Assembly (NCBI GenBank): GCA_951406725.2 | Contig: OX597822.1 | Span: 12,586,001-12,650,000 of the forward strand | From: Octopus vulgaris | Taxonomy: Eukaryota | DNA: 64,000 nucleotides | Reading direction: 5' to 3' | Notes under the pieces: generated by a model | What the model was told of the DNA's origin: nothing | Database searches by the model: none | Seen by the model: only the letters and a program-made list of their open reading frames with translations | Part shown: in pieces, positions 1 to 64,000 of the stretch | How positions within the stretch are numbered: the first letter of the stretch is position 1 | Layout: each line of letters opens with the position of its first letter | Made by a program: the position numbers and the translations under genes

Positions 1-443
1 GTACAGAATTCCTTTTATTACATTCTACACATGTTTCAAAGGCCACAATTTCCCAAATTCTGATTAAATAAGGATACCATATTGCAGCTTTCTCTTCAGG
101 AAAAACCAGGAATTACGTGGACAGAACAAAACAAAACAGAGGCGCAGCAAAGCAATTCGAACGAGGACGCTCCTTAAGAGCCCATGGTTAAACTGTTTAT
201 CAATGTACTTTGATAAACAGTTTAACCATGGGCTCTTAAGGAGCGTCCTCGTTCGAATTGCTTTGCTGCGCCTCTGTTTTGTTTTGTTCTGTCCACGTAA
301 TTCCTGCTTTTTCCTGAAGAGAAAGCTGCAATATGGTATCCTTATTTAATCAGAATTTAGAAAATTGTGGCATTTGAAACATGTGTAGAATGTAATAAAA
401 GGAATTCTGTACAATCTTCGTTCAACTCCATTTCTTCCATTCA

Positions 444-445
<2 letters not shown>
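1..445. mobile_element. Fold-back Penelope-like element terminus (near-perfect palindrome 1-412, centre 206/207), followed by a (TA)n tract
   Basis: Position i pairs with 413-i with few mismatches. The arm resembles the inverted termini of the GIY-YIG PLE at 28148-30403 (ctgaagagaaagctgca, aatcttcgttca.ctccatt). Probably extends left of the window. Confidence 0.75.
311..390 (+). ncRNA. Minimal type-I hammerhead ribozyme motif (mirror copy on the minus strand at 23-102)
   Basis: ttc-CTGAAGA-long stem II-GAAA-c atgt g-TA-gaa. Stem I is ttc/gaa; stem III is very short. Confidence 0.65.
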
Positions 446-504
<59 letters not shown>

Positions 505-1375
505 TTAAGGGTTTAAAATTTAGAAATAGCAGTCAAAACAGCCAGTTCTTTTAACTGCAGGTTTCTTGCAGCTTCTCGAAGCTACTTGATGAAATTTGTT
601 AATTATTAAATAAATAACTTTTTACTCTATATCTAATATACATATATATATATACGTGTAGTATATGGGTGTGTGTTTTTCTCCCTTTGAATACACAAAT
701 ATATGCATACAAATGTGTTCCTCTCCTCCGATATAAAACCTGAAGTTCTCCTTGGTTACTGGTCATCTCGCTTCCGTCTATTACGAGGAACTAAAGGCAG
801 TGACTCATCAGAGAGTGACAATCGTGTTGCGCAAGTGTTTATTACTATATTCCAATGATGGTCTCCTCATTTCTCATCCCATCTCCTCAAAGTCCCATGG
901 CAATGTAAGTGGGCTGCATGTGCAGGCCACAACTGTAGGAAGCGCATCGTAAGTTACACCCTTCCTCTGTTACCTCTGCTTCAAGCTACGGAGATCTGCA
1001 ACGAAGCCGTGTTGTCATCACAGGGATCATGGATGGGAAGTCAAAAGTGGCATTGACTACGCGGAAGCACAAGGAGAGGGAAATCTTGTGTGAAGATTTA
1101 CCAATCACGATGCATACCATGTACATATGAATACATGTATGAACGTATATGTGCTTGTGTGCTTGTTTGTGTGTGTGTGTGTGTGTGTATGTGTGTGTGT
1201 ATGTGTTGCGTGTGTGTGTGTGTGTGCGCGCGTTTGAGTGTGTGTGTATACATACATATATTTAGTTGGAATTTACAAAAAAAAAGAAAAAAGAAACAAA
1301 CAAAACAAAAGACGAAGGCAAGTGTGTTAACAAGATACAGATGTATTAGTTTAACGCTCGGGAAGGTGAGAATGT

Positions 1376-1411
1376 CTTTTACGTTTCGAGCCTACGCTCT
1401 TCAACAGAAAG
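1376..1411 (-). ncRNA. Hammerhead-like motif with U6 core variant, in a PLE-type tail (~1260-1490)
   Basis: Minus strand: cttt-CTGTTGA-a-gagc gtag gctc-GAAA-cg-TA-aaag. Same family at ~8583-8617 (+), ~22672-22707 (-) and 50363-50398 (-). Confidence 0.55.
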
Positions 1412-1559
1412 GAACGCGGAAATAAATAGGGAGAGAAAATAAAAAAGCTTTAGTGGATAGCGATCTATCATGGCAAATGCTGGACCATACATATGTATAC
1501 ACATATGCACACATGTATGTATGTATGTATGTATGTATGTATGTATGTATGTACATGAG

Positions 1560-2240
1560 CAGTGATTGTACTTAATGGTTAAAGGAGCAGAGAGGACGGT
1601 AGTTTGTCAAAACGGTGTCCCATGTGATATATTTTCAAGGAAACTGAAGGTGGAGAAGCAAGCGGTGTCCTCAAATGAATTTATTGAATGGTGGGTGAAA
1701 GTTGCGGAAATGGCAAGAGTGGTTAGTACCTATGAGTCGGAGAAAAGGAGTTGGAGAGGGCACTTGACCGACCGGGCTGTTTAGGGAAATCTTGGAGAGT
1801 GGGGGTACCTCCATTATCCCTAGAGGTCATCTTGTATCAGGAGGATTACACCTCAATCATTCCCCACATTTTCTTGTATATTATGAATATTATTGTTGTT
1901 GTTGATGTTATTGTTTTAGTAGTAGTAGTAGTAGTTGTAGTTGTTGTCATCATCGTTGTCGTCGTCATCGTCCTCCTTCTCTTCCTCCTCCTCATCATCA
2001 TTATCATCTTCATCAAAACTCTCATGTTCTTAATATTTTACCGTGTGTTCTTTATATTTTTGATCGCTTTAATTTTTGACTTTATTCATTCTTTCTGAGT
2101 TTTGAATCGGTTATTTTCTATTGTCTTTTTTTTTGCTGTTTTTGTTTTGTTTCTTGATAATCTTTTTCATCCGTAAACCTCTTGAGTCCCGCTCTCATGC
2201 GGTCATTCCCATCAGTGACCTTGGGATGAAGTAGAATCAC
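1560..2240 (+). mobile_element. Probable 3' end of an L1/Tx1-type LINE (C-terminal coding remnant plus 3' UTR with simple repeats)
   Basis: Translation RKLKVEKQAVSSNEFIEWWVKVAEMARV resembles L1/Tx1 ORF2 C-termini (F..W motif). Recognised by pattern only. Confidence 0.35.
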
Positions 2241-3259
2241 GCAAACGCACATAACAAAAGAAATAAACAACATTTAAAAAATAAAACAACATTAAGAAAA
2301 TGAATTATGTTGAAAGCGAAACTTTTTAAAGAACGAAAGGATCCGTGAAATATGTGAGTGAGTGGATCAGTGCAAAACTGAAAATGTTTTGAAGAACTAA
2401 GGAAAAATTCAAGAGATACAACAATAAAGGAAAACACAATCTTTTGATGAGTGCAAAACTGGATTTGAATGGATGCCGAAAGACTAAAAGACAGAATGAA
2501 AACACGAAGAACAGAAAATTGAGAACGACGACTGTAACAGGGGGGGGGGGGGGTAAGAGGGGGAGAATTATTAGATAAACGAAACCGACGCCAACGATTA
2601 AAGGAAGAGCAGAGAGAGTTGTTATAACAAAGCTAACGCTAAATCGAACGTTTACAAACATGAAGGGAAATAAATAAAAGAGAATAGTAAAGAAAATTAG
2701 TTAACAACGACAAAAATAGTAAATAATGTTATATAATGTTATGCCTAAATGATCCTCCGTCGGTCTTGACGGTGAGCTTCCAGGTTTCCCTCAAGTTTAC
2801 ATGAAATATAAACTGCTGCGTATCACATTGAAACGTGCGCCTTGAAGGTAATATTCCTACAGATCCAGCATGACCTCAATGAGGAACAAAACTATACTTT
2901 TGAATTATGAGTACAGTCTAACCAACAAGCTTCCGCATAGTTTCCTTTCTCCGCGTATTTAATCTCACTCTCAAGGCTTAGCTTGGCTCAGAGCCATGTT
3001 TAATTCACTAGCCGAAGGTGGAAACTGGGAGTGCGAACCTAGTACATTTACGATTGCGCAGGCAATGTGGACAAATAACCATGCCTAGATTCAAACTTTA
3101 CTAGTAATATAAATATTAACACAGCTACTAGTAGACATTTCCCAATTGTAACACCATCTTCTACGAATTGCAGGAAAAGTCCAACCTATACTCAAAAAAT
3201 AAATAAATAAATAAATATAAAAATATTATGTCGGAAAATAAGACGGTGCGGGAATCGTT

Positions 3260-3462
3260 TATACTGGAGGCACAGGGGCGCAAATTTGTGGGACTAGTCG
3301 ATTAGATCGATCCCAGTACACAACTGGTATTTAATTTATCAACGCCGAACGGAATAAATGCAAAGTCGACCTTGGTTGAATTTGAACCTAGAATGTAGCG
3401 ATGAGCGAAATACCACTAAGCATTTCGTCCAGCGTGCTAACGATTCAGCCAGGTCATCGCCT
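3260..3462 (-). mobile_element. tRNA-derived SINE, family B
   Basis: Minus strand ggcgatgacctggctgaatcgttagcacgc...ggttcaaattc (A/B-box-like), then gtcgactttgc...gataaattaaataccag. Matches copies at 38255 and 49325. Confidence 0.7.
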
Positions 3463-3752
3463 CAAGACGGTGCAATAACGGTTTGTACGTCAGTAAGCAT
3501 AAATCAACTCAACGTGGGCTGACCTGGGGTTAAACATTAGCATCAATAAAATTAAATCACCGGAAGTGATTTAATGAAATAGGCTTGGCTTGTTTTCTCA
3601 TGGTTGCGTGGTTAAAAAAAGACCTATTGGTTACCATGTAGACTCCGGTTCAATCCCAGTGTCCGACACCTTGGGCTAGACTGTTCTACGCATATATCCG
3701 ATCAATGCAATGTGAGTCAATGTGATAAAGGGACACTACATGAAAGCCTGTC

Positions 3753-3817
<65 letters not shown>

Positions 3818-3944
3818 AATCACGTGACTGACCAGACCATCAGATGTTGCTACACATCGCTGGTCACAATGCGTTCGCATTGTTTTAGCCTTCGAATGAC
3901 GCCACCCCGCTGGCTAAGCGAGCAGGCCATATATATATATATAT

Positions 3945-4015
<71 letters not shown>

Positions 4016-4535
4016 TAATGATTACTTTGAAGAGTTATACCACTCTCACTCTCTCTTTGTCTAAACCTATTAGCGTATCTGGTTACTGTAATTTTTTTTT
4101 ATTTTTACTTCTTGATTACTTATCCATTTTATTGCACCCCACCAAGAATTATTATTTTAATTTTAGTCATTTACTCAACGTCCCAAACCGACACACAATC
4201 AAAATCGTTTGATTTAAATATATTAAGCTTTTCATTTTCCTCTTTAGGCCCTTCTTCATTTCTTCTCTTTTCTTTTCTTTTATATATTTTTCTTCAGTTT
4301 GATGAAGCTCCATGTTTCCAGATCGGATGTACTCCCAAATATAATGAATATTATTTTTAGGATTTTCAATGCCAATACCATATAGCACTGGAAGCAGAAA
4401 CAGCTGTTAGATGGGTTGCCGTCCATTTGTATAAAATTAAAAAATAATAATTCATGTAAGTCAATTCTTGTTGATCAATATTTCTCCACTTCCTATCTGT
4501 CTATCTAATTATCTATCTATCCATCTATCTATTTA

Positions 4536-4613
<78 letters not shown>

Positions 4614-4615
<2 letters not shown>

Positions 4616-4836
4616 GGAGTAAACACATAAATGTGAAACAAGGTGGAAAAAAGAGTACTCAAATACCAGTGGTAGAGTAATATGCTTTATTTAGAGCAGC
4701 AGAAAATTCAACAAAACCTGTTACTCTGAGTTTCACGTTCCCGTTCGTCGGACAGTTTTCGCAAAACTGTCCGACGAACGGGAACGTGAAAATCAGAGTA
4801 ACAGGTTTTGTTGAATTCTCTCCTGCTTTAAATAAA

Positions 4837-4840
<4 letters not shown>
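4614..4840. mobile_element. PLE-type tail with fold-back 4685-4837 (centre 4761) between (TA)n tracts
   Basis: Symmetric arms read directly. The same tail (ccggagtaaacacataaatgtgaaacaagg...) recurs at 14261 with a shorter hairpin. Confidence 0.75.
4718..4755 (-). ncRNA. Hammerhead-like motif with C4 core variant (mirror copy + 4767-4804)
   Basis: ctgt-CCGACGA-acg ggaa cgt-GAAA-ctc a gag-TA-acag. Stems I, II and III all pair. Confidence 0.6.
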
Positions 4841-4890
<50 letters not shown>

Positions 4891-5617
4891 TTACATACAT
4901 GCACACACACACACACACACATACACGCACTCATACACAAATGCCTATTTGTATGTGTTTGTTTCTGTTCCTTCCACCTCTTGATGTCCACATAACATAG
5001 CGGTCCGGTCTAAGAGACTAAAAATGCTTCGAGGCAATGCTCTAGCATGGCCGCAAGGAAATAAGTAAAAGATAATCCACATCGTATACACAACTTCATT
5101 TAATCTTCAACTCAGTGATCAAACTCTGAATTTTTTGGAGACAAAACCAGAAGAGATTATGTTTATTTCATTTATGATTGATCTTATCGATCCCTGTATT
5201 TATGCCTGTGTTCTACTAAATTTATCGATCGATATTTATCGAGTTGTTAAGTTATGTTCTCAACACAGGTTTTATACGCTATTATACGAAACCAATAAAC
5301 ACAGACACAATGATAGTCCTTAATTTGTAAACAATAGAGGAATGAAAAACGGAAAGCATGAACAAATCAATCGATTTAACCGCTTTGTTAATTTTTAATG
5401 GTTTTCACCTGGAGAAGCACGACTGGATGTTTGTGTCCCTGCCTTTGGCGTCTCGCCAGCACCATTCACAGTATCGATACGGTTGAGTTGCTGATGCAGT
5501 GATGCTTGCTGGGATAATTGTTAGTGTTGCTTAGCTCTAAGTTTTGATTGATACAGGACACTGGTACAAATGTTTCGGTTGTCATCATATCAGGCGGAGA
5601 TGTTGCTATGTAAGCAC

Positions 5618-6085
5618 AGGCGTGGCTGTGTGGTAGGGAGTTTGCTTCCTAACTACATGATTTTGGGTTCGGTCTCACTGTGAGGCAACTTGGGTAAATA
5701 GCTTCTACTATAACCTTAGGTCAACCAAATCCTTCTTAATGGATTTTGGTAAACGGAAACTGCAAAAAGCCCCGTCGTATGAATATATACAAATATATAT
5801 GTATGCATGTGTGTGTGTGTGTGTGCGTGCATGTGTGTGTTTGTGTGTGTGCGTGTATGTGTGTGTGTGCATGTGTGCGTACGCGTGTTTGTTCCCCTCC
5901 ATTCCTGGACAACCGGTGTTCTGGTATGTATACGTTTCCGTAACTTAACGGTTCAGAAAATGAGAACTATAGAATAAGTACCAGGCTTTAAAAACATAGT
6001 ACTGGGGTCGATTGTTCGACTAAAATTTTTCAAGGAGCTGCCCCAGCATGACCGCAATCTAAATGACTGGAAGAAGTTAGAGATT
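5618..6085 (+). mobile_element. tRNA-derived SINE, family A, with internal (TA)/(TG) microsatellite and LINE-derived 3' tail
   Basis: Head ggcgtggctgtgtggtag...gggttcggtctcactg; body ggtaaacggaaactg; tail cagcatgaccgcaatctaaatgactg. Matches many copies in the window. Confidence 0.75.
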
Positions 6086-6500
6086 AATCATATTTCATAA
6101 TATGTAGCTGAAATTAGATTTCCTTATTTGTTCTTATTGATACGCGAGGGGAAAATTTGCCCTGAATCACAGTATTTAATGGCATATATGACGCACGTGT
6201 GTATGAAAAGCATCCCAGTTTCAGGGAAAAGAGTTTGTATTGACTCAAAGCCAGTGACATTAGCTTATGAAGGGCCCAACATCGCACATAGAACCCAAAA
6301 TGAATTTTTGAGATATTTTTCGAGAAAGAGTACATCTCATATGCTATGAAATCTTTTAACTACGTAGACTCGCAAAAGAACAACATTTTGAAAGTCTTAA
6401 AATATGATTTGAGAGATTACTACTTCGAGAAGATGAGGCAGCGACGTAAATACACTTTTGTTCGTGGAACTTGACTTAAAGCCATTTCTAATCATCTCTC

Positions 6501-6890
6501 AGATTGTTTTCCTAACAGGACTGCCATGTTATGTTGGCAAACAATCTTTACTCCAAAGTACTGTGGCCGAATATCTCTCCTTGTGAGATTTAAAAATAGT
6601 AGTTTGCTAAATTATAGATCAGGAACTATATATTTCGAACGGGAATTAGGCCGCGCCACCTCTAACCGAACAATTATTCTGTGCTGATGAAGGGAAATAA
6701 CTCGGAAATCGTGATACACAGATATTGTTTGAGATGAGAAGTGGTGCTAGATTCCCTTGTTCAAAAATATAAGGGCTCAGATCGTGTCGTATAACCAGCT
6801 GGAGACGATGTCACTTGGGGCTAAATTACAGAAACATTCAACCTAAACCAAGGCCACCATGTTATGTTGGCAAACAATCTTTACTCAAAA
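6501..6890 (+). mobile_element. Retrozyme-like / non-autonomous PLE unit, 333 bp period
   Basis: ccatgttatgttggcaaacaatctttactc occurs at 6524 and 6857. A short inverted copy lies at 6501-6517. Contains a hammerhead and no ORF. Confidence 0.55.
6679..6721 (+). ncRNA. Type-I hammerhead ribozyme with canonical core
   Basis: ctgtg-CTGATGA-agggaaataactcg-GAAA-tc gt ga-TA-cacag. Stem I is ctgtg/cacag; stem II is weak. Confidence 0.7.
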
Positions 6891-7607
6891 TTTATCCTCG
6901 TTTATCATAGGCGTTAAATAAAATAGTACTAGAAGAATAACAAAACATACGTTTTACTCCAAGACCGCAAGTGTTCTTGGGCGACCATTTAAAGTCCAAA
7001 CAAAACCTTTAACTTTTCATTGACTTGTGTTACTACAGAACAATTCGTAATAATCGAAACACGGTACACAATGAGCCTACCGTGTTGACTCGGACCAGTT
7101 GTTATGCATAATCTTTTAAATCCGTAAAAGTGTTTCTGACTTAGAATTCCTTCGAACATGAGGCGGCAACTCGACAGCGAAGAACAGTCAACTTTATACT
7201 AAAATGGTACCTTATTTTATCGACTAAGGATAAAAGTCAATGCTATCCGCCGACGGATATGAACTCAGAATGAAACGTTTCCGGAACGAATACCGAAAGC
7301 CAAATCGCCACATGTAATTCTATGTATGTACTTATGTATGTATGTATGTATGTATGTATGTATATATGTATTCACGTATGCAAACGTGTGTTATGTATGC
7401 GGCGTTATATTATTCAGTGCGTGTATATATATATATGTATAAAATATACATTTACATATATATAAATAATTGTATACACATACGTATATACGTATATATA
7501 CACGTACATGTATATATATACGCACATACTAATAAAAATTTACACACATAGGTATATACATGTGGACGTATATATACATTCATACATGCATACAAACATA
7601 TATACAT

Positions 7608-7681
<74 letters not shown>

Positions 7682-8128
7682 ATGTCTGTGTGTGCATAAA
7701 TTTACATAAATATGTTAGAATAGAATAGGTCATCCATTCTCATGTTTCCATTGTTGTTCAGCTTTACGTGTGTCTCTGCACCATTATGAAATTGTGAAAA
7801 CACTGGCTTAAATACAAGTGCTGTTGTATAGATTCCTCACCATTATCTGCTAAATCCTTTCTTTAAATCTGACAGACTTGTATAATAAATTTCTTTTGTG
7901 CCACTGCACCGAATGCTTGCGCCTTTAGAGGCAGCTTCTGTGAGTTCACGAAAGCAATGACTGGTACCCTGGCGGAAATATTTTACTGCAACCCTGGGCC
8001 GACCGACACATTGTGTATGAATTTCGTAGAGAGAAACGGTGCAGAAAAGGTCAACCTAGTGGTTAAGGTGCTGTACTCGTTCCAAGACCGGGTGGTGCAT
8101 TGCGTTCTTGAACAAAACACTTCATAAT

Positions 8129-8345
8129 AAAGATTGTTTGCTAACATAACATGAAAGTCCTGGTTTGGGACTAATGTTGCTGTAATTTAGCCCCAGGAGA
8201 TATCGTCACGATGTCTCCTGGGGCTAAATTACAGCAACATTAGTCCTAAACCAGGACTGCCATACTATGTTGGCAAACAATCCTTACTACAAAGTACTGT
8301 TGCTGAATATCTCTCGTTGTGAGATTTAGAAATAGTAATTTTCTA
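8129..8345. mobile_element. Fold-back copy (hairpin 8129-8285, centre ~8207) of the 6501-6890 family
   Basis: Arms ggactaatgttgctgtaatttagccccaggaga / tctcctggggctaaattacagcaacattagtcc. The right arm matches 6804-6880, then 6524-6610. Confidence 0.7.
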
Positions 8346-8706
8346 AAATACTTCATCTCAAGTTGGTCCGCGGTCACTTCGACACCTGACACGTGGTACA
8401 CCGTGAACCAGTTCAGGTAATGTCGATATGGAGGGAGTAAGCTAATGTGCAGCATGAACATTTGATCAGTATAAACAGATCATTTGTGAAGGTCATTTGG
8501 AAAAAGATGAACGCTCATTCGTCGTCTTCGACGAGAGAGTCCCGCTGGCCACTACACATTCTTTATTTTCTCTCCTTGTTTATTTCTGGGGAAGAGCGTA
8601 GGCTCCAAACGTTAAAGAATTTTTCACTTCCCGAGCCTTATACTAATCCATGTTTATTATCTACACCACCTGTCTTCGTCATTTGCTTTTTTGTGAATCC
8701 TCCCTA

Positions 8707-8784
<78 letters not shown>

Positions 8785-8819
8785 TGTGGGTGTCTGTGTG
8801 TGTGTATATATGTATAAGT

Positions 8820-8863
<44 letters not shown>

Positions 8864-8886
8864 ATATATATATATATATATGTATG

Positions 8887-8936
<50 letters not shown>

Positions 8937-9090
8937 AAGAATTCACAACAACCTCGAATCCACAAGTGTAAACAAGAGAGACAGAGAAAGGCAGAAACAA
9001 GGAAAATGCCACTTATATTTGAACACTATACAAATATTCTTTTAAAAAACTTTTCTTTTAATTTTTCTAAATTTAATTATTTAATCGTTA

Positions 9091-9127
9091 CAGTTGAAGA
9101 GGTCTCAAATGACTGAAACTGGTACTG
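9091..9127 (+). ncRNA. Hammerhead motif, U3 variant, in a PLE-type tail (~8960-9180)
   Basis: cag-TTGAAGA-ggtc tcaaat gact-GAAA-ctgg-TA-ctg. Sister copies at 22147-22182 (-), 22377-22412 (+) and 27706-27741 (+) read TTGAAAA. Confidence 0.6.
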
Positions 9128-9188
9128 AAATGCTCTTTATAAAATTATTTTAGCACTTTCTATCTTGACTTGTTTTTTCATATATATA

Positions 9189-9481
9189 TTACATAGCAAG
9201 TGATTTGATCTGAGATCGTGTGCTGGAACGAAAACAGTTGCAGCGTGGAAGGTGTTTGTAAGCCATTTAAGAAACACACAAAAGCCGTTCGATTCACTTC
9301 AACATTTAAATTTAATTTGTCAAAATATTTTCGTCGCTATAAGACCGCGACCTGTTCACTGACAAAAATCCGTGCTGCATCTCTCAATATTTTGACAAAT
9401 TAAACTTCAATGTTGAAGTGAATCGAACGGCTTTTGTGTGTTTCTTAAAAGGCTTACAAACACCTTCCACGCTGCAATTGT

Positions 9482-9482
<1 letters not shown>
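9189..9482. mobile_element. Fold-back PLE-type terminus (arms 9233-9329 and 9386-9482)
   Basis: ~97 bp inverted arms flanked by (TA)n. A diverged relative lies at ~16580-16770. Confidence 0.7.
9317..9365 (-). ncRNA. Type-I hammerhead with swapped G3-C8 core pair
   Basis: ttgtca-GTGAACA-g-gtcgc ggtcttata gcgac-GAAA-atat-TT-tgacaa. Stem I is 6 bp, stem II is 5 bp, and the stem III loop is palindromic. Confidence 0.65.
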
Positions 9483-9515
<33 letters not shown>

Positions 9516-11886
9516 CATATATGTGTGTGTATTAGTCACCGTAAAGTAGCGGTTCCGATAGTTGAAGTACTAGGCAATAAAATTAATACTGGGGCCGTAT
9601 TTTTTGACTAAACCTTTTAATGGTGCAGCATAATTACAGCCCAATGATGGAATTGAGTGAAAGGTATTGAGAAAAACAATATGTTAGCTTTCTTAAACGA
9701 AATGATATAATATGCCTTGGGAGGTGTCACGACTGGATTTCTTTTAATCATAAGCTTGCTGGATTATGGTTTATCTAGAGCGAATACCGACGATACCAGC
9801 CAACATTAACAACGGTATCAAAGACAACAATCTCTCGTGTCTCAAGCTCTTCTTATACCAAAACATGTGAGACAAACACTACTACAGAAGCATTCTCTAA
9901 CTCAGGACAACAACGGATTTTAAAGGTTACTGCTTAATCTACTGAAAATAAAAGCCAAAATCACACTTCAAAATAAGATTTGAGCATCTTTAAAAACTGA
10001 AAATTGAAGATACATTGGGAAATCTTGTTTGAAATAAAACGTCTGAAGAAAATATTGTAATAGCGGCCATGTTGAGAATTCTTTTGATCAAAGGTCTGTC
10101 GATCAAAGCTGACCTGGACTTAAACAACAACCCCAATAACAACTGCAACAAACACCAAAGGTACCTCACAGTATTATTGTTCTTCTAATGTCCCCCACCC
10201 TACAAATCTCGTTCGTCTCTTTGTTTATTTTATTGTTTCTTTCTTCATTTGCATTCGTCCTCCTCCCCTTCCCCCTACCGAATTTATTCTGGTTTTAATT
10301 TCTGTCTAATCCTTTCTTCTTCACTTCCTTCCTATCGTTCTTTTCTTCCTTCTTCCTTTCTACTCTTTCTTTAAAATCTCTTCCCTCTTTTTCACTTTCC
10401 TTTTCAATTGATTGATTAATTGATTAATAACAACACGTTGTCTTCCTTTTCTTCTCGTTTCATTTTGCTGTTGTTGTTGTTCTTCTTCTTCTTCTTGATG
10501 AAGAAATCAAGCAAAATGAAAGATCATACGTATGCACTCACACGTAAACAGACACACGCGTACGCATGCACAGAAGCACACAAGCACAAACGCAATCACA
10601 TTGTGTATGTATATATATGTGTGTGCACGTGTATGCGTGTGTGTTTATACACACATTTTTAACACAGTTATCCATATATGTATGTATGTATGTATGTATG
10701 TATATATACATGTGTGTGTATATATATATACATACATATATAGGCATATATATATGTATGTATGTATATATATAGATATCAATATATTTTATATATATCA
10801 TATATATATTTTATATATATCATATTATATATATATTTACATATAGGTGCATATGTGAGTGTGTGTATATATATACACGTATATGTGTGTGTATGCATAT
10901 ATGTATGCGTACCAACAAATATGGATGAGAGTGGGAGGTAGAAATTTGTAGAATAGAAGTAATTCAGGATTACAGCTATATTGAAAATATGTCGACCGTT
11001 GAGATTCATCGAAATTCATTTCTTAAAGCAAAAATTTGATCGTTTGACAGGGAAGAGAATACATGATCATCTCCCTTTGTTTAATATTTATTTCTTTATA
11101 TTTTGAAGCACCAGCGCTGACATGATTAAATGGATTTTGTATAATGTTACAATGATTAAAAGCAGTTCAAAGCGACAACGCTGACAGGCAAATCATCTCC
11201 GTTGCAAACGGTTTCCAATATCCAACTAAAATATTAAGCAATGCTCTTCAAAATGCCTAAATAGCGAAATGTTCATTTATAAAAACTCAATTATCAATGG
11301 CAGCCCGCTTTCATGTTATGTACTTTTTCCGTTACAATGAATTTCATTCATAAAAACTTAAATGTTACTGGTCCGTCCTCGCATTGTGTAATCCTTCCGC
11401 CATTTTTGTCATTATGAAGCGGTTATATTAGACATTCCAAATCTGAGTTTAATTGTACCATTTAAGACACATTACATTTTCGATGTCTATGTCGGTGCCT
11501 GGACATTCTATGCCACTACCCATCCCCACTCAATTTGAGAAATTACTTTGATTTCTAAATCATATTAATATCCTCTGAGGGTTAGGAAATCTATCACATC
11601 TGAAAAGACTAACGATTATGGATTAAATATCATATTCTCTCACAGGATTATCTTTTAGTTGCACCTTCTAAGTGACTGGACACTTCTTTTAGCTTCTTCT
11701 GGTGGGGATCCGAGGAAATATATATATATCTATACTTATATATATATTTATTTATTATTTTGCACATTACTTAATCATCGTTATATGTTTTATTTTATAT
11801 TTAATCTTTCTATAATAGGTAATTTTCTAGATGGTATAATTTAATTTTTCATTATTGAATTGATTAAAGGTGGTTTTGTTTCTAAT

Positions 11887-12103
<217 letters not shown>

Positions 12104-12126
12104 GTATGTGCATGTGTGTGTGTAGG

Positions 12127-13660
12127 TGAAAGCAGCAAAAGAAATCAGAATAGTCAAAAATATGAAAACAAATCCTAGTATCAACTATAGACATGCAAAA
12201 GCATCTGCCTCGGTATGGTACAAAATGGAGCCACTGTTCGAAGAGAGTGAATCGCCGACTCCTGGAGGATTAGTGAAATATTGAGTGTTTTCGCAACTCT
12301 TCTGGGGTTCTTGCAAGTAGCTATGCCTGATGAGTTCTTCAGCACCACAGATCTACATAAAGAAATAGTAATTACTGATAACATCAAAGTAGAGGAAATA
12401 GATGTAATATCAGCCATTGATGAAATGAGCACTATCTCATTCGCCGGCCCTGATGTATTCCCAAGAATCCTCCTACAGGAACGCAAGACGACTACAGATT
12501 CTCTTCCAAACCCTCTTCGCAAGGCATAATACGTCCTATCCATAATCGAGGTAGCAGAGTGGATGCTAATAATTTTAGACCTGTGTTTCTAACCTCCCAC
12601 CTCAGTAATATCATGGATCACATTGTCGGGAGGAAATTGATTGAGTTCTTTGAAGATAATGACTTGCTCTCCAATAACCAGAATGGCTTCCACTTAGGAA
12701 TAAGCTAACTTACACAGCTTTTGCAGCATTGTGACTGAGTGTTGAAACAATTAATCGCTCAAACGTGGATGTGATATATCCCGATTGTTCATGATATGGT
12801 TGAACATGGGGTGATATGTCACAAGCTAGGGAGATTCGACGAGTAGTTGCATGACTTTTTAATAGACAGAAGCCAAACTGTGACAGCCAATGGAGCTCTC
12901 TCCAAGGAGACAGTAATAGTAAGTGTAGTGCGTCGGGGAACTGTATAGGGGCTTCTACCGTTCATGGCGACTCTTTCAGACATGTCATCAGTTACACAGG
13001 CATCTACACTTACTAGCTATGTCGACGACACAGAAGTAGCACCAGCAATCAAGGAAACTTCTGATGCTAATCTTCTACAGAAAGACCATATATAAATGGG
13101 CAGAAAAAAATAACATGCAATTTAAAGAAGGTAAAGTCCAAATCCTCTGCTCTCGGTTAAGTGGTGCTCACAAGCCGCAACAACGATAATTTGGGCCCAA
13201 AATACCTGCAATCTCAGAGTCACATACAGTGCGTGATCTGGGGATTGATATGAGCAACATCGTTAAACGCACATATCACCACGATGGTGGCAATGAGCAG
13301 GCGACGGGCGATGGATTTTGACAACTTTCGGAACAAGGGACCAGGAAACTATGCTGGTTCTATGGAGGACACTTATTCTCAACAATCTAGACTACTGCTG
13401 TCAGGCGTTGTCCTTTATAAAGTGTCTAAATAATAGCAGAACTTAGGAGTCAAGGGCTCATAACTATTTAACGCCTTGCCAAAACACCTGAGGGATCTTC
13501 ATAGATATTTTCAAGAAACTTGGCCCCTTGCTATCCAAGGTCCCAGAAGAACCAATATCAAGGCAGGAAACTCAAGAGAGAGAGTTTGGCCACTGAAAAG
13601 ATAATTACACTGGTGGTGCTCCAGCTTGGCCGCGGCCTAAGGTCTGTAACATATAAAATA
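12127..13660 (+). mobile_element. Decayed CR1-group LINE (RT pseudogene, 5' truncated)
   Basis: Frame-broken RT motifs (AGPDVFP, NFRPVFLTSH, NQNGF, YVDD, LDYCCQ). 3' tail ggtggtgctccagcttggccgcgg. Homologous to 51367-52917. Confidence 0.85.
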
Positions 13661-13696
13661 ATATATATGAATGTATAAAATAATAATTCTAAATAA

Positions 13697-14070
13697 GAGT
13701 GCCTTACATGCACCAAAACCCTTTATGAGAAATTCCCTCATGTAACTGTCACAATGTTCTGTGTTCTAACACAAAACCCAATTTTGAGATGGGGATAAAT
13801 AATGCCTTTTGATATTCTTACTGTTTCTGTGGGTAATAATTATTATTTAATAATGCGACTGGATATTCGCGACATTAGTACTTGAAATTCTATGTATGTC
13901 ATTGGCGAAGATATCGCTCCTGTTTCCATCGGTCGAATGTCCACTATCGTCAATGCCAGGGAATGAAGAAATCACGTGATGTGACCGTCTCGGTGCTTAT
14001 AAGCACCAAAACGCTCATTTGGGAGGTTCTCTTATGGCAACTGTGACAACATTCTGTTGTAGCACAGCTT
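13697..14070 (-). mobile_element. Old terminally redundant unit (~293 bp period) with a degenerate hammerhead-like motif (13903-13958, minus)
   Basis: gcaccaaaac...aactgt.acaa..ttctgt occurs at 13710 and 14003. Minus strand: tggc-a-TTGACGA-tagtgg..ccgatg-GAAA...tt-c-gcca. Confidence 0.35.
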
Positions 14071-14102
14071 CAATCATACATACATACATGCATATATATA
14101 TA

Positions 14103-14193
<91 letters not shown>

Positions 14194-14221
14194 CTTTACT
14201 ACCCACAAAGGGCTAAACACA

Positions 14222-14260
<39 letters not shown>

Positions 14261-14408
14261 CCGGAGTAAACACATAAATGTGAAACAAGGTGGAAAAAAG
14301 AGTACTCAAATACCAGTGGTAGAGCAATATGCTTTATTTAAAAGCAGCAGAAATTTAACAAAAGTTGTTACAGCTTTTGTTCAAATTTCTGCTGCTTTTA
14401 AATAAAGT
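14261..14408. mobile_element. PLE-type tail with short fold-back 14332-14407
   Basis: Same family as 4614-4840, but the inversion point falls earlier, at the hammerhead 3' edge. Confidence 0.7.
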
Positions 14409-15025
14409 ATATATATAATACACACACAAACACAGACACACAGACACACACACACGCACACACACATACACACACACATATACAAATGTATATATATATG
14501 TGTGAGTGTATGTGTGTGTGTATACATATATATACTCCAACACAGAATTTCTGTGTATTTTCCTTCTGCTTATATATTATATTTCATACAATCTACCATA
14601 TCCGAAAAAGAATTTTAGCGAACCAATTCACTATGTGTGTGTGTGTGTGATCGCACGTATCTGTGTGTGTGTGTGTGGGCACGCGCATATCTGTATGTGG
14701 GTGTGGTGTATGAGCAAAAGCATTCAAATGTTTACATTCGAAATAAAATATTACTACGCTTAATGCCATCTGTAGTGAATATTTTTAATTGATAATATCA
14801 ACAGCAGTAACATAGGCGGTTCACAGGTTTAATAGCATTATAAGCTATAAAATATAAAATTAGCACGAAGGCGTTAGGATGCAGAAACATCAGCCTATTT
14901 AGAAATGAGAGCTTAAGTTTCAATTCAACCATTCGGAAGACACCAAAATAATAGAATATAACAGTACGCGAAGATCGCATTTCTAAATAGCTTGACGCTT
15001 CCTGCATCCTAGCACATTCGTGCTA

Positions 15026-15084
<59 letters not shown>

Positions 15085-15086
15085 TA

Positions 15087-15525
<439 letters not shown>

Positions 15526-15529
15526 AAGA

Positions 15530-15598
<69 letters not shown>

Positions 15599-16359
15599 AA
15601 TATATACACATATCTTTTTGTATGTATGTGTGTGCCTCTGTGTGTGTGTATATGTGTACGTGTGTGTGTATGTATGTTTGTGCAAGTATTTATATATGTA
15701 ACATTTGAAGGGTCACTTATAATTTAGGTTATCACATTGTTAGCACTTCATCAAAAAACCTGGTTAGCATAGATTTCAGTTAACTGAATAAACACCAGGT
15801 AAAATGCAATCGATTATTTATATATTGAAAAATTGCTCTTTCGAACGAGATAGCCAAAAGCTTAACCAATTCTTACAGTTCCAAGTAAATCTATTTATAT
15901 CTAAATTCTAATCAAATAGCGAACATAATTTGTCATCACATTTTTTCTTCAAACTTTATGCATTTGCATAGTTTATAGATCGTATATCCGAGAGCAGAAT
16001 AAAACGGATTTACTTTAATTCTATTATGACGTTATAAACGACAATCTTTACATGTGTTTCGCTAGCGAACACACTTATATGCTTACTCGCATTTAATTAA
16101 GAACTGCCTTTGTCAACGAAGTAAGGTTGCGCATAATAAAGCATTGAATTTTTATTTCCTAAAGATATGGGCCTTCGATGCATTTATACAATCATATACA
16201 TAAGGATTACTCCAACAAAATAGTATTAACTGGTGAAACACGTGTAAATATTAGGTAATCTATTACGTTCTAAATAACTAGTAGATAAAAATTTAAAAAA
16301 ATAAATTTCCTGGGTTTTTATGCTTTCGAATATATATATGTATATACATATATATATAT

Positions 16360-16414
<55 letters not shown>

Positions 16415-16911
16415 TGTTTGTGTGTGTGTGCATGTATGTATGCGAGAGAATGTTGAAAACCTCATAGAAAGAAAATAGTTTGTACTGTTGTTAAACGGGG
16501 GAGCACTGTGCTTGTTTTTCAACAGTTAACTATTGTATTGTAAAATGCAACATATTTTTGTATTTATTTATGCAGCAAAATTTTCAGTGAGTGTACAGGT
16601 CGCAGTTTCGAGCCATGAAAATTTGGACACCACATTGCAAATAAAAGTTTAATTGAAGTTGAGGGTTTTTGTGTGTTCCTGAATGTCTAACCAATGGCTT
16701 CCGGTCTGCAATCTCCTTATTTTCAGCAAAGAATCTCAGATAAAAATCACTTGCTATGTAACGACATCTGCGTAATTGTATGTTTCTATATACGCGCTAA
16801 ATATATCTAAAGTTATAGACGCCAAATATGATGTGTATCCTTGATTCAGTTATTTTAATATGTTTTCAGGAATTTCCTAAATGATTTTAACACTAGAATC
16901 TATTAATTGCT

Positions 16912-16960
<49 letters not shown>

Positions 16961-18249
16961 GACAGCCAGAATGAGTGCTCAACACCGCATTTATAGACAA
17001 ATATTCTTTATTCGTGAGATAACCAAACTACAAGTGTTATATTGTGAGAGTGTTTTTATCCAAGATGAAATGTTGAACTTATAGATGGACTGGAGCGGAG
17101 CTGAAATTAGTTATACATTATATAATTGGATGGATTAGAGATTTATTGAAGAACAACTAATCCAAACGCGTGGAACATTCCTAAATAGTCCGTGAACATA
17201 TTTTGCATTATAATAGGCAAATATTGTCGAATGGACAGTTAAAGTTTAATTCTTCGTGTAGGTTATTTGTTATTCGGACAACCCTATTCACAGACATAGT
17301 TGTATGGTCAATCAAGTTCCCTGTCCAGCCACGTGGTTGCACGTTCACTCCCGCTCTTCAGGTGGGTGTCTTCTAACGTAGCTACGTACCGACCATACGT
17401 CGTCAAGGATTTTGGTAAAGGGAAACTATGTGAAAAACCGTAACCTCATTGTACACACACAAACACACACACACGCACACACACACACACACACACGCGC
17501 GCACGCACGCACGCACACACACACACAAACATATACATATACACCCCCATATATATATGTATATGGGTGTCATTGTGTTTAAATTTGCCCCACCACCGCC
17601 ACTTGACGCCAATTGCTTTTGTTTGCGTCCCTTTAACTTAACCGTACGGTAAAAGAAAAAAGGGCCGACAGAATATCTACAAAACATAAAAATAAATCCT
17701 GAGATCGATTTGTTCGACTAGATTCTTGAAGCCAGCGCCTCGGCACCGACACGACTTAATGACTGAAACAAAGAAAGCTATGGATAGAAAAAAAATTGAT
17801 AGACGTAACTATTTTAATAGGAACAACATAAATAGTCACAGCTATAATGTTAATACGATATCTTTCTTGATGTCAATACGTTAACCAATCAATAAATCAA
17901 TTAGTTAATCCATATATTGGTCGATGCAAACATTTAAAGCGACAACAGCATATTTGAACAAAGGGTTAAAAAAATTCAAGATTATGTGTACATAATTTAG
18001 GAGACATACATTTTTCAATATTGTTTCAAAAACAATGGTGATTTTATTAAAATATATCGCTTCACAAAAATTATGATATAGATATTATAAGCGTCAATTT
18101 ATCTAAAACACAAGATAATTAAATAATAATACCATTAATATCTATAGTACTAGTAATACAAATAATAACAACTGTAACAACAAAGTAATAATGATATTAG
18201 TGCTCTTAATAATAACAACGAATACAGCAGCTGTGGTAGTAGACACAGT

Positions 18250-18495
<246 letters not shown>

Positions 18496-18937
18496 GATAG
18501 CTAAATAAATAAATAAGAATAGCAACATTATTGTGTACAAGGCGTTATCAATTTATTATTTTATTAGGAATGTAGTATGTATAATCATAGCATTGTTTTC
18601 TCGTTTTCTCTTTCTTGAAGTGAAGGAAGGTTGCATTTAATTTCATGAGTTCGAGGTATTTGGTATGTAACTTCACAATGAAAGCTTATAATAAGGTTCC
18701 TGTGTTTGCGATAATGGAGTTACCTTGCTTACAAATGGCCGACACTAATAGAGATGAACTGTATCAGAGAAAATATATCATTACGTACTTATTAGCATAC
18801 AACGTACGCACACGCATATATTATGTGTGTGTGTGTGAGTGAGTGTATATATATATATATCTGTGTGTGTGTGTGTGTGTATGTATGAATGCACGTGTAT
18901 ATATATATATATATATGTATGTATATACGTATACATG

Positions 18938-19008
<71 letters not shown>

Positions 19009-19116
19009 AAGACGTGTATGCATATCTGATCATCAGTTTCTTTGCTTATATATGTCACACTGCACATCATGCATGTACACTCACATATGTATACACATAT
19101 ATAAATATATAGTGTA

Positions 19117-19170
<54 letters not shown>

Positions 19171-19286
19171 AACATATATATGCATATATTTGTATAGTAT
19201 ATATATATATATATATGCATATATATACATACATATACATGTATATATAGCATATATAGCATATACATGTATATATAGCATATATA

Positions 19287-19322
<36 letters not shown>

Positions 19323-19331
19323 GTATATACA

Positions 19332-19399
<68 letters not shown>

Positions 19400-20054
19400 C
19401 CATAGAGAGAGAGAGACAGAAAGAGAGAAATGCAGAGGAAAAACAGAGAGTGACTGAGACAAGGTGAAAGAGAAAATATCTATATAGAAACTCAAAGTTT
19501 TGCATAAATATACATAAGTATGTATTAATAGGCCATTACGCAGCATCATTGGTATTTGAGGAAATATTTGATTAATGCTGTGAAGTGCTCATTAATCAAT
19601 CGATATGATCAATAATTAATGTGATATGAAACATGAATATCCGTCGTGTTTCTAACAATCTACGATATACTGTGTAATTTTGCCTCACATTTACACCGAA
19701 CAATTTTGAAATATGACTTCACTGGAATTGGCTGTACTCGACTGAATTGAGTTTTCTTAAATAAAAATTAGTAAATCTTCGGGCTATATGTATATACTCA
19801 AAAATATACACAGATAAACACAGGAACACACGATGGGGGCTCACTCGCACGCACACACAAAACAAACAGACATACATGCAAAACATACACTGACGCGCAA
19901 GCATACAGTAACTGCTATACATATTTATCCACGCACACATACATACACGTATATATATAATATACATGTATATATATATATAATATATATATATATATAT
20001 GTACATATATGCATATATAAATATGTGTGTGTGTGTGTGTGTATTTGAGTATTT

Positions 20055-21087
20055 TCTTCTAAGTCTCAGTCTACGAACTGCGGCCATACTGCAGCACTAC
20101 TGTTTACTTTGCTACACTTTCACTAAACCTCCTCTGATATATGACATTTGGTAAATAAGAGAGTTTGATGTTGCTGTCCTCATCTGTATCTTTTGCCTAG
20201 AGGTAGGTTCATCCGGAATTCTTGACATTCGTTAATAAATATAGCAGAATACACGGGTCCAGAGAAAACTTTTCAATCCTTTAGGAAGTTAACATGGATA
20301 GCTGATGGTGCACCATAGAGTTTAACGGTAGAGTCTGTCAGCTTTGTCAGAAGAAACCAACATGGTTTCCATTCCTCTTGTTCTGAACGTTCGATGGGTT
20401 CACCTGGTCAGACGTCTGTATTTTATTGCCAACTTAGTAATGTGCACCTGAAAAATGCATCATTCCTCGTGTCAATGCCCAGGTCATGCCCTGACCTTGA
20501 TTCAGAGATTGGGATCCATCCTGGTCCAGTGTATCCTATCTGCTTTTTATTGAGCTTCATGTGTTGGTAGCGCAGGCCTTGGAATTTTCCAGCATTAAAC
20601 TGCATGTTGTTGTTCTCCCATCTGTATATAAGTCCAACTCCCGTTGCAGAGGCACAACGTCTCCGGTGTTCTGTATCCTCTGGAAGACTTTTGCATCGTC
20701 TGCATAGCTAGCAATGATAGATACTTGAGCAGCTGAGGGCATGTCAGAGAGGGACACTATAGCAGTGGCCCGAGAGTAGTGCTCTGTCGAACACCACTCA
20801 TTATTTGTGTTTTCTTGGAGGTGGCCCCATTACCTCCACTGCCTAACTTCTGTCTAAATGATGTAGCCATTCTCCAAATTTTCCAAATATGACACGATTT
20901 CGGACCTTGTGATTTATGAAACCATAGTCGACATTTTCTAAAGGATTTTCCAAAGTCGAGGTATATCACGTCTACTTTTGAGTTGTTGAGCAGCTGCTTT
21001 AGCACCCTGTCCTAATGCTGCAATAGCTGTGTCAGGCAGTTTCTACCTGGTCGAAAAACATGCTGGGTGTCAGTCGTTCCATGACTT
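20055..21087 (-). mobile_element. Decayed CR1-group LINE RT fragment
   Basis: ORFs give VDVIYLDFGK, SGVRQSTTLGPLL, SYADDAKV and MQFNAGKFQ. 3' tail at ~20060-20100. Confidence 0.85.
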
Positions 21088-21352
21088 TGCTGAAGAGTGA
21101 GATTTTGTATGTCTTTTATCTAAGATTTATTATTATGTACTCAGCAATTTTTAAAAAATTATGTCGTTTGTATATACGACAGATCCTAGACATGGTTTAT
21201 GTGAATATTTGTATTGGCATGCATATGTATTCGTATGTACGCTTCTATGTATATGTGTAAGTGAGCGTGTATGTTTATACTTATGCACATACATACATGG
21301 ATCTATATGTATGCATGTATACACTTGAATTTGTGTGGATGTGCATTTAAGT

Positions 21353-21790
21353 AATAATGAATCTCTGAACGAGGTATAAACAGTAACTGCGCGACAATGT
21401 GAGGTATATTTGCCATCTCAATATGGCTAACCACTAAGCTACAGTAACACCCACCCTTAGTGGTTAGCCATATTGAGATGGCTGAGTATACCTCACATTG
21501 TCGTGCAGTTACTGTTTACATCTCGTTCAGAGATTTATTATTGATTGTATACACTTTTTCGAAAACCGGTGATTGTCGTACGCCGACGACAGGTCAATAC
21601 CTAGAAACTGCATTCCGTGCGTATCACTTAGGTTGACGAGGGAGGGATGAACTCCCTTTGCAAATACCATAAGGGCACAGAAAGTGTGCCTAAAGCCAGC
21701 TGGAGACAATGTTCCCCTGGGCTACAAGCTATAGTAACACCCACCCTTAGTGGTCAGCCATATTGAAATGGCAAGTATACCTCACATTGT
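21353..21790 (+). mobile_element. Retrozyme-like unit (290 bp period) with a 5' inverted duplication (hairpin 21353-21542)
   Basis: agct.cagtaacacccacccttagtgg...cctcacattgt occurs at 21437 and 21727. Two hammerhead-like motifs: tacg-CCGACGA..GAAA..cgta (21579-21623) and tagg-TTGACGA..GAAA..ccta (21629-21692). Shares ccagctggagac.atgt with the 6501-6890 unit. Confidence 0.55.
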
Positions 21791-21800
21791 ATTTAAGTAG

Positions 21801-21866
<66 letters not shown>

Positions 21867-21929
21867 GTCTGTCTGTCTCTATCTCTCTCTGTCTCTCTCT
21901 CTGTGTCTCTCTGTCTCTCTGTCTCTCTG

Positions 21930-22069
<140 letters not shown>

Positions 22070-22094
22070 CACACATATATATGTGTGTGCGTGT

Positions 22095-22463
22095 GTGGAA
22101 AAAAGTCATGGAAGAAAATGCTAAAATAATTTTATAAAAAACATTTCGAAACCGGTTTCAGTCATTGAAACTTTTTCAACTGTAAGTATGGAAAACAAGT
22201 ACATTTTTGAAAAATTAAATGAAAAGTTTTCAAAAGAATATTTGTATAGTATTCAATTTACAAGGAGCATTTTCCTTGTTTCTGCGCGTCTCTGTCTCTT
22301 GTATTTGAATACTGTGAAAATATTCTCTTCAAAAACTATTTATTTAATTTTTCCAAAATTGAATTTTCTACACTTACAGTTGAAAACATCTCAATGATCG
22401 AACTCAGTACTGAAATATGTTTTATAAAATTATTTTAGCATTTTCTACCTTCACTTTTTTTCC

Positions 22464-22465
<2 letters not shown>
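22095..22465. mobile_element. Diverged fold-back PLE-type terminus with U3-A8 hammerhead motifs on both arms
   Basis: Arms tggaaaaaagt...atgctaaaataattttataaaa / ttttataaaattattttagcat...ttttttcca. Same family as 8960-9180 and 27630-27793. Confidence 0.65.
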
Positions 22466-22494
<29 letters not shown>

Positions 22495-22525
22495 TATATA
22501 TCAACTCGTGTGTTCCTTTTCAACC

Positions 22526-22587
<62 letters not shown>

Positions 22588-24341
22588 AATTTACAAAAGG
22601 AGAAAAGACGAAGACAGGTGTCTAAACAACAAACAGGTGTATTAGTTTAACGTTCGGGAAGGTGAGAAAATCTTTTACAGTTCGAGGCTACGCTCTTCGA
22701 CAAAAAGGAATACGAGAAAATAAGCAGAGAGGGAATATAAGAGAATATATATATGTATATATATATATTCTCAGTGTAGAGACAGACAATTCACTTTATG
22801 TTATGAAAATCTTCCTTCACCAATAGCTGCGGGGCCATTCATACATATACAATAAAGAAATAAAAATGACTTCTTGGATCCTTACAAAATGTCAGTTGCA
22901 TTTGATTATTGACGAATGGCTTCTACTTGCGTCTTAAATTCAGATCTAGTTTTCAGAATTTTCTGCTGAAGAAGTCGAATTGCTAATGAAAATCATAAAT
23001 AACAAAGTACACCAGTCAAAAGTGTTAACGTAGATAAGATATATTATTAGTGTCAACCTGTTCAGATTTTTCATGGCGAGTAAAGTAAGAACTACGATAT
23101 AGAGCTGGTGTTTGGCGGAAGACTAAGCCTCGTTCATTGTAGATGATTCGTGTCTTATGCATGCTAGGAATATCTCTGTTACAGAACGAATTGATAATAG
23201 TTTCAAATTTTGGTATAAAAACAGCAATTTCAGAGGAGGGGGTTAAGTCAAATACATCAATCCAAGAGTTAAACTGGTACTTATTTCATCGACCTCGAAA
23301 GGATAAAAGGCAAAATCGATCTCGGTGGCATTTGAACTCAAAATGTAAACACGGACGAAATGCGCTAAGCATTTTGCCAGAAGTAACGATTCTGCCATCA
23401 CAACGCTTTGCACAGAACGAACGAATAGATTGGGGTCAGAGTCACTGTGGCTGCGTTGAGTAAGTCCTAAGAATTTGAAGCAGCCATAAGCATCAGTGTC
23501 TACGTTTTTACGTGGACTTTGCCTTACATCCTTTCGATGTCGATAAAAATAAGCAACAGCTTAGTAGTGTGGTCGATGTAATTTACTTATGCCATCTCCC
23601 ATAATTTCTGGCCTATGAAATCAAGGCAAGAGTGAATGATGGCCTTATAGAGTTAAAAGATAATTTCTGATGGCAAAAATCAGAAACAATTTTCCTGGCA
23701 TCTGTGTCGTTTAAGAAGATTATTGAGATAAGCGAAGATGAGAGGACATCAAAAACTGCCATCTTTGTTACAGATGACATTATTTCAATTATCAAATTAA
23801 GGAGACAAGCAGAAGCAATTCATGTGAGATTGGATGAGATATTCTTGGAATGGCAGACTGTTCAGACTTACTCGCTTTATTCTTTCGAATTTTACTGGTT
23901 TCAGTGATTAGAACGCGGCCATGCTGGGACATCGCTTTGTGTTTAGTCGGGCATATCGTCCGTAGTTCTTATTATTTAAAGACTGGTACTTATTCAATCA
24001 GCTACTTTTGCCGAATCATTAAGTTATGAGGACGAAAAGAAACCAAGCAGTAATGGGACAAAATCGTAACGCAAACACAAAGACACATAGACATATATAC
24101 ATACAAATGTATAAATGTTATGTACGATAGGCTTCAACACAAGTACCAACCACCAAACGTACTCATTAAGCACTGATCAGCGCAGAACTTGCTCAAGTTG
24201 CCGTGCAGCAGGTTTGAACCCGAAACGACATGGTTGCAAAGCGACAGTCTTAACTACCATAATCATGTCGACATTTTTGTGCATATTTCACACATTTATT
24301 CTTTTAACACTTCCACCTTTACTTTCCTACAATACAAGTAG

Positions 24342-24665
24342 AGGTGCGTGGCTCTGTAGTCAAGGTTGTCGACCTGCAATCGTAAGATCATGAGTTCGAT
24401 TTTTAGAGGCGCCTTGTGTTCTTGAGCATGACATTGGCATTTCATGTCACTCTTGTACACCCAGCTGGCAAAAATGAGTCGTACCTGTAAATGAAAGGGC
24501 CAACCTTGTCGCATTCTATGCCACGCTGATTCTTCCTGAAAACTACGTTAAGGGAACGCCTGTCTGTGGAATGTTCAGCCACGTGGACGCTAATGTCACG
24601 CGCAGAGTATTACTTCGATCGGATCATCTGGAATGCTCGTCACCGTAACCGAAGGAGTACCAGTT
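24342..24665 (+). mobile_element. tRNA-derived SINE (third family)
   Basis: ggtgcgtggctctgtagtcaagg...gagttcgatt head, followed by a ttgtgttcttgagca core. Confidence 0.6.
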
Positions 24666-25768
24666 ATTACAATACATTTAATTTTTACTTTTAAGCTACT
24701 CTTAAACGTGATTTCGTTCCAAATCTTATAAGTTAACAGTTTATTAAATTATTGCTTATTTACGTATGGAACCCGAAATTAGTTTTGGTAATAGTTCCGT
24801 TTCACCTGTCATCTCTTTTGCCGCCTTCCTAATTAAAGTTCATTTATATCGAGTCTAACTAAAATTTTCTTTTGGAGTTTTAAATCATAACTTTTAATGT
24901 AATATTTTGTTTCTGTGTTTGGTTTGCAAGCTTCTTGTGAACTCTATGTTGAAACAGATTTTGTTTTTTCTCAGGAGAGCCATTATGCCAATAAGAGACA
25001 CATTTTGCTTCTATTTCAGTTTGATTTGTATTTGTTAATTGGTTTACTGTTTAACATGAACTCTACACGTCAACAACAAATGACGACTGCCACTACAGCG
25101 TCCGCCCTATCCGACGCGCTTCCTTTGCCAGAGGGACATTTGTCACATTTGGATGCAGAATGTTTGGGCAACACGCAGAAGCACTGCTTTGCGTTTAAAG
25201 CTTTCCGACTGACCGTCTGATGTAGTCAGAGTTCCTAAGAGACATGGTAGACTCAATTTGCTGATCCGGTTGAATCCACCCTAGATGCATACCGCCTTAA
25301 GTTCCAGTAATTAATTTGACCAATTCAATGATTTTTTTTTTATTAATCATTCCGCCAATCAATCAAACAGGTTTATCAAAATCATTTCGTCGCCATTTGC
25401 TCCCCATCAACCGGATGCCCTCTCCAATCATAGAAACATACTTAACCGTTTATCTTTTATCTTTTCCTTCTTTCAGTTATTAGAATGCGGATTACTGACG
25501 CAACACTGTGAAGACTTTTTAGACTTATCCTATATTATTATATCGGTCTCTGTAGCCGAACAGGTAAGTTACGGAGATGTAAACACACCGACACTGGTTG
25601 TGAAGCGGGAGTGCGAACATAAACACAGACACAAAGACACACAGACATAGGTAGACATACATGATATATATAATTGTTAAAAAATCTCCATATTGTGTAT
25701 ATATATATATATATATATACATACATACATACATACATACATACGTACATATATACATACATACATGT

Positions 25769-25801
<33 letters not shown>

Positions 25802-25802
25802 A

Positions 25803-26110
25803 AGGGTAAAGACCCCCTTCGGTCATGAATGACCATGGGATTGCACCTAGAAAGTTACCCTCCTAGACACAAGTCTGGGCAAGGTTGTTTATGGAAGACC
25901 AGCAGTCGCCCATGCATACCAGCCTCCCCTCTCCACGCCACCAGTGTTATCCAAGGGAAAGACAAAAGTCGATACAGCTTGGCACCAGTGACGTCGCAAC
26001 TCATTTCTACAGCTGAGTGAACTGGAGCAACGTGAAATAAAGTGTCTTGCTCAAGAACACAACATGCAGCCCGGTCCGGGATTCGAGCTCACAACCTCAC
26101 GATCGTAAGC

Positions 26111-26113
<3 letters not shown>
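25803..26113 (-). mobile_element. tRNA-derived SINE between (TA)n tracts
   Basis: Minus strand gagctcgaatcccggaccgg (B-box-like), followed by a ttgtgttcttgagcaagacac core. Confidence 0.65.
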
Positions 26114-26166
<53 letters not shown>

Positions 26167-26549
26167 ATTAAAATTACATCTACATATACAGAATCGTGTC
26201 TTATGCATGCTGGGAATATCTCTGTTACACAACGAATTGATAATAGTTTCAAATTTTGATACAAAAACAGCAATTTGGATGCATTTAAAGCTTTCGGGAT
26301 GACCGTCTGATGTAGACGTGGTAGATGTCTTACATCGAAAGGATGTAAGGCAAAGTGGACATCAAAACGTAGACACTGATGCTTATGGCTGCTTCAAATT
26401 CTTAGGACTTACTCTGACTCTGACCCCAATCTATTCGTTCGTTCTGTGCAAAGCGTTGTGATGGCAGAATATATAGGATAACATTTTCGAAAAAATTTTA
26501 TGAATGGTCAGCATATTAAAAAAATACCTTCAAACGTTAAATTTATAAG

Positions 26550-26685
26550 CAACTTATAAACAAGGGCAAAAGAAAAAAAATTCAATGCCAAATATGCCGA
26601 AATAGTCTTATATGGTTATTGACGATTAAGTCTATTTCGGCATATTTGGCATTGAATTTTTTTTCTTTTGCACTTGCTTATAAGT

Positions 26686-26687
<2 letters not shown>
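26550..26687. repeat. Fold-back hairpin (~60 bp arms) ending at (TA)n
   Basis: caacttataa...aattcaatgccaaatatgccgaaatag / ctatttcggcatatttggcattgaatt...ttataagttg. Confidence 0.8.
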
Positions 26688-26732
<45 letters not shown>

Positions 26733-26895
26733 GTTATCGCCATATTAATATGGCATTCTTATAGACATAAGAATAATCGCTGCCGCTGGTCAGCTCCATG
26801 AGGCCACCGCCTTAAGATAGCTATTGATACACGATCTGTATCCATTATAACCTTCGAACAATGGAGGTCAGCCGCTTCACACTGCCAGTCCGACA

Positions 26896-26937
26896 GCTAC
26901 AGACGCGTTTCGGGGTATTGCCCCTTTTCAATGTAGC
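26896..26937 (-). ncRNA. Type-I hammerhead, U3-A8 core, GUC cleavage triplet
   Basis: gctaca-TTGAAAA-gggg caata cccc-GAAA-cgcg-TC-tgtagc. Confidence 0.8.
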
Positions 26938-27259
26938 GCAGTCAGACCCCGCAGGTGTCGCCACTGACGTCTCTGTTCGAAGGTTTCTATTTACCTAGCT
27001 TCAGTGGAATACATCCACTTGTTTTCAATAATAGAAGTATTAAAATTACTAAGTCTCTATAAAAGAGATTACGGCAGCGTTTACTGGAAATTAATTGTTA
27101 TCGCCATATTAATATGGCATTCTTATAGACATAAGAATAATCGCTGCCGCTGGTCAGCTCCATGAAGCCACCGCCTTAAGATAGCTATTGATACACGATC
27201 TGTATCCATTATAACCTTCGAACAAGGGAGGTCAGCCGCTTCACACTGCCAGTCCGACA

Positions 27260-27301
27260 GCTACAGACGCGTTTCGGGGTATTGCCCCTTGTCAATGTAG
27301 C
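27260..27301 (-). ncRNA. Type-I hammerhead, U3-A8 core (second tandem copy)
   Basis: gctaca-TTGACAA-gggg caata cccc-GAAA-cgcg-TC-tgtagc. Differs from the first copy only at the free N7 position. Confidence 0.8.
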
Positions 27302-27834
27302 GGGGTCTAATATATATATATATTTCTTTCTCTCTTCTTCCTCTCCGCCACCTCCTTCCTAACTTTACTACTATTGCTGTTTAGAATAACACCTACGCAA
27401 TATTTATAATACATTCAAAAGAGATGTCTCAAGAATGCAATCACTACTACCATGCACAAGTCATTTTCAGGGCACTTGACCATTTAACATTCTATGACTA
27501 TCATGGGACTCCCGCATTCTCCTCCGCAGCATCCGTCTCCTCCGCCTCCTCCTCCTCCTCCTCCCCCTCTGCTTTCTTCTTCCCTGCCAAGAATTCGCAT
27601 CTACCTCGAACCCACAAGAGTAAACGAGAGAAATAGACGGTTAGAAACAAGACAAAAGGCCCCTTATATTTGAATAGTATGCAAATATTCTAAAATCTCT
27701 TCTTACAGTTGAAAAATTCTCAATGATTCAAACCGGTACTGAAATGTTTTTTATAAAATTATTTTAGCATTTTCTACCTTGATTTTTTTCCATATACATA
27801 CATACATACATACATACATACATACATACATACA

Positions 27835-27865
<31 letters not shown>

Positions 27866-27867
<2 letters not shown>

Positions 27868-28110
27868 TCTCTTTACTCTTTACTCTTTTACTCTTTTACT
27901 TGTTTCGGTCATTTGACACCGGCCATGCTGGAGCACCGCCTCTAGTCGAGCAAATCGACCCCGGCACTTAGTCTTTGTAAGCCCAGTACTTATTCTATCG
28001 GTCTCTTTTGCCGAACCGCTAAGTGACGGGGACGTATACACACCAGCATCGGTTGTCAAGCAATGCTAGGGAGACAAACACAGATACACAAACACATACA
28101 CACACACACA
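27866..28110 (-). mobile_element. SINE family A, 3' half
   Basis: Near-identical to 29947-30170, with an (agtaaaag)n-like tail. Confidence 0.75.
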
Positions 28111-28204
28111 CACGCATATATATATATATATATATAAATATATATATAATAAGTATAGGAAAGAATGGAGCTGAACGAAGATTTAACAAAATTCCTTTAT
28201 TTTA

Positions 28205-28288
28205 TTTTCGACATATGTTTCGAAGTCTGCAAAATCCCTAATTCCGAATGAATAAGGAATCCATTATGCAGCTTTCTCTTCAGGAAAA
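28205..28288 (-). ncRNA. Type-I hammerhead in the PLE pseudo-LTR
   Basis: ttttc-CTGAAGA-gaaagctgca...tgcagacttc-GAAA-catatg-TC-gaaaa. The + copy starting at 29871 is split by a SINE. Confidence 0.8.
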
Positions 28289-28844
28289 TCCAGGAACTTC
28301 TTTCGCCAACAAAATGCACAACAAGTTTTTAGATGACTGCTCACGAGGAGCCCATAGCGATAATGATAAATAATGTCTATTTATAGGGGGTGACGTCAGA
28401 TTGGTTGAAAGTAGGAGAAACTGGCAGTTAAAATAGTTCAAGGGTTCAATCGAGGTTGGAGAAGGAAGGTAAAAGAATATTAAGGTGAGGGAATGTATTC
28501 TGTATGACTGGTGTTTATATTTGATTTATTTTATGAATGAGTGCTCGTATGTATGAGTGTGTATATTTTCCTTAATGTGTGTGTGTGTGTCTGTGAATGC
28601 GTGATTGTGTGTGTAGAAGGCAGACAGAAAATTAACGGTCAGGAGGTGAAAGGACTGTGTCTGTGTGTTCGAATGTGTCGCCCACAATAGTAATGACAAG
28701 AGACAAGGGTACTACTGGAATTGGTTGTAGTTCTTAGCAATTATGTGAAAGTCTTATAAACAAAAGGGATGAGATATCACAAATTAATTTTGTAGGAAAT
28801 CCAGGGTTTATCTATATTAGACTTCATAGGTATGAGTGAAAGGT

Positions 28845-29746
28845 ATGCTTTTTCCAGTGTAAGCATCTGAAAGATCTCTCGACAATCTAGTTTACTACTT
28901 GGCCTCGGGCCAACAGAATATGAAAAAGTTCGGAATTACAGAGGGCACAGATTTTTCTGCCCTTATCAAACGGTAAGGACACCGACAATATTGACCATTC
29001 CAGCGTAAAAGTTGAATTTGCGTTCTTCAAACGCCAGACTTATTTGCTTAGCCCTGTGGTGTGCTGTTTACTCTTATCTCGGAACGTAGAAAAATGGTTT
29101 GAGACCCTCGTGGCTAATTTAGAGGAGGTTGCGCCAATATAGAGGTAGACATCGGATCCAGTAGAAATTTTGCACTGGTAAGTGGTGTTTCTAATTTTGG
29201 AGTTATTTGATAAGAACCTTAATCTATTGGGATTAGTTTCCGATACTAATACAACGATCTTATTTCTATGATGGGTGTAAAAATTACTGCTGGATTTGGG
29301 CATGATACTATTCATCCTATTTTCATTACTATTTAAGGCAATATCACCTGCACATTCCCTGTTTCTGGGAATGCTGTGATTGTTATTGTCCGTAAAACTA
29401 CTGTTGTTAAGAACGCTACTACTATTATTGTTGAGACCCCCTCCGTTAATGTCCTGGCCGGTGCTCTTATCCTTATTATTATTGCTAACGCCAATGCTGG
29501 TATGAAGGCTGCTAATATCTGTGCTATTTCTATTATTATTATTATTACTATATGTTACGTTGGAATTTGACAGGGCGGTGTCTCTGCTCATGGGTGATGA
29601 GACCTTATTTAGCAGCTTATTGTTATGGGAGGCAATTATCTGTGAGAGATTTTTAGTATTTGAGAAAGCAATCCTTACTTTGCGCGAATTTATAGTGGAG
29701 TAATATCTTGAATTTCTGGGAAAATTCCTGGCAATGTCTTGGCGAA
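28845..29746 (-). pseudogene. Penelope GIY-YIG endonuclease / ORF C-terminus remnant
   Basis: FPRNSRYYSTINSRKVRIAFSNTKNLSQIIASHNNKLL, an Asn/Ser-rich linker, TTYQCKI...YLYIGATS...RVSNH...TGLSK*VW, then WSIL...KICALCNSE...CLH. Contains in-frame stops. Confidence 0.85.
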
Positions 29747-29945
29747 ACTTTCAACCAATCTGACGTCACCCCCTATAAATAGACATTATTTATCATTATC
29801 GCTATGGGCTCCTCGTGAGCAGTCATCTAAAAACTTGTTGTGCATTTTGTTGGCGAAAGAAGTTCCTGGATTTTCCTGAAGAGAAAGCTGCATAATGGAC
29901 TCCTTATTCATTCGGAATTAGGGATTTTGCAGACTTCGAAACATA

Positions 29946-30335
29946 TACTCTTTACTCTTACTCTTTTACTTGTTTCAGTCATTTGACTGTGGCCATGCTG
30001 GAGCACCGCCTTTAGTCGAGCAAATCGACCCCGGGACTTATTCTTTGTAAGCCCAGTACTTATTCTATTGGTCTCTTTTGCCGAACCGCTAAGTGACAGG
30101 GACGTAAACACACCAGCATCGGTTGTCAAGCAATGCTAGGGGGACAAACCTAGACACACAAACACATACACACACATATATATACATATACATGACAGGC
30201 TTCTTTCAGTTTCCGTCTACCAAAATCCACTCACAAGGCATTGGTCGGCCCGAGGCTATAGCAGAAGACACTTGCGCAAGATGTCACACAGTGGGACTGA
30301 ACCCGGAACCATGTGGTTGGTAAGTAAGCTGCGCC
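29946..30335 (-). mobile_element. SINE family A inserted in the PLE hammerhead stem III
   Basis: Flanks ca-tat|...|tat-gtc versus intact catatgtc in the other arm. The head has a short internal deletion. Confidence 0.85.
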
Positions 30336-31107
30336 TATGTCGAAAATAAAATTAATGAATTTTGTTAAATCTTCGTTCAGCTCCATTCTTTCCTGTACTT
30401 ATTATATTAAATTAAACTTCAAATTTCCGCACTAAGGCACGGAGTATATGCCCTATGGTCGTAACTTCAACCGTGCTCTTTCTGTCGTGAGTTTGCTACC
30501 CAGGTATCGGTTATCTTTCGAATTATCCGTAATAAGATAATTCATTTATCTACTTAGATATATATATATATATTATTTACTCCCACTTTTTTAGCAAGCT
30601 GATTCTTTGTGTACCCTCTATATATGTACTGCAAGCTTCTTTTAGTTTCCGTTTACCAAATGTTCTCACAAGGCTTTGGGCGTCCCGAGGCTATAGCAGA
30701 AGACACTTGTTCTAGATAACTCACATTGCGACTGAACCTGGAATCATTTGGTTGAGAAGGAAACGTCTGAGTGTACAACCACGCCTGCGCCTACATAACT
30801 TCCCAGTAGGCGTTTTTTTTTTTCCTTTTTCTAACCAAACACATCTTTTGCATTAATTATTACCCCACTCCCTTGCATTTCCCAACCAATCTGGAGCTCA
30901 CTGACATTCACTTAATTCACTCATGCTATAATCAGATTATCTTTACGCTTATCTTTCTAAGCGACAGCATACAGTTTCAGATATTCAAATTGGAAAGCTT
31001 GCGTTTACCTTGCATTATGCTCCACGTTTGCTCTTTGACATTTTTTGACTTTTTGTCTTTATCTTACATCTTACACCCCCAGGAAACCTTCATATCCCCC
31101 CTGCATC

Positions 31108-31192
31108 TCTTCTTCTTCTTCTTCTTCTTCTTCTTCTTCTTCTTCTTCTTCTTCTTCTTCTTCTTCTTCTTCTTCTTCTTCTTCTTCTTCTT
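31108..31192. repeat. (TTC)n microsatellite
   Basis: Read directly. Confidence 0.95.
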
Positions 31193-31756
31193 GTTCTTCT
31201 ACTTCTACTTCTACTTCACCTTCTTTTCTTCTTCTTACCTCCTTCGTCTCTTTCAGTAGTTCTCAATTATTTCTTTTTATCTATGGACCCCTTTGATTTC
31301 TATTGTATTCTGGTAGACTTCCATAGCCTTTCAATATTTACAAACTAATTTTATAGATATTTCTTTCAAAATTCCCATTTTGTTTTTCACATTTTAACTT
31401 GTGTAGGTACATCTAAGTAAAACGTCAGAGAAAAAACGGAGATGCTTCTTGAAATAAATATATCCAAAGTAAACTATTTTAAATAGATCCTTAATATACC
31501 TCTGAGGGTCATCGTTTTATTATTTTGCTTTTGTGGACCCTAACAGATCCCACATAGACCACGGCTGAGAAGCAGTGTCGACTCAATTTTGTCCATTTGC
31601 TTTCTTCTTGGTCTCTTTATTTGTCTTGTCCCTCTCTCCTCTCTCATTATCATCAGAATTCTGAAACCGTTAACCTATTGTGTGCTGTAGACACCAACTT
31701 TAATTATAGAAGTGTTTAGGCGCAGGAGTGGTTTTGTGGTAAGTAGCTTGCTTACC

Positions 31757-32780
31757 TCGCTTATGCATACGTCAGTTTCTCAGCCATTTAAGAGAGTGAA
31801 CAGTCAAAACGTGCTTTAAAGCCGTCTTGAATTAAAGAACCGTTGATGGCGCGACTGCTACGTAAGCATCTGTCTTTTAGGGATTCGGTGGGGAATTATT
31901 TTTTTGATATTGTTATTTTCTCGAATAAGAAATCCACACTGAGTCCTAGACAACTGTCTGCTGCAGTCGCGCCAAGTGACTGACTTAGCTGTGAGATTTG
32001 TTGCTTTTGGTGGGCGTGTCTCGATACCAAAATTTGGAAAATTTATGAAATCATGGATGAATTTTTGTTTACTGCGACGGTGAACCTCTATTCTTGCAGA
32101 TTACCTGAGTGGCGGAATTGTGTTGCCGTGAATTGAACTGTCTTCGTTCTTTTTCTAAGCTGTGCAGAAAAAACACTATAAGGGCATACCTTTAACTTTC
32201 ACACGGGAAACTGAATGCCCACGGCAGATAGCTGTGGAGACCATAACGTTGCCAGTGATGCGTAGGCTGCAGGGACTCAAAGAGGATTATCGCTTGTGGC
32301 CGGGTAACGCCGATTCGGAGCCCGCATTGGTTTTAAACGAGACGTGGGTGATCGCGGAGTATGCGGGCACAAGCGATGTTGGGGAGGAAAATTGGCAAGA
32401 GGCTGAAAAGCCTCAGTGTTAAAATGTTTAAGTGTGTAAGAAGCTCAGCGCATCAATTTGTAAATGGATATTAAGTCCAAAATTTGAAAAAAAACGGAAG
32501 CAAATGGTTTAATACCTCATTTTGTTTTTTCTGTAAAAAATGATGTTTTAATTTGTAAATGGACTATTAAGTCCAATAATTGTAAAACGGAAGTAAGAGG
32601 TTCAATACCTCGGTTTGTTCTTTGTGTAAAAAGTGTTTTAGAGAAGCAAAAAATCGGCGGGCGGTTTTTGGCTTCTCCCATCAATGTCATTTAACTACAT
32701 CATTCATCTCATCAATGTTTCTGTCCAGCCGGCAAGCTACTCTGTATCATACCTTTATGGCAAATTTTTTTGAAATAAAG
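31757..32780 (+). mobile_element. RT-less retroelement copy 1 (shorter, decayed ORF)
   Basis: 5' gtcagtt; ORF remnant FTRETECPRQIAVETITLPVMRRLQGLKEDYRLWPG; 3' tgtccagccggcaagctactct...ggcaaattt..tgaAATAAA. Homologous to copy 2. Confidence 0.65.
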
Positions 32781-32790
32781 TAATTGCTTA

Positions 32791-34350
32791 TTCCCGACGC
32801 ATGCGCCGTCAGTTGTCGGCTACTGCTACTGTGAACGTCACGTCGCTTTAAGTTGCGTGAAGAAGAGAAATAAAAGAGACTGGCTACAGGTAAGACTTTT
32901 TGTTTTATTTTTAGTTCGGTGGGGATTTATTGCTGTGTTATTTTTAATAAATACCTGCTGAACTCTAAACAATTTTGTCTGTCAGTGGTGAGTCTAGTTG
33001 TACTCAATTTTAGTGAGTTAAAATTTTTTTGGTGGGCGTATCTCGCCACCCAAACATTGTTTCTGTACCTGGTCTGCTGAAATTCCTACCTTGGAGTACC
33101 TGGTTTGTTGTAGTTCCTGCTTCGGAGAACCTGGTTTTGCTGTTGCTACCAAGTTCCAATTTGGACCAGGAATACCTTTGACCGGAAGAGTGTGTTCGTA
33201 GTATCTTTTTGTTTTGTTTTTCTTGAACTGTTTTCTCTTCTGTTTACTTCAAAGACTTTTTTTAACTATCTCTGAAAATTGTCCGTTTGTTTTTGTATTC
33301 TAACATGACGGACAACAAGAACAACAGGTAAAGCACTGCTTTGGAGTGGGAGATTATCCAACCCAAAGAGTTGCTTAAACAGCAAGAGGAGAAGACGGTG
33401 GTGTTGAGAACGTACTCGAAAGTTCTCGAGGCCATAGCCGTCTTCTCCAAGCAGGAAATTGAAAAGGAGTTAACAGACTATCCGCCAACTGTGAAGTTTA
33501 TTACCCGGGGTATCGGATATGCAACGATTTGGTTGCTACTTGACATGCCGGTGGAAGCTCGTACTTTTTGCGAGCCAGCCCCAGGAGGGCAATAAGATAT
33601 TATTTCTTCCCACGTATTTGGGAGGAAATTGATGAAGGCTTAGCTCTGCGGGCTGCCACTCAATATAGAACCAGGGTGGATAGCGGACACTATCCTCTGG
33701 GGTCTGGGTGGCAGCAACACCAATCTCCTCAGTGTAAAGCTATTACCGGTGACTGATTGGGTCTTCGACCCGGATCTTCGTCGCTGGAAATTGTGCCACC
33801 GACGGTGGAAGTGACTACCCCACCACTTAAAGGAGAAGAATTACTTATCTTCTTCTACAGGAGCGAGTGTTGGAGAAGGTGGTGGAGAAGCACCAAGAGG
33901 GATTAGTTCTGGCCTACACACGGGATCCCGAGTGGCCTCCAGAAATAGCTGTGGAGGTCATAAAGGCGCCCGTGGTGCAAAGGCTGAAGGAACTCAGAGA
34001 GGAGTATCGCTTATGGCCGGGTGGCACCGGTACGACACAAGCTTTATACTTGAGTGAGGCGTGGGAAATGGCAGGGTACGGGATCAGAAGCGATACTGAA
34101 TTTGAAGAAGATGTTGTAGAAAAGGACTACGCGTATGAGGTAGGAAAGCCTCGTCATTGTAAAACGATAAGAGGTTTTAAACCCCAATCTGCTTATTCTA
34201 AAAAAGAACATCGTTTTGGGGAGACGGCGGTTGGCGGGCGCCGTTCGTTTCTCTCATTAATATGTTTATATTGATTTCATCCCATTAATGTAATTGTCCA
34301 GCCCGGAGTCACTCTATGCCATGCCCCTGTGGCAAATTGTATGAAATAAA
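32791..34350 (+). mobile_element. RT-less retroelement copy 2 (ORF1-like remnant; possibly an L1/Tx1-derived non-autonomous element)
   Basis: 5' gtcagtt; broken ORF from ~33305 (WEIIQPKELLKQQEEKTVVLRTYSK...; YTRDPEWPPEIAVEVIKAPVVQRLKELREEYRLWPG); same 3' end with AATAAA. No RT or endonuclease motifs. Confidence 0.65.
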
Positions 34351-34488
34351 GTAGCTTGCTTCCCAACCACGTGGTTCCGGGTTCAGTCTCACTGTGCGTC
34401 AGCTTGGGCAAGTGTCTTCTACTATAGCCTCGGATCGACCAAAGCCTCATGAGTGGATTAGGTAGCCGGAAACTGAAATGAATCCGTC

Positions 34489-34552
<64 letters not shown>

Positions 34553-34884
34553 ATGTGTGTATGTGTGTATGCGTATATGTTTGTGTGTCCTTGTTTGTTC
34601 CCCACACAACATCTCTTGACAACCGATGATGGTGTGCTTACATTCCCCTAACTTAGCGGTTCGGCAAAAGACACCGATAGAATAAGTAGTAGGCTTACAA
34701 ACAATAAGTCATACGGTCAATTTGCTCGACTAAAGGCGGTGCTCCAGCATGGCCGCATTCGAATAAGTGAAACAAGTAAAAGAATAAAAGAATTAAAGAA
34801 TTTGCTCATTTACTCTATCATTAAAATCCATTCATAAACTAGAGTTCCTTGCTCTTTCTACCATAACGAACACTATTTACTACA

Positions 34885-35396
34885 TCTATATATATAAAAC
34901 TGTAGTTGTGTGAGTGTCTGTCCCCTTCGATTTAGATTCCTAACTACTCCCACATTTTGTGGTGCAGTTTAACCAAATTCGGGTATCTTATAGTCGTGAT
35001 TCATATCGAGCCCGTCTGAGTTTTAGCGCGCGTCTACGATGAGTCTACGATTTTAAAAATAATTCAACATCATTTTTTATTCCATTTTAATGCATAATTT
35101 TTCGTGTGTCGATGGCGGCGGAGTTGGCGTCCATGGTCACACCTGCACCTGTTTGCTTCTCCCCTTCTTCCCTCCCTCGTGAAGCTGTGGGGAAGGGAGT
35201 GTAAGGAAATCAACGTCGTAAAGCGTTTTCAAGGAGACCAGCGTTCTTTTAGAACAACGACTTCATGGCTTGAAGACACCAAAACAGAAATGACTAAGAA
35301 AGCCCGAATTGGCATCTATAAGGGAAGTAACTCTCTAAAAATGCTTATATAGTTATTTCCCTTACAAACCCGAGCAACGCCGGGCGATACTGCTAG
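34885..35396 (+). mobile_element. Non-autonomous Helitron
   Basis: A|TC 5' end, subterminal hairpin cccgagcaacgccggg, CTAG|T 3' end, no TSD. Confidence 0.85.
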
Positions 35397-35979
35397 TTTA
35401 GATTTAAAACAGTTACATGTGCAACGTACTTAGTGTTACTATATCGTGTGAGGCAAAATTACTGTGCTTTTTATACGCAAAATATATGTCATATGAACGC
35501 ACTGTGTTAAAACAATTTTCAAACATCGGCTATTGAAATTGCTAGGCGACATTTTGTTTTGTTGGATTTTATCGGTAGCTTATGCCCGTTGCAAAACGCA
35601 TTCCAAGACGTGATATGTCGCCAACGATATAAAGCAACTGCAAATAATCACTGATGTAGCAAATAGCTGCCAAGCTGAATCAGGATTCAAATAACCATTT
35701 GTATATCACACTGAATGCTAATACCTCGTAACTGGCAAGTTAGTGCGACATTTGAAAATATCGGAAATAACATCTGAAATGGATGTGTTGCGTTTAAAGG
35801 CACTATATACATACATACATATATATATATAAGTGTAGGTGAATGAATTATCCTATGTTTATCGTCAGCATGGAAAATTCGTTTAACCGAAACCTGAGTA
35901 GCAAATTCACGTCAAAAAACATGTGTCGAGAGTAAAGGAATTTTGTTAACATCTTCGTTCGACTCCATTCTTTCATTTA

Positions 35980-36047
<68 letters not shown>

Positions 36048-36279
36048 CCAAATAAACACACACACTATATATATATTTGGTTTTCATACGTTTATTAAAG
36101 TTCTTTTTTTTTAACTCATCTCCATTGTCCACAATTTCTCGTCACACGTCTGTGACCTCATCAACGGCACTTTTCATTTTTGCGTGTGCTCTTGCTTCAC
36201 TTACTCAATTCTGTTCTGCTAAGATGTATAGCCTTACTTGCGTCCGTGTTTGTGTGTGTGCATGTGTGTGTATGTGTGT

Positions 36280-36328
<49 letters not shown>

Positions 36329-36583
36329 ATCATCTCACCTAAGACCCGAAAATTTCGTACAATTCCTTCATCTCTCTATGTTTGTGTGTTCTCCCCCGGT
36401 ATTGCCATCGTGGTAGCTGCTGTTGTTGTTATTGCCATCACTGTCACTTCCGCTGCTGCTGTCGTTGTTATTCGTGTTGTTGGTATTGTTGTGGCTGTCC
36501 GTTAAATTTCTTGTGTTTCTTTGTGTATGTGTTCGCTTCATATATTGTTTGTATCCATGCACTTTATATAGATTTATTATTTA

Positions 36584-36979
36584 CTAGCAGTATCGCCCGG
36601 CGTTGCTCGGTTTGTAAGGGAAATTACTATATAAGCATTTTTAGAGAGTTATAGCCTAAAAATAGCAAAAAAATGCATAAAAAATGGAAAAAAATTATGG
36701 TAATTTTTTTTAAAAACCGTTGACTCCTCGTAGACATTTTTAGAGAGTTACTTCCCTTTATATAATAGCGAAAAAATGCATTAAAATGGAAAAAAATGAT
36801 GGTAATTTATTTTTAAATCGTAGACTCATCGTAGACGCGCGCTAATACCCAGAAGGGCTCGATATGATTCACGACTATAAGATACCCGGTTTTGGTTAAA
36901 CTGCACCGCAAAATGTGGGAGTAGTTAGGAATCTAAATCGTAGGAGACAGACACACAACTTGACCTTTATATATAAAGA
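36584..36979 (-). mobile_element. Non-autonomous Helitron, same family, different interior
   Basis: Minus strand A|TCtttatatataaagg...ccgagcaacgccgggcgatactgCTAG|T. Shares the 5' ~190 bp and the 3' ~60 bp with 34885-35396. Confidence 0.85.
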
Positions 36980-37350
36980 TATTTTACATATCTGTTTCTT
37001 ATATATATCACAGGTTTGTAGCAAATATTGTTATTTATTTATAAATACATTAATAGTTTAATAGTTTTGTGCTGATTTATTCTGACAGCTACGACAGTCA
37101 TCTTATTGTCACAAGTATTCTGTCTGTCCTTTCTTTGATAATTAAGGAAGGCCGAAAGGGATGTTCTGGCGTATGGCAGTCCAATTTCTTTACTCATTTG
37201 TTTAAATAAGGGAGATGGATTGGAAATTCTAAGCAACAAATACGACAGGGTTAACAGCAGATTCATGTTATACGCCTTCAGTTTAGAATGTAGCAAGGAA
37301 TTGAATGTTGTTTCTGACGTTGGGGCAGGTTATTTAAATTTATTTTACAG

Positions 37351-37895
37351 CATCTTAGCACCTTAAACAGAGCAGCCCTAAGTCAGCAAATTGCTGCATT
37401 TGCTTGACTGGGTGCGTAGGAGTTTAGGATACTCGTAATTGAACAGTCGCAAACAAAACAGACAGCAATAACACTAACAACAGTAGCAGAAGCGGCAGAA
37501 GCGGCAGCAGCAGCCGTTCAAGAATTTGGACCTGGAGATCTCCATTTCCAGCGACTTCTAGGGCCACCTCCCTGTCGTGTCGGGCGTCAACGAACAGCCC
37601 TCGACTACAACAAGACGACCAAAGTTTTTTTCCAAGGCCTGGGGTCACCCGCCCCTAAACCCTAGACCATCACTTAATCACCCTTACCCGTCTTGTTGCT
37701 TCACAACAACAGCAGCAGCAGCAAGAAGCAGATTCGGCTTATCAAACTCCCTCCAGATATCCAACGATATTTGTAAAACTGTCGCCCTAAGCGATTAGTT
37801 CTTCGGCATATGAATAGAAATTACTGCTCTCCAAGAAACCCGTTTGGTAGATTCTGGAAGCCAAATAGAAACACACTAATAATTTTTCTGCAAAG
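37351..37895 (+). other. Candidate host-gene exon (5' UTR-like; possible start ATG at 37810)
   Basis: Repeat-free, GC-elevated island. Acceptor ttattttacag at 37350 and strong donor AAG|GTAAGA at 37895/37896. ATG 37810 stays open to the donor (MNRNYCSPRNPFGRFWKPNRNTLIIFLQ). No recognisable protein. Confidence 0.3.
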
Positions 37896-38254
37896 GTAAG
37901 ATGGAAGAAACTCGTAAATATGGTTTTGCATTTGTTGTCAGAATACGTGGGAGCGGATATGGGTGTGCGCGCGAGGGTGCGTGAGGCTACGCGTCCTGGT
38001 CACTAGGATGTCGCAAGCACGATAGCAAGATCGGCAGCGCATTGTACTTTTGAGCAAAGCACGTCATCTTATACGTCTCCAACCCACACAGCTGTCGATC
38101 GGTCAACGTACAATAGACTGGCGTCCCTAACCTGGTGGGTGGCATCACTTGAAAGCTAAAACAATCCGAGGAGCATACTGTGAGCAATGTTCTGTATTAA
38201 CATCCGATAGCCTAGTCAATGGAGTAATATCTATTTATCCATCTATCCATCTAT

Positions 38255-38488
38255 CTTATTTCTTTATTGCTCACAAGGGACTAAACATAGAGGGAACAAA
38301 CAAGGACAGACGAAGGGATTAAGTTGATTACATCGACCCCAGTGAGCAACTGGTGCTTAATTTATCGACCCCGAAAGGATGAAAGACAAAGTCGACCTCG
38401 GTGGAATTTGAACTTAGAACGTAGCGGCAGACGAAATAACGCTAATCATTTCGCCCGGCGTGCTAACGTTTCTGCCGGCTCGCCGCCT
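38255..38488 (-). mobile_element. tRNA-derived SINE, family B
   Basis: Minus strand ggcggcgagccggcagaaacgttagcacgccgggcgaaatg...aagttcaaattccaccgaggtcgactttg. Confidence 0.8.
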
Positions 38489-39884
38489 TTTTTTTCACGC
38501 GGGGAGCCGCGCTCTTCATCGACGGACTATCCGAGGTATCCCCCGTCCATCTAACTATATATCTATCTACCTATCTAACAACCACCAACCTACCTACCTA
38601 CATACATACATACATACATACATACATACATACATACATACATACATACATACCTATCTACCTATCTAACTACCTACATACCTACCTACTTACATATTTA
38701 TCTATCTATTTACCTATTTGTATGTGTATGTATGTATGCATGTTTGTATATATGTATGTATGTTGGTATATATGTATATATTTATGTATGTATGCATGTA
38801 AGTATGCATGTATGGACGAAACAAATATATCATTTCGTGGATCTTGAACTTTCTATAATACATGCATTGTTTCTTACAGTTGATAAATGGAAGAATGGCC
38901 CAGCTGATGTCTTGAATACTGTTACTCTCCTTTTTATTTTACATTTCCTCCTATCATCCGATGTTATTGTTAAAGATGACCTTAGAATGATGACTCGTGC
39001 TTAATCTGTTGTTCAGCCTTTCTACAGAGATTTATGATTAAAAGCATTTCAGCAAAAACCATTCTAAATCTCTTTCAGACACTGAACTACATTTTCCAAT
39101 GCATCCTATCTATATTTTGAGACAGTAGGGCGTGATTTAGAGAAGTTATGTTATTGCTACATATATAGAAGGTCGAATGGCCATGAGGGGTTTCCAGCTG
39201 TCGATCGTCAGTGGAGTAGAGAAAGTGTGATGAAAAATTATTGCTGTATGAATATAGGTTATATTTTCGCTTATATCAATGTTTCGCATGGCTGGTTATG
39301 TGCTTAGCCTGTCCATTGACGGGAGAAATATTTTAATATATCAATTTATTATCCTGCCTCTATTTAGACACGGCTTTTGTATTTCGTTCAACATTTTGAA
39401 GGGTTGACTGCGAATAAATTTCAGAGCCAATTCAATTACCAGGTCTATTGTTTTGAAACTAAAATTTTAATTTCTTTCTGGATGTGTAGGATTGAGTTAA
39501 TTGTGCATGTCTAGCATGGCCGCGGCCTTCGGGCTTAAACATTTTAAGGATTTAAGGATTTATATAGAGACATATTTATGCCATCAGTTGATGGTATTTT
39601 AGTACATTAATCAAGCGTTATCATTGGGAAACGAGAAAGCAGGATTTCTACTGCTATTTAAAGATCTGATTTATGTTTCGTATTATTCATTATTTCTCTT
39701 CATGTTTTTATATTTGCGCTCGTTTTGATACAGCTATAACTAAATTTTAAATTATTAGTTATTAAAGAAATAATCATATATCATATATATATATATATCG
39801 CACAGGGAGAAATGTATTATATTGTTATTATTGCCAAGCTATTTATAGCTACAGTCTAGACGTTTCCAATTTTTGTTCCACCTA

Positions 39885-40386
39885 TTCTTCTCTCTCTGTG
39901 TTATATCATTTTCATATATTTTTGTCGTTCTTTCGCCTTGCATCAATATTTTATTTTTTTATATGTAAAATGTTGTAGATGTGGAAATGTGTCATTATTC
40001 GGAAATATTGTATTTCATATTAAATGATATTTTCTGTTATTTTTAAAATGGGAAACATTCTAATTTAATAAAGAATTTATATTAGTTAGAGATGGAGGAA
40101 AGTCTTCCCCCATTGTACTGTCAATCTTTATGTGTATACATACGCATATATATACGTGTGTGTATACAATTTTATTTACATAAATACATATACTTCTGTG
40201 TGTATGTGTAAGTGTGTGTATATAATTCAATTCGTCTTTCTACTTGGTTCTTACAAACCCTTAGCTATAACGTAACAATGGAAGTTATGCAATCTGGCGC
40301 CATGCAACTCTGTGTTCTTGGATAAATTTTGGAATGTGCTATTCTGTATACTTACCATCCACTGAAATAAAACCCCAATAATAAAA

Positions 40387-40390
<4 letters not shown>
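39885..40390 (+). repeat. ~500 bp repeat with a high-identity inverted copy at 46788-47287
   Basis: ttcttctctctctgtgttatatc...ccactgaaataaaaccc..taataaaagta and its reverse complement. Both end in (TA)n. Confidence 0.85.
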
Positions 40391-40462
<72 letters not shown>

Positions 40463-41188
40463 ATATATATATACATCGCAGAGGGGTAAAACAAGCACGA
40501 AAAAAATGCGCGTGTCTTCCCCTATCTCTCTCTCTCTCTCTCTCTCACTTTCGTCACTGCTAATTCTTTTGCACGTTGCTTTCAGGCCGTAAGGTCATGT
40601 TTTTCCCTGCGCTCGCTCAGTACCTCTTTCGTCCCAGCCAGAACAAAGGCCTTAGTTTAGTTTGTTTTCCTGTTTATTTTGATTTCTCGTATTGTATTTT
40701 ATCTCTCGTTTTGTATTTTCTTTTACATGTATTTTAATTTTGTATTTTTATCTTGTATTTTATTGTGCAGTTCTATTGTTACGTCCCGTTTGTGTTACAT
40801 TTTTTTCGTGCTTGTTTTACCCCTCTGCGAGGTTATTTTATTTTAATTCTCTCGCAGGAAGGCCTAGTTATTGACGAGTCGTGTCCTGTCTTGCCTTCGA
40901 AACACTCTTGAGTCTGCTAGTGACAGCTGATGATTGGGGATTTTTTCCTTGTGTGGTGTGTCCTGTACCTTGTTTTTCTGTTGTAAAAAATAATGTTTTC
41001 CCGTTTTCGTTTCGTCTCTGTTGTTTTGTTGTAAAAAAATGGCTGTCCGTTTTCGTTTTTCGTTGAGTTCTACGTCTAGTTGTGGTGTCCTGTACTCACG
41101 TATATATATTTATATATGCATGTATATATACATGTAGATATCGGTACGTACATATATGATTGTATGTATGCATATATTTTATTTATTA

Positions 41189-41243
<55 letters not shown>

Positions 41244-41247
41244 TATT

Positions 41248-41470
41248 CGTTCTTCACTCCTTTATTATTGCTCTTATTTTACCTTATGTCTTTGGTCTGG
41301 AAATCGATCGTCGCATATCTTCACCAACACTTCTACCCCACGTGTATCCTTCCAGATTAGGAGGATAGAAATCTAGAAATCTTGCAGAAGAGGTCAGCGA
41401 TGTGTGATGAGTGATTTCCAGACAGTATGTATTAGATAAAATCAGAACAATAATAAATGAGTGAAGAACA
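41248..41470. mobile_element. Imperfect inverted-repeat (MITE-like) element
   Basis: gttcttcactcctttattattgctcttatttta...gtctggaaatc / gatttccagac...taaaatcagaacaataataaatgagtgaagaac. Confidence 0.5.
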
Positions 41471-41511
41471 AGTGTGTGCGTGTGTGTGTGTGTGTATATG
41501 TGTGTGTGAGA

Positions 41512-41647
41512 GTTTGCGGTAAGAAGCTTGCTTCCCAATCACATGGTTCCGGATTCATTCCCACTGTGTCGCAACTACTACTACATCCTCCGGCCGACCA
41601 AATCCTTGTGAGTGGATTTCATAGACGGAAACTGAAAGTAGCCCGTC

Positions 41648-41733
<86 letters not shown>

Positions 41734-41978
41734 GTGCGTGTGTGAGTATTTGTTTCTTTGTGTCTGTGTTTGTCCCCCGCACCATCAATTGACAACAAAT
41801 GTTGGTGTGTTTAGGTCTCCGTAACTTAGCGGTTTGGCAAAAGATACCGATACAATAAGTACTAAGTTTACAAAGAATAAGTCCTTGTTGTCGATTTGTT
41901 CGACTAAACCCCCTTAAAGAGGTGTTCCAGAATTGCCGCTTTCACATGACCGAAACAGAATACTAGAATAATAGAAGA
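41512..41978 (+). mobile_element. SINE family A
   Basis: ggtaagaagcttgcttcccaatcacatggttccgg...gacggaaactgaaag...(TA)n(TG)n...tail. Confidence 0.8.
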
Positions 41979-42319
41979 TATATATATAATACAAAAATGA
42001 GACAAGAACGCAAAACATCCAGACAGACAAGACAAAGAAGACAATGACGGGTCATTCGAATTTCTCTATCCTCAGTCGAGTTCCAAATTATATTTGCAAT
42101 TTCGGTTGGTTATACTCGAGATTGCTGCAATCTGCCCCAAGGAAAAACTAAGCTACGAGTATTGGAATCCATGGAAGAAAGCAGCGAATGTATACGAAAA
42201 CAAAGACGGGAAAAAACCCCCAGATAAATGTTACACAAATACAAATGCAATTAACAGGACATAACAACAGGTGATTTTCGACTAAGGACGAATTAAATTA
42301 AGCTGGCGTGTGTGGAAGT

Positions 42320-43240
42320 CTGGGTTATTGCTATTCGTAGTAGCCCTCTGATCATGCCTTCAGCTGCTCAGGCAGCCATCCTTGCTAGGTACGCAGATGA
42401 TACAACAGTCTCTCAGAAGATATGGAACCCAGGTGATGATGTGCACCTGTGACAGGGGTTGGACTCAATATACCGGAGGGCTGAGGGCAATAACATGCAG
42501 TTTAATGCTAGAAAATTTCAAGCCCTGCCTTGCCAATGCACGAAGCAGGATGAAATGCAGATAGGATTCAGTGACCTAGGAGGGATTGCAAAATCAGAAG
42601 GTGTTAACCTGCGTAATGATGCATATTTTCAGGTGCATATTACCAAGTTGGCAATAAAATTCAGACCTGGACCGGATAAAGATTTAGACCTTTCAGAACA
42701 AGAGAAGAGAGAACAATAATGTTCCTTTGGGGGACATTTATCCCCAGCTGTTTAGATTACTGTCAGCTACTGAGAGAGATTGAAAAAGTTAAGTCTCTAC
42801 TCTCTACAACGAAGGTAGAAAAGATGTGCAGTGATATTCATCCGCAAAATTCCAGAAAAACCTCTGCCAAACATTGACATTGAAAGTTACACAAACAGCA
42901 GAGTACCTAAAATTCTCAATGTCATCAAGACTCAGGATCAGATACTGCAACAGCTTGGATTTCAAAGGCCCAGAGCTTTGCAATATCCTCGCAAAAAGCT
43001 TGAGGCACCTACATGGGATGGATGTAGGCGTCTTCAAACCAAAACTAGATCTTCTGTCGAGTTCAAGATGAACATTCCACGTCGCAAAAAACGCAGATAA
43101 AAGCAGCACCATCGAAATCCTTCATTCACCAAATGCCAAATATAAGAGGAGGTTTCATAGAATGAACATCTAGCAAAGTTAATGGCAGTGTACCAGCATG
43201 GCCACGGCTCTCGTGCTGAAGACAGTAAAGAAAATATACA
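42320..43240 (+). mobile_element. Decayed CR1-group LINE 3' fragment
   Basis: YADD-encoding tacgcagatgat, NNMQFNARKFQAL and YCNSLDFKGPELCNIL. Tail gcagtgtaccagcatggccacggctc. Confidence 0.85.
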
Positions 43241-43342
43241 TACATACATATATGTATACTTTATTATATATGTATATATATGTATATATATATATATGAA
43301 TATATATATATGTGTGTGTGTGTATACATATATATGTGTATG

Positions 43343-43387
<45 letters not shown>

Positions 43388-43471
43388 CTTAGAATAACTT
43401 ACAAAGGTTTTGGCCAGTATTGGCCCAGGCCATGTCTAACTTAATAGCACCACCTGGCGAAGTATTTCAAT

Positions 43472-46433
43472 TCAGGATTTGGGCCCCAAGGCCCATTCGA
43501 GCAGAGAGTTATTGTTTGCGGAGACATATCCGGGTGTGGGTGGTTTGTCCCAGACTGTTTGAAGGAATTTGTCCAAAGACTTCTTGAATTTTGTGTGGTC
43601 AGTTTCTTTTTTGACGTGTCCTGGTGTAATGTTGAAGAGAGCGGGTCCAACTGAGGTGAAATAGTTGTGCCGTATTGTCGTTATGTGATGCGATTTAGAT
43701 TTTTGTTGTGGACGGATGGAACGTGGTCCAAGCCTTGGATGTATTTTGAAGGTGATGCCAACATCATTCGGACAGTGCTGATGGAATATTTTCCACATCT
43801 TACAGATAATGTAGCGTTCACGGCGTCGTTGGAGTGAATACAGTTTCAGCTTCTCTAGTCTACCCCAGTAGTCAAGGTCTGACATGCCATCTATCTTTTT
43901 TGTGATTGACCTTTGGGGAGCTTCAATTCTCATAATATTTTGTTTTGTGTAGGGAGACCACAGTGGACAGCAGTATTCAAGGTGGGGTCGGGCAAAAGTG
44001 GAGAAGAGAAGGATAATAGTGTGGGAATCTCTCGACTGGAAGGTTCTGAGAATCCAGGAACACGTTCTGCGGGCCATGTCAACTTTGCTGCTTATATGTG
44101 TAGCCCAGCTTATGTTGTTGTCCACTGTTACTCCCAAGTCTCTGATGCTGTTGGATGCCATGAGAATTTCTCCAGAAGGAAGAGAGTATGGGAGTTTCAG
44201 AGCGTCCTCCCTTCCAAAGTGGATCAGTTCGAATTTGTCTTCATTTAGCAACATGTTATTCTTTTCCGCCCATTGGACAACAGCCAGTAGGTCTGACTGG
44301 AGGCTTATTCGGTCATCCACGCCATTGATGACCTTCTGGAGCTTGGAATCATCAGCGAAGGTTCTGATGTTACTGTGTTTGATGGTGTCAGTAATATCAT
44401 TTATGTAGATGATGAAGAGAAGTGGGCCCAACACAGTGCCTTGTGGGACACCACTGCTGACTTTGGCTGGGCTGGATTTGATTCCTTCGACTACAAAATG
44501 TTGGGTTCTGTTAGACAGGAAGCACTTGAACCACTGCAGCAGCTTTCCAGTGACACCAATATTGGACAGTTTCTCAGAAGGATCTTATGATCAACCCTGT
44601 CAAAGGCCTTGCTGAAATCAAGGTAGATGACATCAGTGTTGGAACCCTCTCCCAAGGCTCTCAAAATGTCATCAAAATGATGCAGTAGCTGCGTCAGGCA
44701 ATCTCTCCCATTACGGAATCCATGCTGGTTGGGGTTCAGCATATTATGACTCTCAAGGAAGTGAGTCATACGCGATCTCAGTACTCTCTCAAATACCTTA
44801 ATGATATGAGAGGTGAGTGAGATTAGACGGTAATTCACGGCAAGCGATTTGTTTCCTTTTTTGAAAACTGGGACAACAGACTGGGATAGAAGGTCTTCTG
44901 GTATATATCCAGCATCCAGTGAGTTCCGCCACAGATTGGCTAGAGGGGGTGCAAGTTGGTTTTGACACATCTTCAAGACACAAGCAAGGAACCTATCGGG
45001 ACCTACTGCTGAATTATGCTTCATTTCCTTTATTGCTGCTAAGACATCAGGAGCGTCAAAGGTTATGTCTGATAAAGTGTATTGGGGAGTAACATCACTG
45101 ATACAGCCCAGATCAGTCATATCAGGATTGCTGAAAACAGAGCAATATTGTTTCTGCAATATCTCTCCCATGGTTTTGGCATTGTCTTGAAGAGTACTAT
45201 TTTCATCAATCAGAGGGCCAACAGTAGAACCAGTGACTCTGTGTTTTTTTGCAAATGAAAAGAACACTTTGGGATTGAGTTTGATCTTCTCAATGGCCCA
45301 GGCCTCTTCAGCTCTTCGCTGACTATTGATGATAGACATCATGTTGTTTTGGAGTTTATGTTTTTTAATCTCTAGCGACGAGATGGCAGTCAGGTTGGTG
45401 TGTTGCTGTTGACAGTATTTCAGCTTGTTGATTTTTTTGTTAATTCTTTTAATTTTCCTGAGGAGAGATTTTCTATTTCTAGGGATTCGACACTTAGATT
45501 TGTTTGCAGATCTTAATGGGGTGTGTCTTGCACATATGTTCGTAATGGTGTCTACAAGTGACTGCCAGGACTTTTTGATGTTAGTGGGTGTGTATGTGTG
45601 CGTGAAGGACCAATCGACTTGTGCAAGATCATTATTGATCGCTTCCCAGTTTGCATTGTGGAAATCCATAGTGTCAAATGGATGAACAGGAGGGATGACA
45701 TTTGTTTTGCATTTTGGCCAGTGAAATCTCAGATCACAGAGAACCATGTCATGATCGGAGAGTAGGGTTTTCTCCACTGCAATATTGTGGATAGTATCAG
45801 TGTGATTGCTGAAAATTAAGTCTAAGACGTTTTTATGACATCTCGTTGGTTCGACTACCAGTTGGGACAGGAAGAAATCATCCATGAAGTCAAGAAGCGA
45901 TTCCACTGCCTCCCTGTCAGGGGTTGAGAGAGAAGAACTTGGCGGCAGACTGTTTGTAGACCAGTCAACCCCGGGAAGGTTGAAGTCTCCCATCATTAAA
46001 ATGTTGTCAGGTTGACACTGCTGAATGAAACACTTTATGCTGTTGAGGCATTCCTTGAAGCATGGTAGGGGCGTTTGGGGTGGTCTGTAAAGCCCAACTA
46101 CTGTTAAGTTGTTGGTTTGACTGAATACAGCGACTGCTTCGCAGTATCCATTGCAAAATATGTTCATGGCTTCTGTTGAGAATGAATCATGAACATAAAT
46201 GGCAGTCCCACCCTTTCTTCTGCCAGTACGATCAGCACGAATGGTTTTGAAATTTTGAAGAAAGGGATGTGGTTTGGATGGGCCTCGACCCAGTTCTCCA
46301 GGTATCTTATCTTCCATTTTTGTGTATTGGTGGAAGGGTTGATGCCTTGGGCATTAAGTAGAAATGTTGAGGCGAGAGTGGATGGTTTTAATTGTTTTGG
46401 TGATTTGTTTATTTGATTGCTTTTTAATGGCAT
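43472..46433 (-). pseudogene. LINE ORF2: APE endonuclease plus reverse transcriptase (two frame breaks, at ~46260 and ~44575)
   Basis: APE motifs LLNAQG, RADR..RKGGTAIYV, GLYRPP, MGDFNLP, LDLIFSN and SDHD. RT motifs NYRLISLTS, QHGFR, DFSKAFD, GVPQGTVLGPLLF and FADD; also LYSLQRRRER. The APE ETW region appears deleted. Confidence 0.92.
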
Positions 46434-46700
46434 GTGCAGTGGGGTAATAGTGGTGGATGGTGGTGGGTGATAGCTCGGATGTTTTTTTCCAGTTCTTTTG
46501 CTAGATTCATTATAGCTAAAAAAGAGGAAGAAGAGGTGGTTTCCTGTCTAGGGAACTGTAGGTGACTGTGGTTGTGGTTATTTTTATATGAGTGGTTATT
46601 TCTATATGAGTCGTAGGTTTTTTTGCTTTTATTTTTATTTATAATGTCATTTGTCCGACGAGTCCCCGGGAGATGGGTAAAGGGGCAATCCCTGTGCAAA
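46424..46700 (-). pseudogene. LINE ORF1 C-terminal remnant with a partial CCCH-type finger
   Basis: CLHRDCPFTH (C-x4-C-x3-H), then a basic stretch and FLAIMNLAKELEKNIRAI (coiled-coil-like). Confidence 0.5.
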
Positions 46701-47437
46701 CAGGCAATCCCTGTGCATATATATATATATGCATATATGTATGTATGCATATATATATGTATGCATATATATATATATACATATATATACTTTTATTAGT
46801 AGGGTTTTATTTCAGTGGATGGTAAGTATACAGAATAGCACATTCCAAAATTTATCCAAGAACACCGAGTTGCATGGCGCCAGATTGCATAACGTCCATT
46901 GCTACGTTATAGCTAAGGGTTTGTAAGAACCAAGTAGAAAGACGAATTGAATTATATACACACACTTACACATACACACAGAAGTATATGTATTTATGTA
47001 AATAAAATTGTATACACACACGTATATATATGCGTATGTATACACATTAAGATTGACAGTACAATGGGGAAGACTTTCCTCCATCTCTAACTAATATAAA
47101 TTCTTTATTAAATTAGAATGTTTCCCATTTTAAAAATAACAGGAAATATCATGTAATATGAAATACAATATTCCCAAAAAATGACACATTTCCACATCTA
47201 CAACATTTTACATATAAAAAAATTAATATTGATGCAAGGCGAAAGAACGAAAAAATATGAAAATGATATAACACAGAGAGAGAAGAACATGTATATATAC
47301 ATGTAGATGTCGGTACGTACATATATGTTTGTATGTATGCATATATTTTATTTATTACACTATTGTCTGACAGCACTTCGCGTCGTGGTTCGTTCGAATT
47401 TTCGCTTCGTTCCGTCTCTTTTTTCCTCCCAGTCTTG

Positions 47438-47489
<52 letters not shown>

Positions 47490-47599
47490 CGTGTGTTTAT
47501 TTGACAAGGAAAATGAGCATCCTGAAATATAGCAACGCGTGCGCGAGGTGGAGGAATATTAGAAGGCACGGTTGGAGGGAAAAAAGACAGGAAGAACAG

Positions 47600-48390
47600 A
47601 AATAAATGGTGCAAGACAGGAATAAGGAGAAAGGAATGAAATGATGGGGTCTTTTCTGGGATAGTTGAAACTGATCACAGGTCAAAAGGTGAATTTGCTT
47701 TTAGTCATTCTATTTTTCGTCGGTTCTCAGGTTACTCAGCTGCTGAAAATAGAATTTATCACATAACCTTGGAAGGCTTTTAAATATGCGTGTGTTTCTC
47801 TGTGCGCGTTTAAGTGTATGTGTGTTGTGTGTTGGTTGCTTGGGTGAATTTTTCCAGTTATTTTAGTAAGAGTAATGAGAACAGTATCAATAAGTTCCTG
47901 TGGTAATCTGATTTGTTTCATCCGGAAGAATAAATTTTTAATTAGTATTTCTCGTGTGTTTATAAATACATTTTTAAAAACGTTTAGTTAAGTAAGACTT
48001 TGTTGATAAAATGCAATTTCATTGTCTTTCTGGTAGTCTGGGTCATCTCTTGAACATTTGTAGAAGGGAACGATCTTGTATCTGCTGTTTCCGGATATTT
48101 CCAGATATTTACTCAGCGAAGCCAGGCGTAATTGTTTTTGTCTGATGTGTTTTCTCTGGATTCTTTTACGTTGGATTCCGTGCATGACTTTTGAATTCAG
48201 AATTTGAATGTGTAGATAAAGGTTGACACATTATTCTCAGCTGTCGGGAAACATGTGAGCCCCAATTGTATCAATTTCTGTCTATAGGAATGTTCACCTA
48301 CGGTGACGAATGAGACCCTAAATAGATTCTTAACGTCGAAATTGCAATAGAGATTTTATATGTCATATCGCCCGCAGACTGCATTCATTG
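47600..48390 (-). mobile_element. Decayed Penelope-like element 3' fragment (GIY-YIG C-terminal half)
   Basis: RKHIRQKQLRLASLSKYLEISGNSRYKIVPFYKC...E..F pattern typical of PLE endonuclease ends. Frame-broken. Confidence 0.55.
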
Positions 48391-48758
48391 TGAGAAGATA
48401 TAATATGAGTGATAATAGTGGCTTTATAGTGGGCTTTGACTGCTATTTCTAAACATGTAAAAGTTCTTGAAACCCTCTTTGTTATAATTGTAACTTGTTC
48501 ATGATTATAACTATTCTTCTATGTGTTTTATGATAACATGTTTAGCCATTGATATATTCATAAATAATTATTAATTGTTCATGTTATATCCTCCGTAAAG
48601 TATTATTACATTAATTTTTAATTATATATGTGTGTATGTGTGTGCGTGTGTATGTGTATCTGTATATATGTACATTCACATACACACAAGTGATAAATAT
48701 ATAGACTCACATATACATATGTTTATGGCAGAAAAAGAAGGAAAACAAGTAGTATAGT

Positions 48759-48789
<31 letters not shown>

Positions 48790-48799
48790 AGTAGTAGTT

Positions 48800-48850
<51 letters not shown>

Positions 48851-49324
48851 TGGAAAGAACAAGTGAATATGTTGGTAATTACACCAAGATGCCAGTTTTA
48901 GTGACCTCAACCGTATTTAATGTAGATTGGTGCAAGCATGGGCTTTGGTCAAGTAACTAGTACTTAATAAGACTGACCGCTGGCTTGGTTTCAATCGAGT
49001 TACTTCCATACTGTCCAAGAAACAACTTAATTACAACAATGTTGCATCTAACAGAGATTTATCAAGGAATATTCTTGACAGCAGTAATAGATTACCATTT
49101 GTCTATTTTCGTTCCACATTCTTCACTATTATGGCACGGTACACTGGAAAATATTCCTTGTCTTTAAGGCTGCACTATGAAAAATAATTAGCATTAAATG
49201 CTTTCAGTCTTAGGTGAGAATTTCTCATTTATTCCTTACTCTCTCCCAATCTCTCTGAATCGCACCTCTCTCTCACTCTCTCTCTCTCTCTCATTCTCTT
49301 CTTTTGTCTTTTTCTCTTTTTATT

Positions 49325-49558
49325 TCTTATTTCTTTATTGCCAACAAGGGGCTAAACATAGAAGGGACAAACAAGGACAAACAAAGGGATGAAGTAGATT
49401 ACAACGACCCCAATGCGTAACTGGTACTTAATTTATCGAACCCGAAAGGATGAAAGGCAAAGTTGACCTCAGCGGAGTTTGAACTCTGAACGTGACGGCA
49501 GACAACATACTGCTAAGCATTTCGCCGCGCGCTAAAGTTTCTGCCAGCTTGCTGCCTT
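49325..49558 (-). mobile_element. tRNA-derived SINE, family B, abutting a family A 3' fragment (49556-49692)
   Basis: Matches 38255-38488. Confidence 0.75.
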
Positions 49559-50216
49559 ACTGCGGCCATGCTGAAGCACCGCCTTTAGTCGAACAAATCG
49601 ACCCCAGAATATTTTGTTTGCTATCGTCCCTTTTGCGGAACCGCTAAGTTGCGGGTATATAAACACACCAACATCGGTTGTCAAGCGATGGTGTGCGTAT
49701 GTACGTATTTTCATTTTTCATTTTATCTACTTTCAGCTCACGAGCTGTGGCCATGCTGGGGAAGTATAGTTTAATGCTCGGTTAAGATAAGATTAAAAAA
49801 ATATACTCCCTCCTGTGAGAGATAAATATTATTTAATGTACACTGTACTAAGATAAGAGCTACGAATATATTCTTGCTCCGAAGAGAAGAGACCACATTT
49901 TCAGAGCCCGATGGTTGCTTGCGGGCACAATGCACATTATAAACCAGTCTATCAACTTATTTTAATAGTAAGAAACCGTTAAAGTGTTCCTATGAAAATG
50001 AAGGTAGAGCCAATGTACAAGCATTTGGCTAGAATTCATGATCAGCCGAGTAGAAGGGGAATCAACGTCAAATCTAATGTTTTGCTCAAGTACGCTGTCT
50101 GGTTTAGAAATTGAGGCCAGCATATAATACCCGAAAGCTGTACTCATGCGCACGCACACACACACATACATATATACATATATATATATATAGGTACATA
50201 CATACATATATACATA

Positions 50217-50275
<59 letters not shown>

Positions 50276-50362
50276 AGAGATTACGAAAAAAACAAAAGCC
50301 GAAGACAGGTGGTGTACAAAACAAACAGATGTATTAGTATAACGCTCAGGAATAGAAAAAGG

Positions 50363-50398
50363 CTTTTACGTTTCGAGCCTACGCTCTTCTACAGAAAG
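50363..50398 (-). ncRNA. Hammerhead-like motif, U6 variant
   Basis: cttt-CTGTAGA-a-gagc gtag gctc-GAAA-cg-TA-aaag. Confidence 0.55.
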
Positions 50399-50422
50399 GG
50401 ACACAGAAAACAAGGAGAGAAT

Positions 50423-50456
<34 letters not shown>

Positions 50457-50585
50457 ATAATAAATATTAGGGAATAAATCCAAATTTACAGGGAAAAATC
50501 AGATTTAGGATTGAATCCAATTTTATAGTAAAATATTATATAATATTAATTAGTTTGATTTGCAAAATAGTGGTTTTGTCTCTAA

Positions 50586-50628
<43 letters not shown>

Positions 50629-50702
50629 CATGTTCAGTTAATTGAAAGAAAAAAAATGGATAGTTAAAAGTTACTTATTTATTATTAAAAATTTGGTAAT
50701 CT

Positions 50703-50800
50703 TTTCTTACAGCCGTTTCAATTAGTGCCCAATTATTAAATTACACATTTGTTCTTTCAATTTGTATTTATATCTTATGAGCATAATTTCAGCAGAAAAA
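50703..50800 (-). ncRNA. Hammerhead-like motif, C6 variant, long stem II
   Basis: ttttt-CTGCTGA-aattatgctca...tgggcactaatt-GAAA-cggctg-TA-agaaa. Confidence 0.45.
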
Positions 50801-51272
50801 ATGTTATTCGTTATTTAAGGAAATTTCCTATTCCCAAAATACTTGGTATGAAACCATTGTTTTCTTGGCGGTAACCATCCCTTTATGAAGTTAACATATT
50901 CTCCTAAGCAAATATATATATATATATACATGTGTGTGTGTCTGCGCGTGTGTGTGTGGGTGTGTGTGTGTGTGTGTGTGTTTTGGATTGTCTTGTGCAA
51001 AACGAAGTATGAGTATTCAATCTTTGCCAAAAAACCTGCACAAATGATTTTCTGTTATAGTGATCAAATGCATGTACCTTAGAGTGGCCCACCCCCTCCA
51101 TGAAATCAATGTTGCACCATGTACCACAAATTAGGCGTTGGCGTGTTAGCAGAACAACGTGGGATTAAGTATTTTGTTCAAGCACACAAGAAACCGCTGG
51201 GGCTACGAATTGAAACCACGATCTCGCGATTGTAAGTACAACAACCTAACCACTAGGCCATGCCTCCTTATA

Positions 51273-51294
<22 letters not shown>

Positions 51295-51313
<19 letters not shown>

Positions 51314-52918
51314 GTTTCAGCTCAGAGCTGCGGCCATGCTGTGCACCGCCGTTTTGTGCTACACTGTTATTGCGACGAACCTCGTCTGTTATGTGGCACT
51401 TGGTGAAGAATGGAGTTTGATACAGCTACTCTCATTTGCACCTCTTGCCGTGAGATAGGTTCATCTGGGACTCTTGACAGGAAGATGTCCAGTTTTGATT
51501 TAAAAACCGCTACATCTACTTTGTGCAAGTTCCTCAGACTCTTTGGGAGAATATTAAAAAGCTGTGGGCCCTTGAAACCCAGGCTGTTGCAGAAGCTGGT
51601 CCTGAAGCGTGATGGCATTGCTGGGATCTTTGGCACTATGCAGTGTCGTCCCGTTCTAGCATTGGTGTAGCTTACAATGCCAAAATTTGGCACAATTCCT
51701 TCAAGGATCTTCCAGACATATATTACTGCATACCACTCCCGTCTTCTCTCCAGGGAGTAGAGTCTTAGCTGTTTCAGCCTTTCCCAGTAGCTGAGCTGTT
51801 GCAAAGAGACGATCTTCTTTGTGAATCTTCTCTGGATTGCTTCAAGGTTTGCTGTTAATTTTACACTGGTGGGTGACCATAGCTGTGAACAGTAATCCAG
51901 GCGACTGAGGACGAATGTCCGCCAGAGGACCATCATGGTTTCCTTATCTCTGGTTCTGAATGTTCTTAGAATCCACCCAGCCAGTCGTCTGCACTTTGTC
52001 GCCATCCTGGTAATGTGCACTTGGAAAGAGGTATCATCACTCATGTCGATACCCAGGTCCCTCACAGATTTAGGCTCTGGGATTGAAATTCCCTGTGGAC
52101 CGGTGTATCCTGTAAGTTTAATATTCAGTTTTGGATGCTGGTAGCGCAGGGCCTGGAATTGTTCAGCATTAAACTGCATATTATTATCCTCAGCCCATCT
52201 GTAGATTGAGTCCAACTCCTGCTGCAGGTGTGCAACATCGCTGGGGTTCTGTATTTTCTGCGAGACTTTCGTATCGTCTGCATAGCTGGCCAGAGTGGCT
52301 ATCCGGGCATTTGAGGGCATATCTGAGAGGGCCACTATAAAAAGCAGTGGTCCCAAGACAGTGCCCTGTGGAACACCGCTCACTATTTGTGTGTTCATAG
52401 AGGTGGTTCCATTAACCACTACTGTCTGACTCCTATCTTTCAGGATGTCATGCAACCACACTCCAAGTTTTCCAGCTATGCCGAGGTCACGTAGTTTGTG
52501 GCATATCATACATTGATCCACCTTGTCAAAAGCTTTTGCAAAATCAAGGTAGATTACGTCCACATTTGATTTGTTGAGTAACTGCCTCAACACCCAGTCA
52601 TAATGCTGTAAGAGCTGGGTCAGGCAGCTCCTACCTGGTCGAAAACCATGTTGGGTATTACTCAGCAAGTTATTTTCCTCAAGGAATGCGATTAGTTTCT
52701 TTCTGACTATCCTTTCCATGACTTTGCTGATGTGTGAAGTCAGAGAGTTAGGCCAATAGTTTTTGGCATCTGCTCTACTTCCCCCTTTATGTATTGGGAA
52801 TATTATTCCCTCCTTCAGCTTGCTTGGCAGTTTGCCATTCACAAGAAAGCTCTGGAAGAGAATCTTGAGGGGTTTTGCCAGGGCATGCTTACACGCTTTG
52901 AGGAGGATGGCTGGGAAA
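51295..52918 (-). mobile_element. Young 5'-truncated CR1-group LINE with an A-tail, inserted in (TA)n
   Basis: Uninterrupted RT frame. The 3' tail ggcggtgcacagcatggccgcagctctgagctgaaact is followed by poly(A). Confidence 0.93.
51367..52917 (-). CDS. LINE reverse transcriptase, N-terminally truncated open frame (~516 aa)
   Basis: PIHKGG, QHGFRPGRSCLTQLL, YLDFAKAFD, GVPQGTVLGPLLF, YADD and LYSLERRR. The ORF-track start lies in the TA tract and is not a real start. Confidence 0.85.
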   Translation of the reverse strand, partial: FPAILLKACKHALAKPLKILFQSFLVNGKLPSKLKEGIIFPIHKGGSRADAKNYWPNSLTSHISKVMERIVRKKLIAFLEENNLLSNTQHGFRPGRSCLTQLLQHYDWVLRQLLNKSNVDVIYLDFAKAFDKVDQCMICHKLRDLGIAGKLGVWLHDILKDRSQTVVVNGTTSMNTQIVSGVPQGTVLGPLLFIVALSDMPSNARIATLASYADDTKVSQKIQNPSDVAHLQQELDSIYRWAEDNNMQFNAEQFQALRYQHPKLNIKLTGYTGPQGISIPEPKSVRDLGIDMSDDTSFQVHITRMATKCRRLAGWILRTFRTRDKETMMVLWRTFVLSRLDYCSQLWSPTSVKLTANLEAIQRRFTKKIVSLQQLSYWERLKQLRLYSLERRREWYAVIYVWKILEGIVPNFGIVSYTNARTGRHCIVPKIPAMPSRFRTSFCNSLGFKGPQLFNILPKSLRNLHKVDVAVFKSKLDIFLSRVPDEPISRQEVQMRVAVSNSILHQVPHNRRGSSQ

Positions 52919-53524
52919 TATATATATATATATATATATATCAATATATATATATATATATATATATATCAAGGAATATATATATATATATATATTACTA
53001 TTTCATTTCATTTATTACTATTTCATTATGTATACGTTAATCCTATGTCTGGAAGAAATAGCCAATTGTCACTGACATAGTGTATCCTTTCATTGGCAAT
53101 CTCCGCTATGATTCCATCACCTCCAGCCTTCCTCGCGGATCTCTGCTTGTTTATAATATTCACCGTGAATTTCTGTGAATGATAACTGGTTGTTTGTGAT
53201 AAGATATTTATATGATGTGTACGAATGTCCACTGGCTGTGATGAGAAAATTCGTACGAGATTGTCAGTAAATCTGATGTGATATATTTCGGCATGTAAAG
53301 ACATATATACACGCATTTATATATATATACGTGAGTGTGTGTACATACTTCCATATATTCACACATATACACTCACACACACATACATACATTTGTGAAT
53401 ATGTACATGTGTATATGTATATATGTGTAAATATATATGCATACGTAGATATAGGCAAATAGAATTTTCTTTACACTTATGCACATAATGCATATATGTA
53501 TATATATATGCGTGTATATATGTA

Positions 53525-53651
<127 letters not shown>

Positions 53652-54235
53652 AATATATATATATATAAATATATATATATGTCTGTATGTGCATATATAT
53701 AAATATATATATGTATCTATGTATATGTATAATTACCTATATATATATATTTATACATACGTATGTGTATGTAGTGTATACATACCTACACACACACACA
53801 CACACATTACTCTAGGAGACTGTGTGCATGTCTGTGTGTCGATTTTGTGTTTCCGTGCCGTATAAACATGCTCCATTTGGTTTGATGTGTAGCGTTATTT
53901 TGATAGGTTATCAATGATTCAAGTTTTGGGCGAGGAATTGGCGATGTGGTTCTAGCGAAATTGCTGCCGTAAACAATATGAAGTTATCAGAAGGTTATAG
54001 AGTCTCCTTTTAAATCTATGATTTATGAGTTTCAAATATCAGCATGAATGAGACACGATATAAACATTCAGCATGTTTTCCGTGAATTATGTCCCCAAAC
54101 GTATTCTTTCAGCTTGTTTATTGTATTACTTCTCTCCTGTATTTCTTCCGTTATTTTACTGCTCTTTTCCTCCATTTTTTGTGCCGAATTCTTTTCGTGC
54201 TGTTCTGCTGGTATTTACTGAAGTTTCCTGAATAG

Positions 54236-54632
54236 TTACAGGTATGGTTGTGCGTTCAAGAAACTGGTTTTGCAGCTACGTAATTTCGGTTTCAGGCCCA
54301 CGATACGATACCCTGAACATATCCCTTTTAATATAACCCCGGGTCACCCAGTTCTATGTGAGTTAATTTGGTAGACGGAAACTGGATGGAAGTCCATCAT
54401 ATATGTGCATGTGTGTGTGTATTTGTGTTTTTCTTTGTCCGTCCCAACCCCTTGAAATCCGATGTTGGTTTGGTTTGTCCCCATAATTCAGTATTTCGTC
54501 AAAACAGACCGATAGAATAAGTACCAGGCTTAAAATATATCAAGTAGTTTGGTCGATTCCTTTAAGGAAAATATTGATGGTGTTGATCCAACAAGATCGC
54601 AGTCCAATGATAAAAAAAAAATAAACGATGAA
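54236..54632 (+). mobile_element. SINE family A, diverged
   Basis: ttggtagacggaaactg...gaccgatagaataagtaccaggc landmarks. Confidence 0.65.
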
Positions 54633-54899
54633 AGATTAATGATTGACATTAATAAGACTATTGTGTGTTTATAGAATTTTCTATCACTCACCTATCAAAA
54701 AGATTTGATTCTCCTATAAAATACTATTCCTAATTTTATCAGAGAAAGAAATTTATGCAACACGGATCCCCTTGTGCGTTTGACATCGACACCAATCCCT
54801 GATCATTAAAATTTGGCAGCTCTCGCTTTCTTAATTGTTCATTAAAATGTGTACCTCGACCGAAGGAGATTATTTGATGAAATTTCGGCCCCTTCAAGT

Positions 54900-55315
54900 C
54901 CACTCTAAGCAATCGGACTTCAGTATGTTTACACTGAGTAGCTTCTCTTACTGGAATCATAGTAAATCCTTTCTAACAGTCCGCGTAAGCCCGACGGTCC
55001 CTATCTGAAAGTTTTGGTCTTCTTCCGGAGTTTTGTTCTTTCGATGACGAGGTTTTCCCTCTTTCTCAAAGGCTGACATTACTTTCGAGACAGTACTTCT
55101 TGATACGCCAAACATTTCGGCTGTTTTCGTTAAGCTAGCGCCTGCCATACGAGCACCAACAATTTGACTTCTTTGAAAGTCCGATAGATCTGTCATTTTA
55201 ATGAATTTTAATTTCATTTATCTTTTTCTGATGATATCTGAAAAGAAACAGCAATTTTAGCAAAACATACTAAGCAACACTAACAATAAATCAAAAACAT
55301 CAAAATAAACAAGGT
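54900..55315 (-). mobile_element. Tc1-like transposon fragment (transposase N-terminal HTH)
   Basis: MTDLSDFQRSQIVGARMAGASLTKTAEMFGVSRSTVSKV, then after a frameshift SGRRPKLSDRDRR (GRPR-like motif). Confidence 0.85.
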
Positions 55316-55734
55316 ATTTCTTATAAATTTGTATCGCTGTAGTGTCTGAACGGACTGATTTTCGACTGCTGTTTCTAGTACTTCGATCATCCAAGTAAAC
55401 ATTCCACTTATAGTACGAAATATTTTCGCCTCTCAATAATCAAACCTCGGATATCTCTCATTTGTAATGGTACAGCATCTGCACTAAGCTCCTTAATTTG
55501 AAATACTACGTCCTGAATGTACGAGAACATCAACATTAGTTGATTTGAAAAGCTGAGGAGAATCCCCATATGAGGAAGAAAGGAATTTATTTCATTCAAC
55601 GCTGCGACCATTGATGCGAACACATATTTCTCGCCTGTGAAATTCATGAATTGTTGATCATCTTTATTTCCCTCCTTTACGTAACTTTAATTATTTGCTT
55701 GCTTCAGCCACCTGAACGTAGCCTTGCTAGTACT

Positions 55735-55905
55735 TTCTTTAAGATGGTATGTATTCTATCGGCCTCTTTTTTTCCGAAACGCTTAGTTACGGGTACGTAA
55801 ACAAGCCAAAGCCGGTTGTCAGGTGGTGTGAAGTACGAGCTCCGATGCAAACACACACACAAAACATACAATTCTGCACACGCGCACACACATATCTGGA
55901 GCACA
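55735..55905 (-). mobile_element. SINE family A fragment
   Basis: attctatcggcctc...ccgaaacgcttagttacggg..cgtaaac. Confidence 0.55.
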
Positions 55906-56399
55906 CAGACACAAACGTACACCTTTATGTCAATGTTTGTGTGCAAGCTATAAATAGATAGCTAGTTAGTTATATACACATGCATATCTGTTGACAGGTA
56001 TAACCATGTGTATGTGAATAATTATGAACGTGTATGTACGTAGGTAGAACCTCACCTCGCCCATGGTGGACGGGTGTTAATGTGTGGGCATGCGGCGACC
56101 CATTTCCAATGGCCCAACACTGCACCACACCGATTATAGCCGCACCTGGGGATGGTTAGATGGGTCCGGCAAGAGCGCGCCCTCCGGTGCCTGTTGGCAC
56201 CGTCCACGTAAAAAACCGGGCGTTCATGTAAGGTTATGATCCGTGCATCGAGGGGATATGCAGCCAGTCCCGGCGGATGGATTCACCCCCTGGTCGCGTG
56301 GCTTAGTCCACTAAAGTCGGGGCCCTACATGATTCCCTGCTGGTTCGCTCGGGGACATGCAGACAATGCAGACAATCTGTGTATATTCAACACACACGT

Positions 56400-57185
56400 T
56401 GATATCCTGGGTGGATGAAAAGTCAGTAGACATTACAAATTAGTAATAAAATCCCTATTCTTTTTACAAATCTATTGAAACAAGAGATACGCGTTCTTTA
56501 TGACATGAAAGTAAATCTGTTTCCTCAAACGGCTAGGGACAGAATGAAGAACCCTCTGAAGGACCTCGTCTGGAATATCATTGAGAACACCCGATCCGTG
56601 TTTCCAAGTCCTACAGTGTGCAAGGTTTTGTATTGTACACCTCTCCTTTTCTGTAACCATATGGAGTAAAATCTGAGCTCCTTGGAGTTCGTGATTTTTT
56701 GCGGTCATAATCTTCCGGCTTTAGATCCTGCACGGAATGGGGTTTTCCACGGACGAAAATTGAATTCTTTATACAACACCATACTTATTGTGTAACTTGT
56801 TATTCCACTTTCACGAGCTGCTTGAGGTGTTGATTTTTGCGGGCTGCAATTAATCATTTCCCGCACTGTTGCCATGTTTTCCACTGAACGGAATATAGGT
56901 GGAGGGCCACTACTTTTCGCATCGTTCACAGAGCCGGTGGTCCTCAGCTTTGCATGACAACATTTGTTATTGTCTCCGGACGTAGTGCTGCATGCTGACG
57001 TTACCATGCGCGCCACAATCTCTGAACCCAAAACAATGGAATTCCGCACTTCATAGCTCGCTGTTACCTTAGTTCGCTCCTGAACAGTTATGCGACTGAC
57101 CATCTGGAAAATAAGAAGCAAGACAATAAAGAAATAAAAAATCCCCATTAGTGTTGTCTGTTTCAAAAACGTTTTCGTCATGACT
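56400..57185 (-). mobile_element. Internally deleted Tc1/mariner-superfamily transposon
   Basis: TVQERTKV..YEV.NS, KLRTTGSVNDAKSSGPP and SPQKSTPQAARESGI..TI..VL.K...FRPWK. C-terminal VYNTKP-like remnant near 56600. One putative TIR at ~56403-56432. Confidence 0.75.
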
Positions 57186-57735
57186 TCAGTAATAGTAAAA
57201 ATTCTATATGCAATTTCTTATGCCTGGTTACTTTCCACCTATCCTAGATACTCCCTTATGCCTTTTTGCTGTATTGTTACCTTTAACCCTAGTTTTTCTT
57301 GTGCTTATGCGTATGTAGACGTGTGTATGAACCTTTATGGCGTACGTGTGTGTGTGTGTGGGGGTTTCTTTGTATATGCATATACATTTGGCGAAGGATG
57401 GGAGTGACGATGTGTACCTTTTTCAAGTGACGGTGGATGAATGTATAGCTTTAGGCGCACGAACGTGGGTGAGCGGGCGCATGTGTAGGTATGAACAGGC
57501 GCGCTTACGTGAATACTATGAACATTTTACCGCCTTACTTTACTCCCTTACTTAGCGGTCATTCGAATATCTCTTTTGCCTTAATAGCGATCAATAACAC
57601 AGTAATTTCGCTTTGTACAACGGTCATTTTTCATAGCATTCTCTCGATGGCCGGATAACTGAAGAGATAGCAGCGTGGATTTTCACCTCAGAGTTTTATC
57701 ATGGCTACTGAATAATTGTTACATATTACTTTTAC

Positions 57736-57782
<47 letters not shown>

Positions 57783-59309
57783 ATATAAATCATATACTGA
57801 TATCTATCTATATATATATATATATGCTTATATGGGTACAGTACGTCACTAGCAGTAAACATGAAATACGAAAACAAATGATTTCATTATGCAATTAACG
57901 AAACAACTGGAAAACAGAAGTAACAGAAAGATAGACCATTCATCGGTTGTTGGCTATCTATCTACTTCTCATTTCGAGCACTGAACAACATTATGAGTCT
58001 TCGAAGACAGATGCTTCATAAGTACCAAAATAGAATTTTGGATTTATGGACGGTCAAAAGCTGGGAACAATAAAAAGAGAGTCAGAGAGAGAAGACAGGC
58101 CTGTAGACAGACGGAGACAGACAGATATATGGAGAGACGATCAGACAGACAGATAGATAGATGATAAATAGATAGTTGATAGATAGAGAGAAAAACAATA
58201 GAAATATAGATAGATAAATAGATAGAGAGGTGATAGATAGATAGTTAGATGGATAAATAGATAGATAGATGAATAGATAGATAATAAATAGATAGGTAGA
58301 TAGATAGATAGATAGATAGATACTTTCTGAATTAAAGATCAAACCAATGCCTGCTCCAAACTTGTTTGTAAAGATTATGTTAAACATATCGCAAATCAAC
58401 AACACATCTGTTTCTATTGGGTCTACGTAAATAATTCAGTTTCTACGGAAAATAAATTAGTTGAAGAAACAAATCATTCCTTGTTGCCATTTTATATTAA
58501 ATGCATTTCATTGCTGTTAGCAACAAAAAATGCATGAGTGGACCAAGTATTAATTCAATTCGCTTTTGATGAACAGAACTTTAAACCACACTCTCACTGA
58601 CATTAAATTTCGACTCATTGATTCATGCGAGGGAAATCTATTTTTCTGACTGAATTTAAGCATTATTATTGATTTCTGAAACGTTGTAGACGGCTGAGCC
58701 TGTCTCAAGTTATACTAGTCTTTCCGTAGCTCAATGTTCGTATCACGCCATTAATATATTGTTGTGTCCAAGGTCAACACACTTAAAGCTCCCGCTAGTA
58801 AATTTCCCATTAATCGCGCCTTCAGGCAACGAATATATCACAAGATTAACTAGATGCCTTATATTTTTATTATTTTACCTGTCTGCTTATTAATTTGTGA
58901 GTATGTTCATGAATTATGGTGGGTTTAGAAAATGTGAACGCATTCTGCTGATGTAAGACGGTATAGCCTCACACTCATAAATACGTACATCATGTTATTA
59001 CGTGGTGGACCTGATTATTAGTTGTTTTAAGTATTGCTGATAGCAATGTGCTTTGCATATTTTTGTCTGATCGGAAGACTCGTCGGTCGCTGGGTTAATT
59101 AAAGCTGGGTGGATAGGAGAAACGTGAAATGAAGTGTTTCGCTTGAGAACTAAACGTGTATCCGGTCTGGGAAACGAAACCATCACGATTGTTATAGCAA
59201 CACGCCTAATCACTAGCAACACGCGTTTCCCCATACATACATACATACATACATACATGCATACATACATACATACATACATACATACATACATACATAC
59301 AAACATACT

Positions 59310-59720
59310 TTTATTTTATTCGGTCATTTGACTGTGGACATGATGCAGCACAGCCTAAAAGGGTTTTAGTCGAATGAATTGACCCCAGTACGTATTTTAT
59401 AAAACCTAATCCTATTCTGTCAATCACTTTTGCCGAACCGCTAAGTTCCGGAGACGTAAGCACCAATACTGGCTGTCTAAGCGGTGATGGGAGAAATACA
59501 CACACACACGCGTGCACACACATACACACACACACACACTCACACATATATTTATATATACGACATGCTTCTTTCAGTTTCCTCCTACCAAATCCACTCA
59601 CAAGGCTTTGGACGGCCCGAGACTATAGCAGAAGACACCTGCCCAGTGTGTCACATAGTGGGACTGAACCTGCAACCATACGGTTGGAAAGTAAGCTTCT
59701 TACCGCTCAAACACGCATAT
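59310..59720 (-). mobile_element. SINE family A
   Basis: Matches 29947-30335 along its length. Confidence 0.8.
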
Positions 59721-60589
59721 GTATATGTATTTATGTTTTAGGTTTGTCTTAAAACTGCATCCGATAATGAGGCTCTCGTATAATGGTCCGTTGTTTTGAG
59801 GAGAGTGAAAGCTTTGTTAAGATATCTTCCCATCATAAAATAGTTATTGCTAATTTTTCATTCATTTTTACCAATAGAATTCCAAATCCCTATGTCTGAT
59901 AGTACAAATGACCAGATATTAAAGATTTGAAACGACCACGAGAGTAAATGGCCAGCATCAAATTTCGACACAATATCTGGATTAGTATTCGACATGAAAA
60001 CAATGTAAATTTTTTTGTGTGGGGGGACCCAAGTGCAAGTACATTGATACCTCGCAGTACGAGTTTAATTCTTTCTATGTCCGAGCTCGTCTTAACATTT
60101 ACTCGTTTTACGAATCAATTCTTCCCCATTGAAATTAACTAAAGTATAATTAATCCGTTCCAGCCCGCCAAAACGACTCAAAAATAATTTTGTATGGGTC
60201 TTAAAACAGAAAAGGTGCAGTTACAAGTAAAATGACAATTATAGACCAAACTATTTCACTGGTACTAAGATTATCGAACGCGAAGGGGTGAATCCCTCGA
60301 TGGGATTTGAACACAAATTTTAAACATCCGGAAGAAATGCTGCTAAGCATTTTGTCTGACACCTGTTTATAGCAACAATTCCAGCAGTTACTGAGTTATA
60401 TTTGTCAAAAATATCTAGCGACAAACTTATCTCATGTTTTCATACCTTAGCATCATTTTGGCGTCCGACATTAACGACCTGCTTAATTAGGAGATGATCA
60501 ACTTGCAATATTACGAAGGTAGCATCATTTCTTGTGTCTGTAAAGATAATTACTCTGTTTATGGATATTCCCTCAGTCATATTTTTGAG

Positions 60590-60980
60590 GAATTATGTAC
60601 ATTATTTAAAATGGACGAACTGATGTTCTCAACTTGCTTGTTGTTACCACAACGTTTCGGCTGATGAACTCTCCAGCCTTCATCAGTTGTTGTGGCGAAA
60701 TTTTGAACCCAAACCTTTTTATTACGACTAATGGGGTACTCTGTTCTTATTCGCCGTTTCGGCTGATGTACTCTCCTGCCTTCATCAGGTGTTCTGATGG
60801 AATTTCGAAACCAATTCTTTATTTGACTTATAAGAACAGAGTACCCCATTAGTTAAATAAAGGATTGGGTTCGAAATTTCACCAGAACACCTGATGAAAG
60901 CAAGAGAGTAAATCATCCGAAACGTTGTGGTAACACCAAACATGATGCAAATACCTATCCGTCCATTATAAATAACATAT
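60590..60980. mobile_element. Fold-back PLE terminus array with three hammerhead motifs (60648-60689 -, 60755-60791 -, 60888-60929 +)
   Basis: Each reads (cac/caa)-CTGATGA-a-ggctg..cagcc-GAAA-cg(-TT-gtg); the middle copy lacks the 3' arm. Inverted arms taatggggtactctgttcttat / ataagaacagagtaccccatta. Confidence 0.75.
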
Positions 60981-61872
60981 GTATGTTCTGTCAGTCATAC
61001 TTTGATATTTATATTGAATGTGACTGTGTACACTCTCCTAATGTGTATATCGGTTTCAAATTTCGACACAAGGCCATCAATTTCCGTTGCATCAACCGAC
61101 TGCTACTTGTTTTATCAACTTCGAAGCGAAGCGACGAGAAGCAAAGTCGACCACGGTACAATGCGATCTCAGAATGTATGCTTAAATCGATCAGTTTCCA
61201 GTGGCACCAAGTAAATTGAATAGAATTCGTTGAGGACATGCATATAATAAAACCGTAATACTTCCTGTACTTTCAAAAATTGAGGTTAAAGGCAAGAATC
61301 ACTATTATCTCTATCACATTACATCACCAATTTTTAAAAAAAATTAATATTCTTCGACTTATCGTGCTTCGTTGTTTTTATTTTTGGCAACGTAACTCTA
61401 GGGTGATTTTGTTTAATAATTGCATGGAGCATCTCATTAAATCGGAGATTTCCAATCCCCAGCCTCATCATATGTGTGATCCTAACATATGTGTGCTTCG
61501 AATGAACAAAGTTGCCCAGGGGCAATTCCTCGAAGCACTATTGCAAATAATTTCCTGATGGCTGCAAGATATCAGATAGCTCCATCATTGAACCACAAGA
61601 GTGCTCTTAGGAAAAATCTCATTTAAAAGACAGTATTAGTAACAAGCGACATTGAAACCATTTCAACCACAATATAATAGACAGAAGCTCTTGAAGTGTC
61701 GAATGGCACTAGAAAATATTTTGTTGGAAACAAAACGAAAACGGTCAAAGTGGATTAATTAGAAACTATAAAATCTTATTAAGACGAATAAGTTGAAAAC
61801 ATTACGCGCGTGCGCGTATATACATACATATATACATACATACATATATACATATATATATACATATACATA

Positions 61873-61906
<34 letters not shown>

Positions 61907-62305
61907 TATTATACATACATACATATATACTCATATATATAATTACATATGTACATACATACATATATATATATATAGATTGTGTATTTTGGGATGGCCA
62001 TATTTTTGCCAAATAAACACACGCACTATGTATTCGTTATTCACTCGTTTATTACTTTTCTTATTTTATTACTTTAACTCATCTCAATTGTCTGGAATTC
62101 TTTCATTACACACACATACGCACACACATACATACACACACAAACACACATACACACACACGCACATATATAGCACCTTATTTTTGTTCCCAAAGCACAA
62201 CAGTTTTTGTGATGCCTTTGCTGGTTTTCTAATAAAGCATATTACTCTACGTCTGGAATTCGAGGACTATTTTTTCCACATTTTTCGCATTTATGTGCTT
62301 ACTCT

Positions 62306-62402
<97 letters not shown>

Positions 62403-62519
62403 AATAGTAAAAAGTGAAAAAACTACAGAAGGCTTGTTTTCAAGGGTTAAAGAATAGATATTTAAGTCAATATGTCTGAAGAATATTATAAATTTTTTTC
62501 TTACAATGACAGAATTTAG

Positions 62520-62558
62520 AAGAAAGACCGGTTTCGCGTTTAGCTTTTCAAATTTCTT
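62520..62558 (-). ncRNA. Minimal hammerhead, U3-A8 core, with one extra U before the core
   Basis: aagaaa-t-TTGAAAA-gc taaac gc-GAAA-ccgg-TC-tttctt. Confidence 0.65.
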
Positions 62559-63373
62559 ACGTCGTTATCTTTATGTTTAGAAGAGTTATCGTTACGTTTA
62601 TGTTGAAAAGAGTTCTAAATAAGGGGAGGTAATAAGTGATTTCTTCCAGTGTAAGGGAGATAATCGCTTAAATTCTTTTTTCCTTTCCTTTGGGGTGAAT
62701 TTCTCTGTATAAGTATGTTGGAATGGTTAAGTCTGGGCTTGTACTTTTCAATGAAGAATGTTTCGTTGTTTAGTCTAGTTTGTGTTGATGATCCGATAGC
62801 ACATTCGTAAAATGGAAAGATTAAAAATTGTGGTAGTAGTTGCTTTGCGCATTTCTCAATGTGCTCACTAAAAGGTATTCATTCCCAAAGGAAATTCTCT
62901 AGAGGAGTCTGTTTTTTATATAAATTTTCATCTGTCCTGCCCGCCAAATTTGGTTCTGGTGTTCGCTGAATTTTTCCTCTAGAGAATTTCCTTTGTAGTT
63001 TGATCGTTGATGATCTGTTTCTAGCATACGGCCGACTACCAAGCAGTCCAGCCCTGCCAATATACACATATATTAGAATTTTCTTTGACTTCTCAGATTT
63101 TTTGTATGCTAGACTACTGGTTTTAAATTGATATTAAAATTAATATTAATTTATCTCCCTCATTATTTAAATATTCAAATAAATACGTTCTCTAGTAGTA
63201 AGCACTAACCGCAGTGAATTATTTATTGCATCCCTTCGCTTCAGGAATCTCTTAGCGCGCCAGAACCAAGACATTTGAAATGTTATCCCTAATGTAATCG
63301 GTAAAACTAAGCACGTGTCTGTCTTGGCACAGAAAGCTGGGGTTAGTTTTTTAGTTTGCATTTACACTGACCG

Positions 63374-63450
63374 AATGCACTGATGAAGCCACGGACATTT
63401 GCATTATGTAAGTAATTCTTTTGTTAAAGGCCGAAACCGAGGTATGCATT
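63374..63450 (+). ncRNA. Type-I hammerhead, canonical core
   Basis: aatgca-CTGATGA-agcc...ggcc-GAAA-cc ga gg-TA-tgcatt. Confidence 0.75.
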
Positions 63451-63603
63451 TAAGTCTGTTTTTTATGTAAATTTTCATCTGTCCTGCCCGCCAAATTTGG
63501 TTCTGGTGTTCGCTGAATTTTTCCTCTAGAGAATTTCCTTTGTAGTTTGATCGTTGATGATCTGTTTCTAGCATACGGCCGACTACCTAGCAGTCCAGCC
63601 CTG

Positions 63604-63659
<56 letters not shown>

Positions 63660-63699
63660 TATACATATACATATACATATATATATATATAATTATATA

Positions 63700-63730
<31 letters not shown>

Positions 63731-63787
63731 CTTTATATATATACATATTTATATATATATTTATAAGTGTGCTTGTGTGCGTGTTTA

Positions 63788-64000
63788 GGCGCAATGGCCC
63801 AACGGTTAAGGCAGCGGACTAGCGGTCTTCGGACCGCAGTTTCGAATCCCAGCCCGGGTGTTTTGTGTGTATATTAAGCAATAAAGCTCCACGAGTGTCT
63901 GGCAGGGAGTGGTGAAGCCTTCTGTAAACTTCCACCATAACTTTTTCTCACTCTTTCTTTCCGTTTCTTTTGTAGCTATATTTCAAAGGGTCAGCCTTGC
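63788..64000 (+). mobile_element. tRNA-derived SINE (runs off the window)
   Basis: ggcgcaatggcccaacggttaaggcagcggact...gtttcgaatcccagcccgg tRNA-like head, followed by a non-tRNA body. Confidence 0.65.

Follow-up and report, generated by a model that had tools for sequence, protein, structure and literature searches.

The locus described here lies in a 64,000-nt stretch of Octopus vulgaris DNA (the window, in what follows). In our preferred reading, to which we give a probability of roughly 0.6, it is a truncated copy of an ORF-less tandem family of about 360 nt that carries the scars of Penelope-type elements (PLEs). The family is likely a non-LTR retrozyme. Its RNA is predicted to cut itself and form circles, and a PLE protein supplied in trans likely reverse-transcribed and inserted it. 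Evidence for this reading comes from the ribozyme fold, the anatomy of the insertions, and the distribution of sequence variants within and between them.

The locus, its family, and the ribozyme fold

The features of the locus are as follows:

26730..27309, minus strand: single-arm insertion of 1.6 units of the 364-nt repeat, 5'-truncated at about 27309; its 3' end is the family's P end
27260..27301, minus strand: hammerhead 1, type I, core U3-U-G-A-C7-A8-A9; predicted cut after 27266
26896..26937, minus strand: hammerhead 2, type I, architecture of hammerhead 1 but with A7; predicted cut after 26902
26902..27265, minus strand: predicted cut-to-cut monomer of 364 nt, 43% GC, no ORF; fold z = -8.45
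26941..26985, minus strand: 5' strand of the rod, which prolongs stem I
26848..26895, minus strand: 3' strand of the rod; its counterpart at 27212-27259 pairs with 26941-26985 within the monomer
27028..27090, minus strand: PLE-type tail of about 60 nt, between the two recurrent 3' ends of the family, P (about 27090/26730) and T (about 27028-27031)
26739..26754, no strand: perfect palindromic hairpin of 16 nt, immediately inside the P end (read from the sequence)
26688..26729, no strand: (TA)n target tract at the 3' end of the insertion
27310..27323, no strand: (TA)n tract at the truncated 5' end

An earlier note on this DNA had reported two U3-A8 hammerheads 364 nt apart on the minus strand, and both are there as type I motifs, with U3 at 27295 and 26931 and C17 at 27266 and 26902. 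Each has a 6-bp stem I, a 4-bp stem II, and a palindromic stem III, together with the type I core residues U4, G5, A6, A9, G12, A13, A14, A15.1, U16.1, and H17 and a Watson-Crick 3-8 pair that is U3-A8 where the consensus has C3-G8. The near-identity of the copies was confirmed as well, since 26728-26943 and its counterpart 364 nt away share 211 of 216 positions. The five differences fall at 26802, 26862, 26927 (which is N7), 26939, and 26940; inside the hammerheads, the two ribozymes differ at N7 alone (C versus A), just as had been claimed. The extra helix noticed beside the ribozyme is likewise real, with 26985-26941 pairing with about 26895-26849 (z = -7.45; 0 of 200 shuffles equally stable). 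The unit is indeed without an ORF, the longest stop-free runs being 49 codons in sense and 65 in antisense, also when read round a circle. When both strands of the 64-kb window were scanned under relaxed type I criteria, no motifs other than these two came up, and permitting a long stem II added two further, unrelated motifs.

Other parts of the description hold less well. The ribozymes had been called fully paired, and stem III is palindromic as stated, but it comprises only 2 bp with a 2-nt loop and has a predicted probability of 0.0 in the monomer. Both motifs are present, but they are not two intact ribozymes: the upstream one (27295) is 5'-truncated and without the rod's 5' strand, its stem I having a predicted probability of about 0.3 versus about 1.0 in the second, and the locus holds 1.6 units rather than two. 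Nor is this the best candidate for study, as it is an ordinary truncated family copy, and longer arrays elsewhere are better test substrates; the flagged single locus is of no special importance. For the cut-to-cut monomer, 0 of 100 shuffles folded as well, and the long rod joins its two ends. For the full 580-nt transcript, the dimeric fold is predicted to be about 10 kcal/mol worse than the monomeric one and is not the predicted equilibrium fold of this locus.

The survey for further copies that had been proposed revealed a dispersed family. Specifically, in the 2.8 Gb (227 contigs) searched, the exact ribozyme motif had 343 matches, all 100 of those listed being U3-A8, and a 26-nt 3' motif had 553; an initial 41-nt pattern that included a rare allele had only four. 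A first-look search gave 2,479 candidates, and among the best 40, which were scored, long matches were 93-98% identical. Unit spacings across copies are 343-365 nt, at 43% GC, and at least three U3-A8 subfamilies exist: subfamily A (about 95-98% identity to the window copy, 364 nt), subfamily B (about 88%, 362-363 nt), and subfamily C with more distant forms (about 75%). A C3-G8 version with identical stems had no match in the genome pattern search. A sister family, E (L341-L370; 2,634 first-look candidates), has a 353-nt unit, the canonical C3-G8 core in 47 of 49 motif rows (overlapping records counted), a shorter tail of about 30 nt, and head-to-head anatomy too. It aligns with subfamily C at 59% over 542 nt, which is more than one unit (E-value 8e-15), and it folds with a like rod-closed architecture (z -8.86). 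Because the U3-A8 units thus have a homologous C3-G8 sister, the 3-8 pair covaries inside one lineage.

A targeted Rfam scan of the unit found no hammerhead family; this blank is uninformative, since Rfam missed the canonical C3-G8 sister as well. Consensus-core descriptors and Rfam miss whole retrozyme families. Across the whole window, the 150 Rfam matches listed, of 236, were rejected as microsatellite noise.

Covariation was assessed in 25 aligned copies, 3 of 28 selected segments having been dropped (L123, L024, and the L128 fold-back arm). Stem I is 98.7% paired, three of its six pairs having changed in both partners; the inner pair of the palindrome is GC in 12 copies, UA in nine, and AU in four, and is never broken. 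Over stems I and II and the palindrome, two-sided change occurs in 58 cells versus 24 shuffled, and pairing is 90% versus less than 40% in slid controls. Counted as pairs with two-sided change, there is no excess (10 versus 9.4 in shuffles; 223/500), the 25 rows amounting to about four lineages. U3-A8 is the core pair in every distinct ribozyme segment recovered (138 in total), and in 123 the stem III palindrome is CGCG, CUAG, or CAUG. The covariation of stems I and II and the persistence of a palindrome in stem III indicate selection on the fold; a dimer-type hammerhead fold under selection is supported by these comparisons, across about four independent lineages only.

Insertion scars and the copied template

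Insertion anatomy was read from every insertion listed on contigs C1-C3 by the 3' motif (59 records, 111 arms), in unit coordinates where u1 is 27302 and the cut falls after u37. The great majority of arms (99/111) end at P (u197-221) or T (u268-284), although both windows together make up 11.5% of the unit, and 75 of those 99 then run into (TA)n. The family thus has two fixed 3' ends, separated by about 60 nt, and where head-to-head pairs are informative, nearly all (30 of 32) combine a P end with a T end. Target-site duplications of 12-14 bp were found at six of eight non-(TA) insertions tested, longer than the 4 bp that retrozyme duplications are to exceed. The ends do not lie at ribozyme cleavage sites; they are of PLE type, about 175 and 235 nt downstream. 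The window copy has one arm, is P-ended, and is flanked by (TA) tracts. With their partial tandems, inverted 5' arm, one-end tail, and microsatellite target, the units look like PLE-mobilised sequences, and their scars are the PLE pattern set out in the anatomical account of PMC8557442. In the same genome, a family of intact PLEs with a 775-aa ORF shows like scars, namely two ends, (TA)n, and head-to-head arms, in at least 6 of 10 pairs. The earlier note had opposed "retrozyme" to "PLE", but both terms apply to an ORF-less unit with PLE scars. Within pairs, an excess of T arms end a little before P (9 versus 4.4 expected, P = 0.035), which weakly fits twin priming.

The arms also speak to the template that was copied. 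In a set of 91 arms (20 of the 111 were dropped, 12 for non-canonical ends and eight as duplicated or complex), 21 are longer than one unit, and 44 of the 52 that reach the cleavage site extend more than 10 nt beyond it. If primed at P or T, a linear cleaved monomer would not allow copying beyond u38, a point that these 44 arms pass. Divergence is lower within insertions than between them, both in subfamily A (1.8% versus 2.9%) and in subfamily B (1.3% versus 3.5%). Substitution markers within loci are almost wholly concordant; for example, concordant/discordant counts were 33/0, 33/0, 50/1, and 83/0 in subfamily A and 56/0, 56/0, and 28/0 in subfamily B. Furthermore, of the rare variants, 15 are carried by every tandem unit and by the inverted arm as well, versus one in the tandem arm only. 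This uniformity, the concordant markers, and the 15-to-1 split favour a monomer bottleneck such as a circle. Read-through and one haplotype per insertion fit a circular monomer template; uncleaved multimers fit the read-through equally well.

Some variants are less orderly. The array with the most units (4.6) has a change in stem II that is present in 4/4 tandem units and absent from the inverted arm; in three further cases, rare variants occur in some but not all tandem units, and in five, in one tandem unit plus the inverted arm. Local duplication of DNA, conversion, or templates of mixed multimers are suggested by such patterns. What looked like discordance within loci at u126/127, 93/94, 161/162, and 220-234 was set aside as largely strand-dependent gap placement. 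No mapped arm has its 5' end exactly at the cut site. Ends near it (u33-47, a window whose edges were chosen after viewing the data) number 10 versus 3.0 expected, with a comparable excess at u298-312 (8 versus 2.0), and a 5'-end pile-up as proof of in vivo cleavage was rejected as unspecific on that account. Finally, four runs guessed to be RNA gave 59, 9, 20, and 28 contigs, mostly from diverged family members; one 361-nt "goes back" joint (depth 3.7) was seen, which tandem DNA gives too, and these contigs, which cannot show circles, were not counted as evidence.

The preferred reading may be laid out as a cycle of five steps. Multimeric transcripts would be produced first, after which two U3-A8 hammerheads would pair by their palindromic stem III and excise the 364-nt monomer, whose ends the rod is predicted, from fold and covariation, to hold together. 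The monomer would then be ligated into a circle, by analogy with the RtcB ligation discussed in PMC7229834. Next, a PLE RT/GIY-YIG protein would nick (TA)n DNA and prime cDNA at the two AU-rich sites about 60 nt apart, and priming once per target strand could yield head-to-head arms and 12-14 bp duplications. Lastly, the RT would cross the ligation junction of a putatively circular template, giving single-haplotype copies of more than one unit, such as the 1.6-mer in the window.

The chief alternative dispenses with the circle: the family would be a non-autonomous PLE deletion derivative, copied from uncleaved linear multimers of a few tandem master arrays maintained by DNA duplication, with a hammerhead that is slow or merely trims 5' ends. 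It accounts for cleavage-site read-through just as well, and it draws further on the traces of local duplication or mixed templates, the disfavoured dimer fold at equilibrium, the weak in vitro activity of PLE-type dimers (PMC4209133), and the inactivity of eight of the nine dimers in a vertebrate retrozyme preprint (bioRxiv 10.64898/2026.07.22.740005). We nevertheless hold it to be rather unlikely, in that rare variants found mostly in every unit and in the inverted arm (15 versus 1) would demand frequent monomer bottlenecks, the rod joining the monomer ends is conserved down to 59% identity, and a linear-only lineage whose arrays are short (at most 4.6 units), with a mean arm below one unit, should presumably shrink.

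A tentative and somewhat doubtful proposal is that the family is an old viroid-like circle lineage that parasitises Penelope machinery by shape instead of shared sequence, the P/T pairs being twin priming on a circle. It builds on the retention of the circle fold, rod included, across about 40% divergence and the C3-G8/U3-A8 swap, and on the fact that no local PLE shares the ends. If true, twin priming of a PLE RT on a circle would explain the PLE tail and inverted arm generally.

The search for a partner element

The preferred reading of a retrozyme inserted in trans calls for a separate PLE. The earlier note had allowed that all other copies might be attached to PLE ORFs as ordinary pseudo-LTRs, and no such attachment was found in 190 records (about 141 distinct stretches). 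The organisation of autonomous EN+ PLEs, with an RT and GIY-YIG ORF between pseudo-LTRs, is absent from the units examined. Four ORF-bearing PLE families (L148, L274, L272, and L321) have no detectable sequence in common with the unit and bear C3-G8-type ribozymes of their own. We assign these four to the RT/GIY-YIG PLEs, and to any clade, from sequence motifs; Pfam profiles matched neither three of the four PLE-type ORFs nor the fragment in the window. Apparent partner hits in the four families were rejected as nested copies or chance (33 nt, E 0.086; 37 nt, E 0.023). Two widely spaced ribozyme pairs were likewise discarded as leads to a partner: the 5.8-kb gap on C2 is a LINE-like insertion into a unit, and in the 4,480-bp pair on C15, the unit sits inserted inside a duplicated, broken PLE ORF.

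That the units are orphan pseudo-LTR fragments of an unsampled autonomous PLE, with tandems arising from truncated PLE insertions, is distinctly improbable. Mapped units are preceded by another unit of the array, by an inverted arm, or by flanking DNA, and in none of them by an ORF 3' end common to the copies; PLE ORF fragments in the records are downstream, on the opposite strand, interrupted by the unit, or, in the seven gaps read, set apart by their own ends, flank, or (TA)n, the sole 5.8-kb inter-ribozyme gap being the LINE-like insertion. The notion does draw on the PLE-type ends and targets, on protein searches that scored the best 150 of 6,503-10,654 candidates each and so can miss families, and on the finding, among 57 retrozyme families of Xenopus, that 24 resemble known repeats, for the most part PLE termini (10.64898/2026.07.22.740005). 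Weakest of all, and highly improbable, is that the hammerhead is a relic, a once-active motif riding passively in a SINE-like or satellite repeat: within-insertion divergence of 1.3-1.8% does suggest subfamilies older than the near-identical 775-aa PLE family, but compensatory changes in stems I, II, and III and in the 3-8 pair are hard to obtain without selection at an RNA stage.

Several of the PLEs encountered deserve mention in their own right. The intact family with the 775-aa RT/endonuclease ORF (L321, G000:C1:27838500-27848400, and many more) is very young, its copies being 99-100% identical; its 4,271-bp unit has an upstream 454-codon frame and a pLTR hammerhead with a U4C core change and a GUAC palindrome. 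Another young family, L272 (G000:C8:3328000-3337900), has a unit of about 5.2 kb whose 3' region is mostly microsatellite, and it therefore likely seeds microsatellites while spreading. In the window itself, a PLE that is truncated and inserted head-to-head occupies 28140-29946. It contains part of a GIY-YIG-like ORF (29040-29750, minus) and, at 28283 (minus), a C3-G8 hammerhead of its own whose stem II is long; relatives elsewhere have ORFs of about 900 aa (L147-L150).

Relation to known systems and neighbouring elements

By its letters, the unit falls within the sequence-level definition of metazoan non-LTR retrozymes given by Cervera & de la Pena (2020, PMC7229834). Like the retrozymes described there, it is an ORF-less tandem unit within 150-450 nt and below 50% GC, with a type I hammerhead whose helices I and II measure 6 and 4 bp and whose helix III is short and palindromic, target-site duplications above 4 bp, and a stable self-paired monomer fold. 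Unlike them, the octopus family has a U3-A8 core throughout, and instead of forming long arrays it is mostly scattered as short insertions that have inverted arms and fixed ends of PLE type. The claim of a retrozyme thus stands insofar as this is a non-coding tandem retroelement of the non-LTR retrozyme type, but its core is not novel and its ends are of PLE type.

The core had been called non-canonical, and U3-A8 does differ from the C3-G8 consensus, but it is an already known natural covariation (PMC3088659; PMC4209133). Such ribozymes were described as active in vitro by Perreault et al. (2011, PMC3088659), whose account does not mention a tandem retroelement lineage in which U3-A8 is fixed and which has a C3-G8 sister family. 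A U3-A8 core was also reported in the Schistosoma Cercyon minimal hammerheads (PMC4209133); those motifs are minimal and mostly single, whereas the unit's ribozyme has canonical helix sizes inside a long rod. Partial tandems, an inverted 5' copy, a one-end tail, and microsatellite bias are established PLE anatomy (PMC8557442), and the family resembles PLEs with pseudo-LTR hammerheads in all of these, its inverted arm being 5'-truncated (PMC4209133, PMC8557442); it differs from them in its lack of an ORF and in a tail of about 60 nt versus 30-40. Chlamydomonas has non-autonomous units of PLE type, e.g., MRC1, that come with pLTRs and as multicopy insertions (PMC4209133; PMC8557442), and copying beyond one unit was proposed by the authors of PMC4209133 to be circle-templated. 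Reliance on PLE machinery, as proposed here, was argued for vertebrate retrozymes from co-occurrence and pLTR similarity in bioRxiv 10.64898/2026.07.22.740005, where one of nine predicted dimers tested showed cleavage; the evidence here consists of insertion scars in an invertebrate genome, pLTR similarity not having been found.

U3-A8 cores and non-LTR retrozymes are each already published, and PLE hammerhead variants that cleave as dimers have been reported; what is added here is that U3-A8 is fixed in this family while its sister has C3-G8, and that insertion scars, as counted, tie an ORF-less retrozyme to PLE-type insertion. Our literature search, which covered main texts, found no report of a U3-A8 tandem retrozyme lineage, of cephalopod retrozymes, or of comparable insertion-scar evidence, though the family may already be listed elsewhere. 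The identity of the enzyme that moves animal retrozymes and a possible circular origin of PLE tandems are named as open questions in PMC7229834, PMC8557442, and the 2026 preprint. The octopus family supplies a 364-nt substrate; its insertions, which number in the hundreds, have scars indicative of PLEs, and a young, intact PLE is present in the same genome. The U3-A8 and C3-G8 sister families offer a natural comparison of the catalytic speed that a retrozyme needs.

The window and genome hold further elements. At about 9359 (minus) in the window lies a hammerhead-like motif with a G3-C8 core pair, a 7-bp stem I, and a palindromic AUAU stem III; a near-identical motif at about 5883 (minus) of L277 is also present, and the two may represent a third natural 3-8 variant family. 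Adjoining the insertion's (TA)n, an imperfect inverted repeat with arms of about 70 bp (26530-26690) may represent a short member of another small family, inserted head-to-head, and a similar palindrome occurs in L088 near another hammerhead-like motif. Long, near-perfect hairpins at 8158-8256 (99 nt) and 1-412 (206-nt arms) are probably fold-back insertions or MITEs. LINE-like ORFs of the AP-endonuclease/RT kind lie at 43472-46353 and 51367-52968 (minus). Finally, an apparently intact two-ORF LINE-like element (515 aa and 1,140 aa; L127, G000:C2:114465500-114475400) is inserted into a retrozyme unit immediately upstream of the ribozyme.

Follow-up and report, generated by a model that had tools for sequence, protein, structure and literature searches.

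Within the window, the stretch of 64,000 nucleotides of Octopus vulgaris DNA analysed here (contig OX597822.1), a SINE is split by 2.6 kb carrying two inserts head to tail. These inserts, unit 1 and unit 2, share a 5' region, a reading frame (ORF-B) and a 3' end at AATAAA; they are associated with a target duplication and lack terminal repeats. On balance we favour the view that they are two diverged, repeated RT-less elements, placed by TPRT by the enzymes of a target-specific LINE, itself unseen, that would nick the SINE site. The best reading of their nature is that of non-autonomous relatives of such a LINE, probably moved by TPRT, in the manner of HAL1 and SIDE elements. The features are collected in Table 1.

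Table 1. Positions of the host SINE, the target-site copies and the features of the two units
Feature	Position	Strand	Basis
Host SINE head, 5' part (A-box-like region)	31719..31740	+	alignment with other SINE copies; same head sequence in loose ends before 34349
Target site, left copy (11-16 bp)	31741..31756	+	motif search; junction bridged by X1 record 1, 31542-31846
Unit 1, short element, about 1.02 kb, AATAAA end, no poly(A) tail	31757..32779	+	repeated in 4 of 4 runs
TCAGTT, initiator-like motif (putative function)	31772..31777	+	aligned with TCAGTT at 32809 in unit 2
Predicted exon 1 of unit 1: ATG and short open stretch to donor, phase fitting ORF-B	31846..31861	+	
Predicted intron of unit 1: GTAAG donor, T-rich, shared motifs, pyrimidine tract, AG	31862..32159	+	
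ORF-B of unit 1, 87 codons and stop, no internal stop	32160..32422	+	
Internal duplication of unit 1 in 3' untranslated part, two copies of ~88 nt, 82% identical	32455..32635 (32455-32542 / 32550-32635)	+	
Target site, degenerate middle copy	32778..32795 (32778-32790 core)	+	sequence comparison
Unit 2, longer element, about 1.55 kb, AATAAA end, no poly(A) tail	32796..34350	+	near-identical and diverged contigs, 4 of 4 runs
Best donor-like site of unit 2, CAG/GTAAGA, aligned with unit-1 donor	32887..32895	+	
ORF-A, unit 2 only, broken frame of ~185 codons, 3 internal stops in main frame, apparent frame shifts	33305..33860	+	
ORF-B of unit 2, 101 stop-free codons after acceptor-like AG 33859-33860; open to 34274	33861..34165	+	
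Target site, right copy	34349..34364	+	motif search
Remaining host SINE: B-box-like motif, body, internal microsatellite, 3' part	34365..34800	+	alignment to SINE copies

The interrupted SINE and its target site

The head (31719-31756) and the tail from 34349 can both be aligned to other SINE copies in the window. Removing the inserts restores a SINE, as the earlier note had claimed, and this empty-site form is 74-86% identical to six other copies; the host extends to about 34800, past the end at 34364 given before. The SINE is a short, very abundant, interspersed repeat with a conserved 5' head: its tail has eight other matches within the window, and SINE contigs reach depths of about 1-18 million in the four DNA runs. 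A- and B-box-like motifs, recognised by eye, suggest that the head may be derived from a tRNA; at the head, ARAGORN found no tRNA gene and Rfam no tRNA match, an intact SINE copy included. Searching genome and viral contigs with the SINE motif gave no match. Neither the host SINE nor six other copies show a flanking duplication, a result uninformative on a chimeric host.

The motif AAGTAGCTTGCTTMCC is present exactly at 31741-31756 and 34349-34364. With up to two mismatches, the only further match in the window is in an uninterrupted SINE copy at 41521, making three in total; shuffled sequences contain 0.07 on average and none of 100 reaches three. Together with the degenerate copy at 32778 between the inserts, whose presence had also been reported, the motifs at 31741 and 34349 form a target-site duplication around them. 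The duplication itself thus stands, while its proposed fixed length of 16 bp gives way to a range of 11-16 bp, because each AATAAA overlaps the first two A residues of the motif, and a single base, itself variable among SINE copies, distinguishes the two outer copies. An A present in the left and middle copies is absent from the right one.

Two related units with one shared reading frame

The units are colinear, with identities of 60-73%, and their similarity exceeds that of all 300 shuffles in the 5' region (score 96 versus a shuffle maximum of 46), the ORF (153 versus 41) and the 3' 200 nt (104 versus 37). These three blocks support the proposal that the inserts are diverged yet related through a 5' motif, an ORF remnant and an AATAAA end. 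About 700 nt of unit 2 (33133 to about 33840) are missing from unit 1. TCAGTT, which we take to be an initiator-like motif, is preceded by at least 14 inherited bases. At the 3' ends, AATAAA (at 32774 and 34345) overlaps the target, with no poly(A) tail beyond. Neither unit has terminal inverted or direct repeats of more than 8 nt (longest terminal words 5-8 nt), the longest stop-to-stop frame within the inserts is 147 aa, and Pfam gave no RT hit in the units. Nothing in the element reached the Rfam gathering score (only mir-7 appeared, at E 0.1), and folding of shared motifs and ends yielded z values of -0.02 to -1.86, with no convincing structure and no stable 5' fold. Penelope-like elements have pseudo-LTRs with a hammerhead ribozyme core; such an element was considered and rejected, as CTGAnGA is missing from the + strand and neither a terminal direct repeat nor an Rfam ribozyme was found.

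ORF-A, which may resemble the RRM region of LINE ORF1, had no match in Pfam, protein library or PDB sequence searches. The only frame common to both units is ORF-B, of 90-100 codons and stop-free in both. Over 219 gap-free nucleotides its dN/dS is about 0.52 (about 0.8 in the most conserved core), with no stop-containing codon pairs against eight and five in the other two + frames; the third-position excess (28 of 72, p = 0.19) is not significant. In all six diverged records listed over unit-2 ORF-B, from about three distinct copies, the gaps add up to 3 or 12.

Protein searches placed neither ORF-A nor ORF-B in a family. Pfam, run on eight frames, returned a single non-significant match (DUF6633, E 0.25); word-index searches passed none of 473, 228 and 71 candidates; the Atlas gave no usable match for either ORF-B copy; and the best PDB sequence matches (E 0.0085, to vinculin, and 0.23) are regarded as chance. 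In a profile search of 1.84 billion representatives, the sole match for the two ORF-B copies (P0001) was a 61-residue tandem-repeat protein, an artefact of summed weak matches. Among 177 metagenome candidates, L001 was rejected, being a 16-residue match on a contig of 58% GC with no DNA similarity, and none of 84 viral contig candidates was accepted. Two AlphaFold models were unusable (pLDDT 36.4 and 31.3). A supposed MADF/Myb likeness of ORF-B and a likeness to the Tx1 ORF2 C-terminus were discarded for want of Pfam support. The earlier label of an ORF1-only family is not supported, since unit 1 lacks ORF-A and the shared ORF-B is without homologue or domain match in the libraries searched. 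No autonomous partner was found in the window or in the protein, metagenome and viral searches.

In both units a donor-like site lies about 85 nt into the element, and the best acceptor-like site is found close to where ORF-B begins; judged from these signals, ORF-B may be a separately spliced exon. The unit-1 splice would create an ORF of 92 codons; an ATG in fitting phase is also present in 221 of 2000 shuffles. In the contigs listed, other unit-1 copies have a better donor and a 4-base insertion in the pyrimidine tract, and an acceptor-like AG at 32098-32099 was discounted, being absent from most of them. Splice-like signals are retained in genomic copies of both families. L1 keeps a donor in its 5' UTR at +98 (PMC5860796).

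Copies of the units in four DNA runs

Contigs came from four DNA runs (X1, X3, X5 and X7; three organism codes), with depth given relative to the unique flank bin 31503-31605 and not equivalent to copy number. In all four, summed relative depth was 197-384x for the ORF-B bins, 59-265x for the unit-1 3' bin and 5-20x for the 5' bins. The 3'/5' ratio of unit 1 is 7.5-21.5 in every run, as either 5' truncation or faster 5' divergence would give; unit 2 has no 3' excess in three runs (0.5-0.67) and a ratio of 4.7 in X5. Depth at unit-1 3' ends is 10-41 times that at unit-2 5' ends; most unit-1 ends therefore have no unit 2 after them, and the pair is not one fixed composite, while identities of 60-73% are too low for a recent tandem duplication. 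Both results argue against a single composite or duplicated element, the reading on which the proposal of two separate, related RT-less families would have failed; both families are multi-copy in the contigs of the four runs.

The locus itself might nevertheless stem from a single event. An RT might have switched to a unit-1 RNA after copying unit 2, or its template might have been a read-through transcript from an older tandem pair; in either case only the outer motifs would be a genuine duplication, the middle motif having arrived with the RNA. The middle motif is indeed more decayed than the outer ones, R2 makes template jumps (according to the available text of PMC3414825), SINEU has 5' extensions (PMC4494074), and X5 contigs are of similar depth (about 190) at both outer junctions, as an amplified composite would give. 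We nonetheless consider this unlikely. Target sequence at the junction would have to come from read-through, which presupposes that this site had already received an insertion; the depth of unit-1 3' ends greatly exceeds that of unit-2 5' ends; and the A shared by the left and middle motifs but missing in the right is what one would expect if unit 1 had been inserted later. As the host SINE is old (74-86% identical to other copies), two or three changes in 16 bp are within neutral decay.

The junction tables are dominated by SINE contigs, and flanks were read among the contigs listed. Among these, X1, X5 and X7 (not X3) hold variants with 2-5 substitutions at 31764-31791, whose nearer end lies at about 31713-31736, within or beyond the SINE head. 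X5 record 24 (34040-34374, 11 differences) extends 26 letters into the SINE tail, at a depth of 193.9 versus 19.8-27.5 for near-identical X5 records. None of the contigs listed bridges a second locus under the 31-letter rule, and segmental amplification of one locus could account for the high-depth junction contigs. A threshold of >20% of flanks of one type has been used for target preference (PMC4494074), corresponding here to 3' ends that run into AAGTAGCTTGCTT in SINE copies whose outer flanks differ. Both copies in the window are at the same SINE site, and sequence-specific insertion at other loci is plausible on indirect evidence.

A little less likely still than a single event is an absence of site specificity, with the SINE head and tail pieces belonging to the amplified unit (a captured head or segmental duplication) and most copies at random sites. 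Only one locus was seen whole, SINE abundance makes chance insertions common, and Tx1 and SINEU elements gain target-derived heads (PMC4494074). Such a scheme would, however, have to explain why two families, 30-40% diverged, share their insertion point to the base and are separated by a copy of the target, and why the SINE halves rejoin as one normal SINE.

Proposed mode of insertion and relation to known elements

For TPRT with borrowed LINE enzymes, the following course can be envisaged. Pol II would transcribe the element from its own 5' region, the unspliced RNA serving as template, and the endonuclease of the partner would cut at GGT/AAGTAG. The terminal A residues of the RNA could then pair with the freed T residues, and a staggered second cut would generate the duplication. 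Since the target site would be restored by its own duplication, the SINE would stay open to another member of the family; in the simplest order, unit 2 would have come first and unit 1 later, at the upstream motif copy. Selection on protein sequence is predicted to act on ORF-B, which would be translated from spliced RNA or form the end of a longer ORF-A+B protein. Our best guess for the partner is a LINE of the Tx1/L1 type. Several observations fit this explanation less well: the lack of a poly(A) tail beyond AATAAA, the missing 3' excess of unit 2 in three of four runs, the retention of splice-like signals in genomic copies, the inherited bases (14 or more) that precede the initiator-like motif, and the failure of the searches to find an autonomous partner or protein homologue. 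More speculatively, the units could belong to a superfamily of site-specific RT-less mini-elements with the SINE head as landing pad, which would have shed ORF-A and would carry a spliced two-exon gene for an orphan ORF-B protein of ~92 aa, the unspliced RNA being mobile and ORF-B aiding RNA packaging or target finding.

Retained donor- and acceptor-like sites in both families, the missing poly(A) tail and the inherited upstream bases would also suit a site-specific element moving at the DNA level, Dada-like or other, whose non-autonomous copies keep an intron-bearing mini-gene and never pass through RNA. Insertion in tRNA and snRNA genes, introns and a non-autonomous member are features of Dada in the available text of PMC3706591 and PMC8869645. 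As described there, Dada has a 6-7 bp duplication and a DDE transposase of >1000 aa, whereas the units have duplications of 11-16 bp, end exactly at AATAAA, show a unit-1 3' excess and have no transposase-like match; no DDE transposase (C/DxxH motif) was detected in them. We give this reading little credence.

LINEs with a restriction-like endonuclease usually carry one long ORF, as opposed to the ORF-A found here, which has more the look of an ORF1, and the T/AA context at the cut site presumably fits an L1-type endonuclease. TPRT by such a LINE (Dong/R4 or NeSL/Hero type), its original tRNA gene target mimicked by the SINE head, is thus very improbable, even if NeSL-related families have genes for tRNA-Pro, -Arg and -Glu as targets and Utopia occurs in tandem with duplications up to 20 bp (both in the available text of PMC4640811), and Dong-R4 and Hero were recently active in Octopus vulgaris (PMC13282606).

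Returning to TPRT by a Tx1/L1-type partner, families of the Tx1 clade target other transposons, U2 and microsatellites, with Tx1L in Tx1D, Tx1-Mar and SINEU in Mariner-N4_AMi and Keno in U2 as examples (PMC4494074). Like these, the units occupy a fixed place in another repeat, their target is common to several related families and passengers, and copies can abut; unlike them, the target is a SINE head and the units contain no RT or endonuclease. They differ from Tx1-clade passengers in having protein-coding frames and splice-like signals, and no snRNA head. HAL1, an RT-less passenger, shares with them a LINE size, a retained coding frame, an own 5' region and a polyadenylation-signal end (PMC5753468). 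HAL1, however, encodes L1 ORF1p, whereas searches of Pfam, two protein libraries, PDB and the Atlas revealed no ORF1 homology in the units; the only frame of unit 1 is one of 87 codons, and insertion seems tied to the site. SIDEs are RT-less passengers with 14-bp duplications, and the units resemble R2 and the R2/R1 SIDEs in being short, internally deleted, site-specific and non-autonomous, with a 14-bp duplication in the R1-site class and template jumps, as far as the available text of PMC3414825 describes them. SIDEs in that text target 28S rRNA and have a 5' ribozyme, whereas the units have no Rfam match or stable 5' fold, and a conserved coding frame.

The known targets of target-specific LINEs and their passengers are rRNA, snRNA and tRNA genes, microsatellites and DNA transposons. 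The site-seeking habit of passengers is thus known, while the SINE as a landing pad is likely to be new. The family would imply an endonuclease with a new sequence specificity. If ORF-B is spliced and selected, the units would be passengers that keep a small protein of their own and a working intron, a combination absent from the descriptions of HAL1 and SIDEs in PMC5753468 and the available text of PMC3414825. A SINE of vast copy number would offer a nearly unlimited harmless target, and would add a dependence on three levels, of LINE, passenger and SINE host.

Two related inserts within one SINE

The window has an animal-type composition (36% GC), with many microsatellites and retroelements. 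A common short repeat, presumably similar to the octopus tRNA-derived SINEs, is split in it by two head-to-tail inserts, the shorter unit 1 and the longer unit 2, and this is a real feature. As claimed in the earlier note, the motif AAGTAGCTTGCTTMCC is present before unit 1 (31741-31756) and after unit 2 (34349-34364), with a degenerate copy between both inserts, here placed at 32778-32795. It has three matches in the window, against a shuffle mean of 0.07; the third, with one mismatch, lies at 41521 in an uninterrupted SINE copy. Other SINE copies align with the head (31719-31756) and with the tail from 34349, which extends beyond an internal microsatellite to about 34800. That removing the inserts restores a SINE, also proposed there, was confirmed by joining head and tail computationally, the product being 74-86% identical to six other copies. 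The target-site duplication is 11-16 bp, since the first two As of the motif are supplied by the terminal AATAAA of each insert and the outer motif copies differ at one base, which is also variable among SINE copies. The target site at 31738-31744 reads G/GTAAGT, matching the splice-donor consensus, probably by coincidence.

The description of the inserts as related yet clearly diverged holds: they share three homologous blocks in the same order, each with a score higher than any of 300 shuffles, at 60-73% identity. Comparison of their ends revealed no terminal repeats in either unit, and a frame scan with Pfam no reverse transcriptase (RT) frame. Unit 2 carries about 700 bases more than unit 1, holding the broken ORF-A, which may resemble the RRM region of an ORF1 from a LINE. 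The downstream ORF-B is the sole frame common to both units.

Features of the locus and neighbouring elements (window positions)
Feature	Position	Strand	Remarks
Unit 1	31757-32779		
Unit 2	32796-34350		
ORF-A	ATG 33305		about 185 codons, in unit 2; 3 internal stops in main frame, apparent frame shifts
Near-complete LINE ORF2	43475-46353	-	Exo_endo_phos_2 (E 8.7e-14) and RVT_1; split by one frame shift
Second RT-bearing LINE remnant	51370-52968	-	RVT_1 (E 5.8e-25)
236-codon frame	29043-29750	-	contains a Y-x-Y-I-G-x-T stretch

The near-complete LINE was rejected as a partner, being without similarity to the inserts; it is enclosed by a 577-nt inverted repeat pair, 95% identical and 6.3 kb apart (39885-40459 and 46716-47287). 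Diverged pieces related to the second LINE remnant lie at 20356-21068 and 42329-42769. The 236-codon frame, flanked by 200-nt inverted copies (99.5%; 28213-28412 and 29747-29946), has no Pfam match at E 0.001; its Y-x-Y-I-G-x-T stretch presumably resembles a Penelope GIY-YIG endonuclease. There are two recent direct duplications, one of 211 nt (98.6%) at 26728-27302 and one of 168 nt (97.6%) at 62906-63620.

Repetition and probable choice of site

Contigs from four of 24 sequencing runs, X1 and X3 (organism A), X5 (organism B) and X7 (organism C), were compared with the locus at 80% likeness. Most were drawn by SINE bases, and the variants, indels, joints, loose ends and records described are among those listed. 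Record 1 of X1 (31542-31846) spans flank, SINE head and unit 1, so the left junction is real; X1 possibly represents the sample from which the window comes. Contigs near-identical to unit 2 occur in all four runs, and many distinct diverged contigs identify both units as repeated families. Summed depth, taken relative to a unique flank bin and no measure of copy number, reaches 197-384x in ORF-B, compared with 5-20x for the 5' ends; the 3' ends have 59-265x in unit 1 and 3-24x in unit 2. An X5 contig, 83% identical, is colinear with unit 1 over 31809-32145, across the point lacking ORF-A; the short form is therefore not private to the locus. An X7 contig whose match to unit 1 ends at 32085 may be a longer form. 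Depth argues against one fixed composite, because it is 10-41 times higher at the unit-1 3' end than at the unit-2 5' end; beside this difference, a single template-switch or read-through event giving the head-to-tail pair is improbable.

Direct evidence for site choice comes from this single locus, where two families 30-40% apart inserted at the same base of one SINE. Three of the four runs also hold contigs with 2-5 substitutions at 31764-31791 whose nearer end lies inside or beyond the SINE head, at about 31734 (X1), 31728-31736 (X5) and 31713 (X7); one of those from X5 has a depth of about 190. Record 24 of X5 crosses the junction between unit 2 and the SINE tail; its depth is 193.9, that of near-identical records 19.8-27.5. 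Its SINE side of 26 letters is below the 31-letter bridging threshold, the 5' contigs may not be aligned through the head, and amplification of a single locus could produce a similar contig picture; insertion targeted to the SINE site is therefore graded as likely only. The earlier claim of sequence-specific insertion has direct evidence in the two diverged families here and is plausible for other loci, with indirect support from junction-adjacent contigs; that there is no true site specificity appears slightly less probable still than a single event. Separately, an X5 joint from 31752 back to 31717, at depth 1022, represents SINE copies with the head repeated at the inserts' site, and could reflect SINE-into-SINE insertion or tandem head duplication.

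Proposed mechanism and known systems

The reading we favour, with moderate confidence, is that the units are non-autonomous passengers inserted by target-primed reverse transcription, using enzymes borrowed from a target-specific LINE. The duplication, the insert ends and the repetition are observed parts of this mechanism. The units would be transcribed, the putative partner would cut GGT/AAGTAG, and the duplication would recreate the site, which the second relative would then have entered.

In the available text of PMC4494074, the targets of Tx1 families are a piggyBac derivative, a Mariner element, LTR elements, U2 genes and microsatellites, and SINEU is moved into the same sites by these families. 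Accessible parts of other papers describe HAL1 as encoding ORF1p alone (PMC5753468) and SIDEs as short, deleted, site-specific elements (PMC3414825). The units would work like Tx1 passengers or SIDEs, a likeness in behaviour and not a placement in Tx1 or HAL1. A DNA-level element is unlikely: in the excerpts available, Dada duplications are 6-7 bp (PMC3706591, PMC8869645), set beside the longer one here. Less credible again is a partner with a restriction-like endonuclease. The sections at hand report tRNA genes hit by NeSL relatives and tandem insertion by Utopia (PMC4640811). Recent activity in O. vulgaris is listed for L1-Tx1, Dong-R4 and Hero (PMC13282606). The words 'target' and 'nested' are absent from the main text of the latter, as far as it was available. 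Portions of PMC4758252, PMC8967140, PMC3747384 and PMC10294476 provide general background only. No SINE-targeting RT-less family was found in the literature searched, a scope outside which lie subscription journals, supplements, Repbase and Dfam.

The shared frame and splice-like signals

Between the units, ORF-B aligns over 219 nt without gaps, with 46% amino-acid identity and a dN/dS of about 0.52, and is stop-free in both copies; the other forward frames have 8 and 5 stop-containing codon pairs. The apparent selection signal is moderate, because the third-position excess (28 of 72, p = 0.19) is not significant and dN/dS is near 0.8 in the 111-nt core. Gap totals are 3 or 12 in all six diverged records listed over the unit-2 ORF-B (about three distinct copies). 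No homologue of ORF-A or ORF-B was found in any library searched, and both predicted structure models were unusable. A near-perfect in-frame 12-nt tandem duplication (33867-33890) lies at the start of the unit-2 ORF-B.

In a feature that the earlier note does not mention, both units contain GTAAG about 85 nt past TCAGTT, at mutually aligned positions (31862 and 32890). CAG/GTAAGA is the best donor-like site of unit 2; the copy of unit 1 at this locus has a donor scoring 4 of 7, against 5 at another site, and the donor reads AAG/GTAAGC in most other copies. The most pyrimidine-rich of the 46 AGs in unit 1, at 32159, is two bases ahead of the shared frame, directly after an in-frame stop. Among the 96 in unit 2, that at 33860, 18 nt upstream of the shared block, is tied with that at 33254, 50 nt upstream of the ORF-A ATG. 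From the unit-1 ATG at 31846 the frame stays open as far as the donor, in the phase required for the join, and the predicted splice would give a 92-codon ORF; such an ATG is also found in 221 of 2000 shuffles, so its phase alone is weak evidence of splicing. Of the three phases in unit 2, only the required one is stop-free, but it has no ATG. The unit-1 pyrimidine tract carries a 4-base insertion in other copies, consistent with non-coding sequence.

Taken together, these signals and the state of ORF-A, deleted in unit 1 and broken in unit 2 while ORF-B is intact in both, suggest that ORF-B may be expressed on its own via the predicted splicing. A simpler interpretation has ORF-A and ORF-B as former parts of one protein, or as the two ends of a deleted LINE, with the tract being Leu/Phe codons. 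An RNA route is compatible with kept splice sites, since human L1, in the available part of the source, retains its donor at +98 for reasons to do with the promoter (PMC5860796). What merits most attention in this feature is the possible spliced orphan gene.
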